From positions 806,001 through 870,000 of the forward strand of contig BQFW01000005.1 of assembly GCA_020891255.1 (NCBI GenBank): a stretch of 64,000 nt of DNA, written 5' to 3'. The stretch is from Entomortierella parvispora E1425. Taxonomy: Eukaryota; Fungi; Mortierellomycota. Of this stretch, positions 1 through 64,000 are shown in pieces. The translations under genes were made by a program, and so were the position numbers. Positions within the stretch are counted from its first letter, which is position 1, and every line of letters begins with the position of its first letter. Under the pieces are notes generated by a model, which had not been told where the DNA came from, ran no database searches, and worked only from the letters and a program-made list of their open reading frames with translations.

Positions 1-845
1 CTTACTGTTGGAGCTAACCTTTGCCCGACGAGAAGGGTATCAGTCGACCGGCTGTCCTTTAACGCACAGGGACGGGCGTTAATGTACGGCCATCAACTCG
101 GCACTATGGCAGTAGGAAGCCTATCCATGAACATGTAAATGGATTTTCAATGTTATGATCAATCCTAATAGTGCATGGGTCTAATTGTATTGATATCTTG
201 GTATCTTCTAGCATGATGCAGGATTGGCCCGAGAACAAAAGGGTGGAACGGTGGGACACCAATGATCGTATCATCCACGAGAGCTGGCCAGGATCAACAA
301 CAAGCTGAGAGAGCTGGAGCGCATCTCCACAGACGAAGTGGCTCGCTCCCAGTTCATGAGGATGCATAGCATCATGTCCACCGCTGCATCCAAAGAATCC
401 TTTAGAACATTCGTGAAAAACAAGAAAGCGATGGACCATCTTGACAGGGTGAGGATTGGGGAGCAGGAGTGGTTGCTTCTGCTGCCCTCTCTGAGAACCG
501 ATGCATGGCCAGCGGGGTCAAACTTGAAAAAGGGGAGGCTCACGTCGACAGAAGCTTCGACGACTGCAATTATGAGTAGGGGAGAGATGATGATTTTATT
601 CGGTAGTTTGAACTTGGCCAAAGGGTTTATGAAAGAGTTCAGGACTCAGAGGTGGCTTCATGCCACGACGGTTGCGGTACTCTGTATCGTGAGAAAGGAG
701 CCATAGGCTAAGGAACTGAATATAGCAAATAAAAACGCCCAGACAAAAAAAAAATGGGAGAATGAGAGAATGAGAACTTAAGACTGTCGACGGTGAACAA
801 CTTTTTTTGCATGCAGCACCTCTTTCTTTACAGGTATAATCCACA

Positions 846-2098
846 TCATTCTTCTCGCTGCTGCTTCTTAGCCTCTTGCTCTAACTGATACCGCTTCGAT
901 GGCGGTTGCGGGAAGACAGGCCCTGTACCCTTGAACGGGACCATGGGTAAGAATGTAGCCTGGGGTCGGTACTCAAAAGACCTTCTCATCTTGTCCTGGA
1001 GAAACCACTTGGGCAAATAATTGAGAAAAAGATGACGGACCAGCCTCTCGGTCAATGTCTTTCCAGACAGGATTTTAGAAAACAACAAACTGTTTTCATA
1101 CTGTTCCTTGGCACGCTATCAGGGAAGACCGGACATGGTAAAAATTGTAGTGGAGATCAGCAAAAGCGTAGCCATACATCATGGATGTGTATGAGTCTTA
1201 CTGAGTGGCGCTGTTCATAGCTTTGAAAAGCGGCAGTGATGCTCTGCTGCGAGTTGTCTTTGAGATCATAGAGACAATTGGCCAGGATGGTTGCATCTTG
1301 CAAGGCATTTATCGCGCCTGCGTGGACATTGAGATGTGAAGAGGAATAGCAAACGATGGTTAGCTTAAAGGTCAAAACCATAATGACGGATCCGCAGATG
1401 AAGAGGGTGTGATCACCTTGACCAGCGGAAGGCAGCATCTGTAGGATGGCGAGGAAGAGTTAATCATACGTGTTGCAGCTGTGGCAGACTTGCGGAGGTC
1501 AGTGTTGTGAATGCAATTACCTTGTGACAGGCTGTCAGGTACACAACATCGTTTACGTTGCAGTGCGAAGGATAGAGGGATAGTTGGTGGCCATGACGAA
1601 CAGAGATGTTAGCGCTTGCTCAAAGCAACAGGTCGAGGGTGAACAGCTCAAAGGCACGTACCATCTCCAATGAGCACAGAACGTTTGTGGAACCAAGTTC
1701 TGAAAAATTTGTGCTCGAGATGAACCTTCGAGATCAGATCTTCAGGAGTGGCATCGATAATAGCAGAGAGAGTACCGCCATAGGGGCAAGGCTTGTCTCG
1801 AAACTCGTCAATCATGGCAGCATTCGCTTCAGGACCCCACTCTGAATTGACAAACCTGTGCTTCTTGGCCTCCTCCATACTCGGGAACTGCGCCATGAAT
1901 GCCCACGCAATTTTGTTTCCCGGGGTGCAGAACAAAATCCACTAAGCTCGAGCAAAGGTTCGTTAGATTTTTTTTGAAGGACTCAACGGCCTTGTATCAA
2001 CTTACAATGTGGTCCACATCCCCAATGGTGAACTCGGCATTACATTGGCCATTCTTAAGAACGGGGAACGCCTCTGGGTCCAATTCAGTCGTCACACC
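846..2098 (-). pseudogene. 5'-truncated FAD-dependent monooxygenase (C-terminal half only, spliced)
   Basis: Exons splice in frame: GVTTELDPEAFPVLK..DHI | WILFCTPGNK..SVLIGD | ACHK | MLPSAGQG | AINALQDATILANCLYDL..RHS | RAKEQYENS..YRPQATFLP. Introns include 1942-2005 (GTAAGT..TTAG). The GD-ACHKMLP-GQG-A-N motif is typical of group A flavin monooxygenases. No GxGxxG exon or splice acceptor is seen above 2098. Confidence 0.8.
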
Positions 2099-2921
2099 GA
2101 AAAGAAATGAAGAGGAGGAGAAGAGGAGGAGGAAGAGAAGAGTAAAAAAGATGATGAGCAACGAATGCTGCACACGATCTGCATTCACCGCATTCTGCGC
2201 ACTTTTGAGGTCAGTCATCAAATCACCTAGTGGAGTCAGGACGTGGAGCTGAGTCGCAAGTTGCGCCGCGCCCATCTCCCTCTGCCTAACTCGCCCTACC
2301 CACTTCCAATTCCATGCATCTTGAGAGCAGACTTTCTTTTCTTTCTCTCTTTGGCTGGTGCACAGACACAAATCAAATGGATGCTGATCCATCTTTTTTT
2401 TTATCTTATCAGATGGAAAAGAATTTAGGACATTTCTTGGCCTCCAATTTCTTTTGGTGGTTTATCGTGGTAGTCAAGGCAGATGTGGGCCAGCGCCGTG
2501 TTAACGCATGGATTCTAAAGACTGGGCTTTTTGCCAGTCAATAGAACAGTATGGACCAAGGCAGAAAGACCTTGCTTGGGATATTGAGTCTGAAGTGTAG
2601 GGTTCTTAATGGCTCAAATATAAGAAAGCTGAATGGCATGGTACACAATCAGCCAACATCCTAGGCCGCGCTCTGCGGTTACGCTTACTGCCAATACAGC
2701 CGACGCCACTTTATCCAGCACTGGACCGCCATTATTTGAAGCGCTGATCTAAAAGCGTGGAGGGCACAGAAAAGATGAAGCTGCGCACAAGGTGGGAGAC
2801 AGACACTCCTACGGCCACCATGAATCTTGAATGAGCGTGACTTTTTGCATCACGAAGGAATCTTTTAGACGCAACGTTCTTCTTCCACTTCACACCATTT
2901 TTTTTTTTTTTTTTTTTGGTT

Positions 2922-3415
2922 ATGTCGACGCCAATCAAGAGGTTCACCAAGTTTTTTCCAGCCACGATGGCTAGAATCCAGTCGGGGACCAAAGTCAACC
3001 TACGGGATAAGCTTGTCAAGAAGAAGGGCCCGTTTGATCCTCTTACAAAAGACGGCGCTGTTGAGCCTATTCCTCCCACACAAAAACAGAGGATGCACCC
3101 AAACGGTTGCGTTCTTCGATCGCCTATAGCACGGCTTTTCATGATGTAGCTGACAGTTTCGGCGATACGGACGTCGACATTTTCATTATTGAGGAGGGTA
3201 CTTCGATCCCAGCTGACCTTGTCTTGTTGTACGAGAGAGGGGCCCACTTTTCGTTCCAGTGTTCAAGGACCATGCCCCTGACTGACCTCAACACCAAACT
3301 CACCGATTTTCTGGCGCGGAACGCCACCCACATGAGCAAGGACGCTTATGAGGATGCGTATCCCGCTGGCAAAGACAACGATCGCCTGGATGCCAAGTCT
3401 CTAAAGGAAAACTAA
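2922..3415 (+). pseudogene. Tse2-like ADP-ribosyltransferase-fold toxin-domain protein, intronless, with a 1-bp frameshift at about 3123
   Basis: ORF 2916-3149 (..FPATMARIQSG..PNGCVLRSP) and ORF 3107-3415 (YSTAFHDV..IFIIEEGTSIPADLVLLYERGAHFSFQCSRTMPLTDLN..AYP) join into one protein if one C is restored in tcgcctat. The PNG-x-LR and GT-x-P-x-DL-x-L-x-ER-x-x-H-x-S-x-Q pattern resembles the fungal ADPRTs_Tse2 family. Confidence 0.7.
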
Positions 3416-3840
3416 GCTGTGCCCAGGAATGTTCGCCGGGCTCCGAAATATTCTAGAACAAAACAAGAAAGAGTCTGCCTCCGAGCTCCCAGTGACCACC
3501 GAGTTAGAGAGGAACCGTACACTGCAGCTAAAAAGGCTTGACTCTTGTGCCAGCCCTTGCAGGAAGCACTCACAACCGCACCAGCGGCGGACGACAGAGC
3601 TTGACTGCTGTTTATTATTCAGGAGAGCAGGAAGCGCAGTGTGCGGCCAGAGGGAAATGGAGCGAACAACTCAAGGTGACCTATGAAATCCACATCGATG
3701 CGGGCGTGGACTGTATGAATAATCTCCCACGCCAAGCCTCCTGAAAAGATAAAAGGGGCCGCCAGCCATTTCGTTTCATTCACATTTTCATCCACTCCAC
3801 TTTATTTTCTAGACCCTATCATCTCACTTCAAGTGCAACA

Positions 3841-6123
3841 ATGGATAACCCCCAAGCTCTCCCGGGTGGATCCATGGAGAAGGCTATAAGCCTTCCAGAG
3901 GTGCTGGCCTGCATCTTCTCTTGGTTAAGAGACGAAAGACAAACGATGCGATCCCTTCGACTGGTATCCAAGCAATTCATGGCTGCGGCAAACCAATTCT
4001 TTCGGATCCACCTCACTGCCGACTACGCCATAGAACACAATTGCATCCAAGAGGCGCCGTCCATCATTGGAGGTCTCACCTTGACATTCCCAAGGATTAT
4101 CACTGAAGAAGCCGACAAGCTCAGCAGGCGTCTAGGACTAGAGCCACAGGATAACATCGTCAGCCTCGACTTTTGTTCTACGGTCGCTCGAAAATGTACC
4201 CGTCTAGAAAAGGTCAAGATTGCGCTGGAGGGACCGCAATCGGAAGAGATATCCCAATTGCTCTCATGTCTGTTCTCACAAAATCCACAAACCGCAGCTG
4301 TTTTTCGCATCAAGACGCTCGAGTTTATATTTGGATTCAAGTTTATAGAGTCTGTGCTGCCAGATATCCGAAACAACCTCCCCGATAGCTGCACCGGCCT
4401 TTTATCCACCTCGGATTATACCCCAACGAAGTCGCCTTTCTCTGGTCTTGAAAGACTGAAGCTAAACAAGAGGTATTCAGTGGAAGTCCCACCGCTGTAT
4501 CGGGTCCTTCAACTCAAGATCTGTCCCGAGATTGCTGCAGCCACGTCTTTTCTCGGTCCTGTGTACTGGAATCGTATGGAGAGGGAGGCCCGTCTCTCAA
4601 CTGCCTCCTCAATAGCAAAGCCTTCGATGACACTCAGAGTCTTTGACATTGGAAACTCACTTGTCGACGTTGGAGCACTCTATGAACTGAAAGAACAGGC
4701 ACCAATGCTGGAGGAGGTGAGCGCACTGACGGTGTGTGACAAGAGTGATGCTGCTATGGACGATGAGGCATTCCTTCGCAATTCCGCTAGGCCACCACAA
4801 TCCCTACGTCTGAAGAAGCTGTCTCTGTTGACCACGGAGGACAGACAGGCCAAGCAACTTTTGTTTCGACTCCTTGATCCCTCCATTCTCGAATCGTACG
4901 TCTCAAATTTCATTTACGACCACAGGAATAGCCGACCGGCAAGGGGTAATCTCATAGCATCTAGCAGAATCCTCAACGAGATAATGGATGGACTGCATGT
5001 AGATCCAATCTCAGGGAATATACAGGAGGGCTTCTTTCGGGAGTTTGGCTTTAGTTCCCATGATAGTGCGATGGAGCGTGTCGACTGGCTTCAGGAGTTG
5101 CAGAGCAATCCTCGACTTCACCGCCTGGAGAGGCTCTGTTTACCGCTTACTGTAAACAGCTTCTTAGAAATATTTGACTCGCCAACGCCGCCGTCGACTA
5201 TAACTTTGGAAAGCAATATGAATCCTACCATGACCATGACCACCACAGCTACCCCGGCCACGACTGAGGGAAAAGAGGAGCCACCTAAACAGCCTCTGCT
5301 GCCTTTTCCAGCATGCTCCAGTCTCCATTCTCTTCGCTTAGGCGGCTATGGTACAAATGAAAAAGTCAAGGGCGGTCAACGGTTTGCAGACTACTTGACC
5401 CGTAATTTGTCCCGACTCAAGCATCTTGATATAAATACTGGTAGCTTTGTGGATTTTACCTTTTTCAACGCCATTGCACCACCAGCAATTCAGCCGCCAG
5501 CCAACCCAATACCCCCATCTCTGTCGCAAGTCAATGACCAGATGGATCTCGGCGATGGAGCGCACAACCAAGAAACGGACCATCATCGTCATAGGAACAA
5601 CATCAATCACGAAAACTCGGGTCTGTATCGATTGGAATCACTCACCATGTCGCTTGAATATGTGTCTCAATCCGAATTTGACGGCCTTCCAAAGAGTGAA
5701 CGTGTGATGGAGCTCTTAGAGAGGAGAGATGAGATTTTGGACCGACATCCCACATTCGGTTCGGAAGACGAAGAATACGGCGATTATCAGGCTATTGAGA
5801 ACGAGCTTCAAATGGAGAGACAGAGGATGTTGTTGGAAGCTCGGCCGATTCAAATTCACGAAGACCTGATTGAACAGTTTCTGTCCACCCTCAGCCGATT
5901 CCAAAGAAGAAAGGCAAGTTGGTCCATAGATGAGGAGGCGGGTTTTGTTGATCCGGGTGCAGGACCAGGAGGTGTACAGGTAGAAGGGTTGAAACAGGTG
6001 ACTCTCCATCTAAAAGGAATGCCAGAAGTTTTTGTGGAGAAATTGAAGGCTTTGGTCACGTTGCAGTTCCCAGAGTTAGATTTCAAGCTGTCAAGTGGTA
6101 TCCATCATATTGAGAGACAGTGA
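3841..6123 (+). CDS. F-box-like / LRR (RNI-like) protein, paralogue 1, intronless, 760 aa
   Basis: N-terminal LPEVLACIFSWL..LRLVSKQF fits the F-box consensus. Repeated LxxLxL units follow (LERLKL, LKKLSL, LERLCLP, LKHLDI, LESLTMS). Confidence 0.85.
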   Translation: MDNPQALPGGSMEKAISLPEVLACIFSWLRDERQTMRSLRLVSKQFMAAANQFFRIHLTADYAIEHNCIQEAPSIIGGLTLTFPRIITEEADKLSRRLGLEPQDNIVSLDFCSTVARKCTRLEKVKIALEGPQSEEISQLLSCLFSQNPQTAAVFRIKTLEFIFGFKFIESVLPDIRNNLPDSCTGLLSTSDYTPTKSPFSGLERLKLNKRYSVEVPPLYRVLQLKICPEIAAATSFLGPVYWNRMEREARLSTASSIAKPSMTLRVFDIGNSLVDVGALYELKEQAPMLEEVSALTVCDKSDAAMDDEAFLRNSARPPQSLRLKKLSLLTTEDRQAKQLLFRLLDPSILESYVSNFIYDHRNSRPARGNLIASSRILNEIMDGLHVDPISGNIQEGFFREFGFSSHDSAMERVDWLQELQSNPRLHRLERLCLPLTVNSFLEIFDSPTPPSTITLESNMNPTMTMTTTATPATTEGKEEPPKQPLLPFPACSSLHSLRLGGYGTNEKVKGGQRFADYLTRNLSRLKHLDINTGSFVDFTFFNAIAPPAIQPPANPIPPSLSQVNDQMDLGDGAHNQETDHHRHRNNINHENSGLYRLESLTMSLEYVSQSEFDGLPKSERVMELLERRDEILDRHPTFGSEDEEYGDYQAIENELQMERQRMLLEARPIQIHEDLIEQFLSTLSRFQRRKASWSIDEEAGFVDPGAGPGGVQVEGLKQVTLHLKGMPEVFVEKLKALVTLQFPELDFKLSSGIHHIERQ

Positions 6124-7283
6124 AGGGGACACAGGGCCATACCTCTAGCCATGCTGCTTGTGATGCAAGACCATTCCGCAATTATGAGCTTCGTAATGAT
6201 ATCCAACACTAAATAAATAAATAAAATAAAATAAAAACAGAGTGCGGATTTGAAAGCTGGAAAGAACGGAAGACCATGGCTGATGGCTGCGGGTGAGGGA
6301 TGAGAACTTTCACCTTGAACACCTTCTGGGTAAGTACGTATCTACATCTGTTTTTGAAGAGGAGCCTCGAAAGGCGCCAAACCTCCGGCCCCTCTAAAAA
6401 AAATTGACAACAACAGCCCATTACCTCCTACACTCTGAGGGTCTCTCTTTGTGCGGATATAGAGTGGCAATCTAAGGCGAGGCAAGGAGGGTGGAACGAA
6501 GTATGCGTGAAGGGTGAAAAAGAAAAGAGAAAGAGAAGAAGAGAGGCGCTTTCTCGTTCATTTTTGTCTTCCTTGCTCGTGATCATTGAGCGCGTTCCCA
6601 CAAACATTGTTTATTCGAAGGGGCCAACGCGTCGATTCCACAACCCTACCTGCGCTTTGGAGAGGAAAAGAAATGAAGCCGGCACAGTCGGAGGGAGGGC
6701 GAGGAAAGAGATCTTGGATTCTTCAGCTGTCATTCTCCCCCGATCGACAAGAGCTAGGAGGGAGGGGCACCACCAGTGATGGTTGCATCCTTGGGAATGA
6801 ATTTTTTTGTTTGCTCGGTGTGTGCGACACCGCACAAGAAAAGCGACGCGCCCGCTGATCACGTGCAGAGCGGGACATCTTCCACAGTTAGGTCGGGTCA
6901 ACTGTGGACCATACCCCGTCCTTCTGAACAGCATCATCGGGATCATGAGAATGGAAATGCTCATTGTCCGTGAGCTCGGCCGCCAAATGGTCTGTGCCAC
7001 GCAAAGATCAAAAAGTGGACGAACATTCTTCACGTTTCTTTTTTCTTTCTTTTTTTTTTTTTTTTTTTTTTTTCTTCCCATCACGACTATGAGGGCAGCA
7101 GCTTCATCAATGAAGATAGAGCGACGAAAAGACTCCTTTGAACTCCAAAACGGATAGCAGAAGATCCAATTTTAATGTTGTTCTCCAAATAAATTAGATT
7201 TTTTGTTTCCTGAGGGAGGCAAGCAATGGAATAGATCTAACGGGCACGCGCGTTTGTCGTTGCAATCTCCCTCCTCAGACAGT

Positions 7284-9707
7284 CTATGCCAGAGCCAGGT
7301 ATCGCCCCGACTGAACCTGCAGTCGAACGGACCCAAACGCAACAAGGGACGACTCTTTCTTTTCCTCTTGGTCTTCCGTCGTCGCCTCTCCAGTCGCCTC
7401 ATTCTCATCCTCGTTCACCCGCTCCAACAAAACGGTCAGATCCGACAGGAGCTGATCCTGGATTCTAAACTTGACCGCCGTCGCACTCGGTTGACTCGGT
7501 CCCGCATTCTCTCCCGTCGTGTTCAGTTCAAACCGGGCCAGCAGTTTCTTCGGCTCGAAAGCATGCTCGCCCTTCAACAAAAGGTTCTCCACATCCCAGA
7601 ACATCTTGTTGGATTCTGCGTTCCAGACTCCTGTGGGTCGAGATTGAACATTGGTCACATCACCCGAGACTGGGACGAGGAACGAGACCTCGCTCATCGC
7701 CATAGGTTTAGCTCCTGCAGCCGATTCTTCCTCGTCCACGGCCCTGGTCGCCAATTTACAGTGGGCGTTGGTCTTGTAGTTGATCAAGAGCGAAGTCTGA
7801 TGGGCCTCGCATTTCCAAGCCGGATGGATCAGCAGAGGGATCATGGTCTGTCGGGATTCCTCCTCTGTGGTTCGAACCTGGTACTTGAGAACTACCACGC
7901 CACTACCGCCACCTGCAATATGGTGCTGATGCATCGCTTGAGCAAGAGACTCCAAATTAACCCAATAAGATCCCTGCTGAGCGTGACCTTCTTCCGTGAT
8001 CGCCGTAGCTTCGACTGGGCTGAGATAAGCTGGGTTGGGAACATGTTTCTCCAACGATTCCAAATGCTCCAGTCTGAGAAGGGCCCTCTTGGTCCTGGTC
8101 AAGGCTGGGTCAATCTCAGTGCCTTCCAGGGTCAATATCACTTCTCCAGTGACCATCATCTTTGAGATTTCTCCTGCCTGCGTGTGAGCATGAACCTTTT
8201 CGATCACGGAAACGACCCAGTGTTGTTTTTGACCATTGGCGCCTTCAGGTGCGGATCCTAGTGGATGGTCCTGAGCCGTTGTAGTATGGGCCGCCTTGAT
8301 GGGCGAAGTTGGTGCAGAAGTTAATGACTCGGGTTCAGCCGCCAAAGCTTGTCCCGCACCCAGGATGGAAATGGGTGCCAGAGTTGTGCCCGCAATGTGA
8401 GCGTTCGAAAGAGGTGGTGTTGGTGGTGGAATTGAATGACTGGAGTGAGGCTGCGAGGGGCTGGAAGCCGAGGCAGGGAGACCCAGAGTACTGGCCCGAG
8501 AGAGAGTGGGCGTATGAGCACCAGATGTTTGTAACTGAGACGCAGAGTTGTTGAAGAACACGCGAGATCCAGGAGAGTTCATGGAGGGTGGTGTTGAAGA
8601 CGATGGTTCCCGCGAAGTGTCCGAGGTGAATCCCGTTGATAATGGTGAAGAATGGAAAGAGTTGTAGGCTGATGACGTATCTTCTGACTGGTACATGCTT
8701 CGCACCCTGTTAATAGTGAGAGTAAAGTGAAAAGGAAAAAAAAAAGTAAAATTAGCTCACAAATTGGTGTAAAGATTGTATCGTTGAGAACAAAGGATTG
8801 TAGGTCCTTACTCGCGACGTCCTGGATGCCTGCGACTGATAGTCTTTGTCTGCTTCAAGGTCGAAGCGACTCTCTCCAAGGCCGCACGTGCTTCATCGTT
8901 GCTCTCTGATACAGAGTCCTGTCTGATCTCCATTTGCATTTTTGGCTGTTGAGAGAAACTAAAGACAGCGACAAGAAAAATCAGGAACCGCGTCTTGGAA
9001 GTAAGAGACATATGTATCAGAATGTAGCCTTTTCATTACCTGCTTGTCTCTGAGCGCTCATCATCATAGGTGCTGCTGACTCCAGCATCAGACCAAGGAC
9101 TGTTGTCGGAAGGTGGGATTGTGAATCCTTCAGCATCCAGTTGGCTGTGGGTGCTGCCTGTGGGCTAGAAACAACAAAAGCAATCTCTTGTTAATCCAAG
9201 CTCCAATGAATGGGATAATATCAAGTGGTGAGGCTGATATCCGCGTGTAGCTTACGACATCAAGAGCACTTCCGAGAACACTGGAAGTAGATCGAATGTG
9301 TTCCTGAGGATCAGAGGGTCTTGTCTGTTCGAGGCTTCCAGATTTCGATTGTTGGAAGGATCGGTCTGTGGAGTAGGAGACATTGCTGAAGTTTGGCAGG
9401 AGTGGAAAACGTGTATTAGTTGATCTGTCATGAATGCCAATGATGCTCAATCAGGGCAAGTCATTCTATGTACCTTATTTGGCTACTTCCAGTCAGACCA
9501 CGCTTGTGGGCGCCGTTAGTCCTTCGGGCGTCCATACTTCCAACAGCTACATGGAGAGAAGAATGGATGGTATCAGTACGTGCATCAAGCGTGGACCCAC
9601 CGGTTTATCGAGATCATTCTGAAGACACCTACTGTCGCCATTGCTGCGATGCGAAGCTGCAGACACAACGGATTTGTTATCAGGTTGCTCCAAAGCTAAG
9701 TTCAACC

Positions 9708-9739
<32 letters not shown>

Positions 9740-11670
9740 TCAATTTGTGATGATCCCACAACTTCGGATTCTACAACAAAGCCATATCCCTTACAATGCA
9801 TGTTTATAGACATCTCGGATGAGTAGAGCTCTACATCCATGACGGGATCAAATTCTGCCACGGATCCCGCAGTGCGACCAGACATCTAATTTGGTAATAG
9901 ATCATCGTTCTTGTGAGCAACATATAAAGTCGTTCAGTAAGCATCAGCGAAAACGGTATAAACTAGCAATTTACCTCCGCGATCTGCAATGCAGTTTCGT
10001 TCTGCATGGCCTCAAAAGCCGAAACAATGCTCTTCAAATGTTCAAGACGGCCGTGGTCAACATCCTGATACTTCTACTTGGTGAAAAAGCGAAAAGTGGC
10101 AGCAGAGCATATTCAGTAATCCATTTAGACTTCCATATTAATGGAAATATTGAAATGCCTCCGTGCCGTTAAAACTGTCGATATCCAGGAGATGACATTT
10201 GTTTTGAGGACGGTACCTGCAGAACTACTGGCCCCTCCAATCTCCATGCTGTCTTTGTACTGTCCAATTGTTTGGTGTAGTCCATCAATTTTTGCTCTGG
10301 ATTAACAGAAGGAAGAAAAAAATAGAGCCATCCCAAAGTCCATGTTAGTGTATGAAGAGCCATATCGTGGGATCGGTGCTCTCAATAAAAAAAAATCAAT
10401 TTGCCCCCTTGGGGGTAGAACCAAAAAAGACCCCCTTCAGCTCGAAGCCTTTTGCTCTCTCTGACAAAAAGTAGAGAGAGCCGACTGGAACTGAAAAAGG
10501 AAAGAAGCTGTCAAGATCCAGGGTTCGCCTTTACCAGTAGCATCAGCTTTCTTGCCAGAGACGCGTTCGACGGCCTTGGTGTACTTTGCAACCTTGACCT
10601 GCTTCTCGTCAAACTCCTTTGCGATCCGATTGCAGTTTGTCTCTGCCTAATAATGATTTGCCGCCACCGTCCCCCAATTTTAGGTTAATGACCGTCGGAG
10701 AAGAGCAAGAAGACGACAGGAATCAAAGAGAAACTCGTTTGTCCTATCCTATTGCGTAGTCAGAGAACACTTACCAGGGCCAGGTTTTGCCAGTCTGGGT
10801 GTGTTCGAGTAAAGTCGCGCAGGGGTTTTTCAATCTCGGTCGAAATTCTCAGCGAAAACTGACCGTGGAGAGTTGCCAGTTCGAGAGATTCAGCTGACAG
10901 CTTTTCCCAGGGCGCGGTAAAGGTTCTATATTTCAAACCGGATGTACAGAGAACATATTCATTGTGAGCGAGGGAGCCAGAAATGGTATCCCAACAGGTG
11001 ACATTGTCATTGACAGGACAAGCAGAGACATACCCAAGGGCCTGCATGTCGGTGACAAAATGCTTCTGGAACGCTTTCGTGATATTCTTGGCATACATGT
11101 CCTCAATATGGGCGCTATTCCAGGCATGCAGATGACATGGGACAGATATGCGTGTTAGTCTGCGGTGTGCGGATCGGTGCGAGAAGGGAATAAAAAAGAC
11201 AAAGGTCCTGGAGGCGAAAAACAGGTCTGATCCCTCTAGAATCGCGGCACCCATAATCCCTACCGTTCTTTGAAGTAGTTGGCAAACTGCTCATGCAATT
11301 GTTTGCCCTTCCGAAGTCGGGCTTGGACGGCATCCAGCCCATCCTGGGGACGTTCGGTCTATGTCATAGAGGAAAGTAGGCAAGCAAGGTGTGAGCAAAG
11401 GGTGGAAGAAACGCATGCGGTTGCTAATCAGCGAGTAGCGCATGACGTCCAGATTGGCCACACAAAGAGGCAGCGACGTTGCAATGGAGAGGGGAACGGA
11501 AGGATAAACAAGAACCCGGTTGAACTGGGGCCGGTTTGGCTATTTTCCTCGCGCTGTTAATTCCTCAGAGTTGGATATCATTCGCTGCCGATATTGTTCT
11601 TGGGGTGGAAGGATAGCGATTGTTGAAGTGGTTGTGCCTCTCTTACCAAAAATGCTTCTGCGAAACCCAT
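7284..11670 (-). CDS. SYP1: Syp1/FCHO muniscin endocytic adaptor (F-BAR plus mu-homology domain), multi-exon
   Basis: Exon 1 is MGFAEAFL (ATG 11670). Exon 2 TERPQDGLDAVQARLRKGKQLHEQFANYFKER is FCH-like. The middle region has DAEGFTIPP and EARAALERVASTLK. The last exon (7284-8705) has VVLKYQV, PAWKCEAHQTSLLINY, VQSRPTGVWN and SGRYLA of the muniscin MHD. Canonical GT-AG junctions keep the frame. Confidence 0.9.
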
Positions 11671-12568
11671 GGTATGCTGGTAAGCGGGGCGGTGAGACGG
11701 TGAAGTGGAGGGGGAGAGAGGGAGGACTGAAAGGAAGAAGGGGCGGCTGCAGAGGCGATTGTCCGTTGGTTGTGCTCTGTGGACACAAAAAACCAAAGGA
11801 AAAGATAGAAGGTCAAAAGGGGTAAAGCGAGGGGAGCAGGAAGAAGAAACGAAAGAGAGAAAGAGAGAGAGAGAGAGAGAGGGTGTCTTCAGGGTATGTT
11901 CACCATCCGTGTTGCTGGAGAGATGGAAGGGTGAGAACGAAGGGGAGGGAGGAGCACGGAACAGGAAGGATGCGACACTGGGGCCGGGTCGGGATGGATT
12001 GGATTTGGGGCGATGAAAGAAGGAAAAGGGAGAGGGAGGGAAAGAAACGACGAATAACGAATGAATGAATGAATGAATGAATGAAACGGACAGTTGTCCC
12101 AAGAAGCAAGCAGGCAAACAAGCAAGCAAGCAAGCGCGAACTCTGGCTGGCTGGCTGCCGCATCGAGTCACGTGAACACAATCTGGTCAATGGACCCTGT
12201 CTTGGTCGGTGTGAGTGTGGGTGTGTCCGTTGTGTTGGCTCACTCTTTCTCTCTCTGGCACACTTCTCAGTTGCACACTGCACACCTGCACACTCACTCA
12301 CTGCACACTCGCACTGCACGGTGACTGTCCCCCTCGTCTTGTCTCCTCTCCCTCTGCATTGTTGAGACACATTCATTCATTCGTGTCATGTCCATGCTCC
12401 CTTTCCCTCTTTCCTCATTGTTGTTATCCATCTCCATCAACCCTTCTTCCATTCACTGTCTCTTTTTATTTTATCTTCTTGACCCATCTCTCTTCACTAT
12501 TTCCGCCCCCCTTCCCCCCTCTCCCCTTCTTCACGCGCGCGTCCAGAGAGCGCTCCTTTGCCCCTGCC

Positions 12569-15500
12569 ATGGACCCTCGTGGTCAGACCGACCACCATCC
12601 CTTCGATGACTTTGACCATGTGCGACCCGGCCGCCCCAGTCAAGAACTCGACTCGCTTGCTTCAATAACGACCCCATCGGCCCCTGGACCAGGACCTGGC
12701 AATGGCGAATTCTCCATCGCCCCATCCTCGCCCTCCGTAGCGCATGCTCCCATCATTTCCCATGCCGAGTTGCCATCACCTCGCCCTACATATCGACATT
12801 TGCTACAGTTCCAGCAGCAACAACAACAACAACAGCAGCAGCCACTGGCTCAAAGTCAGAGCCAGCACCAGCACCACCACCACCATTCCGCACCCATCCC
12901 CAGACCTTTGCATGTTAGCAGCAGCAGCTCGTCCACACATGGAAACCAGACAAACTCGCCTCTATCTGCTGGACCCTTGCAGACCTCCACCTCGAGTCTC
13001 GCCACCAGTGCCGCCGCCCGTTTCAGTCAGGCATTTTCACCTCTCCTCTCTTCTAGGCGAAAATCTGCTGTCATCGATATCCCCTCCACGCCCGAGTCGT
13101 TTAAAAACCTACCATACAATCTGGGCGGATCCGCCCTTGCTAGCCCAGGGTCCCTTCATGCCCCAAGCGATGGACTGCGTTCCACAAGCCAGGAGCAGCT
13201 TGCGTCCTCGTCTCAACAGTCTCATTTTGAAAGTAATTTTAGCAAGATTGCGTCCTTTAGTTCGCCTCGGTCGTCTGCTCGGACTCGAAAAACACTGCCT
13301 GCAAACATTGGACATTTGCAGGAGGACTCGAACCATAGTTCCAGTTCATACGCCACTCCTCCTCTCACTGCGACGGCGTTTCACACAGGGCTGGCGCCCC
13401 ATTATGGCTCTGGATCGAGTAATCAGGAAGGAAGCCATAGGGACAGCGCAGGAAAAGGAAGCATCATAGGAGGGTCGGCGTCGATCGAAAAGGCGCTCAA
13501 GAAAGCAAAGGTCTTTATGGACGAGAAGGCAAAGCCAAAGGCGCGTGCGGCCTCACTTTGGGCTTTTATTGGTAAGATATCTTTCAAATGACCCTCTGGG
13601 TGCCTGAAACCTCAGCGTTTAAACAAGCCTTCCTTTCTCTTGCTCATGCAGATGTCACCTTTGAGTTTGATCAGGCAAAGTTCTTTCAGGACCATGCGGA
13701 ACAGGTCTTTGCTGTCACCCACGACTCGTTCTGGCACCAGATTGAGAAATTCAAACAAAAACCGGATCGTAACAACAGTCTTCAGAGCAAGGAGGTTTTG
13801 GCGGTCCAAAAGTCGCTCCTTCTGCTTCGCTTGATATTTCTCTATCTCCCCGACAGGATGAAGAATGGCTGGAATAGAAAACCTATTGGTAAATATTGGA
13901 CAAGATCTAGAGTCACTCTCAATGCTTCCTGCTGTTCTAACCTCTATTCCCCGCCTTTTCTAGCAAAAATGTTGGCGCAGGTCCTCTGCCACAAGAACCA
14001 CCCACGGATCCGCATCTTTGGATTTCGTCTCTTACTTCTGTGGATCAACGATCAGACTGTCGAATACCCTGAAGCAATATACCTATTCTCTAATGCGATT
14101 TCTCTGGATCTTTTCATGTACGACGGAGAAGACCTGTCTATCGACCACGCCAGCACATCTCAGACAAGATTGCCCCCCATGAGTAGTGGAAGCTCAGGAC
14201 GGAAGACGGCAAGAGTTGTCTCGCAGTACTTTGAGCTCGCCTACGTTAACTTGAGACAAGAGCTTTTGCAATGTATGTCCTCGTCATGTCTTACATCTCC
14301 AATACCAGACTATATGCCCATCCTAACATCTTTTGTATCCCTTTCATTGCAGCTGATGGTCCTTCCATTTGTCCCAACCCGTCGCCGCCCACATTCCAGG
14401 ACAGTATTCAACTGTTTCAAATATTCTTAGCCAACATTGTCCGTCTGGCCTACGTGGCTGCTGGATCATCACCACCTCCAGGGGAGATAGAATCTATCAA
14501 CTCACACCACCCTCTAGAAGCCGACGGAGACTTGGGTGACGGGATTGCGGTTGGCTTTGGAATTGACGCTGGAATGGCGGCAGCTCGATTTATGTTTGAT
14601 ATTATCAAGAAATACTATCTTGTCAAGGTCTTTCCCGAATGCGCTCGAAAGTTGAACTTGCTCAAGGATGAAGGAAAAGGTACAAAAACAAAAAGAATCG
14701 CCTTGAACTGCTCCTCGCTTTGCTGGTTTGAAGTAACGCTGACACAATTCTGGGATTTAATCGAACAGAATTTGGGTACAAGACCTGCCCACCGACAATC
14801 TTGAGGACGATCATTAGCTTTGTGATCCAATACTGTCTGGACAGCAACGAGTTTAATTCCCCACTGACACATACATCGCCCGCCACGCCCATCCTTAAAT
14901 CGATTGTCTTCTCCTCCGAGATCAACAGAGAGATGATGCACGAAATCGTTCGACAGGGTTTGAGTCTACCCCCAGGTCACCCACAATACAAGGACATTGT
15001 TCGTGGAGCAGTTCATATTGTAGGAGTATGGTGCCTTAGTGGAGAAGAGGAACGGCCATCTTTCCTTCGCAGCACATCCAACAGAGCCCTGGGATCCCAG
15101 CACTCGGCCTCTGCATCCTCTGTATCTACAGCGACCCAGGATCAAGCCTTTCAACCCACCACCAGTCCCCACGAGCCATACTCGATTGCAAACTCATTCC
15201 TTCGTCGATATTTCCAATTGTTGACGAATGTTTTCTCGGAAAACCCATCGGCAATCCAGGATATGGGATCCAATTCGTCCTCAGAGGCTCTCGGTTCAAC
15301 AGGAAACCACATCAAGCTCGATGTCGATGCTTTGTATAGCTTGTACAAGGATGTTATCGGGCTGCTTCGAGCAATCATGACTAAAGGACAAATTGAGATG
15401 GATTCTCAAAGCTGGGATGCACTGCTCAACTCGTTACTGGAGATTCAACGAAGGGTCATGAATATGCCGGAGAAATACGCTCTCCCTGTTCCTGCCCATT

Positions 15501-18500
15501 TGACCGATGAACTGGCAGCCCATATTATTGAGGTACTTGGCTTTCCAATATCTTTGTGCCCCTGAAGGTGTTTATAGCGCAGTTTCTAACAGTATACATT
15601 ATATCCTTGTAGACTGTACTTTGCGCGTATACCCGTTGCCCCCAAGTATCCAACTTGCAATGGATTGCCTTGCGGCGTACCATGATTGATAGTTTGCGCT
15701 GGCCGCAGGCAGTTGCTCAATGGGCTGTAAGGATGAGATTTGCTCTTTGGTCTTTCCTGGCTATTGTGTAAACCGACGCTGATTTTTTTTTTTCATCATT
15801 ATAGCGCTGGTCGCTTCGACTGACGCATTCCTTGGCGCACGAGGTCTTTCTTGTCGATCTGGACTCTCAAACAACCAAACCCTCACAGGCAACGAGCGCC
15901 AGACATGCAAGAAAGATGTCTGACAAGTTCCGTCATTCTCGGTTTCTCTCGTCCAAAGCAGACAACTCTATGAGGCACTCGATTGGTGGCGAGCTATTAT
16001 CATCTCAAGGGGTCGCCTATTCTCACCACACATACCCGCTCCCAAGTGACAGATCTTCGCGTAGAGCCAATAGTGTTCACTACGACCCTGCAAAGACTGG
16101 CGGAACAAATCCAAACGTGCCTGGATCGTCCGCCTATGCTCCATCGATGCTTGGTCACATGGGATATATGCCGCCTAGAGAGTTAGGACGCGATTACTTG
16201 TCCAATGTTCGAGTGGATGTGGGAGAAGTAGATGAGGAAGACTATGACCAAGTCGGTTCTCATATATCTGCTCTCGCTGAAGGCATGGAGACCACAGAAG
16301 AAAAGGTAAACCAGTTCGCAAGACCCATCTTTTTACCCCATATGTTTTCATCTTTATGGCTGACGTATTTGGACTTTCACTAGCCTTCTCGAGCATCCTC
16401 ACTCTCGTTCCATGGACCGGACAGTTTACATCTGGATCCCATCGTGGAGAGGTTATCGTCGCTATACGGTATCTTTAATACGCCCGATTTTGTCAATGTA
16501 TCTTTGAAGGGGCGCACTGCAGAAGAGGTCTTATCAGTTTGGAAAAACATTGTCTGCTCGTTTGGAAATCCAAATGAGATTCAGGTGAGGCGGCTTTTCT
16601 TTGATGTACAAAGGGCAACCGTACTGGTCTGGTCCATCAGTTTCTGATCCCTGAACCCCTTACCTTCTACCCATAGCTTCCATTGGTGAAAACCGAGGTG
16701 ATGTTGTGCATTATTGATGTCTGGGATCTCCTAAATCAAACTCGAGCCAGCCAGCCTTCGACCGCCACAGTCATCCCACCGCTGTATGATTTTGCTCCGT
16801 GGTTCTTTGAGGCGGCGAGGAGCAACAGTGATGGTGGTGTTGGACTCCCAGCCATCTATGGAGGACTGTGTCGGATGATGAGTCGTCGATATGACCAGGA
16901 CTTTGATCCAGAGAATTACCAATTGTTTTACCAGTGCATCATTCGAGTAAGTTCCTTTGCCTGCTATGATCTTAGTAACAGTTTTATATCTCTTTTCAAT
17001 GACATCTTTTCATTTGCTTTATCACTTACTTGTAGGGTCTTTTGATTGAGGATGCTTTGATTGGGCACTCCATTCTTGCAAACAGTAGCAGATTGTTTAC
17101 GCTGTCGCTTCCAGGAAGTCATATTCTGGTTCTCCCTTTTTTGAACGCAATCAGACAAATGGTATCCATTCGCTTCAAACAGGAAAGCAATAACTCGATT
17201 ACACACTCACACTCACACTGACATGAGACTGATTATATTCAACCCTCATGCCTCTAGCTTCTCAAGGATGGACATTTGAAAGATGGCGTCAGTCACTACA
17301 TTCGGAAACAGGCATTCGCGATTCTCTGCTCGGTGAGCATGCTCTTTTACGACTTTGATCATTCCACCTTTGGCGAAGTCCACGGCAGTGGAGATAAAGC
17401 TCCACAATCGGGATCTGACCTTTTGTCCTATAAACAGTCGTTTACACGACTTGTATTGGACCTGACTGTGGCAGAGGCCCATGTGAAGCCTCTTGGAAAG
17501 TTCTGGGATACCCATAGCATGCTTATTCAGCTTTGTGGTATGCTCGTCGTCAGCGAATGGAGCTCGAGTTTGGTCACCTGTGACATAGGAGTGGAAAGCG
17601 AGCTTTTGTTGACGGTCTTGGACCACCTCTACTGGACCGAACCGAGTATCGTTCAGAGCTCTGTGGAAGTCATTACGACACTTTCGGGAATGTACCAGGA
17701 TCATGAAGACAACGGATGGGTAATACTTTGTGAATGTTGTAGAGACTGTTCCTGCTTAGTTCTGTTTTTGATGATTGTATTGACATTTCAACTGTTTTTT
17801 CCTTCTCTGGACTCTTAGATCATCTTGGAGATGGTGCTCTCGCACTTGCTTAGTGCAATGCAAGAACACCTGAAGCTTTTCCAAAACGAGCCTCGTCGTG
17901 GAATCATGATTGCTTCCTTTTTCAAGTGTCTGACAGAGTGGCTGATGGTTATTCCAGCCAATATTTTCTCCGACACGGAGCTGTCTAGGTGGGTCTTTGA
18001 GCTCATTGAGATTGGTCTTCTCTCCTCTCCATCGTCGGATCCCAGCACCGATACCGAACGCAAACGCGCTCTAGCCATTCAGACTGCGAAGCAGCAGCAA
18101 CAACAATTCCAGTACCAGCAACAGCAATACCAAAGGCCGAACCGGCGACGCGGACCTAATTTCAACCCCACTGGAAAATCAATACATCAACACCATCGAG
18201 TAATGATCACCACTGGACCGGTGGTCGATGCCGAATTTGAACAAGTAGCCGTCAAGGAAGCTGCGGAGGCGACCTTAATTCATCTGGTTCACTTTTTGAA
18301 CAATGGCCCATTTTTGCCAGGCGCAGATAAATCCATGGTTGCTCTGGGTATGGATCCTAGAACCTCCCAGCCCTTAATGGAGAGAAAGTCGACTGTCAGC
18401 AGCTTGGATGAGGATTCGGCTTCTACCAGCTCGAGCTTGAAGGAAAAGGAAAAACTCGAGAATCAAAAGGTGTTCGCATTGAATGATTCGATCCTAATCA

Positions 18501-21500
18501 CGCTCGAAGAAGTAACGCCCATGGAGCGTGGAGGATTGCATCGAACCCGGGTGATTATCCGAGACCAAACTGGCCGCTATGCTTGGGATTCTGAAATCTT
18601 TTTCCGAGAGATGCTCGATGTGGAGAGTGAGGGCTCTCTGTCAACGACTCGCCCCCGATCAGTGCAAAGGACGGGATCGCGCTACAGTGAGCGGTTCGGT
18701 AACGGCCAAAGGAGAAGGAAAAGAGAAATGGCTAGCCAACTGATCTGGAGGGAGGGCGTTCAAATCCGTGAAGATGACACCCCGGCTGCGAGGGCGGCTG
18801 CTCGAGCCTCCAGAATCGCGGCGTCCTCGACCCCATTACCAGCACCTACAACAGACGATGGTGTGCCACTTTGGGATGGAGCAAGATACGAAAGCAATGC
18901 TGATCTATTAGACCAACTTTTGCATCATATCGGTGACAAGCATCCCGATTGTCTGTTTGATGGCAAAACACCCTTAAACCAACTGGATAACGGAATGTCT
19001 CTCTCAACGGACACGGATACTTTGCCTGCTCTTCCTGGAAGGGGCCCTATTGGCAGAAATAATAGCAGCGGCGCCAGATCCACCATTGATTTTGAATTGA
19101 ACCGTCATGTTCAAGAGGAGAATTATTATACCCGGATCTCGGACCCTCAGGCGCGAGCATGGTACGACAAGCTTGTGGAGTTGCGATCTAGTTTGATCCA
19201 TCAGGAAGATGAAGAAGAGGAGGCTTACCAAGGGTCCAATACCCTAATGTCTTTGGTGGTCAACTCTGACTGGTCTTCCTTGGGCTCTTCGGGAGAAGGC
19301 GCAGATTCGGGTCAGGATGGTCCCCCTTCGGATTCTCAGCATGCGTCTCTTTACGATCGAGCCAAGGAACTTGCCCCGAGACGACGCAGGATCCAACAGG
19401 ACAGAGATTTTTCGAATGAGATCGACTCGGTCGCGTTTGAAAATGGACTGAACTTGAACGAATCCAAGAATGCATCTGGAGAACCATGGAGCTCTGGCGG
19501 CCCAACCAGCAATACCTTGATGACAGATGACTTTTGTATTGCCAAGGCCTTCCAACCAGTCATGCCACCAGAAGCGGAACGACCTCTGGACAGCTACCAG
19601 CATAGCCGATTGCTACTGAGTCACTTGGGATTGTTGTGCTTTGAGAGATTTCAGGAGCACAACTTTGTTCTTTTGAACCCATCACCGTCCTTGGATAGAG
19701 ACCTGAAGAGTCTGGACAAAAAGTCAGGGTATGTCTTCTTATTTCCCCCCTTTTTTTTTGCTATGCTTGATTTTCTGAAATAGTTATTAATTATCGTCTT
19801 TTTATTCTATAATCGCCTGTTAGGCGAGAGACGTTCAAGATTGCACTACTGTATGTTGCCGCTGGTCAGGAAAGCGAGCAGGCAATCCTTCACAATAGCA
19901 AAGGCAGCCCGACCTACAATGAGTTTGTCCAGGAACTTGGTTGGGAAGTGGACTTGGCCGATCACTCGGGGTATATGGGCGGCTTGGAGAGAAATGGATC
20001 CAATGGACGAACTGCCATGTATTATTGCTCGTCCACTCTGGAGGTTCTTTTCCATGAGGTAGTAAGAATGCCAACGGAACCAGAAGATCCACGACAGGTC
20101 AAAAAGGTGAGTAATACTTTTTATAAGGAAGAGTTGACATCAAAGAGAAAAAAAGAAAAAAAATAGAGGAAATAACTGATTGATCTGTTTGTACACCTCC
20201 CATGCATAGAAACGACATGTGGGCAACGATCATGTTCACATTGTTTGGTCGGAACACTCGAGAGCATATGATCGAAACACAATCGGAGGCGACTTTGGAA
20301 ACGTGATTATTGTCCTTTCGCCAGTGCTGGATCTGGAAGCAATTGAGGAGCAAAAGAGATCGGCTCGGAGTCAGCATGAGGGCGGAGATACGCCTACTGC
20401 ATCTTCTTCTGGTCGCGGCTCACGGCCTCCTCTCAAGAAGGATCGACATGGATCGAGCTTGGTGGCAGTTGAGGTTATCCGTGATATGAACTTGCCCGTT
20501 TTTGGACCACTAGTCGATGGAATGGTCGTTCCGCTGTCTCAATTGGGACGACTTGTCCGCCAAACGGCTATCCATGGAGCAAGATTGGCCACAGCACCCC
20601 CTCCCCTACCACCAACGCCACCCTCTGGCGGATTTGTAGGCGCTTCAAATGCCTCCTCCTCGTCCAACACAATTTCGTCCCTGGTAACGCTCGCAGGCTC
20701 ATCCGGGGTCCCAGGTGGAGTTACGATTACCCACAACGTATCAAACTCAGTATCTGGTCATCATCATACGCAACAGCCACAGCAACTTCCGAGGTCATCT
20801 GGGACGACAGGCCATTCAGCAGCCGTGCCGGGGTCGGTTATAAGCTCAGCCATGCAGGGTCACCAGTATCACCAGTCAAATCCCGCCATCTATGCAAATG
20901 GAGCCAACTCAAATGCTAGTCTGGGTGGGGCCGCCAGCTCCTCGTCTTCAGCCACAGTTAATGCAGGATTGCCGGGTCCCAGTTTGACTATTCTTGGCAC
21001 CAACGTAGGAAGTGGGCCCCATGCGGCCTCTGCATCATCGTTGGTCAGCAACTCTGGTAGTCATGGAGGAGGTCCAGAAACGGCTTCGGTCACCGGATCT
21101 TCTACCGCAACAGCAAATTTAGCGCCTACTGGTGGCCTCCAGCATCATCACCATAATGGATCTGGCAACCTATTGGGAGCATCGAATCCACAGTCGCATG
21201 CGCAGACACAGATCAGCACACAATCCTCGAACCAATCCTTATCCCAGCAATACTTTGGTGGCAATCACTCTGGTCAAACAGCAAACAATGTGACATCCTC
21301 TACAAGTGCGATGGGCAGTTCGTTGGCGTCAACGACTTTCTCGACTGCTGCCGCGGTGGCAGCCATCGCATCTGGAGCAGTGGCGGCCCTTGGAACGTCA
21401 TCTGTGACATCCACCCCGCTTGGTGGCTCGAGTGGCACTGGATCTGGATCGAGTCATCATACCCACAACAGTAGTACGATCGCGACGGCGGCATCTGCGT

Positions 21501-21838
21501 TCTCGAGCTCGATGATGATCCACAATGCCCATCCGTTCAAGCAGAGGTCCTTGTTGATTGAACAGATCTCGAAGCGACACAAGGTGGAAAAGTGGACGTT
21601 CCAGCAGTTTATGGAGATTGTGTTTGGATACTCGTCCTTGAGGCCCTCGCACCATCATCATCATCACCACCATCACCACCACCATCGACAGACGCAACCA
21701 CAACAATCGCAACAGCAACTGCAACAACAACTGCAACTGCAACTGCAACAGCAACAGCAAAAGCAACAGCAACAACCACAACATAATCATAATCATAATC
21801 AAGTCCAGCAGTCAACCCCTGCACCCTCGCTGCTCTAA
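12569..21838 (+). CDS. RALGAPA: Ral GTPase-activating protein alpha subunit-like (Rap/Ran-GAP domain), multi-exon
   Basis: N-terminal NHPRIRIFGFRLLLLWIN is RalGAP-alpha-like. The C-terminal GAP domain reads LDKKSG|RETFKIALLYVAAGQE..YNEFVQELGWEVDL..HSGYMGGL..EVLFHEV..KK|KRHVGNDHVHIVWSE..GDFGNVIIV. The long ORFs are joined by GT-AG introns. Confidence 0.88.
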
Positions 21839-22161
21839 AGGACAAAACATGACAGAAGAATAAAGCAAAGTTTGTTTTTTTGTTGCATTTTTTTTTTGTC
21901 ACGCTCCTCTCTGCATCTTTGACTTCGCCCAGAACAGGAAGGGATTCAGCTTAAGGGTATAGTCTGACTTGCAATGAAAGCGCCAAGCTCAATGGCATGC
22001 ATGCATGAGGTAATCTTGGCTTTGTTCCATTCTCCTACAAAACTCTCTCCATCACGGCGTCCTTCAAGCTTTTCCTCTTTTTCACTATTCTCTTCCCACT
22101 TCTCTACCTCCTTGCTACTTTCTCTTCCTTTACCCTTTCTCCTAACCTTCACGTCAACACG

Positions 22162-22925
22162 ATGGCTACCGTCACTGCCGAGTACCAGTCTTTGGGCCAG
22201 TCCCTCCAGAACCTCCGTCAGATCAAAGGACACTGGGATGGTGGCGACCAGAACCCTGCCGTCGACAACTTCAACGGCGAGAAGCACCAAGTTCTCCAGG
22301 TAAAAAAAAGGACCTTCCTTCCTTCCTTCCAAGCTTGGCGCCCCCCTCCCCCACAGTCTTCTTCCCGTTTGACAAAACGCGCTATGCGAGGTGTATCTTT
22401 GTTCTCTTTTATTTTCACACGCTGTGCTGACCGAGGGAAAAAAAGCCACATCCTTGATGACGAGATCATGTCCACATCATGCAAGGACCAAAACCTTGGC
22501 GACTCTCCTCCACTTTGACCTCTGCCGCTCTACTGTTGACCCCCTAATGTTTTCTTTGGCCGATCGATTAGAAACTCGGGGAATACTTTGGAAAGCCAGG
22601 GGTGCCTGCAGCCAACATCCTGTCGACCATGGGACAACCGGATGAGATCAAGCAGACGATGGATGAGGCTTTTCAGACATCGTTGATGCCCGGCCCGGTG
22701 GTGGGCGGTACAGGCGCGGCCGCATTGAGCTATGGTGCAAACTCGACAGGCGCAGGATTGGGTGACGTGAGCACTACTATGATGCCTTCTGGATCCTCCA
22801 ACGCAGGACCCCAGGTCATGTACTTTATTTACAAGTGGAGAGGCAACCATGACTACCTTTGGTTCAAGATCGATGCCGAAAAGGAGGAGGTCTTGGAGAG
22901 CTCTTGGTACCATGCGTACGAGTAG
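22162..22925 (+). CDS. Small two-exon hypothetical protein (about 163 aa)
   Basis: Exon 22162-22299 and exon 22572-22925 join in phase 0 across a GT..TTAG intron. Product: MATVTAEYQSLG..KGHWDGGDQNPAVDNFNGEKHQVLQKLGEYFGKPG..MGQPDE..YFIYKWRGNHDYLWFKID..SSWYHAYE. Confidence 0.75.
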
Positions 22926-23399
22926 AGCATGGATGTCTAGGCTAGCAGGAGTAAGCACAACCACTCTTTGTGCAGACGACTTTTTTTTTCCCCGCCCATG
23001 TAAATAGCAAAATCGATCTCTTTCGGCACCAGACAATGGCACCGACTGTCGAATAAAAACAGATCTGAATCATAGCACTCGACTGGATAGTGGGCGTTGA
23101 TCGTCTGTGGGAAGAACTGTGGCCTCTGCACTGCCACACCTGAGATGATCAGTTCCCCTTTGCCTTTCTTTCTTTTGTTGTTTTCTTTTCTTCCTTCTAC
23201 CATCCCCACCCATCAACAGAGCCACCTAGCACGTGACGTAATTATCGCCATTTCTTTTCTCACATTCCTTCATTCCTTTTCTTCCTCTTCTTCCTCTTCG
23301 TCCTCTTCTTACTCCTATTCCTCTCATCCCTCCTCATCTCAACTCATTTCAACTCATCTCTTTTCTCACATTCCTGCACTGTTTTCATCATTCAAAAAA

Positions 23400-25257
23400 A
23401 TGAAATGGTCGAGCAAGTTGTTTACAGTTCTGGTTGCTTTGATTGTCTTGACCTTCCTCCCTTCTGTAATCGTGTCTAATCCTTCACCAGGAGATGTCTT
23501 GACGACACTTGCAATTGGTAAAGACAAGTCCACTACCTTTCTCTCCTCTCGAACCGGACTGCAGCAACGTCAAATTTGACCATATTTATATTTACTATTT
23601 ATTTTCCCCCAGATGTGGGATCAAGTGCCGCTCGCTTGAGTGCTCTTATTGGTGTCAACGGATTCGCCTTCGGTGATACCGGTAAACCGAGAATAATACT
23701 GACCGGTCCAGGGACCCACTCCTCGCCTGGGCCATTGAAGTCCAATTGGACAAGTGAAGGATTTCTGTTGATCAAGGATGGCACAGATGAGGCTCATTAT
23801 GTGCATGCATTCAATACGCTCTTCAACCTTGACCATCCGATCGAAATGCGCTCAAGAGACAAATACAGTTACCACAACAGACCTAACATTACCGGATACC
23901 AGGCATTCTCCCTCATCGACATCACAGGCAAGTACATGGAAAAATTAAAAACCAGCGCGGAATCGATCGTCGGTCATACTATCGATTTTGTAGCCATTGT
24001 TTTGCCGAATGGGCGAAACTTAAGAACTGCAACAAAGAACATCATCAATGACAGGCGCTGGGGGAACTTTACCTCCTATGTTCGAGTTTATGTTGACGGA
24101 AACGACCCTCAGAAGACTAAAGGTGTCATGAATTCAGCCACAATGCCGCTTCAAGTAAGTAACACTGTCGAACTGTACGAGAGAGCCTCTGCCGCCATCT
24201 TTTCCTTCGATAACGGTATGGAATATAGAAGACCTTTTCTTGTCTATCGTCTCGGCAGCTCAACATTCGAGGTCTCTATCCATGACGTTGAAGGGGGAAA
24301 GTTTAATACCATCTCCTCCGTCTATGATCAACGCCTGGGCGGAAACAACTTCAATCAGCGCGTCGTCGACCGTTTGCTCCTAGCACACAAGAACAAGACT
24401 GGTCAGGACCTCTCCGGCGATGACATGTTTCTCCTTCGACTAAGAAGTGAAGTGGAAAACGCCAAGCAATCGCTATCTGTCCGAGACCGGGTTTTGATTG
24501 AAATAGAGCCCCTCCAGACTGGAGGTGAAGGTCTCTCCGAAGTGCTGACTCGATCCCAATTCGAAGAGTTTAACATGGATCTATTTAACAAGACCATCAC
24601 GGCAATCGATCGGGCCATCAAGGACTCCACCATGTACACCAAGGATGATATCCAGGACGTTGTATTCTCTGGTGGATCCGCCAATATCCCTTTCTCCAGT
24701 CGACCATTAAAGAGTATTTTGGTCCCCATAAAAAATACCATGGATCGAGTCACCCCGAAACCACCGTAGTGTTGGGTGCAGCAAAACTTGGTCATTGGTA
24801 TCAGGACGAAAGGCACTTTACCGGCGGCGTGTGTTGCGTTGGTGCGAGCATAGCAACCATTGGCATTGAGACTGCTGGCGGAGCTATGTTCAAATTTACC
24901 GACCGGAATTCTTACAGGACAGTCAACAAGATGTACACACTTACCACCACAAAGGATTACCAGGATCAGGTAGTCATCCGGGTCTATCGTGGCAAAGGAA
25001 AATGGACGAGCCAGAATAGGTTCTTAGGTGAGACCAGACTCACAGGGATTGCGCCGGCTCCAAAGGGCACTCCACAGATCCGAGTATGGCTTGTCAGTTA
25101 TGGGTGTGGCGGCTTCATCAACCTAAACGTAATGGACGTGGCCTCTGGGAGAGTCAATGCCACGATACTTGACATTTACGACCATGGAAAGAGGCTTGAT
25201 AATGAGATAGGAGTGTTCGAGCTCGAACCAGCAGGCAAACTAACTCTTTTACAGTAA
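23400..25257 (+). pseudogene. Divergent secreted Hsp70/BiP-like protein with a 1-bp frameshift at about 24692
   Basis: Signal peptide MKWSSKLFTVLVALIVLTFLPSVIVS; intron 23518-23612. Hsp70-like motifs: LAIDVGSS, LVYRLGSSTFEVS, LGGNNFNQR, EVENAKQSLS, VFSGGSANIP, IGIETAGG, LTGIAPAPKGTPQI. Adding one base after NIPF restores LQSTIKEYFG..PETTVVLGAA and joins ORF 24769-25257. Confidence 0.8.
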
Positions 25258-25563
25258 TAATAATAAACTTGAAAGTGATAACCGCTCATATCGCAGTTTC
25301 GAGGACCTTTTTCAAAAACAGAAACAGACTATGGTGCACCCAGTAGACGCCCAGGATGAAAAGGTTTTCCCCTCTCCTTTGCCTATAATCAGAAGTCTTC
25401 CGACTCTCAAATCTGTATTGCTCTTCATCCGTTGTCTTTTTTTTTTCTTCCTTTTTTTTCTTTTTTTTTTTTTATTGGATTAGCAAACATGACGATGCTG
25501 ACAACTGCGAAACACTCATGAATGATAGATGGCGCGGCTAAGGGAGTCTGCCCTGTTCTGCGT

Positions 25564-27884
25564 TCAGCTTCTTTCGACAGAATAGCCACCACTTGATAGT
25601 GTGAACTCCAACTCTGGGAACTGCGACGCGACGCGATCTTTGAATTTCTCCACATAGACATCCGGCATTCCTCTTTGATGGATCTTCAAGGACTTCAACC
25701 CTCCTACCAGTGCACCTGCGCCTGTTCCTGGACCCCAAAAGTCTCCCTTGACGGGCGCCGCGTCGCTGTACCCACTTGCCTTTCTTCGTTGGAATCGGCC
25801 GAGGGCGGCCAGAAAATACCCCATCTGGTCCTCGTGAAATTGAATCGGCCGAGCTTCCAACAGCATCTTCTGCCCCATTCTGTCAATCTCATCTTCAATG
25901 AGCAGATACTCATTGTATTCTGCGTCGGCTGGGCCGAACCTAGGATGTCGGTTCAAAATATCGTCCTTCTTGTCCAAGAGCTCCATCAACTGTGGGCTCT
26001 TTGGAATGTCGTCAAACTCGGAGCAAGACAAGTATTCAAGCGACATCATGAGCGATTCCAATCGATACAGACCCGAGTTTTCGCGATGGATCTTGTTCCG
26101 GTGACGATGGCAGCCCAGTTCTTGGTTCTGTGCCTTATCGTGGACATCCCTCTGGCCACTGCCCAGCGACAGGACTGGCGGAATGGACAAAGCTGATGGT
26201 TGAATAGCCGGTGGTGCGATGGCGTTGAAAAAGATAAAGTCTGGAAAAAAGCTATACCCTTGTATATCAAGATGCTTGAGTTGCGACAAATGACGGACCA
26301 AGTAGTCGGCAAATCTTTGACTGGTCTTCTTGACTATAGCAGGATTATCATAGCCGCCGAAGCGAAGGAACAAGAGACTGGAGCATGCAGGAAAAGGTTG
26401 CAGAGGCTTCTCGGGTGGCTCTATTGGAGGCTCCTTCTCTCTCTCAATCGTGGTTGTGATGGCCGTAGTAGGCAGGGTGATGGCATGGTCTATATTACCT
26501 TCCAAAGGTGTAGCCAACGGAAGGGGTGAATCAAACATGTCCAAGAATCCTTCTACCGTTAGCGGTAAATGAAGCCTCTCCAGACGGTGAAGGCGAGGCG
26601 TGCTCTGTAATATCTGGAGCCAGTCAACACGTTCGTTCATTCCAACGTAGGTACCAAAGCCAAACTCCCGAAAGAAGCCCTCCTGTATTTTTCCAGAGAT
26701 TGGATCCATTCGCATCTCATCCAGAGCCTCGTTGAGAACCCTGCTAGGAGCCGCGTTATCACCCACCAGCTGTCCGTCATTCCTGTGGCGGCTGCAAATG
26801 CCATTTGAGACAAACGATTCAAGAATGGAAGGATCAAGGAGTGGAAACAAAAGCTGTTTGACCTGTAGGTCCTCCATAGTCAATAAAGACAGCTTCTTCA
26901 GACATAGCGATCGTGGTGGCCTGGCCGAGTTGCGGGCGAATGCTTCATAGTCTATAATAGTCGTATCACTCGTATTATGACTGACTCTCATGGCAATCAG
27001 CTCTTCTAAGAAGGGTGCTTGTTCTTTTAGTGCGTAGAGTTCATCTACGCTGCACAGTGAGCCTTCAATGTCAAATATTCTAAGGGTCCTGGAAGGCTTT
27101 GCTGCTGTGGAAGCAGTTGGGAGACGCGCCTCCTTCTCCATGCGATTCCAGTAGACAGGGCCGAGGAAAGACGTGGCTGCAGCAATCTCTGGACAGATCT
27201 TGAGTTGAAGAACTCTGTACAGTGCCGGGACCTCCATCATAAGCCCCTTACCCAGCTTCAGCCTTTCTAGACGAGAGAAGGGCGACTCTGTTGGGATATA
27301 GTCCGAGGCGGACAAAGGGCCAGTACACTTACCAGGGAGGTTGTAATCTTGGATATCTGGCAGGACAGACTCCAAAAACCTGTATCCAAACATAAGGTAG
27401 AGTGACTTGACGTGAAATACAGCGGCGCTGTGTGGGTTTTGTGAGAACAGACATGAGAGCAATCGGGATACCTCTTCCGAGTGTGGCCCCTCCACCACAA
27501 TCTCGACTTTTTCCAGATGAACACAGTTTCGTGCAACCATGGTACAAAAGTCGAGGGTGATAATGTTATCTTGCAGCTCTAGTCTTTGAAGGTTCCTGGG
27601 AATAGAAGCTTCTTTAGTGTTGATCCTTGGAAACGTCAAGGTGAGTCCTCCGATGATGGACGGCGCCTCTTGGATGCAATTGTGTTCTATGGCGTAGTCG
27701 GCAGTGAGGTAGATCCGAAAGAACTGGTTTGCCGTAGCCATGAATTGCTTGGATACTAGTCGAAGGGCTCGCATCGTGCGTCTTTCGTCTCTTAGCCAAG
27801 AGAAGATGCAGTGAAGATGCAAGCCAGCACCTCTGAAAGACAGAGAGCCTTTTCCATGGATCCGCAAGCTTGAGGACCATCCAT
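25564..27884 (-). pseudogene. F-box-like / LRR paralogue 2, disrupted by an 11-bp insertion in the F-box
   Basis: The start MDGPQACGSMEKALCLSEVLACIF (ATG 27884) is homologous to paralogue 1. An extra 11 bp at about 27802-27812 shifts the frame to a TAA. The remainder (ORF 25564-27867) is open and colinear with the other paralogues. Confidence 0.85.
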
Positions 27885-29126
27885 TTTTGCAATTATTGAT
27901 GGGAGACGACAGGGTTCTTGAAAAAATAAGGCGGAGTGGAATGAAAATGTGAATGGAGTGAACAGGATGGAGATTTGGGGATGGCCAATCTGGCAGTCCT
28001 TCTTATCTGTTCAGGAGGCTTGGCGTGGGAGTGTCGCACATCAATTCCAAGTGACGCACCAAGTCCCATTGAGTCGCATTGAGTCGCATTGGGCGCAGCA
28101 CAGAGGCTGATCCGAGGACGTTGTGTAACAACGTTCGTGCAAATTTTTCTTTTCGTTGATTTGATCTGCATATTGCTTTCAACCTCTTTATCGCACTATG
28201 ACAGGGGGGGAAGGCTCGCTTGCTACCATCTACGGGCTTGTGAAAGGAACAAGGAGAAGTGCAAGCTTTATTGGAACGAAATATCTAAGGTCCAAGTGCG
28301 GCATCTCTAGAGTAACTGAGAAAAATGGGGGCATGCTAAAAAAGAGAAGGGATGGCCAACATTTCAAGGGCATGGATAAAGGAGGCTGACCATAAGTGAT
28401 CAAGAAGATACCGAGGATAAGGAAGAACTACGAGATGATGTAGACGAGAGAGATAAAGGGATGCAAAAGTTCGATGCAAAAGTTCGGTGGACAAAACCAA
28501 AGGACAACACCAGAGACTAGTCCAATATCAGGGACCAGGAGGTAATGGTTCAAGAAGCAAGCTGCCCCTCTACGCATCTGAATGATACAATCCGGTTTGG
28601 GTCAACAAACAGTAGGTCATGGAAGAATAAGTCCTCAAAACACTAGCGGGAGCCCTTGCAGACTCTGGAAACTCGGCAAGATTCAAAAGAAAGCGAAAGA
28701 TGGCCTGCGAGAAGACGGATCACCTCGTGGGCATGACCGCGAGCCTTTCGATGAACACTGCCAAAGATTTTGCACCATCTTCAGGATCAAAATCATTGTT
28801 ACAAAGGTGCCTGACATACCCAATTGCAACATGGACTGGATGGCGAAGGGCTCCACCTACTTATTGTGTAATGGGGCCCATGAGTCGCAGCGATTGCACA
28901 AACAGGAAGAGGGCCGGGGAAACTGGCGTGGTTTGGTCCATCCATCCGGTGAAAGGAGTCCGGAAAGGCGACATGGAATAAGTGGCCAAACGTACACCAA
29001 TACACGCGCTTCATAAGGGGTCGAGACAATGGAATCGTTTTGGAAGTTTGCAATTTTTTTATGAAGTGGCCCTGCATTTATTTGTCCCTCTGAAGGGCCA
29101 TGTCAAAAAAAAATACAGGAACAAGT

Positions 29127-30653
29127 CTAACCCAGAGGGATGGCCTGAGGGAATGTGAAAAGGTTGTCTGGGTCAACCGCCCTTTTGATCTCTACAAGTC
29201 GAGCCAGATTCTCGCCATAATATGCCTGTAGCCCGTTGGGAATGCCATGCTCCATGTAGTTCTGATACGCCTCTAGAACGTCTCCTGAGCTGTACGCCGC
29301 ATGTAGCTCATGCGAGAATCGGTCGCTCCACTCTGCACAAGTCGTGCAAATCGAGTCCGAATGCCACGATCTTGGCGCAACTCTTTCAACCCCATACTGG
29401 ACACTGTACAAAACACCTCGGTGATTGTCAAAGGCTGACGGTGACTTGGGGTCGTCGATCTTGCCACCCCACGTCTCCATGGTGACCGACGAGATCAATC
29501 TGTGCTTTGGATTCTCAATATCACTGGGACCATTGCTGAGATGTCGGCTGATGATTTCCAACTCATTTTCTGACAATGGGTTGCGATAGAGAAGAGACCG
29601 GAGACGTAGAGAAAGCGAGAAATTTCCTATTGGATTATCGATCTTTGTGCCGTCTAAAGCGGCCCATGTGGACGCGGCCTGGAACCAAGTGCCCTCACGG
29701 AACTCTATCTGTTGAGGTGCTCCTGTGAGACTGAGCAGTGGGGCAACAGCGGCCTTCGCCTTGTCCTGTGAACCAAGAAACGTGCCCAGGAAAACCGTCT
29801 TGTTTTGGCCAATGTAGAGCATGGCTGAGATATCGTTCGCACTGATCTTGGCTGACCATTTTCCAAACGAATCCATGACAGCCCGATGCTCACTCCAAGG
29901 GAACCGCACTCGCATGACAGTGACTTTTGGTGGGGCCTTGTACGCCTGGATCTTGAATTCTGTCACCAGTCCAAAGGATCCTCCACCTGCGCCTCTCAAT
30001 GCCCAAAACAAGTCTGATCTCGACGTGTCGCTGATGTGCCACACCTCGCCCTCGGCACTGATCATGTTCAATCCCACAACGTTGTCAGACAACATTCCAT
30101 ACTTGCGTCCGAGCATGCCTACACCACCTCCAAGAGCATGTCCACCAATACCAACACCAGGGCACGTCCCTGCAGGAACGAGATATTCGCCGGCAGTCCA
30201 TAGCTTTGTATACACAGACCCAAGACGGTGGCCGGCCCCTATTGTGACGATACCGGTGTCATGGTCTATTGAAAAGTGCTGAAACAGGGTGAGGTCGATT
30301 ACGAGCGTGCCTTGGCTACCACCACTATACCCCTCAAAGGAATGACCTCCAGATCGAGGCACGACAGAGACATGGTGGGAAGCGGCACACAAGACAGCGG
30401 CTGCAGCATCGTTCTCGGAAGCAGGGTAGAAGATGGCGCCTGGACGATGGTCAAATGCTTTGTTGAAGAGCACTCGATCTTTATCATAGGTGGGTGAGGA
30501 TGGAGTGCTCAGATAAGATGACCTGTTGCCTTGTATAGTCTGAAGACATTCGATAAAGCTGGTTGCGGGTGTGTTGGCGAGGCTGGTGTATCGAATGTAG
30601 GCAAGCGTCGTGAAAAAGGCTGTGGCGGCCAGAGTTTTGAAGAAAGTATACAT
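29127..30653 (-). CDS. Secreted BBE-like (FAD_binding_4 plus BBE) oxidoreductase, intronless, about 508 aa
   Basis: Hydrophobic N-terminus. RSGGHSF (His) and GTCPGVG (Cys) are the positions used for bicovalent FAD. Also LFWALRGAGGGSFG and a C-terminal YQNY..YYGENLARLVEIKRAVDPDNLF. Confidence 0.9.
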   Translation of the reverse strand: MYTFFKTLAATAFFTTLAYIRYTSLANTPATSFIECLQTIQGNRSSYLSTPSSPTYDKDRVLFNKAFDHRPGAIFYPASENDAAAAVLCAASHHVSVVPRSGGHSFEGYSGGSQGTLVIDLTLFQHFSIDHDTGIVTIGAGHRLGSVYTKLWTAGEYLVPAGTCPGVGIGGHALGGGVGMLGRKYGMLSDNVVGLNMISAEGEVWHISDTSRSDLFWALRGAGGGSFGLVTEFKIQAYKAPPKVTVMRVRFPWSEHRAVMDSFGKWSAKISANDISAMLYIGQNKTVFLGTFLGSQDKAKAAVAPLLSLTGAPQQIEFREGTWFQAASTWAALDGTKIDNPIGNFSLSLRLRSLLYRNPLSENELEIISRHLSNGPSDIENPKHRLISSVTMETWGGKIDDPKSPSAFDNHRGVLYSVQYGVERVAPRSWHSDSICTTCAEWSDRFSHELHAAYSSGDVLEAYQNYMEHGIPNGLQAYYGENLARLVEIKRAVDPDNLFTFPQAIPLG

Positions 30654-31118
30654 GAGAGTGAGAAAGACAAGTTGAAAAGTAAGCAACGGCCCGCCTGGAA
30701 TATCACAGCAGTGAACCCGTTGCCCTTCGCCCCTCGCTCCTCCAAAAGAAAAAAAAAGGAGAGAAAAGAAAAAAAAAGTGGCATCATCAGCTTTACTGCC
30801 CTGGAACCCTCGTCCAGTTTCATTGTCCCGTATCTTCCTGGGGGCCTTCCCCCTTGGATCCCTGCTTGCCCTGTCACTTGCTCAACCTTTTGTTCTTCTT
30901 CCCATTTTGGAATCGAGGGGCCACCTCATCTGCATTTGTTCCATTACTACGTTGCTACTGCACTTCCTCCGCCAAAAAAAATTTCTTTACTATAAAGTGG
31001 ACCGGACCTTTTCATTTTGCCCCACACCAAACAACAAAACCACTCCACAATCAAGAATAGGGCACTCATCCAGCAAGTTGCTTGACCTCCCATCCTACCT
31101 CTCCACGCAAGAACTAAA

Positions 31119-31235
31119 ATGAAGCCGACCTATCTCTGCATCCTGGCCGCCCTTGTTACCTTTGTCCACGCTGCCCCTGTACCTGGCGTTTCGTTGGATC
31201 CTTCAGTCGATCTCGACGTTTACATTGCTCTCTGA
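31119..31235 (+). CDS. Tiny secreted peptide precursor A (38 aa): MKPTYLCILAALVTFVHA-APVPGVSLDPSVDLDVYIAL
   Basis: Hand-translated; below the ORF-track cutoff. ATG context is AAAATG, with TATAAAG at 30991. Classical signal peptide. Paralogous to 32442-32567. Confidence 0.75.
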   Translation: MKPTYLCILAALVTFVHAAPVPGVSLDPSVDLDVYIAL

Positions 31236-32441
31236 AGTGCGAGCCTGTCTTAGTTCTTGATAGATTGTACCGAAGTAGTCAAAGTCGATCGACGCCTGTA
31301 GTCCCAAGTTCAAAACAGACAACGCGTCAAAATAAACAGCTGGAGGGCTGACTCGAGGTCCTTTCCAGGCAAAAAAACAAGCGCTCTATATGCAGTGCTG
31401 AACAAACCAGAGAAAAAAATGGATTGTGCGCAAGGTGATAGGGATTCCCAAAATCGCTCACACGAAGTGCAGCATCGAGGAGGGACGCGCACTGCAGACA
31501 CACCATCTGTCACAAGGATGACCTGGGGCAGGCGGCGCGTGCATTCACGTCTGCGCTGGGGCCGCAGTTCAGTTGAAATGAACCCGATACTATCAGTCAG
31601 TCGTAAAAGAATGAGCAGGTCCTGCTGTCATCTCCAAGGGAATAGCAAGAGTAATTAGGAAATGGTTGACAGTTCTTGACCCCCTGTAACGTACAACACC
31701 AAAAAAACACCTGGGAAAACTAAACTTGTGGTAAAAAAATTCAGGGACATGTATCTTTGGACCCAAAAATAACCGCAAGGGGTTGGGAGGACATCTTGAT
31801 CAACGCAAACCTGACAACAAGTGCAGGACTGGAAAGGGGACCAAAATACAAACATCATGTACATACTGCACCAAGCCTGATCTGTTTTGACACACACCAT
31901 CCCTGCACCCTGAACTTTGTCCCGGTATCTTTCTGGAGATCCCCCACCTGGATTTCTTGGTTGCCCCATTGATTGTCCCGCTATTTGCCATGACAAACCC
32001 ATGACTTCGCCCCTTTCTTTTACCTTTTGCTCTGGAACTCACCTCATCCTTGTATATGTCCCATCTGCAATTGAAGATCCCCTTACTCCCTTGTCTTTTT
32101 ACTTGCTTTGAGCCCTCTGCTGCTTCCCTCCTTTGATTACTACCCTATTGTGGTTTATCCAGTGTCCATCTTGAGTTCGAGTATAAAAAGAACTCACGAC
32201 CCTTCTTTCCACCTGTCTCCAACACAACAAAGTCATACCTTTTTGACCATCACCCCGCGGTAAATAGACAATACATGATGACAGAGTCTTCACTTTGTAA
32301 TAACTTCTAGTGGCAGAGAGACTTTACATGCCTGACTAAGTTTTCCCTCTTACAACTTGTCATGATTTCAGTACTCGGAGCACGACACGGACCCACAAGC
32401 TGTTTTATCCCTCCTAGCATCAAAACCAAGCAAGAAACAAC

Positions 32442-32567
32442 ATGAAGCTGACCTACTTGTGCATCCTCGCTGCCACTGTAATCTTTGCGGGGGCCGTCCC
32501 TACTCCTGGTTCGATTGTAGATGTCGCCATTTCGCTTGGTGACACCCCAATTGATCTTAATCTCTGA
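32442..32567 (+). CDS. Tiny secreted peptide precursor B (41 aa): MKLTYLCILAATVIFAGA-VPTPGSIVDVAISLGDTPIDLNL
   Basis: Hand-translated. ATG context is AACATG, with TATAAAAAG at 32182 and a candidate 5'UTR intron at 32260-32417. The signal peptide is closely similar to precursor A. Confidence 0.75.
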   Translation: MKLTYLCILAATVIFAGAVPTPGSIVDVAISLGDTPIDLNL

Positions 32568-32614
32568 ACACCCCTAGTAGTAACAGATGCTCCTATGCTC
32601 CTTTGAAGCAACGG

Positions 32615-32681
32615 CCAAAAGAGGTCAGGCCCACCAAAAGAAGTCAGACCCACCAAAAGAAGTCAGACCCACCAAAAGAAG
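32615..32681 (+). repeat. 19-bp minisatellite (ccaaaagaagtcagaccca), about 3.5 copies
   Basis: Units at 32615-32633 (2 mismatches), 32634-32652 and 32653-32671, plus a partial unit. Confidence 0.9.
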
Positions 32682-33167
32682 AAAATAAACCTTGGAACTC
32701 TCAAAGATGAAATCTGAAAACAACGCCATGGCCGATTTTCTAGACGTGACTCTGCCACTAACATCAACATGACACTTCTGCGAGCATGGTTGCAAAGACT
32801 ATCAAACTGGGGATGGAGCACTGCCGACACTACGACGTCAATTCTAACGCCGCCTGCCCATTCTGAAGTCAAGCTTGCACAGTGCAGTGTCTCAGATTTT
32901 TGAACGGACGACGATGCTGTGGTAGTAAGGGAATGAACATGGCGTGGATTTCTCTACACTCAATGTTGCTAAGGTGTACCACTGGATAACAGATAAGATA
33001 ATGCAGAGTGGAGATGCGTTTTTGTCCAACCGGATGAGAGTGTGGTGGCAGACACAATCAACTCCCCCCCCCCCGAAGCTCTCGCTCGAAAGGAAACTCA
33101 AACCGTCGCTCAATTTTGTATGTTGTACGACAAGCAGAGAGAGCCATTGTTTACTATTATACCTGTG

Positions 33168-35468
33168 TCATCTTCTAATTCTCTCGAAACGATAGGTACC
33201 ACTCGATATCTTGAAATCCAGCTCAGGGAACTGAGATGCAATCAAAGTTGCCAGCTTTTCAACGTACACATCCGGCATCCCTGTTTGATGGATGGTCAAG
33301 CGCTTCATCCCAGCGACATATGACCTGACCCTTGGGTCTCCTTTTCGTCTTTGGAAGCGATCAAGGATGGCCAGAAACTGCTCGATCCGGCCCTCGTGAA
33401 TTTGAATCGGTTGAGCCTGCAAGAACATCTTCTGTGTTTCCAACCGAAGGTCACATTCGACGACTTGATATTCGCTATACCCTTCAACACCTGGACTGAT
33501 CCTTGTATGGCTAAGTAAAAGGGCGTCCCTTCTCTTTATGAGATCCGTCGTGTGTTCGCTCTTTGGAAGGGCCTGAAACTCGGACCTAGACAAGAAGTTC
33601 AGCGACATCTCAAGAGACTCGAGGCGGTTGATGCCAGTGTTGCTAAGATTGTTGCTATTGCGGCTACTAGAGTGATCCCTCTCTAGACTGCCCGTGCTAC
33701 CAACGTCCTGCGAAACCGATGGTAGTGACGACAAGGTTGACGGATGGAGTGTTGCTGGTGCGATGGCGTTGAAAAAGGTGAGATCTGTAAAACTGCAGTT
33801 TGGCACAGCAAGGTGCTCGAGTCGTGGCAAGGATCGAACCAGGTAGTCGGCGAATTGTTGACCACTTTTCTCACTAATGTTCTTGGCACCACAGCCGCCG
33901 AGATAGATGTACTTCAAACTGGAGCATGCAGGGAAGGCCATCAATGGCTGTTGACGTACTTCCACCCGTGTCTCTTCTTTTCTCCCCTCTGCTTTCCCTT
34001 CCTCCTCCCCTCCAGTATCCGTCATGACGGCTGTGGTGGTTGTGACGGTGGTTGCGGTGGTCTTTGTACCAGTACTTGCAGTGACATCCAGAGTCTCCTC
34101 GCCAGTTTTAACCAAGGGGATGGGCATATCAAACAAGTCCAAGAACTCATCGACAGTTAACGGCAAAGAAAGTCTTTCCAGTCGATGAAGTCGAGGGGTA
34201 TCTTTCAATCTCTGGAGCCAATCGACGCATTCAGTTGATCTATCGCTGGTGTCCTTAATACCCAGCTCCCGAAGAAATCCCTCCTGTGGCCTTCCTGAGA
34301 TTGGGTCCACTCGCATTTCATCCAGTAGCTCACTGAGAACCCTGTCAGAAGGAGTAATGGATCCAGCTGCGTTGCTTTCAAGTCCCTTATTGTAGATGAA
34401 GCCTGTGACATACGATGTGAGGACGGTGGGGTCACAAAGTCGACCTAAGAGTAACTTGGCGTATCGGGCCTCCGTTGTCATAAGAGACAATTTCTTCAAG
34501 CGCAGGGTTCCTGAAGCTCTGGCAGAGTCGCGTTCAAAGGCCAAATCATCGGTAATACGCTCGTCCGTATTGCCAATCGACAAGAAATTCACCTCTTCAA
34601 GTCCCGGTGCCTGCTCTTTTAGTGCATAGAGCTCATTCACGCTGCAAATTGAAGTCGCAATGTCAAATATCCTAAGTGTCCTCGAAGGTCTCGCTGTTGA
34701 AAAGGATGTCAGGAGACGGGTCTCTCTCTCCATGTCGTTCCAGCAGACAGGACCAAGGAAGGAAGTGGCAGATGCGATCTCGGGGCAGGTCTTGAGTTGA
34801 AGGATCCTGTACAATGATGGAATCTCCACCCTAAACCTCTTGATCACTCTCAATTCCTCAAGACCTGAGAAGGCTGATTCAGATGGGAAATAATCCGAGG
34901 TGGGCAAAAGGCCGGTGCAGCTGTCAGGCAAGTTGGAGTGAAAGGTATCTTGGACAGATTGGCCAAACTTGGATCCAAATATAAACTGGTGTGACTTAAT
35001 GCGAAAGACAGCGGCGGTCTGGGGGTTTTGTGAGAATAGGCATGAAAGCGACTGGGTAATCTCTTCCGAGTGTGGCCCCTCCAGCACAATCTTGACTTTT
35101 GCCAGATGAACACAGTTTCGTGCGACCATGGAACAAAAATCGGGGATGATGGTATTATCCTGCGGCTCCAGTCCTCGACTCCTGTTGAACTTATCAGTCT
35201 CTTCAGTGATGATCCTTGGAAACGTGAAGGTGAGTCCTCCGATGATGGATGGCGCCTCTTGGATGCAATTGTGCTCTATAGCATAGTCAGCCATGAGATG
35301 GATCCGAAAAAACTGGTTTGCGGTGGCCATGAACAGCTTGGATACCAATCGCAAGGATCGTAGGGCGTTCTTCTCGTCTCTTAGCCATGAAAAGATGCAG
35401 GTCAGGACCTTTGGGAGAGACACTGCCTTCTCCATGGATCCAGATGCGGGAGCCAAGGCGCTATCCAT
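33168..35468 (-). CDS. F-box-like / LRR paralogue 3, intronless, about 766 aa
   Basis: Start MDSALAPASGSMEKAVSLPKVLTCIFSWL at ATG 35468 aligns with the paralogue starts. The upstream extension to 35708 is non-homologous. Confidence 0.85.
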   Translation of the reverse strand: MDSALAPASGSMEKAVSLPKVLTCIFSWLRDEKNALRSLRLVSKLFMATANQFFRIHLMADYAIEHNCIQEAPSIIGGLTFTFPRIITEETDKFNRSRGLEPQDNTIIPDFCSMVARNCVHLAKVKIVLEGPHSEEITQSLSCLFSQNPQTAAVFRIKSHQFIFGSKFGQSVQDTFHSNLPDSCTGLLPTSDYFPSESAFSGLEELRVIKRFRVEIPSLYRILQLKTCPEIASATSFLGPVCWNDMERETRLLTSFSTARPSRTLRIFDIATSICSVNELYALKEQAPGLEEVNFLSIGNTDERITDDLAFERDSARASGTLRLKKLSLMTTEARYAKLLLGRLCDPTVLTSYVTGFIYNKGLESNAAGSITPSDRVLSELLDEMRVDPISGRPQEGFLRELGIKDTSDRSTECVDWLQRLKDTPRLHRLERLSLPLTVDEFLDLFDMPIPLVKTGEETLDVTASTGTKTTATTVTTTTAVMTDTGGEEEGKAEGRKEETRVEVRQQPLMAFPACSSLKYIYLGGCGAKNISEKSGQQFADYLVRSLPRLEHLAVPNCSFTDLTFFNAIAPATLHPSTLSSLPSVSQDVGSTGSLERDHSSSRNSNNLSNTGINRLESLEMSLNFLSRSEFQALPKSEHTTDLIKRRDALLLSHTRISPGVEGYSEYQVVECDLRLETQKMFLQAQPIQIHEGRIEQFLAILDRFQRRKGDPRVRSYVAGMKRLTIHQTGMPDVYVEKLATLIASQFPELDFKISSGTYRFERIRR

Positions 35469-35788
35469 TTCTTGGAGTGTGGGGATAGTGGCTCCAAAAA
35501 AGGGGAAAGAAGGTGAGAAGATATCAGTTATTTGTGCAGAAGGTGAATGAATTGGAAAGTAGGGAGAAGGAATGGCCCTTTTATTTGCATGCGGGGCACA
35601 GCGTTTATTGCGAAATGGAGGGTGGTGATGTGGAAAAGTAAAAAAAAAATCAGTAGGGCTTGCCTCTGGCGCAGCGCAAAGGACATGCAGGTGCGCGGCT
35701 GAATCCATATCATTACTCCCTCATTCGCTTCACGCACCGACACTAGTCATTGCTATTGCTGAGATTTATTGCATGGCAGACGATTGAA

Positions 35789-38029
35789 CTATGAAAACAG
35801 ACGTCTTGCTGGGTGATGAGCACTACTTGACACGGTGAAATCCAACCTGGGAAACTGCGATGCGACCCGGGCTTTCAACTTTTCCACATAGGCATTCGGC
35901 ATCCCTGTCTGATAGACGATTATCTGCCTCAACCCTTCAATATCTACACTCGATCCAACACCTGAGCAAGCAGGGACTTTGTCTCCACGGTCATCCTTCA
36001 TGGACCACCGACCGCTCTTTCGTCTTTGGAATCGATCAAGGAAGGCCAAAAACTGTTCGATCCGGTCCTCGTGCACTTGAATCGGTCGAGCTTCCAACAA
36101 CATCTTCTGTCTCTCCTGTTTAAGTTCCGCCTCGACAGTGAGATAGTCGTCATATCCCTTCTCGCCGGGCCTAAACATGGGATACTTTGCCAGAATGTTG
36201 TCTCTTCTCTGTAAGAGCTCCATCGCGTGCTCACTCTTTGGAAGAGAATGAAGCTCGGATAGAGACAAGAATTCGAACCTGACCAAAAGAGATTCCAAGC
36301 GGTTGAGGCCCAATTGTGGATGAAGTGCTTGTGGTGCGATGGTGTTCAAAAAGGTGAAATCTGTCAAAGTGCAAGTGGGTAAAACAAGATGCTTGATTCG
36401 TGGTAAATATCGAACCAAGTAGTCAGCGAATCGTTCAAGGCTCTTGTCGCTTATCTGGATGGCATCACCGCCAGATAAACGGAAGGTCAAGAGACTGGAA
36501 CATGCTGGGAATGGTAGCTGTGGCTGATGCTGTGGCCTTGCAACTACCCTTTCGTCTTGATCCTCCTCTTGAGTGACGGTCGTGATGCTTGTAGTGGTCG
36601 TGCAGGTAGATGCAGTCGTTACAGTGGAACTTGCAACAGGATCCATACCGCTTTCAGAGACAGTAATCATTGAATTGGATGAATCGAACATGTCCAAGAA
36701 TCCATCGACATTCAGCGGCAAAGAAAGCCTCTCCAGTTGATAAAGCCAAGGGGTATTCTTCAATTTCTGGAGCCAATCGACTCGCCCAAGCATTCTATCG
36801 TAAGAAGTGATAGCAAGCTCCTGAAGGAACCTCTCCTGCGACCTTTCTGAGACTGAAATCATCCCCATCTCATCAAACAGCTCATTGAGAGCTGCGTAAG
36901 TGAACGGAGCCGTGCCATTATTGTTTGTCGGTATACTTGGTCTGCGGCCGTTGATGAAACCCGTGACGAACGATTCGAGGACAGAGAGGTCAAGGAGCTG
37001 ACATAGGAGTAACTTGAGGTACCGATCAGATATCGTCAGCAGAGTCATTTTCTTTAGGCGTAGGGTCCTTGGTGCTCTGGTAGAGTCGAGTGCAAGGGCT
37101 GCTTCGTCCGTGATGGACTCGTTCATATTGCAGATTGTCGCCGCGCCAACCTCTTCTAACATGGGTGCCTGCTCTTTCAATGCATAGAGATCATCTACGC
37201 TGCAGTCTGAGTTGACAATGTCAAAGATCCTAAGTGACAATGAAGGCTTTGCTGTTGAGGAAGCTTTCGGCACACGAGCTTCTCTCTCCGCACGATTCCA
37301 GTAGACAGGACCTAGAAAAGACGTGGCTGCGGCAATCTCAGGACAGATCTTGAGTTGAAGAATCCTGTACAGCGCTGGTGCTTGCACCATGAACCTCTTG
37401 ATCAACCTTAATTCCTCAAGGCCAGAGAAGGGCGACTCTGTTGGTATATAATCCATTGTAGGCAAAAGGCCAGTGCAGCTATCAGGCAGATTGGAATCTT
37501 GCACATCTTGAACGACAGATTCAACAAATTTGAATCCGAGCCCAATCTCAAGTGACTTGATGCGAAAGGCGGCTGCGCTCTGGGGGTTTTGCGAAAATAA
37601 ACAAGAGAGCAATTGGGATACCTCATCCGAGTGCGGTCCTTCCAGCACAATCTTGACTTTTTCCAGATGCACACAGTTTCGAGCAACCAAGGAACAAAAA
37701 GCAAGACTGACAACACTATTTTGTGGCTCTAGTCCCAGATGCCGGTTGAGCGCATCCGCCTCTTCGGTAATGATCCTTGGAAACGTGAAAGTGAGTCCTC
37801 CGATGATGGTTGGCGCTTCTTGGATGCAGTTGTGTTCTATAGCGTAGTCAGCCGCGAGGTGGACCCGAAAGAATTGGTTTGCCATGGCAAAGAACTCCTT
37901 GGATACCAGTCGAAGAGATCGAATTGTGCGCCTCTCGTTCTTCAGCCACGAGAAAATGTAGGTCAGCACCTCTGGAAGACAAATGGCCCTCTCCATGAAT
38001 CCAGATGAAAGAATCGAAGCATTATCCAT
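35789..38029 (-). CDS. F-box-like / LRR paralogue 4, intronless, 746 aa
   Basis: MDNASILSSGFMERAICLPEVLTYIFSWL; shares ADYAIEHNCIQEAP and LQLKICPEIAAATSFLGPVYWNR with the other copies. Confidence 0.85.
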   Translation of the reverse strand: MDNASILSSGFMERAICLPEVLTYIFSWLKNERRTIRSLRLVSKEFFAMANQFFRVHLAADYAIEHNCIQEAPTIIGGLTFTFPRIITEEADALNRHLGLEPQNSVVSLAFCSLVARNCVHLEKVKIVLEGPHSDEVSQLLSCLFSQNPQSAAAFRIKSLEIGLGFKFVESVVQDVQDSNLPDSCTGLLPTMDYIPTESPFSGLEELRLIKRFMVQAPALYRILQLKICPEIAAATSFLGPVYWNRAEREARVPKASSTAKPSLSLRIFDIVNSDCSVDDLYALKEQAPMLEEVGAATICNMNESITDEAALALDSTRAPRTLRLKKMTLLTISDRYLKLLLCQLLDLSVLESFVTGFINGRRPSIPTNNNGTAPFTYAALNELFDEMGMISVSERSQERFLQELAITSYDRMLGRVDWLQKLKNTPWLYQLERLSLPLNVDGFLDMFDSSNSMITVSESGMDPVASSTVTTASTCTTTTSITTVTQEEDQDERVVARPQHQPQLPFPACSSLLTFRLSGGDAIQISDKSLERFADYLVRYLPRIKHLVLPTCTLTDFTFLNTIAPQALHPQLGLNRLESLLVRFEFLSLSELHSLPKSEHAMELLQRRDNILAKYPMFRPGEKGYDDYLTVEAELKQERQKMLLEARPIQVHEDRIEQFLAFLDRFQRRKSGRWSMKDDRGDKVPACSGVGSSVDIEGLRQIIVYQTGMPNAYVEKLKARVASQFPRLDFTVSSSAHHPARRLFS

Positions 38030-38397
38030 CTTTATGTCTTAAGGTGGGTGGAGGTCAAAGAAGGGGGTTGTGCAGATTGTGTGTGTGTGAGAGAGAGAGA
38101 AAGAAACAAAACAAAACATCGATCATTCGGTTTTTTGTTAGTTCAATTGACGTGTGGCACAGCGGTTAGTGCGACTGGGAGCATCAAAATCGTATTTGGG
38201 CGCAGGGCGGACAGTGCCTCTCGGAAAGGCACCCAGGCAAGCTAGAGGAGATTCCGACATATATTCTTACCTTACTAGGAGGACCTTCGCTGACAAAGTT
38301 GTGATTGCGCTGTGCAGTAATATGCTCCATTTATTTACGTGTTGCAAAAAGCCATGCTCATCACTATGCGCTATGGCCGGGGGGTTGGAGGCACTCT

Positions 38398-39755
38398 TTA
38401 ATCGATCTTGATGGACCCGTAAATCTTCCTGACAAATACAAACGTGGCAAAGAATCCAATCGCACCCGAGAGAATGAAGAACATCAAGCTCATGATCGTC
38501 GTCCATCCAAAGTACAGCACCATCGACGTAAACGACTGAAGCTGCAGTCTCGAAAAGTAGAACAAGACTCCATACAAGAAGATGTAGAAGGCAGACGCGC
38601 CACTTGTCATGAAAGATCGCCACCACCAATGATAGTCCTCTGCACACAGGTGGAAGTAGCACATCAAGATTGTGACCTCGGCACAGGTCAGGATCAAGAT
38701 GCCAAAGACCAAGAACAGGAAGCCAAAGACATAGTAAATCTTGTGCGACCAGATCGAGTTCATGATGAAGTACAACTCGATAAAGATCGCACCAAAAGGA
38801 AGGACTCCGCCAATCATCATCGAAGGGAAGGGGCGAAGGTAAAAGACCTGGTCAGGGATCTGTCGAGGAATCTGGTTGGTGCGAACTGGATGCTCAATCT
38901 TAGGGCGCTGGAATCCCAAATAAGACCCCATGATTGAGAGAGGGGTTGAGACCAAAAACCAAAGAGCCGCCACTCCCAGCATGGTTCCAAATGGCACGGC
39001 TCCTGAAGATTTCGCTCCGATCAAAAAAAAGTTGAGTCCCACAAATGATCCGAAAACAATCCTAAAAAAAAGATGAGGGCGGTTATGAGGATGACAATTT
39101 GGGAAGAGAATATTGAACCCCTGATAGTCCACAAGCCATCACAGATAACACTTACGCGGGAAACAAGAACGCGGTTCCAGCAACATTTCTCTTCCAGGAC
39201 TCGCCTCCAAACATCTTGTAAAGTCTTGCAGACACAAATCCAGCGACGATACCAAAGAACATGTAAAAGACGATCATCACCGTGGCCAATGCTCCTCGAT
39301 TGGAAGGAGAAAGGAAACCAAGGGCCGCAAAGACGATTGTGACAGTGGCCATCAGGAACATTTGTGAACCGTTGCCAACAACGATTGACAGTAGCATTGG
39401 GTACGAGGGCGAGCGGAACACATCTCCGTGAACCAGCTTCCATCCAAAATCTTCCTGAATATCCTCCTGAGCCTCAAATTGGTTGTAGCGCGAAATATCT
39501 TTGTGGAGGGCTCTCAGAAGAACCATGGCGACCATGCCGGTTAAAAACAAAACAATGATGATCGAATTGACAAGACTGAACCAGTGGATCCTTGGTTCAC
39601 TCACGAGCAAGAACTTGTCCCATCGTGTAGCCCATTCCTGATCTACTAACTATTTGATCCCATATGTAACGTTTGGCGGCTTTGCTAGTCAGTTTGTGTA
39701 TTATTTTCTACCATCCCTCTCAAGGAATGTTCAATGTCACACAAAATGGACAAAA

Positions 39756-39831
<76 letters not shown>

Positions 39832-40855
39832 CAAGGAGTTATTTCGTACCTTCCAATGAACGGAGTATGTGTAGGTCACCGAGTTGGTTTTTGTCTCTGA
39901 AAGAATCTTGGGCGGTACTTGGTCAGCATTTTTGTCGATGCCGCAATACTCTTCTCCTGCTTGAGCAACATCAAAGCTATAAAGTTTTCAATCAAGCAGT
40001 GTTAGTCTTTAAAAGCCTGAGGGTCGCCGCCTTCTCTAAAGAGAGGGAGTAAGAAAGACCGAGAGAAGGCTACAAGGTACACCTAAAGAAACCTACCTGA
40101 AAGGCTCGACCGCAACGCCAATGACACGCAACTTGTCCTTGAGTTCGTTCTTGTGGTAATCGATCGAAATCTCGTAATGGTTGTGGAGCTCAGGCTGCCC
40201 ATTTTCAATGTCGGCTCCAAGAGGGAATCCAATAGAGTAGACCTTTTGTTCCTCAGGTCCAACCTGGCTTACATGCGCCGCAGGCAAGCCATCGACCAAC
40301 CAGTTAATCAAGTAGTTCTCACGGATCCTTTCATTGATAAACTTGGCCTGTTCCGCCTTCACTTCCTGAGTACACAGAATCTTGCAGTTCTCGGGTCTCA
40401 TCATGACCAACTATATAGAATAGTAAAATCTTCCCTTGGTGAGTTCTATCTTCATTTTTGTCTATACAACGAACTTCATGATGGCTACCCTCTCAATAGA
40501 TGAGCAGGCTCAAATGTCCTCACATGTTGCACATTACCTGGTATGGCGAACTCCTGATTCGGTCGCCGAAAAGAATACTGCCTAGAGACTCGGGCTGTGA
40601 TTCTGGCTCGGTTTCCCTCTTGCAAAAGTTGAACATGGGATCATAGTAATCATACGCAATGACTGACTTGACGGCATTCCTGTTTTCAGCGCCAGGGGTC
40701 AACGCATTGACCATCACCGGCACATCAGATGTGTCTGTGAATTCCGTTGGGGCCATTCCTGGAAGGTAGAAGGCTTCGGCCAAGCGGGGACCAGTCGACA
40801 GGACAAGGAGCAGGGCAGCCCCAGCAGCCGAGACCAGGGGAGTAAACCGGGTCAT
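38398..40855 (-). CDS. EMP70: Transmembrane 9 superfamily protein (TM9SF/EMP70/TMN), multi-exon
   Basis: Signal peptide followed by FYLPGMAP; [12 protein letters not shown]; [18 protein letters not shown]; [13 protein letters not shown]; [10 protein letters not shown]; C-terminal KIYGSIKID. The checked splice junctions keep the frame. Confidence 0.95.
39759..39826 (+). repeat. (AC)34 microsatellite inside a TM9SF intron
   Basis: Perfect dinucleotide run. Confidence 0.95.
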
Positions 40856-41534
40856 GGAGTGCAATTGACGAGGGATGCTTGTCTGTATGTTGAGAGTGTG
40901 TTCCTTCCTTGAACCAGCCAGAGATGAGAGAAGGGAAGCAAAGCGGGGACGAAAGGAGGAGCGCTGGATGGAACAAGTGAAAGAAGAAAAAAAGAGTCGA
41001 TGGATGACCCTTGCAGTGAACTGGAACGCGACACTAAAAATAGTTTGAATAAAATAAAAAATGGCGACGTGTCAAAAAGGGGGAGAAGTGGGCGTAGGGG
41101 GGACGCTACGACAAGCCACCAGAATGGTGGGAATAAAAATAAAATAAAATAAAATTATTCGATAATAACTTATCACGATAAAATAATAATTTAGTCGAGG
41201 TCTTTGATCCTTTCACATGCAACCATTCTCTTCTTTTGAGCGTAATAGCTCACCCACCTTCGCCGTGGCTCGGGAAATGAAAAACCGAACGGCCCCAAAT
41301 GAGCGGATGGGATCGGACCCGTCCGCCGTCCGTCTTCGATCGTCCGTCCCTGCTTTGCTTTGCTTTGCTTTACCTGCGTTCCTTCTTGCCCTGCTTGCCT
41401 ATCTGCCTATCTGCCTTGCCCCATGCTCTTTCTGTTCTCTCCACCTTCTTACTCTTCTCCCCTCCTCTCCTCTCCTCTCCTCTCCTCTCCTCTTTCCTTG
41501 TTCCTCGCTCATTCCTCCATTATTCGCCCATCTC

Positions 41535-43235
41535 ATGACAAGTCTCTTCCTCCCGGCTGGACCCAAGGGCTCCTCCTCCGCCGCATCCTCCTCTGCCGCG
41601 AACCCTTTTCAAGCTTTGACCCACTTTTACGAGCAGGAGCTTACCGGCCTCCACATCGACTCGGCTCCCAGCCGGCATCATCGACAGCACCATGTCCATG
41701 CCCCTAGGACCAAACCATTGTCTTCTTCGTCTGCTCATCTGTTTCCCTCTGCTTCGTCTTCAACGTGCGCTCCATTCTCCACTCGACCCACGTTCACGAA
41801 TGCAAGCTCAAACTCTTATGCCACAGTTCCAAAGGACAGACATGGCGAGGACTTCAAAAGCTTTTCTCATGCTACACATTCTCTAGCTTTTGCGCATGCC
41901 ACCAGTCTGAGCAGCGGCGGCGGCAAAAGCAGCCTCAATGCCAGCGCCAATGCCGACATTTCCGAGCACATGAGGCAGCGACAGGAATACTATCTTCGTG
42001 AGGCCCAGCTTCGGAGCGCGGATCGCCACGATGGTCTTGGACCTATTGTCGACTTTTCGCAGCTCTGGCACAAGCGCCATGAGCAACCGGAGGACCATGT
42101 CGCAGCACGACACTACAATCCCTACGCGGAAGAGACAAAGTCAAAGTTATCGCAATTTAGACAGCACCAGAACAGTCAAACTCGGCCAAGGTTGCAGCAA
42201 AGCTGGCGGGCATCCTCCCAACAAGAGCAGGTACATATGGACCTGGGACAAGACGACAGCCTGGATCTGGAGCACACATGGCAAGAGACTCTGTCAGCCA
42301 TGTCTTCATCCTCCTCTTCCCCTTCCTCACCCGCTTTGACTTCTGTACCTACGCAAAGGAGGCTCCATGGACCTGCAGTGGAGGGATCACTGGCGTCATC
42401 CTTCATGGATGCGGCAGCCGCGTTACCGTCCTCTTGGCCACTCGCTCCCTGGGCCATCGAGACAGAAGCTGCTTTGATGGAATTTGAAACTATCTACAAG
42501 GATTATGGACCTCAGAACCAATATCTTCACGGCCAACACCTTCATTCGCAGCATCAACAGCAGCTGAAAGAACTAGAGTATCAACAAGCAGGTTCGTGGT
42601 CAGAAGAATTCACAAAGGCCTCGGGAGGAGTATCGTCGTCAACACCACCAGTGCACTCTCCAGACCGTCGAGGATCCGTGAAGACGTGCGGCTTCCTGCT
42701 CGATCCCAAACATCAATCTTTAGAGTCTCTAGACGACATCTCTTCTGTTCAAGCTGTTCAAGCTAGAGCGAATGCAGTTGCGGCGGCCATGGCGGCCGCT
42801 CTTCCTACCCAAACATTGGACAGTGAAGACCCGAACGCCACCGCTGATTATGAAGCGATACAAAACGGAGTGGGTGATTTGAGTCTGGTTGACCACTTTC
42901 ATCCTCCCATGTCAATTCATCCCTCCACACATCAGGAACCCACGACAAACAACTTGGTATCCATAGAACGCCCTGGTCAGTCTTTCAACGACGACATCTT
43001 TGAAGGCGACATGCTCCAAGCTTGGATGGACACCCTTGCTCAGGAGAAGCAAGAAGCGGACGAAGCAAAGGAGGAGACCCTCTCGACAAAAAACGATGGC
43101 GAAGAGGAGATCAGTGAGGCTGACAGACAGGTTCTGGAAACGGCCATTAGACGCCTGAATGCACTGAAGCACCAATTAGACAGCCGTACACCGCCACCCC
43201 TGCCACCATCGCCCCATTTTGACCAGGAAGTGTAG
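41535..43235 (+). CDS. Intronless, largely disordered hypothetical protein (about 566 aa), weakly similar to a PEX5 N-terminus
   Basis: Long ORF; most plausible ATG is 41535. It has ANPFQALTHFYEQE near the N-terminus, one WxxxF (WSEEF) and a C-terminal helical segment. Confidence 0.65.
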   Translation: MTSLFLPAGPKGSSSAASSSAANPFQALTHFYEQELTGLHIDSAPSRHHRQHHVHAPRTKPLSSSSAHLFPSASSSTCAPFSTRPTFTNASSNSYATVPKDRHGEDFKSFSHATHSLAFAHATSLSSGGGKSSLNASANADISEHMRQRQEYYLREAQLRSADRHDGLGPIVDFSQLWHKRHEQPEDHVAARHYNPYAEETKSKLSQFRQHQNSQTRPRLQQSWRASSQQEQVHMDLGQDDSLDLEHTWQETLSAMSSSSSSPSSPALTSVPTQRRLHGPAVEGSLASSFMDAAAALPSSWPLAPWAIETEAALMEFETIYKDYGPQNQYLHGQHLHSQHQQQLKELEYQQAGSWSEEFTKASGGVSSSTPPVHSPDRRGSVKTCGFLLDPKHQSLESLDDISSVQAVQARANAVAAAMAAALPTQTLDSEDPNATADYEAIQNGVGDLSLVDHFHPPMSIHPSTHQEPTTNNLVSIERPGQSFNDDIFEGDMLQAWMDTLAQEKQEADEAKEETLSTKNDGEEEISEADRQVLETAIRRLNALKHQLDSRTPPPLPPSPHFDQEV

Positions 43236-43589
43236 AGATTAGAGAGAAGGCTATATACCCAGAACCATAATGCAATATACCCGTTCAAACCAACCCCAAG
43301 AGATACCATGACGTGGGTGCCTGACCGGTCCGTATTTCAACTCTTCCCCGAGATCGCCAACTTGACGGTTATTCGGTGGCTGTGCGGAGTGCCTTTTTTT
43401 TGCATGGGTGGAATATGGAATAGGAGCTAGTGTTTGTTGGATGCATACGCTCTTGGACCGTCACAGACACAAATCGATGGTCAATCCTCTTGTCGTGCGT
43501 CTGCACATAAAAGGACGTGCGATTTTTTTTCTTGTATTGTACCAGTCCCTCTCATTGCTTCTCATTCCCAACAACTATCAAAGACGGTC

Positions 43590-45858
43590 ATGAGGCTGAA
43601 TATCGGCATCACGGCAGCCATCTTGCTAGTTCTCGCCCATGCTCAAGCGCAGGCGCAAGAGCAGAATCAACAACCCAGCTTGCGAGAAACCATCAAGTAA
43701 AGAGAATGGAAAATCTAAACGAACATCAGATCGCCGTTCAAGATCATAATCGTGTCCCTTACCCTTTGTATTACGTGTTTGTGCGTTTGTGTTCTTCTAG
43801 GGTCCCTATTACATCCATCCAACGCGATAGAAAGCCCTCTACTGTTGGAAGGTGGGTCCATGCTCTCCGCAAGTACGGCCTCTCAACTAGACCTTCTACC
43901 GGTGGCCCCAAAGGCGTTCAGCGTGGACGAGTTACGGACCCTTCAAAACTAGCCCGAATTCCTCTGGTCGACTATGATTTTGATCGAGAGGTAAGAAAAA
44001 AAACCCCTCGATTCTCAAGCGGATGATGGACAGCTCTTTTACCAATACTATTTTCTGGACAATGTAGTACTATGGCACGGTGATGGTGGGTGAACCCCCT
44101 CAGTCGTTCAAGATCGACTTTGACACTGGGTCCTCCCAGTTCATCCTCTCCACCAAGGGCTGTGTTGAATGCTCAGGAGAAAGCCACTATGACGCATCTT
44201 CCTCCAGGACCTTCAGGACATTTGATGAGCCTCTTATCGCAGCCGAATCAAACCAGAGAAAAGACACCGACTATAACAACAACAATGCCACTGGATCTTC
44301 TTCCCCATCTTCTCAATATGTCAATCCTAGTGCGGCTCGCCTGACCACCAACGCCAAGAACGCCTGGCATATCACCTACGGAGATTTGTCTCATGCAGAG
44401 GGATATCTCGGACGAGATCAGGTCCTGTTGAACGGTCTTAAGGTCCGGAACCAGGCCCTAGCCCTGGTCACCTCAGAGTCTTCAGGGTTTGATGAGACTA
44501 TCGACGGCATCATGGGCTTGGCATTTGGGGCTCTTTCGGCTGGTCCACACAAGGTCCGAACCGTTTTTGAGAGTATGATGGATCAGCAATTGGTCGACCA
44601 AGGTTTATTTTCCTTCTATTTGGGAAAGTCCCAGCTTGGAGGAGGTGGTGAAGTCGTCTTTGGGGGCGTGGACTTGGACAGGATCAAGAAGGGCGAGCAG
44701 CTGGTCTATACACCTGTGACTAGAGCAAAGTATTGGCAGATCAACGTTGAGAACATGTATGTTACCACAGGAGACAGCATGGACGGAGACAGCAAGAGCA
44801 GCAAAGACGACAGTGACGCCGAAGAAGATGAGGACAGGGACCAAGATAGCTTCTGGAAACGAGATGGTAAGAGAAACAACCATAGTGGCGGCAAGAGAAA
44901 CAACCACAGCGGCGGCAAGAACTTGATCAAGACCGGCCAGAAAGTGCAACTTGGACGAGCTGGAAGCGGAAACAAAGGAGCGTCGGATGTCCCAGGGATC
45001 ATGGACACTGGAACGACTTTGATGATTGTTCCGTTTCAGATTGCAAATGCGATCCATGCTCTTATTCCAGGCGCGAAACCTTTTGGGCCGTCATGGGCCC
45101 TTCCGTGTGGGCTGGGGCAAGACTACCCTCAAGGCAAAGTCGAGTTGGAGATTGAGGGCCATCGATTTGCGATCCCGTTTGAGGACATGGTTCGAGAAAA
45201 GACGCAGACTGGAATTGCTGGTGACGAGGAGGATAATGTTGTAGATAATGGAAACGTTACTGAAGAGGAAGAGGATGAGAAAGAACTGAGGAGAATTGAC
45301 GAGGAGATGAAGAACTTTGAGAGACGAGCTGCCGGCACCAACAGAAAGGGTCGATCCAAACCACAGAAAAAGAAGAGCAGCCAAAGAGATGACGAGGATG
45401 AAGCCACGGAAGAGAAGGATGAGGACGAGGACGAGGACGAGGAGTCGTTCGAGGGCGATATGGAAGAAGACGATACCCAAATTGGAGCCATGTCGATCAA
45501 CACTAGCGATTTGTGCTTCTCGGGAATTCAGCCCAGCTCCGCAAAGTTCATGATCATCGGTGATGTCTTCATCAAGAACAACCTCGTGGTGTTTGACCAA
45601 GAGAACAAGCAGGTGGGCATTGCTCCTCTTCATTTTGATGAGATTGCAATCACTGCTACTGAGGTGTCTGCTGAGCACTCCAACGTCGAAGATGAGATTG
45701 ATGACGAGGAGGAATCAGCAGATGAAGACAACGAGGATGAGATCGAGGACGTGTACGACCTGGATTCCAAGAAGACAAACAAAAAGAAGCAGCAAAGGAT
45801 GCCCAAGGAGCAGAAGCAGGTTGCAGACATGCGGACGGGGTGGCAACTTGAGGTTTGA
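43590..45858 (+). CDS. Secreted pepsin-like (A1) aspartic protease with acidic insertions, 3 exons
   Basis: Signal peptide MRLNIGITAAILLVLAHA; E|YYGTVMVGEPPQSFKIDFDTGSS; DGIMGLAF; IMDTGTTL; IIGDVFIKNNLVVFD. Confidence 0.92.
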
Positions 45859-46119
45859 GGAAAAGGAAAGGCAGATCGACAATAAAGATACGACCCATGT
45901 AATGACAAGTTTGGTGTTTCAACCTGCAAAGGTTTGATCTGAGTGCGAAAAAAAAAAAAATCTGCACCGTGGAAAAATGTCGGTCGTTTTTTTTTTTTTT
46001 TTTTTTTTTTTTGCTTCGCTTCTTCACTCGCTCATACCCTTCTTTCTTTCCTCTTCTTCAGTCCACACTTCCTCCCCCCTCCCTTCTCACTTTACCGCCG
46101 ACACACTCATAGGCATACC

Positions 46120-48838
46120 ATGTTCAGGACCACAACAACATCGGTCCTGGCCTCCACAGCCAGGTTGCTTCGCCAGCCTCTCGTCTCTACCTCGACCCCC
46201 TTCCAGGCTCGTTTTAGGAATGCTGCCGCTGCTACATCCACATCCAGACTCTTTTCCATCTCGGCCTCGGCCCTCTCCCCCCCTCCACCCCCTCAGCACT
46301 ACAACAGCACTTCCGCAGCAAAGTCAACAACACAGACCCGCCACCCTCGGGTTCTTGTCACAGGTATATGTCCATCATGAAACCATTTCAGCTGCTCTCT
46401 CTTATGCGTCTTTCTCGGGGGAGTGTGTACGAACAAGGCTGGCTTTTCGGCAAGGTGGATCACCAGAGGCAGTAGTGTTTGTCCGTCTTGCGCGACCAAA
46501 AGAAGGGACCTCGTGGTTCATTTTTGAGTTGCCTACTCGTTGCTGTTCTACCCCACAGTTTTTTCTGAATTTTCTAATTTTGAGCTGCGAGAACGCCACG
46601 CAAAAAAAAGAGGAAAACAAAGCTCACGCACTCACCTCCTGAAAAAAAAACTTTTTTTTTGTATGTGTGGCCACAACCGTAGGTTCTTTGGGTCAACTTG
46701 GCTCTGGACTCGTCAAGGAGCTTCGGTAAGGAAAAAAAGGAATGGCAAGGAAGGGCATTGTTCCAAGGGGCGGAGGCAATCTTTTTCCTCTTTCATTTCA
46801 TGTTCTATTTGTGTTTGTATCAGCTGTTTGCCAAGGTTGCACCAAGCCAAAGCGCAACGACAAAAAAACAGTGTGTCCATGGGACAATTGCCCTTGGAAA
46901 AAAATACCCCTGCCTACCCAACAAAGAAAAAAGGCGGCTCTTTTTGTTTACAGTGCAACTCCCCCCAAAAGGGAACAATGTCCCCTATTCTCCCTTATTC
47001 GTTTTCTTCCCACAGTGGTCGCACTACCATCCCTGCTGGCGAATGGATATGAACAGTTTAAAACCTGGAAGAGGGAGAGAGTAAAAAGAATGAATGGCAA
47101 CAGCAGTTTGTTCATCATTGTCGAATGGAAGAACAGGATGGTTGGATCACCGAAACACCATCAACGAGAAGGAAAAACACAGATGAAGAGCGGTGGTGCA
47201 AGTGTGTGAAGGTGACTGACTGACTGCGGGGTCTGGCAAGTCAAACTTGATGGAAGAATATCAAGCCGATATTCTGTCGTTGTGTTGTTTGGTCAACCCT
47301 ACGTGTTTTGTCAGCCACCTCAAGTCCCTTGCTTCATTCCTCCTCTTCCCGCACCCCCTCTTTGGTGGCGAGTCGCGATTCTACAAATTCCTCCTTACCA
47401 TATCCTTGTTTCGTTTATTTGACACAATTAATTCCCCAACGCAAGATGGGTGACCATCTCAAATGATCACCGTAGATGCGATCTAAAAAAAAGTATTCCC
47501 TCTAACGTCAATGGCGCTATCTTTATTTATTGAATCTATTAGCTCCATGTACGGTAACGAGAATGTCGTTGCCTCGGACATTCGGAAGGCCCCAGAAGAG
47601 TTCATGGCCAGCGGTCCTTTTGTTTACGCGGACGTGATGAACTATGGCATGCTGGAGCGGATCGTAGTCGACTGGCGCATCGGTAAGTCTCTTTTTTATT
47701 GTTCAATTGAAGGCTTTCGATTTTCGGCTTTGACACAAAAGGATTGAGAAGCACCACGGGATGATGACCACAACAAACATTAAAAAGGAATGGCAACAGA
47801 AAACAAAAAAAGTTCCCAGGATGCTCTCACTGCTGTTGTTTTGCCACGGTCCCCAATTCAGAGCCACACTCTTTTCTCCTCCCACGCACTGCCCACGCCC
47901 ACATTTTTTGTGCGCTGCTCTTTAATTCTTTTGGTCGCACTCCCAACCTTCTTTTTTGTTGCTCTCTTTGTTCAGGGCCTCGTCTCTAACGTGTAGTTTG
48001 TTAACATGCTGCCGCTCTATTCCTCCCTTTAGATTGGGTTGTCCATTACTCGGCGTTGCTCTCGGCCGTGGCAGAAAAAAACATGGCTTTGGCCCTGAGT
48101 GTGAATATAGCTGGATTCCAAAACATGCTCGAGCTGGCAAAAGTGCATCGTCTCCGAATCTACTCACCCTCGACCATTGGCGCTTTTGGCCCCTCAACAC
48201 CCAAAGACAATACCCCGGACCTGACCATCATGCGTCCCAACACCATCTATGGCATCACCAAACTTCATAATGAGCTCATGGGCGAATATTACCGCGAGAA
48301 ATTTGGCGTCGATTTCCGTTCTGCCCGTTACCCCGGCATCTTGAGTGCCGATACTCCTCCTGGCGGTGGAACGACTGATTACGCCGTCGACATCTTCCAC
48401 CACGCTGTCCGCCACGGTCATTACGATTGCTTCCTGTCCAAGGATACCCGTTTGCCCATGATGTATCTCTCGGATTGTATCAGGGGTACAGTGGAGCACT
48501 TGACTTACCCTACGCCATTGCCCCAATGTGTTTACAACTTGGCAGCGGTCTCCTTCACACCTGCGGAATTGGCCAAGGAGATTCAAAAGCACTTGCCTCA
48601 CTTCACGATCTCCTATCCTGATCCAGCCCACCCAGATTTCCGTCAGGCTATTGCGGATTCTTGGCCTGCATCGTTGGATGACTCGATGGCGCGTCGGGAC
48701 TTTGGATGGAAGGAAGAATACGGGTTGGAGAAGATGGTCAAGTTGATGCTGGACAAGATCCAGGCTCAAGTGGAGGCTGAGAAGAAGAACATCGGAGGTT
48801 CCACTAATGGACCTACTTCTGCGGCCATTGCTGCTTAG
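46120..48838 (+). CDS. TDH: Mitochondrial L-threonine 3-dehydrogenase (SDR type), 4 exons
   Basis: Arg/Ser/Thr-rich presequence. RVLVTG|SLGQLG (exon about 46683-46726); YGNENVVASDIRK; D|WVVHYSALLSAVAE; YGITK (YxxxK); DFRSARYPG; PGGGTTDYAV. Confidence 0.92.
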
Positions 48839-49652
48839 ACACCAAGAGAAAAAAAACCCCCCTCTCTCAAACACCACACAACCTCTCTCTCCTTGTACCC
48901 CACTTGACCTAGTGTGTCTTTTCTGGATAACATCGCTGCATTTTTGTTTGTTAATTGTCATGTCATACTTCATAATAAAAAACATATCTTGGCTGTCAAC
49001 GGATGGAAAAATGAAGAATATGAAGAATATGTTGTGCACGTGACGAATGTGGTTCTTACATATCATGTCCAGGGAGGCACAGGAATGCTCCGTGGTCTTG
49101 CTGGAGCTGGAGTTCAACTCTTTTCTCGTCCGGTAACGCGTGCACCCCCAAAATGGCGCTCGGGGACTGGCGTGAAGGAAGATCCTTCGCATTCCGCAAA
49201 CACGAAGTGAACACGACCAGCGGGCGAATGTGGTCCGTGGGTTATGAGCGGGCTCTGGAAGTGGGGTTTTCGTGCAAGGATGACGACCTGGACAATGGCC
49301 ATGTCAATCCATGGACACACAACAGGGATGTATCACGGACGGGTCGTTTCGCCCTGCCTGCCTCTCCACCCCCTAGTTCTTGCCCCTCGTCGTGTGCTCT
49401 CCTAAACCCAACCAGTGGGACCTGAAGGAAAGAGACGGAAGAAGAAGAAAAAAAAGGAGCCAAACACCATGTGGCTGACATTCTTCCCCATTCTCTTCTT
49501 TCATTCATTCATTCTTTCCTCCTTTCATTCATTCAGTTCATTCCATTTGCAAGCTTCCATTCGTCTTTGGTCCAATTCCCTCATTACTGTCCTCTGTATT
49601 CATCCATCTATCGTCCATTCATCCTTCGCTCCAGCTCACACCTCTTGAACAA

Positions 49653-51275
49653 ATGAAACCAGACTTGCCCCCGACGTTAGCGTTGTTGTTGAGGTACCTA
49701 GTCCTAGCCTACTTGGCAGGGTCAGTCCTCTTCACGATACACTTTTTCTTTCTCCAATACAGAGGATCGCAACCAACGCCATCCGTCAAGCCCAGGACCA
49801 TGACAGAGCAGGGACAGGCCACATTCGACGTAGAAAACATCATGTATTCTCAACAAATCATGAAATGGAAGAGTAAGCAAGCTCACACAACGCCAGAAGG
49901 ATGAAGGCAGGACTTGTTGGAATCAATTAATGACCAAACTACTCCTTTCGCTCTTCTGCTAGCATCTGAAAACTATCCAGAGCACGAGATTGAAGAGGAC
50001 GCGGTCTTGCACAAGGTTTTTTCCAACACGATGCAACCCTCCAAGGTACTACCTTATTACTTCAAGGCCATCCGCGACTTTGATCCAGAATCGGTGACCA
50101 TTACGACCTTGATCACCTTTGACCGGTACCCGATCTTCAGCAAACTCGTCACCAATTACCAAGGACCCATTTCTGTCAGTATCCATATTAACGACGACGA
50201 GAACAGGGACGAGAACTTGTCAAAGTTACACGACATGTATGAGGCCAATCCTTATATGCGCGAGTTTGTAGACGTCCATGTGGTCGTGGACAAGTTCGAT
50301 CGACAGTTTAACATGTGGCGGAATGTAGCGCGATTTTTTGCTCGGTCCAACTACTTTATGATGCTTGATGGTAAGGACGAGGGAGGGGAAGGAGTTGGTG
50401 CCATATTTGCTAAAAGGGGTGGCCAAAGGTTCCCTTATCAAATTGTACTTGTACTCTCTACTAATAAGGGGTTTCACCTTTCTATATCATAGTGGACTTT
50501 CATATCTGCACCAACCTCCAGCGACACCTTTCCTTGGATGCGGAGGCACGACAGGTCATGCAATCAGGGGCCGCTGTGGTTCTACCTGCATTCGAGTACG
50601 TGGAACAGGATGATGGGATCGACTCTGCGACCTTTCCAAAGAACAAAGAATCTTTGATTCGACTAGTGCAGGAGAAAAAGGTCACGACATTTCACGACTT
50701 CTTCCCCAAGGGTCACAACGCCACGGATTACGAACAGTGGTACAATACCAACTCGGTCTACAAAGTCATGGCGTATCAACATTCCTATGAGCCCTATGTT
50801 ATCCTCAAGAAGGAAGGCACCCCTTGGTGCGACGAACGATTCGTTGGCTACGGAGCAAACAAGGCGGTAAGAACGTGAAGTCCCTCCCTTTGTTTTTATC
50901 AACTCTAGATTTTTTGCCACTCTTGTCTCATCCATTTTTTTTTTCCTTCTTCACCAACGGAAACTGCTGTAGGCTTGTCTATTTGAGATTTACATTTCAG
51001 GAATCGACTACTGGGTTCTTCCACAGGACTTTGTCATTCATCAATCACATCCTTACAAGGAGGAGACAAGGAAACAGGAGCGAAAGTACAATCGCAAGCT
51101 TTACCAGAACTTTCAGGAGGAGGCCTGCTTTCGCTATGCCAGCACTTTCATGAGAGCACGGCAATGGGACAAACCAAAGTCAGAAAACTTGAAGCAACAG
51201 TGCAACAAGATTAGGGGGTTCAAGGCAGTCATGGCTCAGTTTGCAGCCGCCAGTGGTGTCCAGGGTTCAGCATAG
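49653..51275 (+). CDS. Type II membrane glycosyltransferase family 49 (B4GAT1/LARGE-like), multi-exon
   Basis: N-terminal transmembrane segment; FNMWRNVAR; MLD|VDF (DxD); VLPAFEY; YEPYVI; CDERFVGYGANKA; VLPQDFVIHQSH. Confidence 0.85.
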
Positions 51276-51552
51276 AAACATTAAAAACAAGACTCGAAAA
51301 CAAGTATGGGCGATTTCTTTTTTAACATGATTTTATTATGATCTTTTTTTGCAATCAATCCAATGGCTATCACCCTCTCAGCGAGTCGATAACACAGAAC
51401 ATGTATCACGACAGCAAAGAGTTTGAAGCGACCAATGACATCTACACAACAACATGGAAACAACAGGTTAGAGGACATAACTCGAATCTCGATGTTGTGG
51501 CGATGATTGTTGTGGAAGGGAGAAAAACACAGTTGTTTTCTTTATCGTTTTC

Positions 51553-51752
51553 AAGATCAGACATCCAAGGAAGTTAAAGCCAGCATCAGGAAAGACAAAC
51601 GTCCACAGCACTCGACGATGGCATACTGCTCTCTGATCGCTTCGCTGACATCTACTGCCCCGTGAAGGGCAGATAGAAAGGAAGAGGCTGTGGATGGTCT
51701 TAAACATGGTCCTTTCGGTGGAAACTGCGAATTAAAGATCTTCATCATTCAA
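51553..51752 (-). ncRNA. U14: U14 (snR128) box C/D snoRNA
   Basis: Box C ATGATGA (51742-51748) and box D CTGA (51557-51560). Domain A ATTCGCAGTTTC is complementary to 18S GAAACTGCGAAT. Domain B CTTCCTTGGATGT is complementary to 18S ACATCCAAGGAAG and lies directly before box D. Confidence 0.93.
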
Positions 51753-51994
51753 AAAAACGATAAAGTAGGGGGGGGGGATAAGGTGACTAGGTAGATCGGG
51801 AAGAGGATGCTTACCATCTTGCGAAAAAAAGATCTGGCGGGGTATGATCAAACACAAGATCGTGTGTTCATGGCAACCCTAGGTAGGATCTACACAAAAC
51901 CAATTGGAACAGTCAAATGTTAGAGGGCAATGATCTCAATCTGCACGTTTTGTTGGACCGTCAAAAAGGCCAAAGGGGGGGGTTTTTTTTTTTG

Positions 51995-52109
51995 GGTGGG
52001 TCAGTGGATTATACTGGCAAGTATGACACTCCTCAGCGAAGGAGTGTAAAGTTTTCACCATGGTCGATAAGATAAATTGAAGACAAAGAGTTGTTTCATC
52101 ATTCACACC
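51995..52109 (-). ncRNA. snR190: Box C/D snoRNA, probable snR190 orthologue
   Basis: Box C ATGATGA (52096-52102), box D CTGA (52001-52004) and terminal stem GGTG/CACC. Internal CGACCATG and CTTGCCAGT resemble yeast snR190 as recalled. It lies directly upstream of U14, as in the yeast snR190-U14 cluster. Confidence 0.65.
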
Positions 52110-55100
52110 AAAAAAAAAAAGGAAATAGCTGCATGCCAGACCAGAGAGACGAAAAGAAAGTATCAACGCGCGTACAGATACATCGCGTTCATAAATCTCT
52201 TTTTTTGCCTTTATCTGTCGTGGCAGCGCCATTGAGAAGGATTGAGGGTCGAGAGTGAAAAAGAAAGGGAAAGAAAGGGCGAAGAAGAGACTTACCAGCA
52301 TGGACTCAGATCTTGGCCCAATGAATGGAGAAGATGTAGAAGAGGAGGGGGGAAGAAGTGATTGAGAAAGGGCTCTTGTGGGCGAGATGTGTATTTATGT
52401 TGTGGTGGCTTGGTTTTCTTTTTTCTTTTTTTTTTCTATTGTTCCTTTGCATGTCGACAGCACGTGACTAATTTTTTTCTGGAGTTTTCTACGCAGAAGG
52501 TGCGCCACTAAAACTGAAATCGCGGGGAGCCATCTTTTCAAAAAGAAACTCTACGACGCGTCCTCGCGTCGTTCCTCAAAGTCAATTGCCACAGGGCCCG
52601 CCAGGTAGGGCCCGTCGGCCTTGATTTTTTTGCTCCCCGCATGATCTTTGTTGGGGTGTGTGCGTGAGAGAACGGTTTGCCTAGCTATTTGATTTTGTCC
52701 GCATGCCCCAAACTGGACTTGGGCGGGGGAACAGTAAACAATCAAAACTAAATGATATCCCCGAGGTACCGATCGTCACATACCACTGTACACTTACAGC
52801 GCCACAGGGTCGCTTCCCCGATGATTCCTCACATGCGCCCGTTGTATGTAGAGTAGCCGTGCGTTGAGACACGCACCATCTCTATCTTCTCACAGGCCAC
52901 TTTGCTTTTTTCTCTCAAATGCTCGTCATCTACTCATCACCCGGCTCCTGTGAAGAGCGATTGACGGTTCGTACTCGGTTAAATTCCGAAACAAATTACA
53001 GAAAGAAAAAGGCCGCTCGTGCTTTCACTGAGAGGGCGCAACTAAAAAACGGCAAAGGGCCACTTTGAGCGACCAAACAAAAAACAAAAGCATCGTGGAA
53101 AACGTTGTCATCTTTATGTTGATTTTTTTTTTCTCTTTCTCTCTCTCTCTCTCTCTTGTTGATGTCAAGAATTTCCCCACGCGCAGAACCGTGTGCTCAG
53201 TCTGGCAAGAGGTTTCAAAATGGGAGCGATCTAAAAAAAAAAAAAAAAAAAAAAAAATGGGATGGCCCTGCCTGTTGTTGATTAGACGGAGAGAAGGGAG
53301 GGAGAAGGAGCATGCATGACCTCCTCCAAGCAAACGCCCTCACGGCTTATTTTTATTTTCCTTATTGTTCGTGTTTGCTTCTTTGCATCAACAGTCGTTT
53401 GTCTGAGGACAATTCTCTGCTCCGCAGACTCTTCATGCAGATTGAATTGTGTATTTGCGTTCTTTTATGTCTCTTCCGCACCGCAATTCAATACAGCTTG
53501 GTATTCAACAGGACATTTCTTTTTAAAAAACACAAAACAAGAAGAGGAAGTTCAAAAAGAACGACCTTGAGGCTATTGGCGGAGGGGAACAATGAGTGGT
53601 GGATCCAAGAGCTGCTCATTTTAGTGGTCAAGGGGGTTGTGGTGTGGGACATTCGTGTGCCCTGGGGTTCTGCTCACTATGACTCTGTCCTCCATCTCCC
53701 TTCCCTCCTTCCCCTCTCCCTTCCTTTTTTCCACCATGCTAAAATGAGCCAATATTCACCTGCAGGCGGGGGCAACGGGTCGGATAGAACACATGGATGA
53801 GTGGAGAACGAATTTTGTCCACGTTGATTGCCCATTTCACGCTCCAATTGTAAAGAATCCTTTTGTTTTGGAAACCATGCGGTCAATTGCTCCGCTGGGA
53901 CAAAATGCAGGTAGAGCGAGAAACATGTCGAGGTGACATATCGGCTCGCACCCCTGCATTCTAATGAGACATTTCTCTGGATCAGCAAAGTATAACAAAG
54001 GTACCTTTCGCAGAAAAAAAAAAGGCAATTTTGGATAATGGCGGAACAAGATCCTATCAAGAGATATTTCCAGCAAAAGGTCTTGGATCTTTAGAAAACC
54101 TCTTCAGAAGCCTAAGAGCCAGTCGGGAATAGCGATCAACTTGATCAATTGATCTAGGCCTCCTCTTGGAACACATCTTCCATTTGCAGATAGAATATGT
54201 TTGTAATCGAGAATTAAGAAATCTTTTTTTTTTCTTGTCATTTTCCCTTTTTTTTTTGGGTATCAATTGATTGTAATTTTTTTTTTTCGCCTCGGCCCCT
54301 TCCAGGAGGACTTCATGCACCATGCAAGGTTCTCAGTCTGCCGTCAAAAGGAGAGTCGACACAGCAACAACAATGAATGGACGTTAGCAGTGGAAGGACC
54401 AATGCTGTCAACAACGGTAAGAAGAGACTGAGCACAAACATGGTAATCTATTTCTTTGGTTGCCTGCTCTAACAAACAGCAAAAAGAGTTCAAGGCTCGC
54501 GGTGGGGTAGCTTGTACTTGAACGGTACTCTCTCTAGTCTACGATACTTTTTTGCGTCTTTTAGAAGCTCTAGTGTGTTCTCTGGTCCGGAGTTGTCGCG
54601 AGTTCTAAAGACATTTCTTTCATTTTATCAGCACCTCATTCTTTTGACTTACATAGTCCACGGGGGATAAGATAGCGAGGTGTGGGTGAAGGGAAGTCTG
54701 GGCGTGAAATATTTATTTTTGTTTGTTTTCCTGACTTCAACATTTTTTTTTTTTTTTTTTTTTTTTGCTCCCGCTTGACCTCATAGAGAAGGCGCTCATT
54801 GACGGCGATGAGAAGGGTTCATGGGCGATATCTCACCAGAGGCCATACAGAACAACAGCCGACCCCTATCGTTGCCACTGTTGTGCCTCTTTTCGAGTGT
54901 GACAAAAAAACCCGAGAAAAGCAAAAGACAGCCGATGAGCAAACGAGAAAGACGTCGACGACCACGCCGAGCTGAACAAAAATTGACACAAAGGAGGGCG
55001 GTACCCCTCGGATGTAAAACTATAATGGGCTGCTGGTGATGCTGTTTGGTCGGACTGGTCTGCTTTGCTCTCTTTGGCCTCATTCCATGATGGTACATAC

Positions 55101-57886
55101 AGTACCCGTTACCCGCCTTTGTAGCACTGAATACGCAGAGGCATCGTCTTTTTTTTTTTCTTTTTTGTCCGCCTCCATTGATTGGGCCCAATCAAAAAAG
55201 GACAAGAGGATGCCTTTCCCTTACGTTGGTCGGGCTGACTTCATTATTTTTTTTATTTTTTTCTGTTCGTGTTTGGGGGAAGGACAAATGAACCGGAGGA
55301 CGCTCATTGACTGGGAAAAACCGATCGACAGAGTAACGGGTGATCTTTGGTCGTCATTCTAGACTGCAGCTCTGATACGGTCTTTCTGCGAACAGAACAG
55401 AGACCAAAACCTCTTGTTAGAAAAGTGGTCGCAAACAAGCCATTTCCCTCTGAGCTTGCCTTTGGGCCCATCATTCGAGAGTGAGACTGTGCGCGAGCTT
55501 TTGGGCAAACCAAAACAAAACAAAAAAAGGAGAGCCAGAACTCGAGAGAGCGTTTTCATGGAGCTGAGTGGGGTGCGGTGGGTGGGGAGAGAGGGGTTAT
55601 TTTTCCTGTGCAACATGCTGCATTACGGGCGATTACACAAAAACCAAAGGGACAACAAACAACCAGCAACTCGGCGCCCAAGCTTTGAATTGGGCACTGG
55701 TTACAAAGTTGGGGGGACCTGGCCCAAGAGAAACGAGCCCCAGTCAGAGAAGACCACCCAAAGCGGATCTGTCTCGCTAATGCGATCGTGATCAGATCAG
55801 ATCAGATGTGCTTTTTGGGAATGAATGAGGAAGGGCCCTCCTTGAATGTCGCTCTGCCCTGGTAAAAACGTCCGTAGGTACAGAGGAGAGCAGAAGCTGT
55901 GTTACTCCGGCCCTTTTTTTTTCTTTTTCGTTCAAGGTTGAAGACATCCTGCCATAGTCTGGCGTCGGTGTTTGTCCGCTTATCTCACACACTGCACTTA
56001 AAGTTGAACAAGGACAAGTGCCAGCGGCAAGCCTACTGGGCGAGCAAAGGGTGGTTGAAGGGAAGGAGAGGGCTCAGTGCAGGACCAGACAGAAGGACTC
56101 TTCTGGCTCCCACCCGCGTGCGGCTGTGATTGCGCCGGTTTCATTTCCCTTTCGCCCGAATTGCCCATTCGCTGCTTTTCGCTCGCTCGATGTGTTGGTG
56201 TGAAAGCTCGAGAGAGCGGGGCTGGTCTCCGGCTCTGGTCTCCCACGGATGCAAGGACTCACTCTGCTCGAAACAAGGTTCTCGACCTGAACCCTCGCCC
56301 TCTGGCCCTTCTGGATGTATAAGGAAATCCCTTCTCAGCGACGCACCCTTGCTCCTCCTCTTCTTCTTCCCTGGTCTTGTCTCTCACCAACAGGCGTCGT
56401 CTCCGGCCATGAGCGCAAAGATGAGAAGGATGGGAACCCAGTTTTTTTTTTTTTTTTAGTCAAAAGAAACACGACCATGTACTCTTTAGACAGAGAACAG
56501 GCGAGAATAGAAAAGGTGTACATTTATTTGATCTTTCTCCTGAGCATGGCGGCAAAAGGTCAGAAACTGATAGGGCCAGACTCCACGAGACGAGAAAAAA
56601 GAGACAGCCAACAATTGCAATTGCCCCTGCCAATGTACCTGTCAGCCATTGCTCTCTCACACTCTCTCACGCATCGCTCGCTTGAGCTTTTCAGACTGTC
56701 CACAAGGCTAAGCGGGAGGACTGATAGTCTACCATGGTCTCTGTGATGTTGGGCTATCTCAATTGTCCGAGGTCCCAGTGCTGTGGAGTGAATGGAACGC
56801 ATTGAATGGGTCGAGGAATGAATCAATGCGATCGCCTCTGTGAAGTAGCGAGTTGACAAACGACCCTCATTTCCCCTCCCTATTTCAATGCTTCTTTCTC
56901 CACCTTGACCTCTCTCTCTCTTTCTCTCTTTTTTTCCCTTTCCCTCTTTCCCCATCGTTTCTGTCCCTGGTGGTTCAGATCAGCTTTCAATTGCTCAAAG
57001 CGTCCATCAATCATTGTTTGCTGTGGTTGCTGTTCGCCTGCATTGTTTGTCGTGTATTCAACTACACTCGCATCTCTTCTTTTCTCTTTCTCTCCTTGTC
57101 TCCTCCTAACTTTCCTTCCTGGTCCTCGACGATCTGAGCAGCAGCACGTCTCTCTTCTCCCCCTCCACTCCTCCTTTCACCCTCCCTCCATTCCTACACC
57201 TCATTCACTTCCCCCATTGTCTCCATCCCTACATTCGCCTTTTCCCCATTCATAATACTTTACCTTTATCTCTTTACGTGCTGCACTCTTATAACTGCTC
57301 TCTCACTCTTCCACTTTTTCCCTCTTTCCTCCTCACTTTCGCATTTTGGCAATCGCCTCTTCGTCGTTTTTTTCCTTTTTTTTTTTTTTTTTCTTTTTTC
57401 CCTTTTTACCCCTGCACCATCGCCCTGCAGTGCATCCTTTGCCCTCCATTGCGTCCTGCTCCTCAATATCGTTATTGACTTCCCGATATCCAAAGGCCGT
57501 ACCCTCCTTAATTATCCATCACCTTTAATTAATATCCTTCCTTCGTCATAACCCCCTCTCCCTCCCTCTCCTTCCCTCGCTCCCTTGCCCTGTAACATTG
57601 TCCGGACTCGGTCAACTTGCCATAAAACATTCAGCATTGATTTCTCTTTCTTCTCTCCTTCACTTTCCACGCTCTCCCTGCCCCTGTTTCCCCTCCTCTG
57701 ACCTTTCTTATCCATCTCTTCCTCCTTATCCCTTTCTTTCTCTTCTATCGTTCTTCGTCGATCCAATCCTCGCTCTCCTCGTCGTACTACCCTTTTCGAA
57801 ACGTTTGCGAATGTATCAACCAGATCAAAGGTTCTGCACCGAGTGACAAAGCGATCAACCCAAAAATACTAAAACTTTGACGCGAC

Positions 57887-60800
57887 ATGGATCCAGATCA
57901 GGGACAGGAACCACTCCTGCCTTTCCACCTGCAGGACAACCCTTCGAATCCCTATAACGGTCGACCTCTTTCATCACAACCCTCCTATTACACGCAGCAA
58001 CAGCAACAGCATCAACCCTTGTCTGAGGAAGGTGTGTTTTCCAATCAGGGACATCTCCTATCGCCCATTGAACAACAGCAACATCGCCAACAGCAACAAC
58101 AATCCCTCGAGCAGGTTCATCATATCCGATCTCCGAACGAATACTCTAACTATTTGGCATCCGATCTGCACAAAGCTCACCCCACTCCTCAGCAGCAACA
58201 TCATCAACAAATGCAGCAGCAGATGCAGCAGCAGCAGATGCAAGAACTTGGGCCCTCTTTGGGCCCTCTGCATCATCACCAACAACAAACGGGTCACCAT
58301 CATTTTCAGTCCCCGCAGCAGCAACAACATCCTTATCATCATCGCCGCCATCAGCACGACCAACATCAGCACGACCAACAAAGAGAGGAGGATCTCCGTC
58401 AACAGCAGAGACACCTTCTTCCACACCAAGCAATGTACAGTTCAACCTCCTCGTTGGAGCAGCAGCAGCAGCAGCAGCAACATGGTCAGTTATACATGCA
58501 GTCGCAACAACAACAACAACAACAACAACAGCACCAAATCTCTGATGCTACAGCCACTGATCCGTCGACGCCAGCCTCCACGGCTGCTTCAACCATGACT
58601 TCAGGTTCCGCCGCATCAACTCCTTTGCTTCCATCGACGGCGTCCCTGCTCTCACCGGTGGCGTTCCATATCTCTTCACTCTCTCAGAATCAAGGACAGG
58701 GGCAAAATATGGGATCCAATTTGGCATCTCCCCCATCTGATCCTCAACCGGGCGCTGCGATACCCCTGGGAATGCACCCACTTGCTTGGACGACGACTCC
58801 AGCTACCCCTGACCGTAAGGACACACTCTTGTATCTTTCTTCATTTCATTCAGCGTCCGTGCTGCTGCCCTGTGTAGTTTTTGTTTGGGTCTGCTCGCGT
58901 TTCTTTCATTATATTTCTCTTGGAGTTGGTTCTTTGGCCCCTCGCTCTCGCTCTTTCGTTTGTCTGTTTTGCATTGTGTTTCGTCTGCTGTTTTTCTCGA
59001 GGCATCATGCGTAGGCTCATTGGGGGCAACCAACAGCAACAACATGCGTTTTCATGCCTCGTTGCTTGTTGTCGTCCTTTGCACCGTGCCCGTGCTCTCT
59101 CGCTTCACTCTGCTTTGGAGTCGCATCTGAATTGTCTGACTGGCTCCTCTTACACACCCCTCCCATTTTGCACAGTGAGAGTCGACATGTTTTTATTGGG
59201 TCTATTATTACCGTGCAATAGCGAACGATTGCCCTGTGTTTTGCCTGACCTGCCTGGCTCTCATCCGTCACTTTCTCACCTGGCTTTTTTGTTGACTCTT
59301 CTCCTTCTCCTTCTCCCTGTCTCCTGCACTGCTCTCTGGTACATGCAACGATCTCTCTTGTTACTTCAGAGCTACCGAATGCACAAGATGTCCAGTCCAA
59401 GCGCCAACAGCAAACCTTCCTTGGTTCTGATGCTCAGGCCCACGCTCATGATCACGCTCATGATAATGCCCCTGCACATGCTCATGGACATGGCCACCAC
59501 CCCCTGTCGCCCCTTCCACCCCCGCTCTCGAACACGCTCGCACAAGCTCATGGTCACCCTCCGTCGCAGCCATCTCAGCAACAGCTGCCGGCGCGTGATT
59601 CACCGGCTTCTCCTTCACAAGCTCAGCTCCTAAGGCATGTTCACACTGGGCTTCTGTTTTTTTTGCACGTGCTGTGGACGATAGTCACCATGGACTATGG
59701 GAGTGATGTGCTCTCATATGCCTTCGTTGTTTGTTCCCCTTTGCTTTAGTCTCTGTGCACATTTGTACGTGTGAACAATGGAGGGAGAGAGAGAGAAACA
59801 TGTGCTAACTTGGTCTGATAATTTGTCCTTGTCGCCAAGATAGTCAGCATGCACAGGACCAACACCACCACCACCAGCAACAGCAGCAATCACAGATGTG
59901 GGTCGGTATGCATTCCGACTCGGCCTTTCACTCGCCGGAGGGTGTCCTTGGTAAGTGAGCTGAGCCCTTTTGAATGCAACTCCCTACTGCTTTTCACTTT
60001 ACACTTTCCTCTTTCGACATCTTTCTCCACTCTGCATTCCTCTTCTGCTCACGTCTTGTGGACAATGCTCTTTCAAAAAAAGTGGGATTGGGTTCTTTGT
60101 GGTCGTTCATTTCCTTCATTCTAGGTCACACAGCAATCACTTGCCCTCTCAACCAGTGAACAAGGTTGTGCCTTCAATTTGGTCGAACGTTGTAACTCTC
60201 CCACGGTTCTCTTGTTGTTGTTTATACTACTTTTTTTCATTTTCGCAATCGGCCTTTGTGGTCGTTGGTTTGCCCAGTGCAGAATGGCCTTTTTCAAATT
60301 CGGCAAATGGCCTGTTGGCCAGTCAAACGATCCAAAGGAAAGACAGGACGATCCAGGCCCTAGTGGGTAAAGGGGGAGGGATGGACTTCGGCAGAACCTT
60401 AGAGATAACGAAGGACCCTGTTGTCATTCGAGCGGACATTTGAGAGAGAGGGGGGTGGGAGGGTGGGAGGGTGGGAGGGTCGGACGACGAACCTGAATTG
60501 GGTTTTGTTTTTTAATTTTCACTAAACGTTGAAAGCAAGGGCCGCTCACAACTTCGTTCAGGCTCCCCCTGCCTGCAGCATGGTTTACTTTTTTTTTTGT
60601 TTGTTTTCAGTTCAATCGAAAAGTATTCGAAAGCTCTCTTTGGGCATTGTTGCCACGGACCAACATATTCGGTGAATCTAATCGGACTTTGCGTGTGGCC
60701 GAATTGCTCTATTTGCTACTAGGTCAACAACAACAACAAGTACGACCTTCCATGAAGCAATCCAAGTCCTTTGGTATGGACACAATGGAACACCAACCTC

Positions 60801-62795
60801 AATCATACCCGCCAGGGTACACCGACCACCAGGGGATGGCCACCGTTATGCAGCGCCATGTAAGATTGCATTTCATTTCTCTCTTTCTCTCTCCTTTCTT
60901 TTATTCTTTTATCTGCGCTCTGTCCCTCCCTTGCTCACTCATCCCTTTTCCGTTACATTGACCTTTGCGTCCCGACAATGATCTTGTTCGATTGTTATGG
61001 CCAACTACAGCGCGTGCAGTCGGCACGACAGGTGTTTGCAAGGAACCTCATGGACTACACGGATGACTATTCGCTTGGACAGGGTCAAGGGCATCCACAT
61101 CAGCAGCAACAGCAACAGCAGCAACATAGCCCAGGGACCCCTCTGACACCCCAACACCATACCGGACTGCCGACCATGGTTGATCTCCCTTTGCTTCCAT
61201 CGTCACAGCTGTTGCAACAAGACCCACAAGGATTTACAGCCATGTCCATGTCCATGTTGCATCACAAGACCATGTCCTCACCTGCTTCCCTGGGTCCGAT
61301 GGCGATGGGCTTTAACGGCGATGGCTCCCATCCATCTATGATGGGCGCACATTCTCAGGACTATGGCTCGCCGACTGATGTCGTATCATATCCCATGCCT
61401 CTCCATCACGACAACTTTCACCATCGATCGCTTTCAGCAAGACCACCCTCACGGAACGCCCATAGTGGTGCGGCCGGAGGAGGTGGAAGCGGGGCGCCAG
61501 GATCGATCCGACCAGCACCCCCTAATACCCTGCATCGGACCTCGTCTGCAGGTCCTGGAGCTGGCGCAACTTCAGTGAGGCCGTCCCGTCGATTCCGAAC
61601 TAGCTCCATGAATGCAGTCCCTACATCCTCTTTTGGATCCCGTTCACTCTTATCGTCTATTACCTCTTCTCTTGGAGCAACGAGTTTGACTTTTCCAGAC
61701 TACCCCGCTTCTTCTTCCTCCTCTCCAATCCCCCTGACCTCGATTCAAGCAGCCCAGCAGGGAGCGGGACCCCATGGCAGAGAAGAAAGTGGAGGAGGCG
61801 TTCCCACCATCGCAATCGGACTTGAATCTCATAGCGACATGACTTCACCCACCGCAGGAGGACTGGATTATACTCGGTATTCCAGATCGGATGGATCCCC
61901 GTCCATGGGCAACATGGGTGGCGGTCATCGTTTCGGAAATCGAATCTCAACGGCTACTGGCGGTCCGTCGTCAATGTCAAAGTCATCCCCTTCTGGTCTG
62001 TCCGTCTCGACGTCCTCGTCTTCGTTGCAGTTCTCGTCCCAGTTCGGGTCCTCTGCTTCGGGTTCTTCTGCCTCTGGCTCTTCGACGCCGTCGTCCAACA
62101 CAAACAAGCCAACGACCCTGTCCAATTTCATGGCCAACCATCAAATGAACCGCAAACAAACGGCGATCCGGAACTTTGCCTGCTCTTTCCCTGGCTGTCC
62201 CAAGGCCTATACGCAACTGCACAATCTGAAATCGCACGAGCGAACAGGACATACACCCGTGACGAAACCAAAACCGTTCCTGTGTATCATCCCTGGCTGT
62301 CCCAAGGCCTTCTCGCAAAGAAAATCGTTGGCGATTCATATCAAGGCAAACCACAAGGAGTATCGATATAAGCCCTTCAAGTGCGGACAGGCTGGTTGTC
62401 CAAAAGCGTATACTCAGCTGCACAATTTGAGGACACATGAAAAGACGGTGCATTCTTTGGATCTGTCCAGAAAACGGATCCGTATCCCAACCCCACCCCG
62501 AACAGGTGGTGGCAGCAGTGGTGGAAGAGCGATGGGAGGCCACCCATATCAGCCCCAGGATCCAACATCGGGAGGAGGTGGAGGAGGAGGAGGAGGAATG
62601 GACTATGTGTCCAGAGGTCTTTCTCAGTCACAGCGCGATATGGGACTGAGCTATGGTCACGAAGCTAATGATGATGACGATGAGGAGGAGGAGGAAGCCG
62701 AGGGAGAGGACGGAGAGGAAGACAACGATGATCCAGCAGATGGTAACTGGAGAAATGACGATGGCGGTGGTGGACAATATGGCGGTCCAAGATAG
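57887..62795 (+). CDS. Gln/His-rich transcription factor with three C2H2 zinc fingers, 5 predicted exons
   Basis: Fingers FACSFPGCPKAYTQLHNLKSHERTGH, FLCIIPGCPKAFSQRKSLAIHIKANH and FKCGQAGCPKAYTQLHNLRTHEKTVH. Upstream Q/H-rich exons at about 57887-58814, 59371-59634, 59844-59950 and 60724-60858 splice in frame. Confidence 0.85.
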
Positions 62796-63049
62796 ACTGA
62801 AGGCGAACGATGATGGGCATGGTCATGACGAATGTTGGCCATCCCTTGTATTTTTATTAAACCCAGCGTCGCTGAAGAAGGAGTCCACATCCGCTATATT
62901 TCTACCACTCTACTCATTGATATTGACGTTGATTTATTTCGAGAACAAAGAGTCCAAATTGAAGACATCTCTAGACTGGGAGAGAAGGGCGGGACATGGT
63001 CTCGTGCTCAAAAGAACAAAGACGCTGCAGATCAACGTTTTTTTTTTCC

Positions 63050-64000
63050 TCAATTGTCTTGATCACGTCTGTAAAACAGTACCGGCCCTCGGCAGCTCAA
63101 GCATCGAACACTTTCCCATTTCATGAACGTTCTTTCCCTTTGCATACGACCCAACTCGGCCACAGTGGGGATGTAGGCACACTTTTCCACATTGGCGCAA
63201 TGAGCCATCGATTTCCTGAATCCGAGTCCACAAGCGTTGCACAGGAGCGAGGTTGCGTTAAACCCGTATCGCCACAGTCTTGTCTCCATGTGATCACACG
63301 ATCCACACGCTCTGTCCGTAGTTTCAACATTGGCGGAGACAGTGGCTTCATCGCTCCGTTTCGGGACTGCTTGGCGATAAAGTGATCCTGGAGATCCTGG
63401 ACTGAAGGCATTTGCTCTTGTGGTGGTGATGTAGGTAACCCTTGTTGGCGGGGCGGAGGATGAGGACGAAGCTTGGGTGGCGAGAGTACCTAGCGCTTCC
63501 GCTGCGTCCTGTTCTGCTTCAGTGTGTGGTCGATCATGGCGGATTGGTAGCGTTGGACCGACGGAAAAGCCAGAAGTGAGAACTAACTTCTTATTCCTGT
63601 CAGGAGCCTTCATCAGGGAGAAGGGGACAGAAGTAGAAGGGATAGAGGTAGAGATGGGCAGATCGATTTCATCCGAGATTACCTTCAACTTACTCCCGTC
63701 ATTGGGCGAACGAGATACAGATGTCACCGTGGTGGTTATGGAGGTGGTAGTTGTGGTAACGTAGACCTGCGATCTGTCAGTATTTGGCTTCGCCGTCTGC
63801 TTCTTACCATGAGCAAGAATCGGGGAAGCGGAGGAGGTTGAGGCAGAAACCGCAGAAGGTGTATCCACCTTCGAGGCTTTCTGGTTGTTGTTGTTGTTGT
63901 TGTTGTTCTTGTTGTTGTTGTGCTGGGCTTTGACACGGTGAGAGAGCAAAGTTGAACCGGGGGAGGCAGAGGTGATGGCCGATTGTCCGTGGACAACTGA
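63050..64000 (-). CDS. GATA-type (C-x2-C-x18-C-x2-C) zinc-finger protein, Ash1/Ams2-like; 5' part outside the window
   Basis: CGSCDHMETRLWRYGFNATSLLCNACGL followed by HC..KCAYIP..RCLSC. The frame is open to the window edge. Confidence 0.75.
   Translation of the reverse strand, partial: SVVHGQSAITSASPGSTLLSHRVKAQHNNNKNNNNNNNNQKASKVDTPSAVSASTSSASPILAHGKKQTAKPNTDRSQVYVTTTTTSITTTVTSVSRSPNDGSKLKVISDEIDLPISTSIPSTSVPFSLMKAPDRNKKLVLTSGFSVGPTLPIRHDRPHTEAEQDAAEALGTLATQASSSSSAPPTRVTYITTTRANAFSPGSPGSLYRQAVPKRSDEATVSANVETTDRACGSCDHMETRLWRYGFNATSLLCNACGLGFRKSMAHCANVEKCAYIPTVAELGRMQRERTFMKWESVRCLSCRGPVLFYRRDQDN

Follow-up and report, generated by a model that had tools for sequence, protein, structure and literature searches.

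Two transcribed micro-genes of Entomortierella parvispora and a probable Mortierellaceae family of minimal secreted-peptide precursors

Do two open reading frames of about 40 codons, lying in a part of the Entomortierella parvispora E1425 genome without a called gene, encode peptides, and if so, what kind of peptides might these be? The frames, here named micro-genes A and B, lie in a stretch of 64,000 nucleotides of contig BQFW01000005.1 (the window), and a first-pass annotation made from the sequence alone had read them as paralogous genes for processed secreted peptides. We consider it probable that the pair represents two separate genes, each intact and transcribed, and that both belong to a Mortierellaceae family, not described before, of minimal precursors of secreted peptides, 38–47 aa in length, with a diversifying, anionic and amphipathic cargo.

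Two paralogous micro-genes and their transcripts

The two genes and their predicted parts are as follows.
31119–31235, + strand: coding sequence of micro-gene A, 38 codons plus TGA
31119–31172, + strand: predicted signal peptide of A
31173–31187, + strand: x-P-x-P-G of A
31188–31232, + strand: acidic tail of A
32442–32567, + strand: coding sequence of micro-gene B, 41 codons plus TGA
32442–32495, + strand: predicted signal peptide of B
32496–32510, + strand: x-P-x-P-G of B
32511–32564, + strand: acidic tail of B

Both frames were recovered on the same strand, as first described, and both contain the motif M-K-x-T-Y-L-C-I-L-A-A-x-V-x-F, a cleavage-type small-x-small site ending at residue 18 and x-P-x-P-G at residues 19–23. 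Gene B is the only match of A in the whole window (tblastn, E 5e-8 to 9e-10), and a 26-nt degenerate DNA pattern matches the A and B sites only, with 0 matches expected from shuffled sequences. At the DNA level the two resemble each other only from about −13 to about +75 relative to the ATG; beyond these limits no alignment is seen. A and B are thus real paralogues, their similarity being far above chance. The shared ending CTC-TGA is present in both genes but is not a trait of the family, since the relatives have other last codons followed by TAA.

The suggestion that the pair was unannotated is borne out by the public record, which leaves a 2.5-kb gap without a called gene, and by an exact look-up, in which neither peptide was on record as a gene product. 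Whereas a word-index protein search with the alignment of A and B alone gave no matches, the same type of search with a five-member alignment found, among 5.8 billion proteins, just two unnamed ORF calls belonging to the family (P0122 and P0124). HMMER over 1.84 billion representatives yielded two true matches; P0121, P0123, P0125 and P0126 were rejected on inspection as repeat-protein false positives. A Pfam hmmscan of the family at E up to 10 returned PGG and DUF7419 only, both below threshold, and scores in the protein Atlas, which reports language-model resemblance, did not exceed 0.64 and are leads only.

Transcription was examined in RNA contigs of run X2, from the same strain, and in the surrounding sequence.
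31040–31269, + strand: transcript A (RNA contig 8), unspliced, with a 79-nt 5′UTR without ATG
32065–32259, + strand: exon 1 of transcript B (RNA contig 9), 5′UTR without ATG
32260–32371, + strand: 112-nt GT..AG intron in the 5′UTR of B
32372–32659, + strand: exon 2 of transcript B with the whole coding sequence, the contig ending within a 19-nt tandem repeat
32615–32681, + strand: this repeat, about 3.5 copies, in the 3′UTR of B, followed by AATAAA at 32684
30991–30996, + strand: TATAAA box of A, about 45 nt upstream of the RNA contig start
32182–32189, + strand: TATAAAAA box of B, its context conserved at the Podila and AD094 loci

The contigs cover both ORFs completely, at a depth of 15.1 for A and 35.4 for B, the neighbouring oxidase gene having a depth of 2–6. 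This support comes from one library viewed as assembled contigs, which drop rare isoforms. Run X2 bears the label 'DNA?' but, as one of three runs for this DNA, behaves as RNA-seq; it is read as RNA because it contains a spliced joint and covers the sequence in patches, and on the basis of the genome paper. The GT..AG joint, which the first-pass annotation had overlooked, fixes the + strand of B, while the RNA contig of A carries no strand. Splicing removes 4 ATGs from the 5′UTR of B, and the 5′ splice site and a CTGAC branch-like region of this intron are conserved at the AD094 and Podila loci. The first ATG of each mRNA is that of the micro-ORF, with the nucleotide A at −3. The contigs run unspliced through each stop codon with zero depth downstream; therefore, in the main transcript form, neither gene serves as the first exon of a larger one, a possibility that had been raised at the outset. 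The proposal that each gene has its own TATA box holds as far as the presence of TATAAA at 30991 (A) and 32182 (B) is concerned, but the RNA contig of B begins at 32065, upstream of its box, so some B transcripts must start further upstream.

A conserved N-terminus, a fast tail and a conserved neighbour

The proposed family extends beyond the pair: frame-conserved members are found at a syntenic site in three other species, on the upstream side of a BBE-type FAD oxidase gene, about 1 kb away and in divergent orientation, and further members occur in a second E. parvispora-labelled strain (run X3) and on two soil metagenome contigs, including ORF P0122.
L001:5717–5836, − strand: syntenic homologue in Mortierella sp. 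AD094, divergent from the oxidase gene
L003:8680–8823, − strand: syntenic homologue in Podila verticillata, divergent from the oxidase gene, identical to P0124
L035:1648–1779, − strand: syntenic homologue in P. clonocystis, divergent from the oxidase gene
29127–30653, − strand: BBE-type FAD oxidase gene of the window, 508 aa, a divergent neighbour conserved in four species

The oxidase mRNA reaches at least 30812, and the divergent promoter region common to the oxidase and gene A therefore spans about 230 nt or less. Among the neighbours, as judged from Pfam on large ORFs and from called genes within 8 kb, FAD_binding_4/BBE, EMP70 and HSP70 are the only families, the rest having none. No member was found within 6–10 kb of the oxidase homologues of Linnemannia elongata, Gryganskiella cystojenkinii, P. 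verticillata NRRL 6337 and Mortierella sp. 14UC, and the distribution is therefore patchy or the gene has moved. A scan of metagenome DNA with a long relaxed codon pattern gave 0 matches; with a short N-terminal pattern it gave 28 loci, nearly all of them bacterial lipoprotein signal peptides or non-coding, the only family member being L028, which stops after 21 codons.

Codons 1–23 are under purifying selection, with dN/dS of 0.14–0.34 at dS 0.2–0.9, and selection therefore acts at the protein level. Columns M1, K2, T4, Y5, I8, L9, A10, V13, F15, A18, P20, P22 and G23 are invariant across five aligned members, P. clonocystis having Ile at position 15. Signal peptide and cleavage site were assigned by visual inspection, using n/h/c regions and the −3/−1 rule; right after the predicted site, the junction [AV]-P-x-P-G, with its two X-Pro dipeptides, is invariant in all full-length members.

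The tails behave differently. The parts following residue 18 in A and B have 20 and 23 aa, as originally described, contain no Cys, Lys or Arg, and carry a net charge of −3 each. The alternation of hydrophobic and polar residues attributed to both is supported for A (shuffle test, p 0.0005) but only borderline for B (p 0.07). Across the family, the tails of 15–24 residues are rich in Asp, Val, Leu and Ile; most of them alternate polar and hydrophobic positions and bear a semi-conserved [IV]-D-L motif near the end, with beta-strand periodicity significant in some tails only. Of 100 pooled tail residues, 20% are Asp and 52% belong to V/L/I/M/F/A, and C, E, F, H, K, R and W do not occur, a composition with P of about 4e-17 against the six-frame background of the window; the tail of P. 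clonocystis, which lies outside this pool, has one Phe and otherwise fits.

Conservation of the signal and divergence of the cargo, also proposed initially, are strongly borne out by the close relatives AD094 and P. clonocystis, in which the signal is 96% identical and the tail 42%, with a 12-nt in-frame indel, although the upstream 300 nt are 93% and the stop codon and 3′UTR 84% identical (P = 2.5e-18 for hypervariability). Likewise, strain X3 and E1425 share about 93% identity in the oxidase gene, whereas the tail differs from that of A at most codons; as seen in the 30 letters of a loose end that represent the X3 orthologue, the reading frame of the tail is intact, and G-[IV]-S-L-D is retained through synonymous substitutions and a change from one serine codon family to the other. 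The tail changes about five times faster than the neighbouring non-coding DNA. Since the cargo outpaces its non-coding flanks yet retains the same composition, it appears to be under diversifying pressure, which points to a part played against or towards other organisms, in antagonism, defence or recognition, or, with lower probability, to surface-active self-assembly. Instead of selection on point mutations, gene conversion that replaces whole cassettes with those of unseen paralogues could also produce hypervariability of this kind.

Rival readings of the locus

The highest-ranking alternative, although we judge it very improbable, is that of RiPP-like precursors, in which residues 1–22, ending in Pro, would serve as leader, a variable stretch of 6–13 residues as core and [IV]-D-L as follower. 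The core would be excised and/or modified, e.g., by cyclisation behind the Pro, and the secretory BBE-type FAD oxidase encoded at the same locus might assist. Among known families, dikaritins are likewise made from precursors with a signal peptide, and Pro residues border the cores of MSDIN peptides. The present family resembles such fungal RiPP precursors (dikaritins, e.g., ustiloxin; MSDIN cycloamanides) in its short precursor, conserved leader and hypervariable middle; [IV]-D-L recurs near the C-terminus in five of six tails, Pro stands right before the variable part, a second Pro closes that part in A, B and strain X3, and in four species the gene has kept its linkage to that of the oxidase across a common divergent promoter region. 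However, the named proteins to which the oxidase is most closely related are gluco- and xylo-oligosaccharide oxidases rather than peptide-modifying enzymes, and genes ~1 kb apart can stay linked in related genera without a functional cause. Second Pro residues are missing from the tails of P. verticillata and P. clonocystis, and, unlike in dikaritins, there are no Kex2-flanked repeated cores, no Lys-Arg and no DUF3328 (UstYa) neighbour within 8 kb; prolyl oligopeptidase, methyltransferase and tyrosinase genes were not found within this distance either, nor was an S9 peptidase (POPB-type prolyl oligopeptidase) gene found in the flanks. In contrast to MSDIN/cycloamanide precursors, whose conserved leader lacks a signal peptide, the present precursors have a signal peptide, unrelated in sequence, as their leader.

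Small membrane or ER-resident micro-proteins, in which the N-terminus would be an uncleaved anchor, the acidic tail would remain intracellular (e.g., as a membrane-protein regulator) and nothing would be secreted, are very improbable in our view. In favour of this reading, single-pass membrane regulators are numerous among conserved eukaryotic micro-proteins, and within the family no part is more conserved than the hydrophobic N-terminal segment. Its core of about 13 residues (T4–V16) is nevertheless short for a membrane span; in every member it is followed, as in cleaved signals, by small-x-small at −3/−1 and the Pro-rich junction, and so fast a tail would be unexpected in an intracellular regulator.

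Least probable of the readings considered is that the transcripts are mainly non-coding RNAs, promoter-associated by-products of the oxidase or first exons of rare longer isoforms, with ORFs devoid of peptide function: a divergent promoter region common to A and the oxidase gene, contig data compatible with rare spliced isoforms and ORF support lying here at the transcript and sequence level leave room for it, but it is countered by the protein-level selection on codons 1–23, by a frame, stop position and in-frame indel preserved amid an otherwise scrambled region, by the extreme composition bias of the tails, by a first ATG in good context with four upstream ATGs spliced out of B, and by an Rfam search that returned no family match and one sub-threshold lncRNA hit.

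Likeness to known systems, proposed mechanism and meaning

In the reading as secreted-peptide precursors, the signal peptide would drive co-translational entry into the ER, signal peptidase would cut after residue 18, and the two X-Pro dipeptides would be removed by a Ste13/DPP-IV-type dipeptidyl aminopeptidase or would protect the N-terminus against other aminopeptidases. What may then be released outside the hypha is an amphipathic peptide of about 16–24 residues, anionic and with a propensity for beta-strands. Secretion, X-Pro trimming and a surface, signalling or antagonistic activity of the A and B peptides are predictions from sequence features.

Canonical hydrophobins are, to our knowledge, mostly absent from Mortierellaceae. 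Hydrophobins and fungal surface-active proteins are likewise small secreted amphipathic products of filamentous fungi (secretion being predicted here), and the family resembles them weakly by language model, with a score of 0.53 that is a lead only. They differ in needing eight Cys (four disulfides), where no family tail has any, and in a mature part four to five times longer; Pfam Hydrophobin/Eas gave no match by hmmscan.

The prepro leaders of yeast alpha-factor and Yarrowia Lip2/XPR2 have X-Pro dipeptides directly after the signal peptide (PMC9252082), as does the present family, with two. In Lip2, a stretch of X-Ala/X-Pro dipeptides at this position is processed by a diaminopeptidase, and in yeast by Ste13 (PMC9252082). 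The fungal family lacks the pro-region, the Kex2 site and the tandem mature-peptide copies of these leaders, and its Ste13-type processing is putative. No member has Lys or Arg after residue 2, and each precursor holds a single cargo, unlike alpha-factor-type pheromone precursors; MF_alpha_N and MF_alpha gave no match by hmmscan at E up to 10, and the alpha-factor-type Atlas resemblance of 0.56 is a lead only.

A conserved signal joined to a hypervariable mature peptide is the hallmark of frog and mussel defence peptides (PMC6245896, PMC5577615, PMC4558851). The anuran and mussel host-defence precursors (dermaseptin/brevinin type; myticalins; MgCRP-I) are alike in giving short, linear, amphipathic products (PMC6245896, PMC5577615, PMC4558851). 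Two traits of this class, which is one of architecture and not of homology, are seen in the fungal family, namely a signal under purifying selection and a tail faster than neutral flanks. It differs in having no acidic pro-piece and no Lys-Arg cleavage site, in a cargo that is anionic instead of cationic, in its fungal host, in a precursor of only 38–47 aa and in the lack of sequence similarity. Maximin H5 of Bombina maxima consists of Asp and aliphatic residues and is not known to contain basic ones, which, together with its short, linear form, makes it similar to the fungal cargo. This antimicrobial peptide has been described as anionic (PMC9908744), and its activity is covered elsewhere (PMC5198042). 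There is no homology with the fungal peptides, origin and precursor type differ, and the activity of the fungal peptides is putative.

A wider and, in our estimate, unlikely proposal is that Mortierellaceae use rapidly diversifying ribosomal, Cys-free peptides of 16–24 residues with alternating Asp and aliphatic residues as extracellular beta-sheet amphiphiles or anionic antagonists, their expression possibly being tied, via the divergent promoter they have in common, to that of an oligosaccharide oxidase that is secreted and produces H2O2. If true, this would be the first 'frog-skin-type' hypervariable peptide arsenal described for an early-diverging fungus. The combination of a near-invariant export signal, an X-Pro-X-Pro junction and a fast cargo is a signature of arms-race or recognition molecules that is unusual in fungi and, as far as we know from a limited literature search, not previously described in Mucoromycota.

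The locus also illustrates that AUGUSTUS, the standard fungal annotation here, overlooks genes of ~40 codons even if they are expressed and conserved. The family is without a Pfam model and without a named protein among 5.8 billion sequences; it provides a small set of synthesisable peptides for assay. Mortierellaceae rank among the most common fungi of soil and roots, and endobacteria live in many of them. If secreted, fast-evolving anionic peptides would be concrete candidates for mediating the dealings of these fungi with bacteria, nematodes, plants or each other.

Two paralogous micro-genes in an unannotated gap

A 2.5-kb gap between a BBE-type FAD oxidase gene and an 846-aa ORF holds two micro-genes, A and B, each encoding a predicted signal peptide, an x-P-x-P-G junction and a short acidic tail (the cargo). 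Their coordinates, as reported in the first-pass annotation, were verified.

Features of the gap and its borders
29127..30653, minus strand: BBE-type FAD oxidase gene (Pfam FAD_binding_4 and BBE), divergent neighbour of A
31119..31235, plus strand: micro-gene A ORF, 38 aa
32260..32371, plus strand: intron in the B 5'UTR, 112 nt, from a contig of run X2 (adjusted to GT..AG ends)
32442..32567, plus strand: micro-gene B ORF, 41 aa
33168..35708, minus strand: 846-aa ORF bounding the other side of the gap

The proposed paralogy holds: in tblastn of A or B against the 64-kb window the other paralogue is the sole match (E 5e-8 to 9e-10), and a 26-nt degenerate DNA pattern matches only the A and B sites, with zero matches expected by shuffling. 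The protein alignment contains 19 identical columns, mostly within residues 1-23, and DNA similarity extends from ~13 nt 5' of the ATG to ~75 nt 3' of it, with unalignable flanks. This restriction to the coding part is what coding-sequence selection would leave after an old duplication, its age being suggested by a dS of 0.85 between A and B.

The Entomortierella parvispora E1425 genome was annotated by AUGUSTUS with one TruSeq RNA library (PMC8759367). The public record BQFW01000005.1 (GCA_020891255.1), which carries the oxidase protein, has no gene called between the oxidase and the next large gene, and exact peptide look-up finds neither A nor B recorded as a gene product, so both are indeed unannotated. 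Beyond the gap, the 846-aa ORF and a 746-aa ORF (35789-38029), both intronless and on the minus strand, are tandem paralogues, 54% identical and without a Pfam domain; both are genes in the public record, the former called with a shorter 766-aa start.

Transcription of A and B

Two sequencing runs derive from the same sample. X1 covers the entire stretch at even depth and represents genome data; X2, despite its "DNA?" label, is read as an RNA-seq library, because it covers patches only, carries adapter remnants and contains a 112-nt GT..AG skip missing from X1. X2 contigs span both micro-genes: one of 237 nt (depth 15.1) on 31040-31269 is unspliced and covers all of A, and one of 483 nt (depth 35.4) on 32065-32258 and 32371-32659 holds the complete B ORF in exon 2. 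Depth on the oxidase gene is 2-6, and it is zero across 31289-31885 and 32682-33278. In both mRNAs the first ATG is that of the micro-ORF, with A at -3, and four ATGs are spliced out with B's intron. Given short contigs, zero depth beyond them and the micro-ORF ATG in first place, the A and B transcripts are short mRNAs with the micro-ORF as first and main ORF. The first-pass annotation had raised absence of transcripts, or splicing as first exons to larger ORFs, as grounds for doubt; in the forms kept by the assembler, which drops rare isoforms and yields strandless contigs (strand is known only for B, via its intron), neither is the first exon of a larger gene.

The conserved TATA box lies within the B contig, 117 nt from its 5' end. 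The oxidase mRNA contig (30384-30812) extends to 30812 or further and that of A begins at 31040, so these divergent genes have a common promoter region of at most ~230 nt. In the B 3'UTR, a 19-nt tandem repeat of ~3.5 copies (32615-32681) lies just 5' of AATAAA at 32684, and DNA and RNA contigs both break there.

Relatives, conserved signal and hypervariable cargo

Orthologous loci were reached by searching with the oxidase protein and fetching the flanks. Three species have a family member ~1 kb from the oxidase gene, on its upstream side and divergently oriented; none is annotated in its NCBI record.

Family members at oxidase loci
L001:5717-5836, minus strand: Mortierella sp. AD094, 39 aa
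L003:8680-8823, minus strand: Podila verticillata, 47 aa, identical to ORF call P0124
L035:1648-1779, minus strand: Podila clonocystis, 43 aa

B, AD094 and the Podila loci have in common the TATA context and, in the 5'UTR intron, the 5' splice site and a branch-like CTGAC region. No member was found within 6-10 kb of oxidase homologues in Linnemannia elongata, Gryganskiella cystojenkinii, P. verticillata NRRL 6337 or Mortierella sp. 14UC. Once repeat-protein noise is set aside, exhaustive HMMER (1.84 billion representatives) returned two sequences: P0124 and P0122, the latter an ORF call from a soil metagenome with the family member as its final 40 residues. When 5.8 billion proteins were searched with a profile, these two came back again and nothing further; neither search yielded a named homologue. 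By reading on upstream, through the 3' portion of the 5'UTR intron, ORF callers make the micro-gene too long and produce a spurious conserved "F-S-W-L-T-K-I" (P0122, residues 1-39; L035, upstream of 1779), which was rejected as translated branch-site region.

Scanning metagenome contigs with a DNA pattern gave one truncated member of 21 codons, L028:1263-1328 (minus strand; soil contig Ga0154000_1014881). Its signal peptide is intact, with the first 11 residues identical to B, but P-x-P-G is missing and a stop follows codon 21; two readings fit, a decayed copy or an intron-bearing variant, the intron lacking a convincing placement. Other matches to the N-terminal DNA pattern (L006, L013, L020, L021, L026 and others) were rejected as bacterial (Bacteroidota-like) lipoprotein signal peptides starting M-K-K-T-Y-L-Y-I-L-A-G, which reflect convergent signal-peptide composition, not homology, and counsel caution in short-pattern searches.

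In the five-member alignment, M1, K2, T4, Y5, I8, L9, A10, V13, F15, A18, P20, P22 and G23 are invariant; P. clonocystis, identified later and outside this alignment, has Ile at position 15. Every member has a one-Lys n-region and a 13-residue hydrophobic core, then [AV]-P-x-P-G after residue 18, where a small-x-small site ends (V-H-A, A-G-A, V-S-A or V-T-A). Nei-Gojobori dN/dS over codons 1-23 is 0.14-0.34 (dS 0.5-0.9, except 0.18 in the closest pair), so this region is under protein-level constraint.

The close relatives AD094 and P. clonocystis were compared segment by segment across the locus.

Identity between AD094 and P. clonocystis
Upstream flank (300 nt): 93%
Signal and junction: 66/69 (96%)
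Tail: 20/48 (42%), with an in-frame indel of 12 nt in addition
Stop codon with the 70 nt of 3'UTR next to it: 84%

Both share the stop codon, within conserved CTAATCCCG. Given 8.4% flank divergence, at least 28 mismatches in 48 tail sites has P = 2.5e-18, and tail frame, stop position and composition are all kept. The neutral rate is the ceiling for relaxed constraint; since the tail outpaces it, the cargo is either under strong diversifying selection or swapped as a cassette from paralogues. X3, a second strain labelled E. parvispora (oxidase gene ~93% identical), has a contig that joins the oxidase gene and X3's orthologue of A. This orthologue matches A to the Gly23 codon and then diverges, in frame for at least 10 further codons starting G-I-S-L-D: the pattern recurs within a single species label. 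The expected conservation of signal and divergence of cargo is thus borne out, and homologues with a conserved frame exist. In the X3 oxidase/A intergenic region (30686-31062), 126 nt are swapped for an unrelated 124 nt and 176 for 189, the genes on either side being kept.

Tails of 15-24 residues are unalignable save for a semi-conserved [IV]-D-L towards the C-terminus (five of six). Pooled (100 residues), they contain 20% Asp and 52% V/L/I/M/F/A, with C, E, F, H, K, R and W all absent, a composition with P ~4e-17 against the six-frame background of the window (absence of K/R alone, P = 5e-7); the P. clonocystis tail, outside the pool, has one Phe and otherwise conforms. Against shuffles, the hydrophobic moment at 170 degrees (beta-strand) is raised in A (p 0.0005) and in P. 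verticillata (0.03), the excess being borderline in B and AD094 (0.07) and absent in the metagenome member, so the alternating hydrophobic/polar pattern proposed for both micro-genes stands for A and is borderline for B.

Proposed processing, possible roles and family standing

The signal peptide would direct ER entry, with signal peptidase predicted to cut after residue 18; the two invariant X-Pro dipeptides may then either be trimmed off one after the other by a dipeptidyl aminopeptidase of Ste13/DPP-IV type or shield the N-terminus, and an anionic amphipathic peptide would be released. X-Ala/X-Pro stretches after the signal have precedent in Yarrowia Lip2/XPR2 and yeast alpha-factor (PMC9252082). 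RiPP-like leader-core-follower processing involving the linked oxidase is improbable, as the usual enzymes and sites are missing and those relatives of the oxidase that have a name are oligosaccharide oxidases. An uncleaved membrane micro-protein, poorly fitted by the short hydrophobic core and hypervariable tail, is likewise improbable, and non-coding RNA or by-product transcripts, contradicted by dN/dS, frame conservation and tail composition and without an Rfam family match, are the least credible reading.

For a secreted peptide, antagonism, defence or recognition ranks first, because hypervariable cargo behind a conserved signal typifies the defence peptides of frogs and mussels (PMC6245896, PMC5577615, PMC4558851). 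Maximin H5 has an Asp/aliphatic composition. This anionic peptide has antibacterial activity (PMC9908744, PMC5198042). A surface-active beta-sheet peptide, ranked second, is plausible because canonical hydrophobins were missing from one surveyed genome of the Mortierellales (bioRxiv 10.1101/2022.08.19.504535), but this role alone does not account for cargo hypervariability.

No Pfam family matched, and no paper was found that describes such peptide precursors in Mortierella. Membership in the alpha-factor, hydrophobin, dikaritin and MSDIN families was rejected, since defining features looked for were missing. Its architecture places the A/B family in the conserved-signal/hypervariable-cargo class of secreted peptides, as a new form that is fungal, minimal and anionic.
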